This document shows, piece by piece, positions 1 to 36,371 of a DNA stretch of 36,371 bases. Within the stretch, counting starts at the first letter, position 1, and every line of letters starts with the position of its first letter. Under the pieces are notes generated by a model. It had not been told where the DNA came from. It ran no database searches and worked only from the letters and a program-made list of their open reading frames with translations. This stretch comes from Minisyncoccia bacterium (lineage in GTDB: Bacteria > Patescibacteriota > Minisyncoccia > UBA6257 > GWB1-50-10): the NCBI GenBank assembly GCA_049971465.1, contig JBMFLB010000003.1, positions 1 to 36,371 on the forward strand, read 5' to 3'. The translations under genes were made by a program, and so were the position numbers.

Positions 1-28
1 TTGATAAGATAAAAATTCATAGTATAAT
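1..28 (+). promoter_or_regulatory. Sigma70-type promoter for the small Pro-rich ORF
   Basis: TTGATA (1-6), 16-nt spacer, TATAAT (23-28), 37 nt upstream of the ATG at 66. Confidence 0.6.
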
Positions 29-50
29 TTTTGTAGAATCCTTAAAAAGA

Positions 51-60
51 AAGGAGGTGA
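51..60 (+). promoter_or_regulatory. Strong Shine-Dalgarno sequence
   Basis: AAGGAGGTGA ends 5 nt before the ATG at 66; it is the only clear consensus RBS I noticed in the window. Confidence 0.85.
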
Positions 61-65
61 ATAAA

Positions 66-173
66 ATGTCTGACAAGCCGGGGCCACACCCCGGTCCTTC
101 TGGTCCGGGTAAACCACATCCAAGCCCTCCGCCGCCTAAACCATATCCAGGGGCTCCTCCTAATCCTAAATAA
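66..173 (+). CDS. 35-aa proline-rich small peptide MSDKPGPHPGPSGPGKPHPSPPPPKPYPGAPPNPK (below the ORF-track cutoff)
   Basis: ATG 66 to TAA 173 translated by hand; perfect RBS, upstream promoter and downstream hairpin; 16 of 35 residues are Pro. Confidence 0.8.
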   Translation: MSDKPGPHPGPSGPGKPHPSPPPPKPYPGAPPNPK

Positions 174-201
174 ATGACGCGGCGAAAGGTACCATCGAGA
201 T

Positions 202-230
202 GGCGGGTTTTAAAACCCGCCCTTATTTAT
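202..230 (+). terminator. Hairpin / putative intrinsic terminator between the peptide and peptidase genes
   Basis: Perfect 20-nt palindrome GGCGGGTTTTAAAACCCGCC (202-221) followed by CTTATTTAT, an imperfect U tract. Confidence 0.6.
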
Positions 231-274
231 TAATCTAAGTTGATTTATAATTTAAATAAGCCATTTAATTAAAA

Positions 275-1387
275 ATGAATAATACACAAAAACAATCTAT
301 TTTAGGTTGCTTAGTACCTGTTGGTTCTGTTTATGAGAATAAAAAGCATAAAGGTTTATCTCATTTTTTAGAACATTTAATATCTTTATCATTAAAGAAA
401 AAGGAAATTCAAGAAAAATTGACAAGATTTAATATCTATTTTGATGCTCACACTTATGAATATTACACTTACTACAAATTTTACTGCCTCAAAAAATTTG
501 AAAAAGAAGCTTTAAAAATTATGAAAGATTTAATTCTAAATCCAGAATTTTCTCAAAAAGACATTTCAATTCAAAAAAGTGTGATTCTTGAAGAAATAAA
601 TAATAGAAAAGATTTATATTATAAAATTTGGGATGATATTAAAAAAACGGTTTTAAAGGATGAAAATGTTTCTGACCCAATAATTGGCTATCCTGAAAAT
701 ATTAAAAATTTTAATTTAAATATTATTAGGAATTGGTATAAAAATTTCTACAACAAAGCAATTTTTGTCAAATGGGAAAATGCAAAATTAATCTTTTTAA
801 ATGATATTCAAAAAATTTCAATCCAGCCACAACCTGTTTCAAAAATAAACCTTGAAAATAAAAAATTTATTTTTAAGAAACAACCAGCACCTGCTTTTGC
901 TCTTGCTTTAATTTTAAAAGACAATTTTGATTTTAAAGAAAGACTTGCTTTAGATATTTTTTATAGGATAATGTGCGGGGCGGAGGCGTCTTTACTCTAT
1001 CAAAAATTAATAATGTCTGGTTTGGCTTATAATCTTTATTGTTTTCCAGCTAATTACAATGGAGCAAGTTTAATTGTTTTTGGTGCTTATTCATCTCAAC
1101 CCCAGAAAATTTCACAAAAAATACAAAAAATTATTCAAAATTTTCCTAAACTTTTTAGCAAAAAATTATTTGCCATTTTTAAAGAATCTTACCTTAATTC
1201 ATTTTTAACTCAAATAGCCAATGGCAACATTATTGATTTTGTTTTTTATGAATTCAGCACCTTTGGAAAATACCATTCTTTAAACAAAACCTTAGATTAT
1301 CTAAAAAGCATTAATCAAGAAGATATAAACAAAATTTATCACAAAATTATAAAAAATAGCCATTGGAAATTTTTTTACTATAATTGA
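275..1387 (+). CDS. M16 (insulinase/pitrilysin) family zinc metallopeptidase
   Basis: VGSVYE...GLSHFLEH inverted zinc motif (HxxEH), downstream KSVILEEI glutamate ligand region, PIIG motif, and a C-terminal M16_C-like half (SLLYQKL...GLAY). Confidence 0.9.
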   Translation: MNNTQKQSILGCLVPVGSVYENKKHKGLSHFLEHLISLSLKKKEIQEKLTRFNIYFDAHTYEYYTYYKFYCLKKFEKEALKIMKDLILNPEFSQKDISIQKSVILEEINNRKDLYYKIWDDIKKTVLKDENVSDPIIGYPENIKNFNLNIIRNWYKNFYNKAIFVKWENAKLIFLNDIQKISIQPQPVSKINLENKKFIFKKQPAPAFALALILKDNFDFKERLALDIFYRIMCGAEASLLYQKLIMSGLAYNLYCFPANYNGASLIVFGAYSSQPQKISQKIQKIIQNFPKLFSKKLFAIFKESYLNSFLTQIANGNIIDFVFYEFSTFGKYHSLNKTLDYLKSINQEDINKIYHKIIKNSHWKFFYYN

Positions 1388-1499
1388 TTACTCCCCTATT
1401 ACAATCTGTTCTTGATTTTCTAAAATTTTTTCTGGTTTGCCGTGTACAAAAATAGAAATTTAATATATAGACTAGACTTATCGAGATTATCAAGCTTCT

Positions 1500-1912
1500 A
1501 TCATTAATCCTCAAGAGATTCATCTTCTCTTGAGAAAGTATAATATTTTCAATCAAGCAAACAGCAAAGATTCCTTCAAGAGCCGGAATAGTCAATATCT
1601 TAAGACCTTACCGACCTCAAACTAACGGCAAAGTAGAAGCTTTCTGGAAAATAATCAAGAGAGAATTCTTAACCAAGTACTTTTTCAAAGACTGGCGAGA
1701 ATTTAATCTCAAACTTCACCAGTATATGTATTACTACAATCAAGAGAGAAAACGTGGTGAAATTAACTACTTGATACCTACCGAAAAACTACTAAAATTA
1801 GAATTAGAAGATTTAAAAGGTCGAGACCACTCAATTAAAACTAATCAAGGTCGAGTTGAGGAAATCAATTTAACATCTAATCATTTCGTTACCGAATTGG
1901 TTAGATAGTACA
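1500..1912 (+). mobile_element. Degenerate IS481/IS3-like DDE transposase remnant
   Basis: The frame open from 1534 to 1908 reads RPYRPQTNGKVEAFWKIIKREF...YYYNQERKR...PTEKL, a typical rve integrase-core C-terminus. There is no start or N-terminal half. The sequence ends ...GATAGTACA at 1912, matching the TGT...ACA termini of IS481. The left boundary is uncertain. Confidence 0.8.
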
Positions 1913-1916
1913 TTTT

Positions 1917-3287
1917 ATGAAAAATTTTAATTTCAGAAGTGAAAAAGAAGTTTTGGATTTTTTAAAGGAAAATAAAATTGTTAGATTTGTCAGAATAATT
2001 TTTCCTGATGTTTTGGGGAGGGAAATGAGTTTTTGTTTGCCTTCAGAAAAAATGAAAAGAGCTTTTGAAATGGGGGCTGGATTTGATGGAAATTCAGTTG
2101 AAGGTTTTGCTAGAATTGAAGAATCAGATTTGATAATTTTACCAGATCCAAAAACCTTTAGAGTCTTGCCTTGGAATTATGAATTAGAAGATGTAATTTG
2201 GAAAGAAGCGGTTGTCTTTGGTGATATCTTTACCCCAAAGGATGAACATTTTGAAGGAGATTCAAGATATATTTTAAAGAAAACTTTAGAAAAGACAAAA
2301 AAGTTTGGCCAACTTTTTGTTGGTCCGGAATTGGAATTTTTTATTTTTGAATCGGAAAGAGAACCAAAATTTTTAGATTCAGGCGGCTATTTTCATGACG
2401 GAAAATGGGGCGAAATTAGAAAATTGGCTCAATTGTATTTAAAAGAAATGGGAATTGACTCAGATTATGACCATCATGAGGTTGCTCCAAGTCAGCATGA
2501 AATTGATTTGAAGTATTCGGATGCTTTAACAATGGCTGATTCAGTGATTTTGGCAAAATATGTCTTAAAAAGAATTGCCAAGAAATTGGGATTATTTGTC
2601 TCTTTTATGCCAAAACCAATTACGATTGTTAATGGCTCTGGGATGCATTTGCATTTGAGTCTGTGGCGGGCTTCTAAAAAGAAAAACTTGTTTTTCAAAG
2701 AAGGAAAAGATTCTCTCTCTAATTTAGCCAAAAAATATTTAATGGGATTGATTAAATATAGCAAAGAAATTCAGTTGGTCTTGAATCAATGGGTCAATTC
2801 CTACAAAAGATTGATTCCAGGTTATGAAGCTCCAGTTTATTTAGCCTGGGGAAGAAAAAATCGGTCAGCTTATATCAGAGTTCCAGAAACTCATTTGGCA
2901 AAGGCAAAAGAAGCTACCAGAATTGAATTGAGAAGTCCTGATCCTGCTTGTAATATTTATTTAGCACTAGCTATTATCCAAGCAGCCGGTGTTCAGGGAG
3001 TTAAGGAAAATTTAAAATTGATGCCGGCAGAAGAAAAAGACATTTATGAAATATCAAAATCTAAAATGAGGAAAAAGAAAATTAAAACCCTTTCTAATAA
3101 TTTGGAAGAGACACTGGAATTATTCAAAAAGAGCAAACTGACAAAAGAAACTTTGGGAGATCACATTTTCCAAAAACTAATCCAAAACAAAGAAATCGAA
3201 TGGCAAAAATACAAAAAAGCGGTCGGCAAGCGGTACGAAAAAGAAGTTTCCCCTTACGAAATAAAAGAATACTTACCTGTTTTATAA
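1917..3287 (+). CDS. glnA: Glutamine synthetase type I
   Basis: GFDGNSVEGFARIEESD, GPELEFF, HHEVAPSQHEID, FMPKP..VNGSGMHLHLSL, SYKRLIPGYEAP, NRSAYIRVP and RIELRSPDPACN motifs. Confidence 0.97.
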   Translation: MKNFNFRSEKEVLDFLKENKIVRFVRIIFPDVLGREMSFCLPSEKMKRAFEMGAGFDGNSVEGFARIEESDLIILPDPKTFRVLPWNYELEDVIWKEAVVFGDIFTPKDEHFEGDSRYILKKTLEKTKKFGQLFVGPELEFFIFESEREPKFLDSGGYFHDGKWGEIRKLAQLYLKEMGIDSDYDHHEVAPSQHEIDLKYSDALTMADSVILAKYVLKRIAKKLGLFVSFMPKPITIVNGSGMHLHLSLWRASKKKNLFFKEGKDSLSNLAKKYLMGLIKYSKEIQLVLNQWVNSYKRLIPGYEAPVYLAWGRKNRSAYIRVPETHLAKAKEATRIELRSPDPACNIYLALAIIQAAGVQGVKENLKLMPAEEKDIYEISKSKMRKKKIKTLSNNLEETLELFKKSKLTKETLGDHIFQKLIQNKEIEWQKYKKAVGKRYEKEVSPYEIKEYLPVL

Positions 3288-3410
3288 ATGCAAAAATTAA
3301 TTGAAATTAAAAATAATTGAAATTAAAAAGGTCCAGAGAATTATTTTTGTTGGGGATACGCATGGAGATCTGGAGGCGAGTCATAAGGTGATTAAGGATT
3401 ATTTGGTGTT
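3288..3410 (+). pseudogene. Frameshifted, truncated calcineurin-like metallophosphoesterase (Ser/Thr phosphatase-like)
   Basis: ATG at 3288 abuts the glnA stop. Removing one copy of a 16-bp duplication gives MQKLIEIKKVQRIIFVGDTHGDLEASHKVIKDYL, with a GDxHG motif. The frame ends inside the palindrome at 3411-3433. Confidence 0.75.
3298..3329 (+). repeat. 16-bp perfect tandem duplication TAATTGAAATTAAAAA x2
   Basis: 3298-3313 and 3314-3329 are identical. Confidence 0.95.
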
Positions 3411-3433
3411 TTATCGAGGTTGAACCTCGATAA
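3411..3433. repeat. Palindrome TTATCGAGGTTGAACCTCGATAA (REP-like), left copy
   Basis: 10-bp perfect stem with a TGA loop; the reverse complement recurs at 4898-4918. Confidence 0.92.
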
Positions 3434-3494
3434 TAGAGTAGAAGAAAAATCCAGTCGTACCCTCGCTTTTTCAAAATTTAGCAGTAATACCAAT

Positions 3495-4850
3495 ATGAAA
3501 AACATAGAAAATAAATTTAATACACCCAAAAACAAAAACAAAAAATTGAGCTCTGTTTTAATTTGGGGAGTTGTTTTCATTATTCTATTGGTTGGTGGAA
3601 GTGTTGGTTACACATTTTTGAATAAGCAAAATCCATCTATTTCTAATTCTAATCAGAACAATACCCTAACCTCTACAGTCCCAACCTCTACAGCCTCAAC
3701 AAAAATAAATATCATTTCTTTTGTAAGAGACGGGGATATTTTGATAGCCGACTTTGACGGTAAAAACGAGCATAAAATAACTTCTCATCCGGATACAAAA
3801 TTCCGTGTTTTAATTTCTCCTTGTGAATTCGGCTGCAGCGATGAAAAACCAATCATCCAAGAAAAGGATTTCAATAACAATTATTACTCTTTACCTCAAT
3901 TAAACTTTAATAAAAATTTTATTGCTTATTCTTGTCTATCTGATCAAACATTGAAAATAATTCAAGAGCGTCAAAAATTATCACAGCCATTACCAAACCC
4001 CGATCCTCTTAGTGACTTTAAAGCTCAATACAATCTTTGCATCACAGATCTTTCAAATAACAAGCAGTGGACTATTGACGTAGATGGAAATCCCGCAATC
4101 ATTGAATGGTCACCCAACGATGATACTCTTGCCGTGCTATCTAAATTTAGCAAAATACACATCATCCAGCGTAGCAGTGATAATTTTATACTTACAAAAT
4201 CATTTGATTATCAGTGGGGAGCATTTCATCTCGCGTTGAGTTGGTCGCCAAATGGTAAAATTTTGTTAGTCCCTTCAGCTCATAGGAAGGTTGCAACTGG
4301 TTATCAAAACGCAGAGACACTCTTACTACTGGACGTGGCGAGTGGAAAATACACAGACATCCCAGAAGATACTTCGCAAGATTTTGTTTTCTTTGGCGAC
4401 TGGCTTGATGATTCAAACATTATTTTTCCTCATAACAGCCAGACAAGTAATACCGGCATGGTGGTTACTAAAGAAAATATTCAGAATTTTACCGCAGAAA
4501 AAGTTTTCGAGGATAAAAATTTTAACTGGTTCGGCTTTATAAATTTGTCTCCTAATAAAAAGTATGCAGTTTATCCCTCCGGCGCCGATAGCACCGTGAC
4601 AATTGATTTCGATTTGACTATAAGAAATATGTCAAATGGACAATCTTACTTGTTATCGTCACTTTTCCCCGGAGCCGAGATTGGAAAAAAGCAATTCATA
4701 GAGGGACACAAATGGCTTTCGGATAATACTTTACTTTTCTCAATCTACGGCATCGATGATAAATATCACAGAACACCTTCGGTAATTTGGAGATTAAACC
4801 CGACAACTAAACAAACCACACCCATCATTGAGAATGCTCACATTTTCTAA
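3495..4850 (+). CDS. Membrane-anchored TolB/WD40-like beta-propeller protein
   Basis: Basic N-terminus, one TM helix (VLIWGVVFIILLVGGSVGYTFL), Ser/Thr linker, then repeated WSPN/LSPN blade motifs (EWSPND, SWSPNGK, LSPNKKY). ATG 3495 is preferred over the TTG at 3420, which lies inside the palindrome. Confidence 0.75.
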   Translation: MKNIENKFNTPKNKNKKLSSVLIWGVVFIILLVGGSVGYTFLNKQNPSISNSNQNNTLTSTVPTSTASTKINIISFVRDGDILIADFDGKNEHKITSHPDTKFRVLISPCEFGCSDEKPIIQEKDFNNNYYSLPQLNFNKNFIAYSCLSDQTLKIIQERQKLSQPLPNPDPLSDFKAQYNLCITDLSNNKQWTIDVDGNPAIIEWSPNDDTLAVLSKFSKIHIIQRSSDNFILTKSFDYQWGAFHLALSWSPNGKILLVPSAHRKVATGYQNAETLLLLDVASGKYTDIPEDTSQDFVFFGDWLDDSNIIFPHNSQTSNTGMVVTKENIQNFTAEKVFEDKNFNWFGFINLSPNKKYAVYPSGADSTVTIDFDLTIRNMSNGQSYLLSSLFPGAEIGKKQFIEGHKWLSDNTLLFSIYGIDDKYHRTPSVIWRLNPTTKQTTPIIENAHIF

Positions 4851-4876
4851 ACATTTAATTTTGGAAATACTTTTTC

Positions 4877-4930
4877 TATCGAGGTTCAACCTCCATATAT
4901 CGAGGTTCAACCTCGATAATAACTCGATAA
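4877..4930. repeat. Tandem 21-bp palindromes TATCGAGGTTCAACCTC(C/G)ATA x2 plus a partial third, right copies
   Basis: 4877-4897 (one mismatch), 4898-4918 (perfect) and CTCGATAA at 4923-4930. Confidence 0.92.
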
Positions 4931-4960
4931 ATAAATCTCAAAAACGCTAAAATTGTAATT

Positions 4961-5052
4961 TGGCGGAAGGGGCGAGATTCGAACTCGCGGTTCGCTTTAA
5001 TGCGAACACACGCTCTCCAGGCGTGCCCGTTAGACCACTCCGGCACCCTTCC
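4961..5052 (-). tRNA. tRNA-Ser(GGA)
   Basis: Minus strand reads GGAAGGG...CCCTTCC-G-CCA; anticodon arm CACGC-CTGGAGA-GCGTG, long variable arm, GTTCGAATC T loop, encoded CCA. Confidence 0.97.
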
Positions 5053-5106
5053 ATTTAATATCTATCAATAATATAACACAAATCAATTAAAAGATAAACA
5101 ATATAA

Positions 5107-6750
5107 CTACAAAAATTTATGATGCATTGCTGCTTTAATAAAAGCTTTAAATAAAGGATGAGGATGTAATGGCCGAGATGTAAATTCAGGATGAAATTGG
5201 GTACCAACAAAAAATGGATGTTTATTTTTTGGCAATTCTATAATTTCCATTAATCTTTTATCCGGTGAATAACCAGAAAAAATTAAACCATTATTTTGCA
5301 AAATTTCTACATATTGGGGATTAACTTCATAACGATGTCGATGTCTTTCTTCAATTTGTCTTTTTTTATAAACATTAAAAACTAATGAATTGTTTTTTAA
5401 TATTGTTGGATAATTACCTAAACGCATTGTACCGCCATAATTTTTGTTTTTAATTTTTTCTTTTTGCTCTGGCAATAAATCAATCACAGGATAAGCAGTG
5501 TTTTTATTTATTTCACTGGAATTAGCGCCTTTTAATTTACATACATTTCTTGCAAATTCAATAACCGCAAGCTGCATCCCATAACACAAACCTAAAAATG
5601 GTATTTTATTTACACGACAATAATGAATTGCTGCAATTTTTCCTTCCACTCCTCTTGAACCAAATCCGCCAGGCACAATAATTCCATTAAAATTTTTTAA
5701 AATATTTAACTTGTTTTTATGTTTTTCAAAATCTTCTGCATTAATCCATTCAATAACTGGTTTTTTACCCCAAAAATAAGCGCTATGTTTTATTGCTTCA
5801 ATAACTGAAATATATGAATCAGCTAAAATAAAATCTCCACTACCAAAATATTTTCCAACAATTCCAATTTTAACTATTTGTTTTGCATTTTTTGATTTAG
5901 TTACCATTAATTTCCATTGCTGCAAATTTGGCTTTTTAGCATTAATATGAAGTTTAGTCAAAATTTTATGACTTAAATTTTCTTTCTCAAAATTTAATGG
6001 AATTTCATAAATATTTTGCACATCAGGAGCAGAAATAATATCGTGATATTTTAAATTACAATTAAATGCAATTTTTTCCTTTCGTTTATCATCTAAAGGT
6101 ATTGTGGCGCGCGCTAAAATAAAATCTGGCTGTAAACCAACAGAATTTAAAGTCCTTACTGCATATTGAGTTGGTTTAGTTTTTAATTCACTATTTTTAT
6201 TTTGTAATGGCAAATAACTAACTAAAATTAAAATAATATCATTTGGATATTGAAATTTTAATATTCTTACTGCTTCTAAAAATAAAATATTTTGATATTC
6301 ACCTACTGTGCCGCCAATTTCAACAATAACAACTTCCGCATTTTCTTGATAGGCAGCATTATTTATTTTATTTATTATTTCCAATGGAATATGAGGTACA
6401 ACTTCAACGCATTTACCATTATATTGCAAATTTCTTTCTTTATTTATAACTGATAAATAAATACTGCCGGTAGTCATATAATTAGCACGATTTAAATCAG
6501 TATTTAAAAATCTTTCATAATTTCCCATATCTTGATCGCATTCCATTCCATCTTTTAATACAAACACTTCTCCATGTTCAATTGGATTCATTGTACCAGC
6601 ATCAACATTAACATAAGGATCAATTTTAACTGCTGTTACTTTTAATCCTCGTGATTGCAAAATTTTAGCAATGGAAGAAACTGCTACACCTTTGCCAACT
6701 CCTGACATTACTCCGCCTGCAACAAAAATATATTTTATTTTTTTTGTCAT
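5107..6750 (-). CDS. pyrG: CTP synthase
   Basis: KYIFVAGGVMSGVGKG, KIDPYVNVDAGTMNP, PGGFG.RG, GLCYGMQ, ERHRHRYEVN and QFHPEF motifs. Confidence 0.98.
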   Translation of the reverse strand: MTKKIKYIFVAGGVMSGVGKGVAVSSIAKILQSRGLKVTAVKIDPYVNVDAGTMNPIEHGEVFVLKDGMECDQDMGNYERFLNTDLNRANYMTTGSIYLSVINKERNLQYNGKCVEVVPHIPLEIINKINNAAYQENAEVVIVEIGGTVGEYQNILFLEAVRILKFQYPNDIILILVSYLPLQNKNSELKTKPTQYAVRTLNSVGLQPDFILARATIPLDDKRKEKIAFNCNLKYHDIISAPDVQNIYEIPLNFEKENLSHKILTKLHINAKKPNLQQWKLMVTKSKNAKQIVKIGIVGKYFGSGDFILADSYISVIEAIKHSAYFWGKKPVIEWINAEDFEKHKNKLNILKNFNGIIVPGGFGSRGVEGKIAAIHYCRVNKIPFLGLCYGMQLAVIEFARNVCKLKGANSSEINKNTAYPVIDLLPEQKEKIKNKNYGGTMRLGNYPTILKNNSLVFNVYKKRQIEERHRHRYEVNPQYVEILQNNGLIFSGYSPDKRLMEIIELPKNKHPFFVGTQFHPEFTSRPLHPHPLFKAFIKAAMHHKFL

Positions 6751-7649
6751 TAAATGTTTAAATTTTTTAATGCTGCAATTCGTTCTTCAATTGGTGGATG
6801 AGTCATAAATATTTTATGATACCAAGGAGTTTTTTTAGAATTTTTATAAGGATCACTAATCCATAAATGTGCAGTTGATGTATTTACAAATTTCATTGCC
6901 GTTGTATCAGCAGCAATTTTTTCTAAAGCATTAATTAATCCATTTGGATAGCGAGTTAACAAAACACCACTTGTATCAGCCAATGATTCTCGTTTGCGAG
7001 AAATTGCTAATTGAATTAACATTGCTCCTAATGGGGCAAGTATTGATAAAACAATTCCTATTAACAAAAAAATTCCATTATTATTTTCTCGGTCATCACT
7101 GCCGCCACCAAACCAAAATACTGATCTTAAAAAAATATCAGAAACCATTGAAATAATCCCAGCTAAAATTACAACAATAGTTGAAACCAAAATATCACGA
7201 TTTCCTATATGTGATAATTCATGTGCTAAAACACCTTCTAATTCTGTTTTATTTAATTTAGTAAGTGCTCCTTGAGTAACAGCAATAACCGCATTATTTG
7301 CATCTCTACCAGTAGCAAAGGCATTTATTTGCATTTCTGGTACAATATAAATTTTAGGCATTGGCAAACCAGCAGTAATACAAAGATTTTCTATTAATCG
7401 ATATAATTCTAAATAATCATTTTTATCCGCAGGTTGGGCGCGTGATAAAGACAAAGCAAGTTTATCTGAATAATAATAACTAACCAAAGATGTAATAATA
7501 CTAAAAATAACAGCAATAAATAAAATTATTTGTTCGTGCAAAAGATAGGAAAAAAACCAACCCAATCCAATAATAAAAACCAAAAATACTGTAAACAAAA
7601 AATAAGTTTTTCTAATATTAGAATCTTTATATTGGTATAAATTTGCCAT
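6750..7649 (-). CDS. htpX: Zinc metalloprotease HtpX (M48)
   Basis: NAFATGR, AHELSH (HExxH), SRKRESLAD and THPPIEERI motifs, TM helices, downstream of lemA. Confidence 0.95.
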   Translation of the reverse strand: MANLYQYKDSNIRKTYFLFTVFLVFIIGLGWFFSYLLHEQIILFIAVIFSIITSLVSYYYSDKLALSLSRAQPADKNDYLELYRLIENLCITAGLPMPKIYIVPEMQINAFATGRDANNAVIAVTQGALTKLNKTELEGVLAHELSHIGNRDILVSTIVVILAGIISMVSDIFLRSVFWFGGGSDDRENNNGIFLLIGIVLSILAPLGAMLIQLAISRKRESLADTSGVLLTRYPNGLINALEKIAADTTAMKFVNTSTAHLWISDPYKNSKKTPWYHKIFMTHPPIEERIAALKNLNI

Positions 7650-7651
7650 AA

Positions 7652-8206
7652 TTAAAATTGAACTTTAACTGGTTCTTTTTCTTCAGAAGTTAAATTACCA
7701 AAAAATTCCATTGGCACAAAATGAAATATTTTAACCACAATATTATTAGGAAATGTTTGGAGCATTGTATTATAATTCATAACCATATTGTTATAAAATC
7801 TTCTTGCAGCTTGTATTTTATCTTCAGTATCAGTTAACTCATCTTGCAATTTAGCAAAATTTTCATTTGCTTTTAACTGCGGATAATTTTCAGCAACAGC
7901 AAATAAATTTTTTAATGCTCCGCTTAAATTATCTTCTGCTACTGCTTTATCTTTTAAATTTTGAGAATTTAATGCTTGCGCTCTCATCGCAGTTACTGTT
8001 TCAAAAACCGATTTTTCATGTTGCATATATCCTTTTACTGTTTCAACTAAATTTGGTATTAAATCATATCTACGTTTTAATTGAACATCAATATCAGCCA
8101 AACCTTCTTGACAACGATTTTTAGATCTAACTAACGAATTATAAATAAACACCAACCAAATAATAAACAAACCAATAATTAATAAAACAATTTGTAAAGT
8201 ATTCAT
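7652..8206 (-). CDS. lemA: LemA family protein
   Basis: N-terminal TM helix, IDVQLKRRYDLIPNLVETVKGY, AVAENYPQLKA and ARRFYN motifs. Confidence 0.96.
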   Translation of the reverse strand: MNTLQIVLLIIGLFIIWLVFIYNSLVRSKNRCQEGLADIDVQLKRRYDLIPNLVETVKGYMQHEKSVFETVTAMRAQALNSQNLKDKAVAEDNLSGALKNLFAVAENYPQLKANENFAKLQDELTDTEDKIQAARRFYNNMVMNYNTMLQTFPNNIVVKIFHFVPMEFFGNLTSEEKEPVKVQF

Positions 8207-8254
8207 ATTTATAAATATATATTAATTTATAAAAAAATCAAACAAAAATACTTA

Positions 8255-9886
8255 TTAGTATTCTTCTGGCATTGGCGGATTAGGCGATTTTTTTTCAGGA
8301 ATAATGCTCATTGCTGCGCCAATTGTTAAATAGGTTGCCGCAACAGAAACAGCATTAACAAATGCGATTTTGGTAACCTTTAATGGATCAATTATACCGG
8401 CCTCTTTTAAATCGCCAATTTCATTGGTTAAAGCATTAAATCCTACCCATAATTCATTTTTCTTACGATCTTGAAGTTTTTGAATTATTTTCTCTGATGA
8501 TTCACCACTATTAGAAATTATTGATGCTAATGGTGCTTGACATGCATGATCTAAAATTGTTTTTACTGCTTTTTTAATTTCATCTTTTATATTTTCATCT
8601 TTTTCCGAATACAAACTATACACATTAAACAACGCAATTCCTCCTCCTGGCACTATTCCTTCTTCCATTGCCGCTCGCGTTGCCGCAACTGCATCCTCCA
8701 CTCTTTGTTTTAATTCTTTTTGAGCGGATTCAGTTGGAGCACCAACTTTTATAACTGCAACACCGCCAATTAATTTACCCAGTCTTTCTTGTAATTTTTC
8801 TTTATCAAATTCTGAATCGGTCTTTTTTAATTGATTTTTTATTTGCGCAATACGATTTTCAATTTCTGTTTTTTCTCCTTTACCACCAACAATTGTTGTA
8901 TTATCTTTTGTTGCAATAACTCGATGGGCATGGCCCAAATCTTCAATATCAACATTATCAAGTTTTTTCCCTAAATCTTCAGAAATAAATTCTGCTCCAG
9001 TTACAATTGCTATATCCTGCAACATTTCCTTTTTTCTATCACCAAATCCTGGTGCTTTTACTGCAATCACATTAAAAATACCACGAAGTTTATTTAATAC
9101 TAAAGTTGCCAATGCTTCTCCTTCAATATCATCAGCAATTATTACCAATTCCTTTTTACCATTTTGAATAATTTTTTCTAACAATGGTAAAATATCGTTT
9201 ATTGATGAAATTTTTCTATCTGTTACCAAAATATAAGGATCTTCCAATTCTGCTTCCATTTTTTCTTGATTAGTAACCATATAAGGTGAAACATAACCGC
9301 GGTCAAACTGCAAACCTTCAACCATTTCATAAGAATTACCAATAGTATTAGAATCTTCAACTGTTACCACTCCATCTTTGCCAAGTTTCATCATAACTTC
9401 AGCAATTAATTTACCAATTTCATTATTTTTTGCTGATAAACTTGCAACTTCTTCAATTTTTTTATTGTCGTTTATCACTTCTTTTTGCGCTTCTAATTTT
9501 TTAATAATTTTTTCACTTTCCAGTTTTAATTCTTCTGCTAATCTAATAACATTAAATCCCCTTTCTTTAATAATTCTTTCTCCTTCATTAATCATTTCAT
9601 AAGCAAGAACAACTGCTGTTGTTGTCCCATCACCAACACTATCATTTGTTTTATCAGCAGCTTGTTTGATAAAATCAGCGCCCAAATTTTCATATTTATC
9701 TTCTAATTCAACTTCTTTAGCAACACTTACACCATCAAATGTAACTTGAGGTGCACCATAACCTTTTTCAATTAATACTGCCCTACCTCTTGGACCTAAA
9801 GTCATTTTTACTGCTTCTGCTAATTTATCAATACCTTTTTTTATTGCTTCTCGAGCGTTTTCATTAAATAAAATTTGTTTAGCCAT
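8255..9886 (-). CDS. groL: Chaperonin GroEL
   Basis: [36 protein letters not shown] and EEGIVPGGG motifs. Confidence 0.98.
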
Positions 9887-9892
9887 ATTTTT

Positions 9893-10180
9893 TTATTCAA
9901 TAATAGCCAAAATATCGTCCTCATCACCAATCAGATACTTTTTATTATCAATTTCAAATTCATCCGGACCATATTTTTTAAATAGGACGATATCGCCGAC
10001 CTTTACTGACATTGGAATAATTTGACCATTATTATCTCTTTTACCTGGACCAGTAGCAATTATTTTGCCCTTTATTGGCTTTTCTTTTTCTACTGTATCC
10101 GGAAGAACAATGCCACCTTTAGTTTTTTGCTCTTCTTCTATTGGCTCAATAATAACTTTATCGTGTATTGGTTTAAACAT
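9893..10180 (-). CDS. groS: Co-chaperonin GroES
   Basis: KPIHDKV, TKGGIVLPD and VKVGDIVLF motifs; directly upstream of groEL. Confidence 0.98.
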   Translation of the reverse strand: MFKPIHDKVIIEPIEEEQKTKGGIVLPDTVEKEKPIKGKIIATGPGKRDNNGQIIPMSVKVGDIVLFKKYGPDEFEIDNKKYLIGDEDDILAIIE

Positions 10181-10190
10181 AATTTAATTA

Positions 10191-10217
10191 GTAGCAATTA
10201 CGACCTTTGATTGCTAA
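10191..10217 (-). promoter_or_regulatory. CIRCE-like operator (HrcA site)
   Basis: Minus strand TTAGCAATC-N9-AATTGCTAC versus consensus TTAGCACTC-N9-GAGTGCTAA, 10 nt upstream of groES. Confidence 0.8.
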
Positions 10218-10226
10218 TCTAAATAT

Positions 10227-10255
10227 AATTTAATATTGTCTTATTGATTTGTCAA
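10227..10255 (-). promoter_or_regulatory. Sigma70 promoter of groESL
   Basis: Minus strand TTGACA (10255-10250), 17-nt spacer, TAAATT (10232-10227), just upstream of the CIRCE-like box. Confidence 0.65.
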
Positions 10256-10280
10256 GATAAATTTGTTATTTTTAAAAAAA

Positions 10281-11954
10281 ATGATTCCTAGCTGGATAAA
10301 AAAATTAAATTCCCCTTTGATAGAAAAAGCTTATGTTTTTGCTAAAAATGCCCATTATAATCAAAAAAGAAAAAATGGAGAAGATTTTATAAATCATCCA
10401 CTACGGGTTGCTTATAATGTATATAAATGGGGATTAGATGAGCAAACAATTGCTGCTGCTTTACTTCATGATGTTGTTGAAGATACTTCTTATTCAATGA
10501 AAGATATTGAAAAAGCATTTGATCCAGAAATTTCATTTTTAGTTGATGGCGTTACAAAAATTGATAATATTAAATATACTAAAAATGCAGAAAATTTAAG
10601 GAAATTTATTGTTTATTTTAGTAAAGATTTGCGCGTTCTTATTATTAAAATTGCTGACCGTTTACATAATATTCAAACGCTAAATGCATTACCACCTGAC
10701 AAACAATATAAAATTGCAAAAGAAACAATTGAAATTTATGCCCCATTAGCTTATCGCTTAGGAATGCAACAATTAGCCGGTGAATTAGAAGATTTATCTT
10801 TCCCTTATGTTGAACCAAAAATTTATCAGTGGCTTATAACAAATGTTAAAGAAACTTACAAAGAAAGAGAAAAATATGCAAAAAAACTTATACCATTAGT
10901 ACAACATTTATTAATTCAAAATAATATTCATCCTATAGTTGTTGAAGCGCGAGCAAAACATTATTATAGCTTATATAAAAAGTTACAAAGATACGATATG
11001 AATATAGATAATATTTATGATTTAGTTGCATTAAGAATTATTGTAAATACAGTTGAAGAATGTTATGCGGCTTTAGGAGTTATTCATCAAAAATGGAATC
11101 CTTTACCTGGCCGCTTTAAAGATTATATTGCCCGTCCTAAATTAAATGGCTATCAAAGTTTACATACCACTGTATTTTGCGAAGATAACAAAATAACAGA
11201 AATACAAATTAAAACCGAACAAATGCATAAAAATAATGAATTGGGTATTGCCGCTCATTGGGCCTATGAACAAATAAAAGATAATAAAACAAAACAAAAA
11301 ATTTGGAAAGCAAATAATCAAGATTTAACTTGGGTTCAACAACTTAGATTATGGTATCAAAAATTTAATAATAATGATTTTTTAAAATTTATTACTACTG
11401 ATTTATTTAAAGATAGAATTTTTGTTATTACACCAAATAATGATGTTATTGATTTGCCCAGTGGTTCAACACCAATTGATTTTGCTTATAAAATCCATAG
11501 TGAAATTGGTAATCAGTGTGTTGGTGCTAAAGTAAATGGTAAAATTGTTCCTTTAAATTATGAATTACAAACTGGCGATATAGTAGAAATATTAACACAA
11601 AAAGGTAAAAAACCATCTGCGGCTTGGCTGCAAATTGCTAAAACAATAAATGCCAAACATCATATTAAAAAAATATTAAATATCAATAATATAAATCTAA
11701 AATCTAAAGGGCAAGAAATAGAATTTCATATTATTAATATCAATAAACCAGGCTATCTACAAAAAATAACCACTTATTTTAGCAAACAAAAAATAAATAT
11801 TACTTACTTAAATAGTAAGACTGATAACAGGAAAAAATTTTCTCATGTTGTTATTCGTTGTTCTAAATTAGAAAAACCAGTTATTGAAAATATTTTATTT
11901 AATATTAAAAAAATTCCTGAAACTAAAGAAATATCATATAAAATTATTCGTTAA
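10281..11954 (+). CDS. rel: RelA/SpoT family bifunctional (p)ppGpp synthetase/hydrolase
   Basis: HD domain (LHDVVEDT, DRLHN), synthetase domain (GRFKDYIARPK, YQSLHT, EIQIKT), TGS domain (TPIDFAY.IHSEIG) and an ACT-like tail. ATG 10281 is preferred over TTG 10263. Confidence 0.95.
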   Translation: MIPSWIKKLNSPLIEKAYVFAKNAHYNQKRKNGEDFINHPLRVAYNVYKWGLDEQTIAAALLHDVVEDTSYSMKDIEKAFDPEISFLVDGVTKIDNIKYTKNAENLRKFIVYFSKDLRVLIIKIADRLHNIQTLNALPPDKQYKIAKETIEIYAPLAYRLGMQQLAGELEDLSFPYVEPKIYQWLITNVKETYKEREKYAKKLIPLVQHLLIQNNIHPIVVEARAKHYYSLYKKLQRYDMNIDNIYDLVALRIIVNTVEECYAALGVIHQKWNPLPGRFKDYIARPKLNGYQSLHTTVFCEDNKITEIQIKTEQMHKNNELGIAAHWAYEQIKDNKTKQKIWKANNQDLTWVQQLRLWYQKFNNNDFLKFITTDLFKDRIFVITPNNDVIDLPSGSTPIDFAYKIHSEIGNQCVGAKVNGKIVPLNYELQTGDIVEILTQKGKKPSAAWLQIAKTINAKHHIKKILNINNINLKSKGQEIEFHIININKPGYLQKITTYFSKQKINITYLNSKTDNRKKFSHVVIRCSKLEKPVIENILFNIKKIPETKEISYKIIR

Positions 11955-12919
11955 TCATTATTAAATGAATTTAAAAAATTTTCTAATTCTTCTTGCGAAT
12001 AAAAATTTAAAATAATTTTACCACCATTATTAGTGCGGATTACTTTTGATGGCAGACCAAATTTTTCTTCTATTTTTTTGCTCCAATATTTATCTTCATT
12101 TATTTTATGTGATTTTTGTTTATTATTTATTTTTTGCTTTTGATTAATAATTGATTGAAAAACAATTAATTGTTTTTGATAATCATTCAAGCTTAAAATT
12201 TGCCGTGCCTGAAATTCACTGATCGATCCATTATTTAAAGCTAATTGTATTTCCGGCGGCAAACTTAACAATCGTAAGGTATTAGCAACCGCTTCCCTAC
12301 TTCTACCAACTCTTAATGCTATTTCTCTTTGTGTTAAACCAAATTGTTCTTGTAATTGTGCATAAGCTTTTGCTAATTCAATTGGACTTAAATTATGTCT
12401 TTGGATATTTTCTATCAATGCTAATTCTAATTTTGTTTTTGGTTCATTTATTTTTTTAATAATTACTGGCACGGTTTTCAATCCAATCATTTTTGCTGCC
12501 ATCAATCTTCTTTCGCCAACAATTAACTGATATTCAACGCTGGTACCTTTTTCAGTATCAGTTTCTATTTTAGTAACAAGCAATGGCTGTAAAATTCCAT
12601 GTTCTCTTATTGATTGAGCTAATTCTTCCAATTCTTTAGAATCAAAATTTTTTCTTGGCTGAAAGGGATTAGATTTTATTTTTGTAACTTCTATTTGAAA
12701 AACCGCTTCATTATCTTTTTTAAATGATTTATGTTGATAAGTAATCTCATTGATAAAAACATCTTCATCATTAGTTTTAATATTTTGCTGATTATCATTT
12801 GCTGATTGTCCTAATGATAAATTATTTTGAATATTGTGCTTTTCTTCCGCAGTATTTAAATTTTGATTAGCAACATTTTTATCTGGTATTAAAGAAGATA
12901 AACCTTTTCCTAATGGCAT
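11951..12919 (-). CDS. parB: ParB/Spo0J chromosome partition protein
   Basis: LGKGLSSLI, NPFQPRKNF, GERRLMA and LIENIQR motifs, HTH region. Confidence 0.97.
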   Translation of the reverse strand: MPLGKGLSSLIPDKNVANQNLNTAEEKHNIQNNLSLGQSANDNQQNIKTNDEDVFINEITYQHKSFKKDNEAVFQIEVTKIKSNPFQPRKNFDSKELEELAQSIREHGILQPLLVTKIETDTEKGTSVEYQLIVGERRLMAAKMIGLKTVPVIIKKINEPKTKLELALIENIQRHNLSPIELAKAYAQLQEQFGLTQREIALRVGRSREAVANTLRLLSLPPEIQLALNNGSISEFQARQILSLNDYQKQLIVFQSIINQKQKINNKQKSHKINEDKYWSKKIEEKFGLPSKVIRTNNGGKIILNFYSQEELENFLNSFNND

Positions 12920-12924
12920 TTAAT

Positions 12925-13797
12925 TTAATTGTTCAAATATTGACCCTGATTATTCCAATCATCATTAATATTATCATTTATTGTATCATTTATTATATTA
13001 CTTTGGCTACTATCAATGTGGTTAGATTCAATTAATATTTCATTTTGATTTATAATTTCTTGAGCTAATTTTTCATAAGCCAAAGCACCAATGCTTTGAG
13101 GAGCATATAAAACAACTGGTTTTTGAAAACTAGGAGCCTCAGCTAATGCAATTGATTTAGGAATTTCAATATCAAAAACATTATAAGGAAATCTTCTTCT
13201 TACTTCTTTAGCAACTTCTCGAGATAATCTTTCCCTTTTATCATACATTGTTAAAAGCGCACCACTTACTTTTAAATTATGTCCTAAATTATTTCTAATC
13301 AAATCAATAATTTCCAATAGCTGGCTTAATCCTTCTAAAGAATAATATTCACATTGCACTGGTATTAATACTTCATCCGAAGCAATTAAACCATTTATTG
13401 TTAACAAATTTAAACTTGGGCCTAAATCAATTAAAATAAAATCATAATTATTTTTTATTTCATCAATAAATTTTTTTAAAAAATATTCCCGTTGAGGGAC
13501 ATTTACTAATTCTACTAAAGCCCCAGCTAAATCAGCTGACGCTGGTATACATTCAAAATTAGTTAAAGCTGTTTTTTTAATAACCTGTTCTGGTTGTTTA
13601 TTGGCAAATAAAATATGATAAATTGTTTCATCAATATTATGCTTAATACCTAAACCAACAGTCGCATTAAATTGAGAATCAAAATCAATCAATAATGTTT
13701 TTTTACCAAATATTGCAAGATAAGCGCCAAGATTCATTGCGGTTGTTGTTTTTCCAGTTCCACCTTTAGCATTCATTATACTTATAACTCTTGCCAT
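12925..13797 (-). CDS. parA: ParA/Soj ATPase
   Basis: Deviant Walker A KGGTGKTT, IPVQCEYYSLEGL and LAEAPS motifs. Confidence 0.97.
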   Translation of the reverse strand: MARVISIMNAKGGTGKTTTAMNLGAYLAIFGKKTLLIDFDSQFNATVGLGIKHNIDETIYHILFANKQPEQVIKKTALTNFECIPASADLAGALVELVNVPQREYFLKKFIDEIKNNYDFILIDLGPSLNLLTINGLIASDEVLIPVQCEYYSLEGLSQLLEIIDLIRNNLGHNLKVSGALLTMYDKRERLSREVAKEVRRRFPYNVFDIEIPKSIALAEAPSFQKPVVLYAPQSIGALAYEKLAQEIINQNEILIESNHIDSSQSNIINDTINDNINDDWNNQGQYLNN

Positions 13798-13802
13798 TGT
13801 TA

Positions 13803-14561
13803 TTAAGGACAGCTCACTGCAGTACTTACTAAAGTACCAGATGCATTGACCGTAAATTTAAAACATCCTGAACCACTATTTAAAATAAAACCACTACCAC
13901 TATCAGTAACATATACATTGCCGCCAGTTACAACTAACTTATCATTCAAAGTTGTGTTACCTATACCAACTTTTCCAGCAAAATAAGCATTATTCCAAGG
14001 AGCTGATGGTGTACCAATATCATAAGCTGAATTAGGCACTAAACTATAATCAAAATTTGCTGCGCTCACCCTGGTGATAGAAATTTGAACATCCTTAGCA
14101 TATTGCATTTGAGGATTATTGGTATTAGAAGCTAAAGAAATATCAGCATTTACTATTGCCCGCCCACCTAAATTTTCTAATTTTTTAACAGAAAAATTTA
14201 ATACTTTTACTGAATTAGTAGTTAATGCTATTGCTGGTTGATTGCCTTGCTGTAAATAAATAGCTGTATTGCTAGCATCAGTAAAAATTTTAGTTGGATC
14301 TAAAGTTGATGAAGCCATACGCAAAACTAAAGTTGAACTACTAACACCGGCTGAATTTTCAATTAAACTTGATTGTCTTACTAAACGATCAATGGTTGAA
14401 GCAACAAAATTTATTTGTTGAACAACATCACTAGAATAATTTTGACGGCTTTGAATATTGGTAGTGGTAGTTAAAATATTTGTTAACAATAAAGCACTTA
14501 CTGCAAAAATTGCAATATAAATTAAAACTTCAATTAAGGTAAAACCGCTTACTTTTTTCAT
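13803..14561 (-). CDS. Prepilin-type (minor pilin/pseudopilin) protein with a C-terminal beta-rich extension
   Basis: Class III signal KKVSG|FTLIEVLIYIAIF. Confidence 0.85.
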   Translation of the reverse strand: MKKVSGFTLIEVLIYIAIFAVSALLLTNILTTTTNIQSRQNYSSDVVQQINFVASTIDRLVRQSSLIENSAGVSSSTLVLRMASSTLDPTKIFTDASNTAIYLQQGNQPAIALTTNSVKVLNFSVKKLENLGGRAIVNADISLASNTNNPQMQYAKDVQISITRVSAANFDYSLVPNSAYDIGTPSAPWNNAYFAGKVGIGNTTLNDKLVVTGGNVYVTDSGSGFILNSGSGCFKFTVNASGTLVSTAVSCP

Positions 14562-14586
14562 TAAATTTATTATATAATAATTATGT

Positions 14587-16464
14587 ATGTTTTACCATCT
14601 AACCAAAAAAATAGCTTATACATTTTTAATTTTAATACTATTAAGCTCATTTTTATTAATGTTCAATGCGGCCCAACAAGATTCCTTAACTTTTGATGAA
14701 GCAAATAATATTGCTTCTGGTTATAGTTATTTAACTCAATTTGATTATCGTTTAAATCCTGCACATCCACCATTAATTAAAATATTATCAGCATTACCAC
14801 TTTTATTTTTACATTTAAATTTCCCAAATAATAATTCTGCATGGCAAAATGGAAATTTAATCAATAGCGAATGGAATATAGGAAAAACATTTATTTATCA
14901 AAACAATAATTCTGATGCAATAATTTTAATAGCAAGAATTATTCCAATCATTTTAACTTTAATAACAATATTTTTTGTTTTTATTATTAGCAAAGAACTG
15001 ATTGGAAATTTATGGGCATTATTACCAACATTTTTATTTGCATTTTCTCCTTTAGTTTTAGGACAAGGACATTTAGCAACCAATGATATTGGAGCAACAT
15101 TAGGATTTTTATTAATGTTTTATGTATTTACCAAATTTTTGGAAAAACAAAATACAAAACAAACAATAATCAGCGGAATAATAATTGGATTAAGTTTGCT
15201 AACAAAATTTTCTACGATCATTTTTTTACCATTAGCAATAATTTTATTTGCTATTTTTTATTGGGCAAAAAAACAACGAAATCCAAACATAAGTTATCAA
15301 AAAGAAATATTTCAATCTATTGGAAGATTACTTTTGCTTTTATTTATTGCTTTAATTGAAATATATATTATTTACTTTATTTTTACTTTTCACTCATCAA
15401 CCACATTAACCATTCAACAAATTAAAAATTTTAATAATCAAAATAATATTTTCTTAAATTTTATTGCTAATTTAGCTGCTAATAAGATAACATTGCCATT
15501 AAGCCAATATCTGTTTGGTGTTTTTATTAATTTTCATTCTTTAACCAATGGTGGTCAAACATCTTATTTTATTGGACAAGTTTCTAATCAAGGATGGTTG
15601 TTATACTTTCCATTAATTTTTATATTAAAAGAACCTCTGCCAAGTTTAATTCTTATTTTAACTGCAATATTTTTACTAATAAAAAATATAATAAAATCAA
15701 TTAAAAACAAAAATATCAATAAAAAATATATTAGTGAATATCTTGGCATTCACTTTTTAGAATTTTCTTTATGTTTATTTATTATTATTTATTGGATTAT
15801 AAGCATACAAAGTAAATTAGATCTTGGTTTAAGATATTTATTACCAACTTTCCCAGCAATGTATATTTTAACTGCTTATGAATTAAAAAACTGGGTTGCT
15901 AAAAGTTTTAATTTAAGTACTTTATTACTTCTTAGTTTTATTAATAAAGGATTTAATTTATTAAAAAGATTTATAAAAATAATATTTATATTATTTATAC
16001 TTTTATGGCTTTTTATTGAAACATTAGTTGTAGCGCCTTATTTTATTTCTTATTTTAATGAACTTGCAGGTGGAACGTCCAATGGCTATAAATATGCAAT
16101 TGATTCTAATTATGATTGGGGTCAAGATTTAAAACGTCTTGCTTATTGGATTAATAAAAATAATATCAATAAAATTGCAGTTGATTATTTTGGTAATGAA
16201 GATATAAATTATTATCTTGGTGATAAAGCAGTGCAATGGAATCCAACAAAAGGAAGTCCATTAATTGACAATATTCATTGGCTTGCAATATCAATTACTA
16301 ATTTAGCAACAAATTTTGCCCAAATGAAAAATATAAATCAATCTGATCTTAACAAAACATACCAGTGGTTAACTATTTTAAAACAAACACCGCCAGGAAT
16401 AAATTTTATACCAACTCCTGATTATCGTATTGGTACATCAATTTTTGTTTATAAACTTGATTAA
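14587..16464 (+). CDS. GT-C fold membrane glycosyltransferase (GT39/ArnT/PMT-like)
   Basis: DSLTFDE after the first TM helix, HPPLIK, many TM helices, RYLLP and DSNYDWGQD motifs. Confidence 0.85.
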   Translation: MFYHLTKKIAYTFLILILLSSFLLMFNAAQQDSLTFDEANNIASGYSYLTQFDYRLNPAHPPLIKILSALPLLFLHLNFPNNNSAWQNGNLINSEWNIGKTFIYQNNNSDAIILIARIIPIILTLITIFFVFIISKELIGNLWALLPTFLFAFSPLVLGQGHLATNDIGATLGFLLMFYVFTKFLEKQNTKQTIISGIIIGLSLLTKFSTIIFLPLAIILFAIFYWAKKQRNPNISYQKEIFQSIGRLLLLLFIALIEIYIIYFIFTFHSSTTLTIQQIKNFNNQNNIFLNFIANLAANKITLPLSQYLFGVFINFHSLTNGGQTSYFIGQVSNQGWLLYFPLIFILKEPLPSLILILTAIFLLIKNIIKSIKNKNINKKYISEYLGIHFLEFSLCLFIIIYWIISIQSKLDLGLRYLLPTFPAMYILTAYELKNWVAKSFNLSTLLLLSFINKGFNLLKRFIKIIFILFILLWLFIETLVVAPYFISYFNELAGGTSNGYKYAIDSNYDWGQDLKRLAYWINKNNINKIAVDYFGNEDINYYLGDKAVQWNPTKGSPLIDNIHWLAISITNLATNFAQMKNINQSDLNKTYQWLTILKQTPPGINFIPTPDYRIGTSIFVYKLD

Positions 16465-18381
16465 TTAAACATCCAAATTTTTTACTTTCTTTGCATAAGC
16501 AAAAATAAAATTTTTTCTTGGGTCTACATTTTCTCCCATTAAAATATCAAATATCTTATCAGCTTCAATTGAATCCATAATAGAAACTTGTTTTAAAATT
16601 CTTTTAGCTGGATTCATTGTTGTTTCCCATAATTGTTCTGGATTCATTTCTCCCAATCCTTTATATCGTTGGACATTTGCATCATCTCCAATTTCTTTTA
16701 AAATTTTATCTCGTTGTTCATCAGAATAAGCATAATAAACCTCTTTACCTTTTTGAATTCCATATAAAGGTGGTTGGGCTATATACAAATGACCATTTTC
16801 AATAATTGGTCTAAAATGGCGAAAAAATAATGTTAATAATAATGTCCTAATATGAGCACCATCAGTATCAGCATCAGTCATAATTATTATTTTATGATAT
16901 CTTAATTTATTAATATCAAATTTTTCCGAAATAGCTGTACCCAAAGCAATAACCAATGATTTTATTTCTTTATTTATTAACATTTTATCCAAACGTGATT
17001 TTTCAACATTTAAAATTTTACCGCGTAAAGGCAAAATTGCTTGGGTTCTTCTATCTCTTCCTGATTTAGCACTGCCACCGGCACTATCACCTTCAACAAT
17101 AAACAATTCTGATTCTTCAGGATTACGACTAGAACAATCCGCTAATTTGCCAGGCAATGTTAATCCTTCTAAAACTCCTTTTCTTAAAACTGTTTCTTTT
17201 GCTGCTTTTGCTGCTTTGCGCGCTTTTACAGCTAATAAATTTTTTTCTATTATTGCTTGAGCATCAGATCTATATTTTTCTAAATATTCCTTAAAATTTT
17301 CTATTACTGCTGTTTCTACTGCGGTGCGTACTTCCGGATTCCCTAATCTTGTTTTTGTTTGCCCTTCAAATTGCGGATCATGCAATTTTACAGAAACAAT
17401 AGCTATTAATCCTTCTCTAACATCATCCCCAGTTAAATTATCATCATTATCCTTTATAAAACCTTCTTTACGCGCATAATCATTTAACACTCTGGTAAGA
17501 GCAAAACGAAACCCAGTTAAATGCGATCCGCCATCAATTGTATCTATGCTATTAGCAAAACTTTTTTCCCGAGTATCAATATCTTTGGAATAAGTAAATG
17601 CAACTTCAACATCAATATTATCAACAACTTTATGAATATAAACATTATGTTCTAAAATAATTTCATCTTCATCAATGATATCATCTAAAAATGATTTAAT
17701 ACCACCTTCAAAATAAAAAGCATAATAAAATGGATTTTGTTTACTAGTATCAATTAATTGAATAAAAACACCAGGGGATAAATAAGCTTTTTGTTTTAAA
17801 TAATGCAAAATTTTGTTGGTGTCAAACTCTATTTTAGGAAATATTTCGGTATCAGGTTGAAAAATAATTTTAGTGCCAGTAACATTGCTCTTGCCAATAA
17901 CTTTTACATCAAATTTTGGCTTGCCTTTTGAATATTCTTGCATATAAATCTTACCATCGCGATATACTTCTGCTCGCATATAAACAGACAAAGCATTAAC
18001 AACTGATACGCCAACGCCATGCAAACCGCCTGAAATTTTATAGGTTGTGCTTTTAAATTTACCACCAGCATGCAAAGTACATAAAGCGGTTTCCAAAGCT
18101 GATTTTTTGGTTTGTGGATGAATATCTACTGGAATTCCTCTTCCATCATCAATGATGCTTATTTTATTATCTGGCAAAATCTCAACTTTTATATTTTTTG
18201 CAAATCCTGCCATTGCTTCATCCAAGCTATTATCAACAACTTCCCATACTAAATGATGTAAACCATCTAATCCAGTCCCACCAATATACATTCCTGGTCT
18301 TTTTCTAACTGGTTCTAACCCCTCCAAAACATAAATATCTTTTGCTGTATATGAATTTTGTATATTTTTATTTTCTTCCAT
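16465..18381 (-). CDS. gyrB: DNA gyrase subunit B
   Basis: LEGLEPVRKRPGMYIG, GGLHGVGVSVVNALS, VEGDSAGG, PLRGKILN and YKGLGEMN motifs. The start may be 18381, 18408 or 18411. Confidence 0.96.
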   Translation of the reverse strand: MEENKNIQNSYTAKDIYVLEGLEPVRKRPGMYIGGTGLDGLHHLVWEVVDNSLDEAMAGFAKNIKVEILPDNKISIIDDGRGIPVDIHPQTKKSALETALCTLHAGGKFKSTTYKISGGLHGVGVSVVNALSVYMRAEVYRDGKIYMQEYSKGKPKFDVKVIGKSNVTGTKIIFQPDTEIFPKIEFDTNKILHYLKQKAYLSPGVFIQLIDTSKQNPFYYAFYFEGGIKSFLDDIIDEDEIILEHNVYIHKVVDNIDVEVAFTYSKDIDTREKSFANSIDTIDGGSHLTGFRFALTRVLNDYARKEGFIKDNDDNLTGDDVREGLIAIVSVKLHDPQFEGQTKTRLGNPEVRTAVETAVIENFKEYLEKYRSDAQAIIEKNLLAVKARKAAKAAKETVLRKGVLEGLTLPGKLADCSSRNPEESELFIVEGDSAGGSAKSGRDRRTQAILPLRGKILNVEKSRLDKMLINKEIKSLVIALGTAISEKFDINKLRYHKIIIMTDADTDGAHIRTLLLTLFFRHFRPIIENGHLYIAQPPLYGIQKGKEVYYAYSDEQRDKILKEIGDDANVQRYKGLGEMNPEQLWETTMNPAKRILKQVSIMDSIEADKIFDILMGENVDPRKNFIFAYAKKVKNLDV

Positions 18382-18515
18382 ATCACAAATAATAATGCCA
18401 TTTGGCATCATTTAAATTATAGCTAAAAAACATCAAAAACACAAATTAAACAATAACAAAAAATTTATTATAAAATTCTGGACTTTAAAAATAATGTTTA
18501 TTAAAATAAAAATAT

Positions 18516-18586
18516 GGGGTCATAGTTCAATGGCAGAATGTCGGTCTCCAAAACCGATGATTCCCGTTCAAGTCGGGATGACCCCG
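18516..18586 (+). tRNA. tRNA-Trp(CCA), 3' CCA not encoded
   Basis: GGGGTCA/TGACCCC acceptor stem, anticodon arm TCGGT-CTCCAAA-ACCGA, GTTCAAGTC T loop; followed by CAA rather than CCA. Confidence 0.96.
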
Positions 18587-18592
18587 CAACAT

Positions 18593-19381
18593 TTACTTAT
18601 AAAAAACTTTATTTTCAATTCTAAAATCAATGTAATTTATTTTTGAAAAATCAATACGAGATTTTAAACCAGTCAAAATTTGATCAAAATTTTCAACATT
18701 ACTTTCAAAACCAAAATCAACATTAATATGTTTATTTAATGTTGCTGACCATTCTCTTAAATCCAAATTTTTAATAACAATATTATCTACATTAAAATTA
18801 TTATTACGCAATATATTTATTATAGTAATCATATTATTAAACCACTGCTTATTTTGTAAAACATCACTACCTAATATAACATAACGACTATTAGAATCAT
18901 TTATTTTTATAATTAATGATCCATAAACCGTAGGCGCTAAAGTATACAATACTCCTTCGTCATCAAAAACATAACAAGAATTATTCATAAAACAATAAAC
19001 ACCAAGTGGTTTTCTAGAATTTAAAACAATATCTACATTTTTAGAAAATAAATTAGCAGAAATTGTAATTGATTTAATATAACTATTTATATCTAATACA
19101 TTTATTGATGGCAATGATAACCAAAATAAAATATTATTAGGACCAAGAAATGCTTTAAATTTTTGCTTAATAATAATATTTTTTTCTATTTGAGTTAAAA
19201 CAATTGACTTATTTAAGTCTAAACCATTAAATTGAACATTTATTTTTTTTACAGTAAATAAATTACTATAAAAAACAACAAATAATAAAAAAATAACAAA
19301 AACTATTGTTAGGCTTATTACACTTATAATTATCCATTTTTTATTTTTATGTTTTTTTTGCGGTTTAAAAAATTCACTCAT
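18593..19381 (-). CDS. FtsQ/DivIB-like cell division protein
   Basis: Basic N-terminus, single TM helix, POTRA-like region and C-terminal YIDFRIENKVFYK. ATG 19381 is preferred. Confidence 0.7.
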   Translation of the reverse strand: MSEFFKPQKKHKNKKWIIISVISLTIVFVIFLLFVVFYSNLFTVKKINVQFNGLDLNKSIVLTQIEKNIIIKQKFKAFLGPNNILFWLSLPSINVLDINSYIKSITISANLFSKNVDIVLNSRKPLGVYCFMNNSCYVFDDEGVLYTLAPTVYGSLIIKINDSNSRYVILGSDVLQNKQWFNNMITIINILRNNNFNVDNIVIKNLDLREWSATLNKHINVDFGFESNVENFDQILTGLKSRIDFSKINYIDFRIENKVFYK

Positions 19382-20642
19382 ATCTTGGGACAATTTTTTC
19401 TTTACCCAAATATCCTTGCAATACTTTAGGTATTGTTATACTCCCATCTTTATTTTGATAATTTTCAAAAATTGCAATTAAAATTCTTCCAATTGCAAAA
19501 GCTGTTCCATTAATCATATGAACTAAATGTAACTTACCTTTGCTATCTTTATAATGAATATTTAATCTTCTTGCCTGATAATCAGTTACATTAGAAGTTG
19601 AATGAGTTTCACGATACTGATTTTGACCCGGAAACCAAGCTTCAATATCATATTTTTTTGCTGCTACATTTCCTAAATCACCAGTACAAATATTTATAAC
19701 CCGATAAGGAATTTCTAAACTACTCATTAATTTTTCTTCTAATGACAAAAACAATTGATGTTCTTTTTCTGAATCCTCTGGTTTAGTAAAACTAAACATT
19801 TCTAATTTATCAAACTGATGAACACGAAAAATTCCTTTTGTATCTTTCCCATATGATCCTGCTTCCCGACGAAAACAGCTGGAAAAACCAATATATCTTT
19901 TAGGCAAATCTTTATAATTAAAAACTTCACGAGCATGCATTGGTCCCAATGATTGTTCTGCTGTTCCAATTAAATATAAATTATCTTGTGGCAAAAAATA
20001 TGTTTCTGCTTCATCTTCATGCCGATCTAAAAAACCCATTGCCTTCATCATTTCTTGTTTAATTAAAGCTGGTGTTACAACCGGGATAAATCCTTCTGGC
20101 AATAAGGTATCAAAAACTAATTTTATAATTGCAAATTCCATTAATGCTGCTTCATTTTTTAGATAACCAAAACGGCTACCACTTACTTTTGATGCTCGTT
20201 CAACATCAACTAAATCAATTTTTTCTGATAATATTAAATAATCTTTTGGTTCAAAATCAAACTTAGTTGGATTTCCAACTATTTTTAAAACTTTATTTTC
20301 ACTATCATCTTTTCCAATTGGCACATCCTCCAATGGTAAATTTGGCAATTTGTATAAAATTTCTATTCGTTTTTCATCAATTTTTTTCTTTTCTTCATTT
20401 AAATCAGCTATTCGATCTTTTAAAATTTTAGCACGATTAATACGATCATCGGTTTTATTTTGAGCTAATTCTTTATTTAACTTATTTTGTTCTGATTTTA
20501 ACTGATTTAATAATGTAGTTTTTTCTCGCCATTCTAAATCTAAATACAAAAACCGATCAACTAATTTAGGATCAACATTTTTTTTTGCAATCCCATTTTT
20601 TACAATCTCAGGATTTTGTCTTATAAAATCTACATCCAACAT
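19374..20642 (-). CDS. serS: Seryl-tRNA synthetase
   Basis: MLDVDFIR, GTAEQ, FRREAGSYGKDTKGIFRVHQFDKLE and DYQARRL motifs. Confidence 0.98.
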   Translation of the reverse strand: MLDVDFIRQNPEIVKNGIAKKNVDPKLVDRFLYLDLEWREKTTLLNQLKSEQNKLNKELAQNKTDDRINRAKILKDRIADLNEEKKKIDEKRIEILYKLPNLPLEDVPIGKDDSENKVLKIVGNPTKFDFEPKDYLILSEKIDLVDVERASKVSGSRFGYLKNEAALMEFAIIKLVFDTLLPEGFIPVVTPALIKQEMMKAMGFLDRHEDEAETYFLPQDNLYLIGTAEQSLGPMHAREVFNYKDLPKRYIGFSSCFRREAGSYGKDTKGIFRVHQFDKLEMFSFTKPEDSEKEHQLFLSLEEKLMSSLEIPYRVINICTGDLGNVAAKKYDIEAWFPGQNQYRETHSTSNVTDYQARRLNIHYKDSKGKLHLVHMINGTAFAIGRILIAIFENYQNKDGSITIPKVLQGYLGKEKIVPRYE

Positions 20643-20643
20643 A

Positions 20644-22086
20644 TTATTTATTTTTCATTAATGGACTAATAACAGTTTCTCTAACTGATTTATTCATTAA
20701 AACAGCAAATAATCTTTCGGACATACCAAAACCACCAGCAGGCGGCATACCATATTCTAATGCTTCAATAAAATCTTCATCTAACATTTGGGCTTCTTTA
20801 TCTCCAGCTTTTCTTAAACGCATTTGTTCTTCAAATCTTTTTCTTTGATCAATAGGATCATTTAATTCAGAAAAACCCTTGCCTAATTCTGAACCACCAG
20901 CCATAATTTGAAAACGCGCTACACGATTTTCATCCTGATCCAATCTTTTTGCCAACGGTTCCATTTCTACTGGTGGATCAATTAAAAATGACGGCTGAAT
21001 TAATTTTGGTCTTACTGTTTTTTTATAAATTAAATCAATTATTCTTCCTTTGCCCATATTTAAATTTACATCTAAATTTAAAGACTTTGCTTTTTTAAAT
21101 AATTCTTCTTTAGTTGTGTTTGATAAATTGATACCAGTTTCTTTTTTAAATAAGGTATAGTAATCTAATTTTGGCCATTTGCCCGACCAATTTATTGTTT
21201 GATTATTAAATTTTGTTTTTAAACTTCCAAAAATTTTTTTAATTGTTTGTTGATACATTTTTTGTACCATTTTCATCACATCATCATAATTAGCATAAGC
21301 CCAGTAAAATTCCATTTGAGTATAATCTTGTAAATGTTCTCTATCTATTCCCTCATTTCTAAAAATTCTACCAATTTCAAAAACTTTTTCATAACCAGCA
21401 ACTAATAATTTTTTTAATGGCAATTCTAATGAAATTCTCATATAAAAATCTTGATTTAAAGCATTATGATGAGTAATAAATGGTTCTGCTTCTGCGCCTC
21501 CTGGTGTTAATTCAAAAATTGGATTTTCAACTTCTAAAAATCCTTGTTGCTTTAAAAAGTTTCTAATTGAATCCCAAAAAATTGCTTTTTTTATAAACAA
21601 ATCCTTAACTTCGGGATGTAATAAAATATCTAAATATCTTTTTCTTAATCGTTCTTCTTGCTCTTCTAAACCATACCATTGATTAGGAATTGGTTTAATA
21701 GATTTAACAATTATTCTTATTGAATTAACCATAAAACTTTTTTCAGCGCTTTTTGTTAAAAATACTTTTCCTTTACCTTCAACAAAATCTCCACTAACTA
21801 AGGTTTTTTTTATTAAATCAAAATTTTTAATGTTTTCCTTTTTTAAAATAAATTGTATTTTACCAGTTGCATCGGACACATCAACAAACATAATTTTACC
21901 TTGATCTCTTATATTCCATACCCGACCAACCAAAAAAAATGTTTTTTTATTTTTTAAATACTTTTTAAAATTTGCTAAAACATCACCAATAACCGCTGTT
22001 CTTTTAACAACAGAAGGATAAGGATTGCTATATTTTTTATATAATTCTAATTTTTGAATTCTATCCCGAATTAAATCGCTAAGCAT
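20644..22086 (-). CDS. lysS: Lysyl-tRNA synthetase class II
   Basis: GGAEAEPFITHHNAL, FRNEGID, ELNDPIDQR and EYGMPPAGGFG motifs. Confidence 0.98.
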   Translation of the reverse strand: MLSDLIRDRIQKLELYKKYSNPYPSVVKRTAVIGDVLANFKKYLKNKKTFFLVGRVWNIRDQGKIMFVDVSDATGKIQFILKKENIKNFDLIKKTLVSGDFVEGKGKVFLTKSAEKSFMVNSIRIIVKSIKPIPNQWYGLEEQEERLRKRYLDILLHPEVKDLFIKKAIFWDSIRNFLKQQGFLEVENPIFELTPGGAEAEPFITHHNALNQDFYMRISLELPLKKLLVAGYEKVFEIGRIFRNEGIDREHLQDYTQMEFYWAYANYDDVMKMVQKMYQQTIKKIFGSLKTKFNNQTINWSGKWPKLDYYTLFKKETGINLSNTTKEELFKKAKSLNLDVNLNMGKGRIIDLIYKKTVRPKLIQPSFLIDPPVEMEPLAKRLDQDENRVARFQIMAGGSELGKGFSELNDPIDQRKRFEEQMRLRKAGDKEAQMLDEDFIEALEYGMPPAGGFGMSERLFAVLMNKSVRETVISPLMKNK

Positions 22087-22087
22087 T

Positions 22088-22546
22088 TTAATTTATTTTT
22101 AAAATTTCATATTGAATTTTACCTCGCGGTGTATTAATTTCAATTATATCTCCAACTTTCTTTCCTAATAAATTTTTACCTAATGGCGATTCATTAGAAA
22201 TAAAACCTTTAACTGGATCTGCTTCTTCTGAACCAACAATAGTAAATTCAACTAATTCTTTATTTTTTTTCACTGTCACCACTGATCCTATTTTTGCTAC
22301 ATCACTACTTGAATCCTTTTTAATAAGAATTGCTTTTTTTAAAATTTCTTCGATTTGTCTAATTCTATTTTCTAATCTTGCTTGAGATTCACGCGCTTCC
22401 TGATATTCCGAGTTTTCAGAAAGATCACCAAGTTCTTTGGATTGCTTTAAACGATCTGCAATTTCTTTTCTGCCTTTATTTTTTAATTCTTCTAATTCCT
22501 TTTTTAATGCTTCCAATTTTTCTTTTGTTATATAAGCTTTATCCAT
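22088..22546 (-). CDS. greA: Transcription elongation factor GreA
   Basis: GDLSENSEY and ISNESPLGKNLLGKKVGD motifs. Confidence 0.98.
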   Translation of the reverse strand: MDKAYITKEKLEALKKELEELKNKGRKEIADRLKQSKELGDLSENSEYQEARESQARLENRIRQIEEILKKAILIKKDSSSDVAKIGSVVTVKKNKELVEFTIVGSEEADPVKGFISNESPLGKNLLGKKVGDIIEINTPRGKIQYEILKIN

Positions 22547-22565
22547 AATAAATTATTATTGTTTA

Positions 22566-25361
22566 TTATTTATTTTTACTTAATCTATTTTGATAATACC
22601 ATAAAAAAATATCTTTTGCCAATGGCAAAGTATTAATACTACCCTGTTTAGCATTTTCAATTAAAATTAATACAGCAATTTGTGGATTATTATAAGGCGC
22701 AAAACCAGTAAAAATAGCATTTATTTTTTGATTATTTTCAATTTGAGCCGTACCAGTTTTTACTGCAACTTGAATTGGTAAATCATGTAATAAATAAGCT
22801 AAACCATATGGCTTTTGAGTGCTATCTAACATCCCTTCCCGTACAATTGGTAAATAATTTTTAATATCAGTTCTTAAATCAGCTAAAATTTTTGGATTGC
22901 TGCTTAATATTATATTTCCATTAATATCTTTTATATCTTTCATAATTCGCGGTTGGTACAAAATTCCACCATTTGCTATAGCACTAATATAATTTATAAG
23001 TTCAATTGGTGTCACCAACAAATCTCCTTGTCCAATACTAACATTATAAGTATCACCAATTCTCCATGGTTCTCCAATTTTTGCTTGTTTCCATAATGGA
23101 TTAGGTAAAAATCCTTCTTGTTCTAATGGTAAATCAATACCAGTTTTATTATTAAATCCAAATTTTTCCCACCAATTTACTAATTTATTTATACCTAAAC
23201 CAACTTGATTTTGATAACCACCAACTGTTTCATAAAAATAAATATCGCTAGAAACAGCAATTGCTTTTTTTAAATCTACCCACCCATGCGGTTTCCAATC
23301 ATGATAAATACTTGGTTTATCAGGATAATAAGGATTTGGTATTGTGATATAAGATGGCGCATAAATTTGTTTATCAGGAGAAATAATATTATTAGCTAAA
23401 ATAGCCAAGGCATCTAATGGCTTTACTGTTGACCCTGGAGAATATAAACCACTAATTGCACGATTAAAAAATGGTTTGCTTGGATCAGTAAAACCTGTGG
23501 TTAAATTGTTTAAATCAAAAACCGGCAAACTAACCAATGATAAAACCTCACCATTTTGAGGATTTAATGCAATAACAATGCCTTTATCACGATTTAAATT
23601 TTTTAATGTTTTTTGCAAATCATCATAAATAAAATTTTGCAAATCACTATCAATAAAAGTATCAATGCTATCACCAGCTTGCGGTTGAACGCTTAAAATT
23701 TTATTCTGTGATTTACCAACAACATTACGATTATATACATCTTTTCCATCAATGCCACGCAAATAATAATCATATGATTGTTCTAAACCCAAACGGCCAA
23801 TACGATCTTCAATATTTAAATTAGGATTTTGTATTAAATCATCTTTAGATACTAATGTTGTATAACCAATAAGATGACCATAACTATTATTTAATAAAGA
23901 ACGACTATAATTATCTTCTAAATCTATACCAGGCAAATTTAATGATGATAAAGCTAATATTTCACTCTGATTAATATTTTCTTTTATTAAAACCCTATCG
24001 GTTAAAGACCAATTTTGATTTTTAATTAAATCATTTTTTGTTGTATTAATTATTACCTGCTGTAAATCAGATTCCCTAAAAACCAATGACTGCATTTTAG
24101 CTTGAGCAAAAACCGTAAATTCATTATTTTCATTAGTAGAGGTATTTACATTAATTGTTTCCAATTTAAAATATTGAGCTTGAGGTAAAAGTTTAAATTG
24201 AGGTAAAACTAAAATTGATGTTTGAGCATTCAAAAGATCTTGTAATTGTTTTATTGCGCTTGATGTTGCATTTTGAATATCACTATTAGATGGCACGGTT
24301 TTTATACCTGAAAAACCACCGCTAATATCATTTTTATTTTGACCGTAAAATGCATCATATTTTGGTCCGCCTTCAAAGCCAGGTATTTTCCAACCAGTAA
24401 CTGGTCTTATATTGTAGCTTTCTCCTGGCCCACTTGCAGTTATTGCTACATCCAATGATGATGGCTGAATATTACCATTTACAATTTGCGCCCCTGGTAT
24501 TGTCACTCTATTATCTAACAAATAAATTTTTCCATTTGGCGCCATAACTCTTGTACCGGCAACTAAAATTTGAGGATTAGAACTATAAGCATTATAAATA
24601 GTTAAAATACCTTTTGCTTTTTGTTGAACAGCAGTTTTTGTGCTTGCCGGAAAAGATAAGGTTATATTTTTTTCACTTGTTAATATTTCTCCTGGCAAAC
24701 TTATAATTTGATTATTATTAACCATTGGTGCAGCTATACCAGTATTAGCATTAACGGTAAAATGAAAATCACTATTATATCTTTGAAAAGTTAAATAAAT
24801 ATTTACACTGGGCATAAAATAAGTGATATAACCAATAACTAATCCAATAATCATAATTACACCAACAATAACCCATATTGTTTTGTTTTTATGTTGAATA
24901 ATCAGGGGTTTACGTTGGTATAAATCAGCCGGTAATTTTTCCTCAGCAAAATCCTGTTTTGATTGAGATGATATCAACTCATCATTTTTTAATTCTTTTT
25001 GTTTTTCTTTATTATCTGCTAAATCTTTAATTTGCTGTCTAGTAAAATATGATTCTTCTTTTATTTCTGACTTTAACGGAACAACATCAATTACTGCTTT
25101 TTCTGTTTTATGAAAAAATGGATCATAAACTTCTAATCCGTTTGCTGTAACTAAATCTTGAATTTTTTCATCCGCGGTTTCAATTTTAATATGTTTTTTA
25201 TATTTACTTTCTATTTTTTTAACTTCTTGAAAAAATTTTTTGTCTAATTTTAATTCTGACCCAACTACTAATATAATATTTTCGCCACTATTTTTAATAA
25301 GTTTTTCAACTTCTTTAATTTTATTATTTTCTAATTTAATTTTTATTAAGGGGTTAACCAT
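22566..25361 (-). CDS. Chimeric ORF: baseplate-J-like membrane protein (about aa 1-440) fused to a class B penicillin-binding protein (PBP2/MrdA-like)
   Basis: N half: TM helix, KAKGILTIYNAYS, PGESYNI, GGFSG. C half: GRLGLEQSYD..LRGIDG, PGSTVK (SxxK), SSD (SxN position), KTGTAQ. Confidence 0.85.
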   Translation of the reverse strand: MVNPLIKIKLENNKIKEVEKLIKNSGENIILVVGSELKLDKKFFQEVKKIESKYKKHIKIETADEKIQDLVTANGLEVYDPFFHKTEKAVIDVVPLKSEIKEESYFTRQQIKDLADNKEKQKELKNDELISSQSKQDFAEEKLPADLYQRKPLIIQHKNKTIWVIVGVIMIIGLVIGYITYFMPSVNIYLTFQRYNSDFHFTVNANTGIAAPMVNNNQIISLPGEILTSEKNITLSFPASTKTAVQQKAKGILTIYNAYSSNPQILVAGTRVMAPNGKIYLLDNRVTIPGAQIVNGNIQPSSLDVAITASGPGESYNIRPVTGWKIPGFEGGPKYDAFYGQNKNDISGGFSGIKTVPSNSDIQNATSSAIKQLQDLLNAQTSILVLPQFKLLPQAQYFKLETINVNTSTNENNEFTVFAQAKMQSLVFRESDLQQVIINTTKNDLIKNQNWSLTDRVLIKENINQSEILALSSLNLPGIDLEDNYSRSLLNNSYGHLIGYTTLVSKDDLIQNPNLNIEDRIGRLGLEQSYDYYLRGIDGKDVYNRNVVGKSQNKILSVQPQAGDSIDTFIDSDLQNFIYDDLQKTLKNLNRDKGIVIALNPQNGEVLSLVSLPVFDLNNLTTGFTDPSKPFFNRAISGLYSPGSTVKPLDALAILANNIISPDKQIYAPSYITIPNPYYPDKPSIYHDWKPHGWVDLKKAIAVSSDIYFYETVGGYQNQVGLGINKLVNWWEKFGFNNKTGIDLPLEQEGFLPNPLWKQAKIGEPWRIGDTYNVSIGQGDLLVTPIELINYISAIANGGILYQPRIMKDIKDINGNIILSSNPKILADLRTDIKNYLPIVREGMLDSTQKPYGLAYLLHDLPIQVAVKTGTAQIENNQKINAIFTGFAPYNNPQIAVLILIENAKQGSINTLPLAKDIFLWYYQNRLSKNK

Positions 25362-26398
25362 TTTATTCGTCTTTGAATTAACTTATTAATATTATCATAA
25401 TTGTTTTTTGTTTCATTTTCAATAATAGCTGCTTCAAGTATTGGATTTTCATATTTTAATTGTAAAGAATTTGGCAAATAAATATTACTTAAATCAACAA
25501 AAGATGTTTTAAAAACCTTCAAAGCTAAATGTTTGGGTATAGCATGATTAAAAAATATCTTATATTTACTACCATCAACTAATAATTTACTGTTTTTAAT
25601 AGAAACAAAAATTTCTTTAAACCATTGCGACCATAAATTATTAAAAACTTTATTTACTCTTTCGGAAAAAACCATACTTATACTTTTTTGCAAAATGAGA
25701 TCAGCAATTTGATTATTTACTCCTAATAATTCTTGAATATTATTTATTAACTTATTATAACTATTAGTCAAAATTCCACCAAAAAATAAATTATTATTTT
25801 CAAATTTATATACTAATGTTTGATTTTGAGTTACTAAAACAATATTATAAAATTTATCCAATAAAGAAGTTAATACTGCACCATTTTCAAAAATAAACAA
25901 TCGATTAAAATTTTCTTTTAACTCTAAAACTAATGGTAATAATTTTCTGGTGATAAATGTAACCTGCATTTCAATCATTACCTTTTTATTTAAACAATCA
26001 TTTAAATTTTCAACTACTTTATTATCAACTATTATTTTTTTTACTGTTGCATTGTATAAAACAAGCTCACTATCTTTTACTTTCATTTTGGCAGCGCTTC
26101 TATTGCGAAATTCATTTAACTTTAACCATAGAAGATTAAACAAATGATTATCAAAATCTTCTATTGTTGAACCAAGTTTTAAATTTAAAATTGTATAAAT
26201 TGTTGTTGCTTTTTCAAAATTTAATAATAAAAAAATATCAGCGTGCTGATAAAATTTATTTTTTATTTCAATTGATTTAGAATGATAAAAATTATTATGA
26301 TTAAATATTAAAAAATCATCATTATTATCCAAAATAAAAATTGGTGAATTTTTAGCATTAATTTTTTTTATAATTTTATTAAAAATTTTTAACACCAA
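25346..26398 (-). CDS. Hypothetical protein, possibly a degenerate FtsA-like/actin-fold protein
   Basis: 350-aa ORF overlapping the next gene. The family guess rests on weak resemblance and its position ahead of the baseplate-J-like gene. Confidence 0.5.
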   Translation of the reverse strand: MVLKIFNKIIKKINAKNSPIFILDNNDDFLIFNHNNFYHSKSIEIKNKFYQHADIFLLLNFEKATTIYTILNLKLGSTIEDFDNHLFNLLWLKLNEFRNRSAAKMKVKDSELVLYNATVKKIIVDNKVVENLNDCLNKKVMIEMQVTFITRKLLPLVLELKENFNRLFIFENGAVLTSLLDKFYNIVLVTQNQTLVYKFENNNLFFGGILTNSYNKLINNIQELLGVNNQIADLILQKSISMVFSERVNKVFNNLWSQWFKEIFVSIKNSKLLVDGSKYKIFFNHAIPKHLALKVFKTSFVDLSNIYLPNSLQLKYENPILEAAIIENETKNNYDNINKLIQRRIKWLTP

Positions 26399-26421
26399 TC
26401 TTATTATATCAACTCTTATAT

Positions 26422-27279
26422 TTAAATAAAATTAAATGTTAAAAAATAAAATTTTAATATATCTACACCAAAAAATATTGTTATTATCATACCCAAAATT
26501 AATATTGGACCAAATGGGATCATTGATTTTAAATTTTTATTGCCAAAAACTAATAAAATTATTCCAATTAAACCACCAATAATAAATGCTAATAATATGC
26601 CAATAAAACTATCGGGCCAGCCTAAAATTAAACCGCTACTAATCATTAATTTTACATCACCAAAACCAATCCAATTTCCTTTACTTAACATAAATAAAAT
26701 TAATAAAAAAAATGCTGGCAATAATCCTAATAATCTATTAACTAAAAATGAATTAGAAAAACTAAACATAAAAGAATATCCATTTACAAAAGAATTATTT
26801 ATAAAATTTGATTTAGAAAAGTATAAAAACAAATTTAAAATTATACCGCTTAACAATAATAAAAAATTTAAATCATTAGGAATAATCATTTTTTTAAAAT
26901 CAATCGCGCTTACTAATAACCAAAAAATAAATATTAAAAGCCACAAAATAATTAATTCATTTTTAAATGGATTAAAAATATAAAATTTATTAAAATAAAA
27001 GGGAACAATTACAAAAATTATACCAGTTATAATTTCAATTATTGGATATTGCCAAGAAAGTTGATGTTTACAGCTTAAACATTTTCCTTTTTGAATAATA
27101 AAACTGATAATTGGAATTAGTTCATACCATTGTAAAGTTTTACCACAATAAGGGCAATGTGACCTACCTTTTAATTTATTTAAACTAAAAATGTGGTTGT
27201 TGATATCAAATCTCCAAACAACCACATTTAAAAAACTACCGATTATTAAACCAAAAACAAAAAGATAAAAATACAACAT
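26422..27279 (-). CDS. pilD: Prepilin peptidase (A24)
   Basis: GSFLNVV, RSHCPYC...GKCLSC zinc motif, ID and GFGDVKL aspartates, IPFGP. Confidence 0.96.
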   Translation of the reverse strand: MLYFYLFVFGLIIGSFLNVVVWRFDINNHIFSLNKLKGRSHCPYCGKTLQWYELIPIISFIIQKGKCLSCKHQLSWQYPIIEIITGIIFVIVPFYFNKFYIFNPFKNELIILWLLIFIFWLLVSAIDFKKMIIPNDLNFLLLLSGIILNLFLYFSKSNFINNSFVNGYSFMFSFSNSFLVNRLLGLLPAFFLLILFMLSKGNWIGFGDVKLMISSGLILGWPDSFIGILLAFIIGGLIGIILLVFGNKNLKSMIPFGPILILGMIITIFFGVDILKFYFLTFNFI

Positions 27280-27297
27280 TATAAATAATTATTACTA

Positions 27298-27708
27298 TTA
27301 TGGATTATATGATGATACTTTACCACAAACACCATTAGTAGGAGTTGAATTTGGATCTGTAACGCCGCTAGCGCCAGATGAATCAACACAATATTTAATG
27401 TTGTTGTTTGTTACTAAAGGAGCATAAATAGCATAAGCATGGAAATCAGGGCTATATGATACTTGACCCTTATCATTTTGATTAAAGCTCTTAAATTGTG
27501 TGCTTGTTGATATATCTATATATACACCTGTCACCGCATTATATTGACTTTCTTGCAATGCTTGTATGGCTCTAACATCACTTATAATTTGTGCATCTTT
27601 TGCTTTACTTCTTGATGAACCTAAAGGACCAAGAACAATTGTTGCTAATATACCTATAATAGCAACAACAATTAACATTTCAATTAAGGTAAAACCTTTT
27701 TTATTCAT
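27298..27708 (-). CDS. Type IV pilin (major pilin candidate)
   Basis: MNKKG|FTLIEMLIVVAIIGILA and a C-terminal Cys pair (YCVDS...GVC). Confidence 0.92.
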   Translation of the reverse strand: MNKKGFTLIEMLIVVAIIGILATIVLGPLGSSRSKAKDAQIISDVRAIQALQESQYNAVTGVYIDISTSTQFKSFNQNDKGQVSYSPDFHAYAIYAPLVTNNNIKYCVDSSGASGVTDPNSTPTNGVCGKVSSYNP

Positions 27709-27794
27709 ATATTTTTTGTTTATAATTAAATTTTTATTATTCGACCTTTATTTTAATAATAACACAATATAATAATATAATAAATTAAAAAAAT

Positions 27795-29000
27795 CTAAAC
27801 AGCTTGGGTTAAAGAATATAATGGTAATAATATGGATGCAAATAATAATGCAACAAAAATACCAATTACAACCATTAATGCGGGTTGAATTAATTCTACT
27901 AAATTAGAAACAATATCATTAACATCTCTGGTATAAAACTCATTTATTTTTTTTAATAAATCCCCCAACCGTCCAGTTGATTCACCAATTGCTATTAATT
28001 GTCCAACCAATGGGGGAAAATATGGCACTGACATAATAGCTTTTGAAAATAAATCTCCTTTTCTAATTTTATTGGCAACCTCTGATAATGAATCACGATA
28101 AACAATGTTGCCGATTGTATGGCTGGCAATTTCTACTGATTGAGGAACAGTTAAACCACCCTCAACTAATACTCTTGTTGATTCAGCAAAACGACTGATA
28201 TACAATTTTTGAAATAATATTCCTAATACTGGCAATCGCAAAATAACTTCATCCAAAACAATCTTTCCTTCTTTACTTTTAAAGTAATCTAATAATACAA
28301 AAACAATTGTTGCCACAATAATAATAAACAGCCACCACCACTTTATTAATAATTGACCAAAAAATAAAAAGACTTCAGTTAACAATGGCAATTGGACATT
28401 GGATTCTACTAATACTGGTATTATTTGCGGTAAAACTAAAGTTGTCATTAAAATTATAACAACAAAAAATAAACCAATAACAAATGCTGGATAAATTAAT
28501 GCATTTTTTACTTTAGAAATAATTGCCTCCTGATTTTCTAAATAATCAGCCATAAAATTTAGTACCTCTTCCAATTTCCCTGTTGCTTCTGCTGACCTAA
28601 CCATATTAATATAAAATTCTGAAAAAACTCCAGGGTGTCTTTCTAATGCCTGTGATAATGAAAAACCAGATTCAACATCAGTAGACATTTCCCTAATCAC
28701 TTCTTTTAATACTGGATTAGTCGTTTGTTTAAATAGGTTCAATAAACTATCATTTATCGATATTTGGGCTGAAATTAAAGTTGCAAATTGACGCGTAAAA
28801 ACCATTAAATCTTTAGTTTTAATTCTTTGAAAATAATCAGAAATTCTAGTAAAAATATCAGCTTCTTTAACCGGCTCGATACTTAAAACAAACAAATTAT
28901 GACCAACTAAAATATTTATTGCCCCATCTTTAGAATTTGCTTCTACTGTGCCAACCTGCAACTCCCCTTCTTTAGTTCTTGCTTTATAATTAAATTTCAT
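27795..29000 (-). CDS. pilC: Type IV pilus platform protein PilC/GspF
   Basis: FTRQFATLI, EATGKLEEVL and GESTGRL motifs, three TM segments. Confidence 0.96.
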   Translation of the reverse strand: MKFNYKARTKEGELQVGTVEANSKDGAINILVGHNLFVLSIEPVKEADIFTRISDYFQRIKTKDLMVFTRQFATLISAQISINDSLLNLFKQTTNPVLKEVIREMSTDVESGFSLSQALERHPGVFSEFYINMVRSAEATGKLEEVLNFMADYLENQEAIISKVKNALIYPAFVIGLFFVVIILMTTLVLPQIIPVLVESNVQLPLLTEVFLFFGQLLIKWWWLFIIIVATIVFVLLDYFKSKEGKIVLDEVILRLPVLGILFQKLYISRFAESTRVLVEGGLTVPQSVEIASHTIGNIVYRDSLSEVANKIRKGDLFSKAIMSVPYFPPLVGQLIAIGESTGRLGDLLKKINEFYTRDVNDIVSNLVELIQPALMVVIGIFVALLFASILLPLYSLTQAV

Positions 29001-30070
29001 GATCGTTCAAGAAGAATTCTTAATTCTGATGGATTTAATGAATAAGCTTCAGCATTTTCCAAAGAAACATCTTTTCTTTTAATCAAATCAACTAGAGATC
29101 TATTTAAAGAAATCATACCTTCTTGTATACTAGTTTCAATAACTAAATCAATTTGATAAATTTTTCTTTCTCTAATCAAATTCCTAATTGCGGAATTAAC
29201 AATCATAATTTCAGTTGCTGGTAAACGACCACCACCAACTTTAGGAATTAATCTTTGCGATATAATAGCAACCAAGGTTGATGCTAATTGAGAAGTTATT
29301 TGATTTTGTTGTTCCGCAGTAAAACTATCAATTATACGATCAATGGTTTGAGCGGCGGAATTAGTATGTAATGTAGAAAAAACTAAATGCCCAGTTTCTG
29401 CTGCAGTCATAGCAGTTGCAATTGTTTCGGGATCACGCATTTCACCAATCATTATTACATCAGGATCTTGTCTTAAAATTGATCGTAATGCTTCATGAAA
29501 TGAAATTGCATCCCTTCCAACTTCTCGTTGAGAAATAATTGAACGATCTTGAGCAAAAACATATTCGATTGGATCCTCAACTGTTATTATATGTTCTGTC
29601 CTTTTATGATTTATTTCATCTAACATTGCAGCTAAAGTTGTTGACTTACCATGACCCGCTGGACCAACAACCAAAATAAATCCTTGTTCTAATTTGGTAA
29701 ATTCATGTAATATTGGCGGCAAATTTAATTCCTCAACAGTTTTAATATGTGATGGTATTAAACGAAGTGCTGCTGCCATCATTCCTCTTTGAATATAAGT
29801 ATTTATTCTAAATCGTGCTTTATCTTCAAAATCATAGGAAAAATCAAATTGTTTATCTTTTAAAAAAATTGCTTTTTGATCTTCAGTTAATAAGGCTAAA
29901 ACCAAACCTTCGGCATCCTCTTTGGTTAAAATTGGTTCTGTTGCTAATGGCACTAAAATACCATCAACACGAATTGTTGGTTTTCTCCCTACTGCCAAAT
30001 GTAAATCTGATGCATTTTGTCTTGCGGTTGTTAAAAGATATTCATTTAATTTTTGTTTATAATCCATCAT
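28997..30070 (-). CDS. pilT: Type IV pilus retraction ATPase
   Basis: ASDLHL, GPAGHGKSTT, LRQDPDVIMIGEMRD, ETGHLVFSTLHT and AIRNLIRE motifs. Confidence 0.97.
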   Translation of the reverse strand: MMDYKQKLNEYLLTTARQNASDLHLAVGRKPTIRVDGILVPLATEPILTKEDAEGLVLALLTEDQKAIFLKDKQFDFSYDFEDKARFRINTYIQRGMMAAALRLIPSHIKTVEELNLPPILHEFTKLEQGFILVVGPAGHGKSTTLAAMLDEINHKRTEHIITVEDPIEYVFAQDRSIISQREVGRDAISFHEALRSILRQDPDVIMIGEMRDPETIATAMTAAETGHLVFSTLHTNSAAQTIDRIIDSFTAEQQNQITSQLASTLVAIISQRLIPKVGGGRLPATEIMIVNSAIRNLIRERKIYQIDLVIETSIQEGMISLNRSLVDLIKRKDVSLENAEAYSLNPSELRILLERS

Positions 30071-30074
30071 AAAA

Positions 30075-31802
30075 TTATTTTGTTTCCCTTAAAACCTCTT
30101 CAATGCTTATTTGACCTTGCAATGCTTTAATAATACCATCCTGGCGTAAAGTTACCATTCCTTGTCTTTTTGCTTCTTCCATTAATTTTGTTTCAGTAAT
30201 TCCGGTGCTAATAATTTCATCTAATTCTTTTGTCATTTTAAAAATTTCAAATAATGCAATTCTGCCCTTAACTCCTTTGCCGCCGCAAATATCGCAATTA
30301 GGATCAGGTTCAGCTTTATACAGGGTATAAGGTCTGCTATAATTATACTTCATTTTAACGTTTTCAGGAAGCGTTTCTAAAGAATTTTGTATAATATCAC
30401 TTAATTCATCATTTGCTTGATATTGTTTTTTACATTTTGGACATAATTTTAAAACCAATCTTTGAGCAATCATTAAATTTAAAGATGATGATAATAAAAA
30501 CGATGGCGCCTCTAAATCTAATAATCTTGGAATAACACCAACAGCATTATTCGTATGAATTGTTGATAACATAATATGACCAGTTAATGCTGCATTTACT
30601 GCAAGATTTGCTGTTTCTTTATCTCTTATTTCTCCAACCATTATTATATCAGGATCTTGTCGTAAAATTTCTCTTAATCCTGATGCAAAATCATAACCTA
30701 TTTCCGGATGAACTTGCGATTGGTTAATGCCTTCCATAAAATATTCCACTGGATCTTCTAATGAAACAATATTTACATTTTCTGTATTCAATTGCTGCAT
30801 AATAGCATATAAAGTAGTTGTTTTGCCTGAACCAGTTGGCCCACTAATTAAAATCATCCCATATGGTTTATGAATACCTTCAGCAACAATATTAAAATTG
30901 TAATCATTTAATCCCAAATCATTAAAACTTTTCAATCCTGTTTCTGGATCTAAAACTCTTATGGCAACCTTTTCACCGCTAGGAGTTGGAAATGTTGACA
31001 CACGAAAATCAATATCACGTCCAAATACTACTGTTCTAAATCTGCCATCTTGAGGTATTCTAGTCTCATCTAACTTTAAATTAGATAAAACTTTTACCCG
31101 TGACACAATTGGCTGACTTAAAACTAAAGGTAATGAGCTGACTTCTTGCAATTCACCATTAATTCTAAATCTAATTCTTAATCTTTCTCTTTGCGGCTCA
31201 ATATGAACATCAGAGGCGCCGCTATCTACTGCTTGTTTTAATGTTGCGGCAACAATTTTAATAATTGGCGCTTCTTCCCCTTTACCACCTTCTTCCAAAC
31301 CAACAACATTTGTAGGTTGAGTAACAGCAGAAACGCCTTGAAGTGCTGCTTCTATTTCTGATTTAAATGGTTTATATTTTTTCCACACCTGTTTGACCAC
31401 TGATGGTGTAACAATATAAACGCCAATACTAATATGATTTTGTTTAGCAATAAAACGTAATGCTTCCTGCGCCTGAATACTATCAGGACGCAACATCCCA
31501 ACAACTAACATTTCATCATTTTTTTCTAATGGTACCAAACTATAATTTTGTGATGTTTCAAATGGAATAAATTTTAACAATGCATCGTTAATATTTGCTA
31601 TATCAAAATTTTGATAAAGGGGAATGCCAAAAATTTCACTTTTAGCTTTTGCTATTGTTAATTCATCAGAAATTTTTCTATCATAAATTAAATCTTCTAC
31701 ATATTTACCAGAAACACTTGCATCTTTTAAAAGTTTTTGACCAACAATCGAAGAAATAACTTTTCTGTCTACTAAAGCATTAATAAATTCTTGATCAGTC
31801 AT
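30075..31802 (-). CDS. pilB: Type IV pilus assembly ATPase PilB/GspE
   Basis: ASDVHIEP, PQDGR, GPTGSGKTTTLY, LRQDPDIIMVGEIRD and a CxxC/CxxC zinc motif. Confidence 0.97.
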   Translation of the reverse strand: MTDQEFINALVDRKVISSIVGQKLLKDASVSGKYVEDLIYDRKISDELTIAKAKSEIFGIPLYQNFDIANINDALLKFIPFETSQNYSLVPLEKNDEMLVVGMLRPDSIQAQEALRFIAKQNHISIGVYIVTPSVVKQVWKKYKPFKSEIEAALQGVSAVTQPTNVVGLEEGGKGEEAPIIKIVAATLKQAVDSGASDVHIEPQRERLRIRFRINGELQEVSSLPLVLSQPIVSRVKVLSNLKLDETRIPQDGRFRTVVFGRDIDFRVSTFPTPSGEKVAIRVLDPETGLKSFNDLGLNDYNFNIVAEGIHKPYGMILISGPTGSGKTTTLYAIMQQLNTENVNIVSLEDPVEYFMEGINQSQVHPEIGYDFASGLREILRQDPDIIMVGEIRDKETANLAVNAALTGHIMLSTIHTNNAVGVIPRLLDLEAPSFLLSSSLNLMIAQRLVLKLCPKCKKQYQANDELSDIIQNSLETLPENVKMKYNYSRPYTLYKAEPDPNCDICGGKGVKGRIALFEIFKMTKELDEIISTGITETKLMEEAKRQGMVTLRQDGIIKALQGQISIEEVLRETK

Positions 31803-31808
31803 ATTTAA

Positions 31809-32102
31809 TTAAAATGGCTGGAATGGATTAGCACGACCAGCAGTAGGCATAGTTAAATTGCTGGCATAATTATGTAATGACATAAAAACTGGTGAATTGA
31901 TAATTGAAGATGGATCTTGTTTTATTTGAGCGATAGAATTTACTGTACTTAATTGTTGCGGCGCGGTAATATTGCTCAAAATTTCTGGCTTTTTAAAAAA
32001 TAAAATATAAACAATAATCAAAATTATTGCAAAAACAACAAAAGTAGCAACAATACCAAATAAACCACTTGCTTTTTTTTCTGTTTCAAATTCTATTGCC
32101 AT
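31809..32102 (-). CDS. Small single-TM protein in the PilP position
   Basis: One TM helix and C-terminal GRANPFQPF; lies between pilO and pilB. Confidence 0.65.
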   Translation of the reverse strand: MAIEFETEKKASGLFGIVATFVVFAIILIIVYILFFKKPEILSNITAPQQLSTVNSIAQIKQDPSSIINSPVFMSLHNYASNLTMPTAGRANPFQPF

Positions 32103-32103
32103 A

Positions 32104-32655
32104 TTATAATTCTTGATAATAAGTATCGACTGTTAAATGAACAACAAAATTTGATCCATTGGTATTAATTGTTATATTTTTAACATCACTTATGCGCGCA
32201 TCAATATCTAACCCTCGAATAAAAGATTTTACTGCATTATAATCACCAGAACCATCTATATTTAATTCAACTACTCCTAATCTTTTTATAACATCTTTTG
32301 TAGTATCACTTAAAGGTAAAACATTAATATTTATTGAATTAATAACAAATTTAGCATTTTGCGCTATACCAGCAATTTGATTTAAAGCTTGAGTTATTCC
32401 AGGATTAATTGGTATAGCAAGATTTACACTTTCATTTGATGATGATAAGGTGCTATATTTTCCCATTAATCCTTGTACCTGTTTAACTATTTGATTTTCA
32501 GTAAGATATAAACTTTCTTTGGTTGCTGCTTTTGATCTTAAATCGCTAATAACAGAAAATTCTGGCTGAATATAATTGCCAAAAACAATAATTGATGCCC
32601 CTAATAAAATTACAGAAAAACTTATAAATAAAATTCTTTTAGTTGACGCTCTCAT
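32104..32655 (-). CDS. pilO: PilO-like pilus alignment protein
   Basis: N-terminal TM helix, coiled coil, GDYNAVKSFIRGL...RI motif, synteny. Confidence 0.8.
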   Translation of the reverse strand: MRASTKRILFISFSVILLGASIIVFGNYIQPEFSVISDLRSKAATKESLYLTENQIVKQVQGLMGKYSTLSSSNESVNLAIPINPGITQALNQIAGIAQNAKFVINSININVLPLSDTTKDVIKRLGVVELNIDGSGDYNAVKSFIRGLDIDARISDVKNITINTNGSNFVVHLTVDTYYQEL

Positions 32656-33218
32656 TGTGATAATGGTTGATTAAAAACTGACGACTGAATATAAAGAGTC
32701 AAAGAAAAATTAATTGTTTGATTAGAACCAACACTAAATGAATTTAAAACTGTCTTATTAATTTCAGACCGTGATTCAAAATATTGCAATTGTTGAATTA
32801 AAGAAACAAAATCTTTAGCAATTCCATTTAAATTTATTTTCCCATCATTAACATCAATCGTAGCATTATTATAATAGATATTTGGTAGGGTGGTACCTTC
32901 TAAAAATGAAAAAACACCTGATGCAAACTTATGATTATTTAAAACATTTTGTAAATTAACTAACTGGGAATAAAAATTTTTAAAATCATTTTGGGCGGAA
33001 GAATTTATTTGCGTGCTTAAATTATTTAATTGTTTATCATAATATTGTATTTGGGAACTTAAATAATTTTCATAACCAATTTTTGAACCAAAATAAATTA
33101 CTAAAGATAACAAAAATATAAAGACTGAAAAAATTAAAAGTTTCCAAGGAAATCCAACCGATATATGTTCTTCACTTAAAACTTGTTCTTCTATTGATTG
33201 AGTATATTGTTCATTCAT
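32652..33218 (-). CDS. pilN: PilN-like pilus alignment protein
   Basis: TM helix, coiled coil, LNGIAKDF...FSLTL; directly after pilM. Confidence 0.78.
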   Translation of the reverse strand: MNEQYTQSIEEQVLSEEHISVGFPWKLLIFSVFIFLLSLVIYFGSKIGYENYLSSQIQYYDKQLNNLSTQINSSAQNDFKNFYSQLVNLQNVLNNHKFASGVFSFLEGTTLPNIYYNNATIDVNDGKINLNGIAKDFVSLIQQLQYFESRSEINKTVLNSFSVGSNQTINFSLTLYIQSSVFNQPLSQ

Positions 33219-34318
33219 TAATAATATTTTAGCACAAGACCTACAGCAATTGCCAGTTCCTTATCCAAATCTTTTATTAATGGCTCCAAAATACTAGGAT
33301 ACTTAACTTTTTTAAATATTAATGGATCATAAACCGGCAAATTCAACTGTTTATTAAAATATTCATTAATACCCAATAATTTTGCACCGCCGCCAATTAA
33401 TATAACTTTGGTTACATCCTTACCATATGTTTTGGAATAAATATTCATCACCCGAAATGCTTCTTGAATAATAATATCTAAAAATGGCATTATTGAATTT
33501 GACAAAATACTTTCACCTCCTTGGCCATATAATCCATTTCTTATTTTTAATTCCTCCGCACGATAAGGATTTATATCTAAACTTTTTGAAACTGCTTTAG
33601 TTAAAAATGCGCCACCATAATCGGCTTCAGTTGCATATTCTATTATACCATTACTTTCAATTGATAATGAAGTAACTTCGGCTCCAATATCAATAATAAG
33701 AGTTGGCTGATCATTAGATGAACTAACAGCGCGTACTGCTGCAATATTTTCAACTTCTAAAGAAAATAAATTTAAATTTACTTGTTTTAAAACATTACGA
33801 TAAAAATTTACTAAAGACTTTGGTGTTGCAATTAAAAGAATATGTTGAAAACGATTGCCACGGGCATCTTCAGTTTCACCAATTTTTATCCAATCAATCA
33901 TCACTTGATCTAATGGCATTGGCACAAATTTTTTTGCTTGATAAGGTATTGCTTTTACTGTTTCTTCAATTGACATTAATGGCATTAAAATTGGAGCGGA
34001 AAATGAAGTAAAAACTGGCAATGACACAACAACATTTTTTGCTTTAAATTTGGTTTCTTTTAATAAAATTTTTAATAAACTTATTAAATTTTTATCAACA
34101 ATTTTTAATGACGGAGTTTGAATTGCAGCATTAGGTAAAACTAAATATTGTTTCGTATTTAAAATTCCATAATTGGTTAAAATTAATTTCCCCTTTATCC
34201 TTGTTAATTCCACTGCTTTAATTGATGATGTACCAATATCCAACCCAATTATTCTTCCGCTGCTTAAAAAATTTTTAATATTGTTAAAAAATTTTCCTGC
34301 TTGCTGTTTTAAATCCAT
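33218..34318 (-). CDS. pilM: PilM actin-like pilus assembly protein
   Basis: IGLDIGTSSIKAVEL, IDIGA, LIGGGAKL and AIAVGL motifs. Confidence 0.95.
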   Translation of the reverse strand: MDLKQQAGKFFNNIKNFLSSGRIIGLDIGTSSIKAVELTRIKGKLILTNYGILNTKQYLVLPNAAIQTPSLKIVDKNLISLLKILLKETKFKAKNVVVSLPVFTSFSAPILMPLMSIEETVKAIPYQAKKFVPMPLDQVMIDWIKIGETEDARGNRFQHILLIATPKSLVNFYRNVLKQVNLNLFSLEVENIAAVRAVSSSNDQPTLIIDIGAEVTSLSIESNGIIEYATEADYGGAFLTKAVSKSLDINPYRAEELKIRNGLYGQGGESILSNSIMPFLDIIIQEAFRVMNIYSKTYGKDVTKVILIGGGAKLLGINEYFNKQLNLPVYDPLIFKKVKYPSILEPLIKDLDKELAIAVGLVLKYY

Positions 34319-34362
34319 AGATATATTTTACCAAATACACAAAAAAAATCTATAATAAATTA

Positions 34363-35091
34363 ATGGAAAAAATATTTGATAAAATTTTGCAAATTTTTTT
34401 ACCTCCATTATGTATTAATTGCAATAAACTACTTCATCAAAATGATATATTATGTTCTGAATGTTTGTTAACTATACCAATTGCTAATGGATTTTATTGC
34501 CCAATTTGCAATAACCGCTTGCCATTCATTAAAAAAATATGTCATCCTCAATCTAATTTTGTTTTAGCAAGTGTTTCGTTTTATGAAAATCCAATTATTC
34601 AAAATATCATCCAACAGTTAAAATATAATCACTTAAAGCAGACAGCAATAATATTTAATAAATTAATATATTCTTACTTACAAAAATATCAAAACGAATG
34701 GAATGATTTTTTGTCTAATGAAACTTTAATCATTCCTGTGCCAATAACTAAATTAAAATTACGGCAAAGAGGATATAACCAAAGTATGATTATTGCTTTA
34801 AGTTTGCAACAACAAATAAAACTTGTTTTAAATAAAACGATAGAAATCAAAGAGGATGTAATTAAAAAGTCCAAAGAAAATTTTTCTCAAACCCAAATGA
34901 AAAATAATGATGATAGAAAATTAAATGTTAAAAATGTCTTTCAAATTATAAATCCATCAATATTACTAAACAAAAATATCATTATTGTTGATGATGTATT
35001 TACTACTGGCGCAACTCTTAATGAAATAAGCAACTTACTCAAAAAAAATAAATGTAAAAAAATTATAAGTTTTACAATTGCTAAAGCTTAA
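34363..35091 (+). CDS. comF: ComF/ComFC competence phosphoribosyltransferase-like protein
   Basis: Double zinc ribbon Cys motifs, RQRGYNQS and VDDVFTTGAT. Confidence 0.95.
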   Translation: MEKIFDKILQIFLPPLCINCNKLLHQNDILCSECLLTIPIANGFYCPICNNRLPFIKKICHPQSNFVLASVSFYENPIIQNIIQQLKYNHLKQTAIIFNKLIYSYLQKYQNEWNDFLSNETLIIPVPITKLKLRQRGYNQSMIIALSLQQQIKLVLNKTIEIKEDVIKKSKENFSQTQMKNNDDRKLNVKNVFQIINPSILLNKNIIIVDDVFTTGATLNEISNLLKKNKCKKIISFTIAKA

Positions 35092-36371
35092 TACTCTTGT
35101 ACCGTGCCGGTATATTTGCCAACATCTCTACATCCTGCATTATTAGAACATTGTTGTTCACTAGGAATACTCCCGCTGGTATAATAATCCACTGCACTGC
35201 AATAACTATTAGCTGTGCAAATATAAGCTTGTTGATTGTTATTTGGTACAGCATTACTTGGTAAAGTTTGAGCAGCAGCAATATTAGACCAAGGACCATA
35301 AGTACCGTTGCTATAAACAATTCTTACGCGATAAATATATACTCCTCCTGGTTTTACTTGGATATCATTATACGAAGCTTGACTATAAGGAACCGTCGTT
35401 AAATCAGTAAAGTAATTTTCCCATTGTTGTGTTGATGCTGCTTTGGTATTAGATAAATGTAAAGCTTCTAATACACTATTTATTGATTTGGTAATAAATT
35501 TCAATGCATTATCTAAATATCCTATAACTGATAATTTATTATGATTCAACATACTCACAGTTGAATTTTGAGTACTAACACATGGATAAATATCTTTTTG
35601 CAAACCACTGGGCCATCTACCATTGGTATACAAACCACTTACATCAATTGCGCCGCATACCTCAGCAGCAAAAATCCCACTGCTATTACTCCAATCATCT
35701 AATGTTTCTGAAACATTACCTCCTGGATCTTTAACATTGCTGCGATTAACTTCTATATCTCTGCTACCTTTTTTAATTAATTTTGTAAAATAAGGTACTC
35801 GACTTGATACAGTCATATTTGCTTGAATATGACCACTGCTATTACTTATTGATTGAGAAACTATATCAGGTGTTGCATCTATTCTTTGTATCTGAAAACT
35901 ATATCCAGTAGTAGAAGTTGTGTTATCTTTCCAATTCAAATATATAGACTTTGGAGAATTAGAAAAAGCTTTTAATGTTGTTGGCATATCTGCCATCCTA
36001 TAAAATGTTGTACATTGACCAGTAGTTATTGTTTTCAACCCATCAAAAGATATCGTGTAATTATGAGTTGAGCCTGGTGCTAAATTATTATGGACGAATT
36101 TACCTTGGAGATTATATTCTGAAACATTTATCAGATTTGATCCTTCAGAAATTCCCACTTGCAAAACATTATCATTATTTGTAGTCCACCAAACGTTTAT
36201 ACTACTTGTACTCATTGGTATACAACCACCATAATAGGAATAATTTTTAGGGGGTGGTGGAGGAGGTGGTGGAAGAGGTGGTGGAGGTGGAGGAGGTGGT
36301 GGAGAAGAATAAGTTGTACATTGAGCATTGACTGTTCCACCAACAAAAGATATCGTGTAATTATGAGTTGA
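35088..36371 (-). CDS. Secreted/surface protein with a fibronectin type III domain, polyproline linker and internal repeats (5'-partial)
   Basis: The frame stays open upstream of 36215 to the window edge (STHNYTISFVGGTVNAQCTTYSS-P9LP8-KNYSYYGGCIP-MSTSS...). Fn3 motifs include IYLNWKDN and YIYRVR...WSN. Confidence 0.8.
   Translation of the reverse strand, partial: STHNYTISFVGGTVNAQCTTYSSPPPPPPPPPLPPPPPPPPKNYSYYGGCIPMSTSSINVWWTTNNDNVLQVGISEGSNLINVSEYNLQGKFVHNNLAPGSTHNYTISFDGLKTITTGQCTTFYRMADMPTTLKAFSNSPKSIYLNWKDNTTSTTGYSFQIQRIDATPDIVSQSISNSSGHIQANMTVSSRVPYFTKLIKKGSRDIEVNRSNVKDPGGNVSETLDDWSNSSGIFAAEVCGAIDVSGLYTNGRWPSGLQKDIYPCVSTQNSTVSMLNHNKLSVIGYLDNALKFITKSINSVLEALHLSNTKAASTQQWENYFTDLTTVPYSQASYNDIQVKPGGVYIYRVRIVYSNGTYGPWSNIAAAQTLPSNAVPNNNQQAYICTANSYCSAVDYYTSGSIPSEQQCSNNAGCRDVGKYTGTVQEY
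36044..36371. repeat. Intragenic direct repeat with a 300-bp period
   Basis: CAAAAGATATCGTGTAATTATGAGTTGA is identical at 36044-36071 and 36344-36371; GTTGTACATTGA also recurs at 36007 and 36313. Confidence 0.9.
36249..36302 (-). repeat. CCN trinucleotide tract encoding P9-L-P8
   Basis: GGT/GGA runs on the plus strand, in frame with the Fn3 protein. Confidence 0.92.

Follow-up and report, generated by a model that had tools for sequence, protein, structure and literature searches.

A gene for a short, proline-rich peptide and, behind it on the same strand, a gene for a zinc metallopeptidase occur together in the stretch of DNA analyzed here (the window, 36,371 nucleotides from a Minisyncoccia bacterium) and in a few related ultra-small bacteria, and the comparisons reported below suggest a previously undescribed pair, consisting of a peptide and its dedicated protease. 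The module is sporadic in Paceibacteria-like (CPR) bacteria. The genomes that bear it are about 0.5 to 0.8 Mb in size, and in genomes this small an accessory gene is likely to be of use to the cell. A preliminary description of the same DNA, made from its letters alone, had named a promoter, a ribosome binding site, a 35-amino-acid open reading frame (ORF), a hairpin, and an M16 peptidase gene on one strand, and all five are present at the left end of the window, where the following features were recorded.

1 to 28, plus strand: sigma-70-type promoter, TTGATA-N16-TATAAT, near-consensus (11 of 12 matches)
50 to 60, plus strand: Shine-Dalgarno (SD) site AAAGGAGGTGA, ending 5 nt before ATG66; its GGAGG core, at 53 to 57, lies 8 nt before ATG66
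66 to 173, plus strand: micropeptide gene, 35 amino acids with 16 prolines, MSDKPGPHPGPSGPGKPHPSPPPPKPYPGAPPNPK (ORF call; no family match)
72 to 116, plus strand: conserved core DKPGPHPGPSGPGKP, residues 3 to 17 of the peptide, with 14 of 15 columns invariant in nine sequences
105 to 131 and 132 to 158, plus strand: diverged direct duplication of 27 nt (9 codons), PGKPHPSPP and PPKPYPGAP, 74% identical
202 to 221, with a T-rich tail to 231, plus strand: intrinsic-terminator-like hairpin GGCGGGTTTT/AAAACCCGCC, a perfect 10 + 10 nt, then CTTATTTATT
275 to 1387, plus strand: M16 zinc peptidase gene, intact, 370 amino acids, of a rare peptide-linked subfamily (Pfam match; HFLEH at residues 30 to 34)

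Conservation of the micropeptide gene

Nine distinct DNA versions of the peptide gene, from Paceibacteria-like genomes and from metagenomes, have the core DKPGPHPGPxGPGKP in common. This is a small sample of core-type lineages (n = 9), and the invariance of the nine residues DKPGPHPGP is partly a matter of ascertainment, since they were the search pattern for five of the nine lineages; GPGKP lay outside the metagenome search pattern. At 14 of the 15 core codons the residue is kept while two to four synonymous codons are used, and a GGAGG-containing SD sequence precedes the start codon in every lineage (AGGAGGTGA in eight of the nine, AGGAGGCGA in the type represented by genome G336). Judged by this pattern of substitution, the peptide is the product of a real, translated gene under purifying selection at the protein level. 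The preliminary description had likewise taken the ORF for a real gene and had counted an unconserved peptide as evidence to the contrary; the core proved to be conserved under purifying selection.

Members of the family are 26 to 35 amino acids long and rich in Pro, Gly, and Lys. They begin with the invariant segment, preceded by a variable residue (x-DKPGPHPGPxGPGKP), and end in a hypervariable, cationic, proline-rich tail that is built of Pro-Arg/Lys-Pro units, so that the conserved N terminus and the hypervariable tail together give a pattern like that of a leader and a core. The family alignment contains no Cys, no Ser/Thr-rich, and no Gly-Gly leader features. The 27-nt duplication in the tail is specific to the window genome, the other family members having one copy. 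Three quasi-repeats had previously been pointed out in the window peptide and held not to be a DNA microsatellite. Tandem Repeats Finder indeed reported no tandem repeat, but at the DNA level the second and third repeats are the two halves of the diverged direct duplication, and only the first, which corresponds to the core, is conserved in the family. The suggestion that H/Y-x-x triplets in this peptide might be crosslinking sites finds no support in the tail, whose sites are not conserved; only His8 is.

Upstream of the window peptide the reading frame stays open as far as base 3, just short of the contig start at base 1. A longer gene cut by the contig end was considered and rejected, since the relatives have upstream stop codons and the same SD site.

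The peptide family is missed by gene callers. When 5.8 billion protein clusters were searched with a profile, only one called member, of 34 amino acids, came back, and the micropeptide had no match in Pfam or NCBIfam. The core pattern gave 0 matches in viral contigs, and no description of the family was found in the open PMC and bioRxiv literature. For positions 1 to 1400 of the window a look for sequencing runs, RNA data among them, brought up none. Twenty stretches were matched in the metagenome pattern scan, nine of them family members; eleven (L056, L057, L062 to L068, L071, and L072) were dropped as unrelated, lying on higher-GC contigs and lacking GPGKP. Weak matches to the peptide in genomes G081, G070, G323, G288, G211, and G033 were set aside after inspection because they do not resemble the family. 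On genome contigs, 73 pattern stretches were obtained by alignment of the peptide, and tblastn, with so short and low-complexity a query, confirmed only the query's own locus.

Promoter and terminator

The promoter and 5' untranslated region of the peptide gene form a 68-nt cassette that is duplicated within the window genome (G000). Bases 1 to 68 of the window are 96% identical to bases 2608 to 2675 of contig C13, minus strand, where the copy reads TTGACA-N16-TATAAT and stands upstream of a different, unrelated small ORF with no peptidase gene after it. In the AT-rich 2-kb stretch that holds the module, 7 promoter-like sites were found against 10.4 expected from shuffled sequences, and 1 terminator against 0.9 expected. 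Because these frequencies are no higher than those in shuffled DNA, such motifs by themselves prove nothing, and those of the window are held to be real because they are conserved, bases 1 to 68 on contig C13 and the SD site, ORF, and hairpin in nine lineages. The GC content of the ORF region is 54 to 57%, compared with 21 to 25% in its surroundings. A known RNA was rejected as an explanation for this GC-rich island: an Rfam scan of positions 1 to 400 by E value gave 21.7 bits at best, with all matches far below the cut-offs, and at gathering thresholds the whole window yielded one tRNA and nothing else.

An equivalent of the window hairpin, followed by a T-run, stands after the stop codon of the peptide gene in all nine lineages, starting 8 to 31 nt past the first base of the stop codon, and it is kept in the minimum free energy (MFE) fold of the whole transcript in each of them. 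The terminator search scored the window hairpin at 202 to 221 as 8 pairs with a 4-nt loop. At the HExxH loci described below, the start codon of the enzyme gene lies within a few nucleotides of the T-run, too close for a separate promoter to fit.

Linkage of the peptide to zinc peptidases

The next same-strand gene after the peptide gene encodes a zinc peptidase in nine of nine lineages, an M16 enzyme in two (the window and the G336 type) and an HExxH protein in the other seven. This adjacency is kept although the flanking genes differ between loci. At three loci with their full context visible (G067, L073, and G333), the module consists of the peptide and the peptidase only, and a reading of the neighborhoods found no exporter or modifying enzyme conserved beside it. 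Compared locus by locus, both the linkage of peptide to metallopeptidase and the layout of the module are conserved; the functional coupling of the two genes and the likeness to precursor-terminator-enzyme operons, both proposed from the window alone, are supported. Since one peptide family is followed by two unrelated peptidase folds, proteolysis is what the neighbors have in common. Nature has, in effect, swapped one enzyme for the other, and this suggests that the function they share is to cleave the peptide.

The M16 peptidase of the window

The window enzyme was well above the cut-offs of the Pfam models for Peptidase_M16 (77.2 bits; cut-off, 22.3) and M16_C (41 bits; cut-off, 23). M16 enzymes carry an inverted zincin motif, HxxEH, and a distal glutamate zinc ligand that is expected some 70 to 77 residues downstream. 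Both are found in the window enzyme, with H30, E33, and H34 of the HFLEH motif and E106/E107 invariant in a three-sequence alignment. The protein is shorter than the housekeeping copies (370 against about 420 to 440 amino acids), no SD site precedes its ATG275, and the PqqF model TIGR02110 gave 11.6 bits, far from its cut-off of 320.

At an E value of 1e-25 or below, the M16 subfamily was found in only two of the 401 genomes of the order, G000 and G336, both of which carry the peptide, and a single relative, 52% identical, was present among 5.8 billion clusters. In a quick version of the M16 tree, for which long branches and compositional bias were flagged, the M16 copy on contig C2 of G000 nests in the housekeeping clade (SH-aLRT, 96), and the window M16 groups outside that clade, with P0003 (97) and with the downstream M16 of the G336 type (91). 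By its placement, the window M16 is an accessory paralogue, the housekeeping copy being the one on contig C2. Two findings had been named beforehand as speaking against a coupled system, namely a peptidase that clusters with housekeeping M16 enzymes and peptidase homologues with no small ORF upstream. In the quick tree the window M16 groups apart, and the G336 type, the genome-sampled homologue with readable context, has the ORF.

M16 peptidases form their closed chamber with a second subunit, as homo- or heterodimers, and the peptide gene of the G336 type lies between two M16-like genes. The upstream one is divergent, with HLMEH present and an M16_C score of 20.1 bits that falls below the cut-off of 23, and no counterpart of it was found in G000 by tblastn. 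A predicted complex of the window M16 with zinc and the peptide, built from alignments of 3 rows for the enzyme and 9 rows for the peptide, reached a score of 0.01 where the mark is 0.32, which speaks neither for nor against an interaction.

The HExxH partner in relatives

The partner in seven of the nine lineages is a gluzincin-like protein of about 175 amino acids in which H91, E92, H95, and E111 are invariant, the latter Glu lying 16 residues past the second His (HExxH-x15-E). The predicted fold had a mean pLDDT of 89.8, and its structural neighbors were mostly catalytic domains of zinc metallopeptidases, the rest being other HExxH metalloenzymes, with weak matches throughout (Z at most 7.7; Foldseek E at least 0.014). 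The matches support only a general zincin fold. Both this predicted fold and the HExxH-x15-E arrangement are shared with DUF6647, with minimal gluzincins of peptidase clan MA, and with the alpha-ketoglutarate-dependent HExxH enzymes of RiPP pathways. With DUF6647 itself (PF20352; cut-off, 24.1 bits), one member scored above the cut-off (L058, 27.1 bits) and others below it (L033, 19.2 bits; L032, 11.7 bits), and L055 gave no match.

The HExxH family comprises 283 representatives at an E value of 1e-3 or below among 1.84 billion, and no fusion of peptide and enzyme was seen among the 10 longer representatives inspected, of 150 listed. Within the order it occurs at nine places in 7 of 401 genomes. 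A short Pro-rich ORF lies directly upstream at seven of these places and is absent at G200:C1 and at a weak match in G142. When six HExxH places outside genome G058 were re-examined, all six had a GGAG-type SD site and five had a strong hairpin. Of the three HExxH copies in genome G200, two are accompanied by different peptides.

Possible functions of the pair

The explanation that we favor, and to which we give an even chance, is a minimal module in which a peptidase expressed at a low level has the abundant peptide as its dedicated substrate. The consensus promoter and perfect SD site would drive synthesis of the Pro/Gly/Lys-rich peptide of 26 to 35 amino acids, and with the terminator just after its stop codon only read-through transcripts would reach the peptidase gene. 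As the peptidase would depend on read-through and has no SD site of its own, the peptide is expected to be in large excess over the enzyme. We infer that the peptidase cleaves this peptide, and for the position of the cut and the role of the product two options can be put forward: the enzyme may split the variable tail off the conserved N-terminal segment, which would be a maturation, or it may destroy the peptide, as turnover or self-protection. If the explanation is true, an orphan M16 subfamily and a DUF6647-like zincin family each gain a substrate, a synthetic 35-mer and one enzyme make a simple in vitro system, and the peptides may represent a new class of proline-rich bioactive peptides from bacteria. 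A bolder proposal, which we regard as quite improbable, is that CPR bacteria have leaderless, proline-rich, cationic effector peptides of their own, analogous to the ribosome-targeting peptides of animals, with the metallopeptidase freeing the variable tail or protecting the producer; an arms race with hosts or competitors would in that case lie behind the hypervariability of the tails and the presence of several copies in one genome.

Several other explanations were weighed. A full RiPP pathway, in which a radical SAM/SPASM or other enzyme modifies the precursor before the peptidase removes a leader, the modifier being off-window here, seems to us improbable. The leader/core-like conservation fits a short precursor gene whose product joins a conserved recognition segment to a variable core, and the window contig starts at the peptide promoter, so that upstream neighbors are out of view; no modification enzyme was found to co-occur consistently with the precursor. 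The preliminary description had supposed that such an enzyme lies off-window or was removed by an adjacent transposase remnant. The remnant is there (Pfam rve_3, E value of 3.3e-12, at 1561 to 1815), but such a loss is not supported: the loci in full view hold the peptide and peptidase only. The genome-wide search covered radical SAM/SPASM, other enzyme classes being covered by reading of the neighborhoods. It gave no SPASM match in four module-bearing genomes, G067 (98% complete), G333, G200, and G130, and in G053, G104, G336, and G000 the SPASM genes are on contigs other than that of the module. The single SPASM protein of G000, on contig C34, is HxsB (510 bits; cut-off, 370), and it is followed by an HxsA3-like His-Xaa-Ser repeat ORF, its own substrate; by eye, no overlap was seen between the ends of C34 and the left end of C3, so that no link between the two contigs is claimed. 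The window peptide was rejected as an HxsA-type substrate, as it has no NCBIfam match and a single, nonconserved H-P-S triplet, and HxsB and the HxsA3-like ORF are together on C34. Two loci do speak for a modifying enzyme. In G058 a radical SAM/SPASM gene resembling peptide maturases lies 1.6 kb upstream of the module on the same strand (its best NCBIfam matches are peptide and sulfatase maturases, all below the cut-offs), and at metagenome locus L060 a SPASM-domain gene, also on the same strand, ends 3 kb upstream. Against this, a methyltransferase gene on the opposite strand splits the G058 pair, and L069, which barely differs from L060 in the region of the peptide, lacks a SPASM gene in the 4.5 kb upstream. 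Neither the His nor the Tyr in the tail of the window peptide is conserved. Modification may be an optional step in some lineages.

The ORF might instead act in cis, as a Pro/Gly/Lys-rich leader that senses the supply of charged tRNA or EF-P and controls read-through, the peptide itself being functionless. The layout is that of a classical attenuator such as trpL or hisL, with a promoter, an SD site, a short ORF, and an intrinsic terminator before a regulated gene that lacks an SD site or promoter of its own. Proline-codon leader ORFs that control attenuation, mgtL and mgtP, are known from enterobacteria, and induction of a peptidase by amino acid shortage would be sensible for an auxotroph. 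We nevertheless consider this explanation unlikely. In contrast to trpL and hisL, no alternative antiterminator pairing was found: pairing of the ORF with the 5' arm of the terminator was no better than that of shuffled ORFs (z from -1.25 to +1.16 in nine of nine lineages) and, in the energy model, always weaker than the terminator, which remains intact in all nine whole-transcript folds. Nor is ribosome occlusion consistent, as with a stop-to-hairpin distance of 8 to 31 nt a terminating ribosome would cover the stem in some lineages only. The exact order of residues, D, K, and H included, is invariant, which goes beyond codon content, and the conserved part is N-terminal, at a variable distance from the stop codon, so that a trans-acting product fits better than a sensor of codon composition or a C-terminal arrest peptide. 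Were the ORF a leader of this kind, proline/glycine-sensing control of peptidase expression in amino acid auxotrophs would also be new. Unlikely as well, in our estimate, is a peptide that inhibits the peptidase stoichiometrically, as a pro-segment in trans or in the manner of an antitoxin, its excess silencing a potentially harmful enzyme. A more strongly expressed small gene ahead of the enzyme gene matches the order of toxin-antitoxin systems, and proline-rich chains are poor substrates for most proteases. The invariant Asp3 and His8 could conceivably ligate the catalytic zinc, as in aspartate-switch zymogens, and the sporadic distribution and the several copies in G200 would also suit an inhibitor. 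DUF6647 has been proposed as a member of clan MA and grouped there with Tox-MPTase5 (PMC11467057). However, a single peptide family would need to inhibit two unrelated folds, M16 and the HExxH zincin; a hypervariable tail is unusual for an active-site fit; and the longer HExxH representatives inspected (10 of 150 listed) include no fusion to the peptide as a pro-domain. We think it very improbable that the adjacency has no functional meaning and that the peptide works on its own as a small protein, perhaps by binding to nucleic acid or to the ribosome. Such a protein would account for the peptide's own promoter and terminator and for the recurrence of the cassette on C13, ahead of an unrelated small gene that no peptidase gene follows, but not for an adjacency that persists in all nine core-type lineages and at seven of nine HExxH places despite differing flanks, nor for HExxH genes that start within a few nucleotides of the T-run.

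Comparison with known systems

With the peptide regarded as the substrate of its neighboring peptidase, the pair can be set beside several known systems. Operons of bacteriocins and RiPPs such as those of nisA, sboA, and pqqA have the order of precursor gene, terminator, and enzyme genes. The module resembles them in its strong ribosome binding site, its short structural gene, the hairpin that would limit transcription of the enzyme gene, and a peptide with a conserved N-terminal and a variable C-terminal part. It differs in having one enzyme, a peptidase, and no exporter, immunity, or modification genes.

The proline-rich antimicrobial peptides of insects and mammals, of the oncocin, apidaecin, and Bac7 type, are eukaryotic, are secreted from precursors with signal sequences, and act via the ribosomal exit tunnel or by binding DnaK. 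The window peptide is likewise short, cationic, very rich in proline, and without Cys, a likeness of composition, and after removal of Met it would begin with a small residue and Asp-Lys-Pro, which recalls these peptides. Unlike them, it comes with no signal peptide or exporter.

M16B pairs are documented as sequence-specific leader peptidases of ribosomally made peptides (PMC8960859, PMC10885120). As with PttP1/PttP2 of class III lanthipeptides, AlbE/AlbF of subtilosin, and PqqF/PqqG of PQQ, a zinc M16 enzyme with HxxEH is found here beside a short peptide gene, and the G336 type, with its peptide gene between two M16-like genes, resembles a heteromeric M16B pair. In contrast to those systems, no lanthipeptide synthetase, radical SAM enzyme, or other modifier is consistently linked to the module, and an unrelated HExxH protein replaces the M16 enzyme in most relatives. 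HExxH enzymes of RiPP clusters can both hydroxylate and cleave peptides (PMC12636437). The fold neighbors of the HExxH partner include two RiPP enzymes, SjiH (Z, 7.5) and ChlB (Z, 6.9), and the solved HExxH-oxygenase chains among the fold matches (342 and 409 residues) are about twice as long as the partner.

A proline-rich peptide gene at the contig start

The genome that carries the locus (G000) is 0.5 Mb in 52 contigs with 27% GC, and its contig C3 is the whole window. The preliminary description had read a promoter, a ribosome binding site, a small ORF, a hairpin, and an M16 peptidase gene at its left end, with a transposase remnant beside the last, and all of these were confirmed in place.

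1-28, plus strand: promoter-like site, TTGATA-N16-TATAAT, at the left window end
50-60, plus strand: Shine-Dalgarno site AAAGGAGGTGA, from the sequence
66-173, plus strand: 35-aa ORF starting at ATG66, from ORF reading
202-221, plus strand: perfect 10+10 nt inverted repeat, then a T-rich run, from the repeat/terminator search
275-1387, plus strand: 370-aa M16 ORF with HFLEH, Peptidase_M16 and M16_C far over Pfam cut-offs
1561-1815, plus strand: C-terminal integrase-core transposase remnant (rve_3, E 3.3e-12), about 85 aa left, directly 3' of the M16 gene
1917-3287: glutamine synthetase (Gln-synt_C, E 2e-99), ordinary neighbor
4961-5052, minus strand: tRNA-Ser, ordinary neighbor
5107-6750, minus strand: 547-aa ORF, CTP synthase-like by eye, ordinary neighbor

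The peptide region has 54 to 57% GC against a background of 21 to 25%. The peptide frame is open back to base 3, and the start at ATG66 is therefore shown only by comparison with relatives. Three quasi-repeats had been described in the peptide; the second and third form a direct duplication of 27 nt, now diverged (105-131 and 132-158, 74% identical), which is missing from other family members. A known RNA was considered for the region and rejected: Rfam gave no match there at its gathering thresholds, and a scan by E value returned chance-level rows only.

The 68-nt promoter/5'UTR/ATG cassette (window 1-68) is repeated at 96% identity on another contig of the same genome (within C13:2400-2675, minus strand), there with a perfect TTGACA-N16-TATAAT. 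The copy drives a different small ORF of about 71 aa, GC-richer and with many His, Asp, Gly, and Tyr residues, which has a terminator hairpin of its own and no significant match in Pfam. The exact start of contig C3 at the promoter is probably due to this repeat.

A conserved peptide family

Homologs were sought by a six-frame search of relatives (5 of 101 genomes at an E value of ≤1, three credible), by a six-frame search of the order (8 of 401 genomes at ≤0.1; G000, G058, and G336 clear, G333 credible through its context), and by scanning public metagenomes with a degenerate DKPGPHPGP pattern (20 matching stretches: 9 family members and 11 without relation to it). Combined, these routes gave nine distinct DNA versions, here called lineages, each encoding x-DKPGPHPGPxGPGKP and a variable Pro/Lys/Arg-rich tail in 26 to 35 aa. 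Conservation of the peptide was thereby borne out: 14 of the 15 core positions are invariant, with two to four synonymous codons each, the first nine residues being the search pattern for five lineages, GPGKP lying outside it, and the other four lineages coming from protein search. A strong Shine-Dalgarno site with GGAGG precedes the start in all nine (AGGAGGTGA in eight, AGGAGGCGA in the G336 type), and a strong hairpin with a T-run begins 8 to 31 nt past the first base of every stop codon. By this comparison the peptide gene is real. It is almost always missed by gene callers: one 34-aa protein was all that 5.8 billion clusters yielded in a profile search. A contig ends less than 300 nt upstream of the gene in five of the nine lineages (L054, L055, L058, L070, and the window), which points to a repeated promoter region in those other genomes as in G000. 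Open-access papers yielded no published description of the family, and its resemblance to animal proline-rich antimicrobial peptides is one of composition only.

Two kinds of peptidase partner

In all nine lineages the next same-strand gene is a zinc peptidase. Two types, the window and the G336 type (L048, L060, L061, and L069), have an M16 enzyme of 370 to 378 aa, 34 to 35% identical between them; the G336 type has a very divergent second M16-like gene upstream, giving the order M16-peptide-M16. The remaining seven have an HExxH protein of about 175 to 195 aa with invariant H91, E92, H95, and E111. Its fold is predicted with confidence (mean pLDDT, 89.8) and resembles HExxH catalytic domains of the zincin type and no others, metallopeptidases in nearly every case, with modest matches (Foldseek best E, 0.014; VIA best Z, 7.7), and one member passes the DUF6647 cut-off.

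An M16 match occurs in 59 of 61 relatives at only 23 to 37% identity to the window enzyme. In a quick tree with long branches flagged, a second copy from G000 (on C2) nests within the family's M16 clade; the window enzyme falls outside it with P0003, a database relative, and the G336-type enzyme. The 5.8-billion-cluster database holds one close relative, at 52% identity. On this evidence the window M16 is distinct from the housekeeping enzyme.

Searched from the peptidase side, the link again holds. The M16 subfamily (E ≤ 1e-25) occurs in only G000 and G336 among the 401 order genomes, and both carry the peptide, bearing out the small ORF predicted upstream of peptidase homologs. The HExxH family occupies nine places in seven of the 401; a short Pro-rich ORF lies directly upstream at seven (MGDKPGKPGPYPKPEGPGRPVPPTPPPK in G333 and MADKKGGRGGNPNKGPGKPPKPKTGSTKKK in G130, for example) and at none of the other two. 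Six such ORFs were re-examined, and all had a GGAG-type Shine-Dalgarno site and five a strong hairpin. One 0.5-Mb genome (G200) has three HExxH copies, two with differing Gly/Lys/Pro-rich upstream peptides and one without a detected peptide (C38:458-991, C3:13198-13719, and C1:337-861). In G333 (locus L080, contig C13, 2641-5360) the peptide, the HExxH gene, a 95-aa ORF without a family match, and a 428-aa M16 peptidase follow on one strand; this adjoining of the two types could be chance, because M16 occurs in nearly every relative.

Modifying enzymes

A modifying enzyme, proposed to lie off the window or to have been lost, mostly does not belong to the module; the conserved unit is two genes. 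SPASM gave no match in the G067, G333, G200, and G130 genomes, and the SPASM genes of G053, G104, G336, and G000 lie on contigs other than the peptide's. Radical SAM genes do occur nearby in two cases. In G058 a same-strand radical SAM/SPASM gene is found 1.6 kb upstream of the peptide, with an opposite-strand methyltransferase between, and in L060 the end of a SPASM-domain gene is 3 kb upstream. L069 has different upstream genes despite near-identity to L060 around the peptide; G067 has a tRNA-synthetase-like and a ClpP-like gene (by eye) upstream, and L073 unrelated genes. The module has no conserved exporter next to it. The only SPASM protein of G000 is HxsB, part of a His-Xaa-Ser system on contig C34 (locus L075).

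298-1776, minus strand: HxsB radical SAM maturase, 510 bits against a cut-off of 370
2-283, minus strand: HxsA3-like ORF downstream of HxsB, ending HVSHSSHAS at the contig edge

The HxsA3-like ORF ends in His-Xaa-Ser repeats, and HxsB has a substrate of its own. The L060 SPASM protein is extended by about 110 aa at its C terminus.

Possible function

We read the module as a ribosomal peptide with a dedicated peptidase. Strong promoter and Shine-Dalgarno signals for the peptide, a terminator behind it, and a peptidase gene with no Shine-Dalgarno site or upstream promoter room imply far more peptide than enzyme. One and the same peptide is followed by two unrelated peptidase folds. The simplest account, to which we give about even credence, is that the peptide, a conserved N-terminal part with a hypervariable tail, is the peptidase's dedicated substrate, matured by a cut between the two parts or removed.

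The short ORF might instead be an attenuator, a cis-acting leader controlling the peptidase. Antiterminator pairing was not beyond chance, stop-to-hairpin spacing varies, and the conserved residues are N-terminal, with no fixed distance to the stop; we keep this reading as unlikely because the antiterminator test uses an energy model only. That the peptide inhibits the peptidase, or is its antitoxin, ranks below it, two unrelated peptidase folds standing behind one peptide family. A full RiPP pathway is lower again: of the RiPP-like reading first proposed, a ribosomal peptide with a linked peptidase stood in every lineage, and a consistent modifying enzyme did not. Chance adjacency of peptide and peptidase is very improbable.

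The closest known systems are the M16B leader peptidases, which act on ribosomal peptides (PMC8960859 and PMC10885120), and more generally precursor-terminator-enzyme operons. Unlike these, the module lacks a consistent modifying enzyme, is cut down to two genes, and has its peptidase swapped between unrelated folds. It is conserved, unannotated, and directly testable.

The HExxH partner is like DUF6647 and the minimal gluzincins (PMC11467057). Some HExxH enzymes of RiPP clusters hydroxylate or cleave peptides (PMC12636437); by comparison, solved chains among the fold matches are about twice the partner's length. Near the G336-type module are further HExxH-motif proteins of 254 to 306 aa (L060 1-2102 and L069 3148-4909), with weak SprT-like or DUF3267 rows only, and an ORF of about 106 aa rich in His, Asp, and Glu. 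In G058, a 99-aa ORF (L077, G058:C23, 3222-3521) situated between the peptide and the radical SAM gene resembles, by eye, the N terminus of the 306-aa protein.
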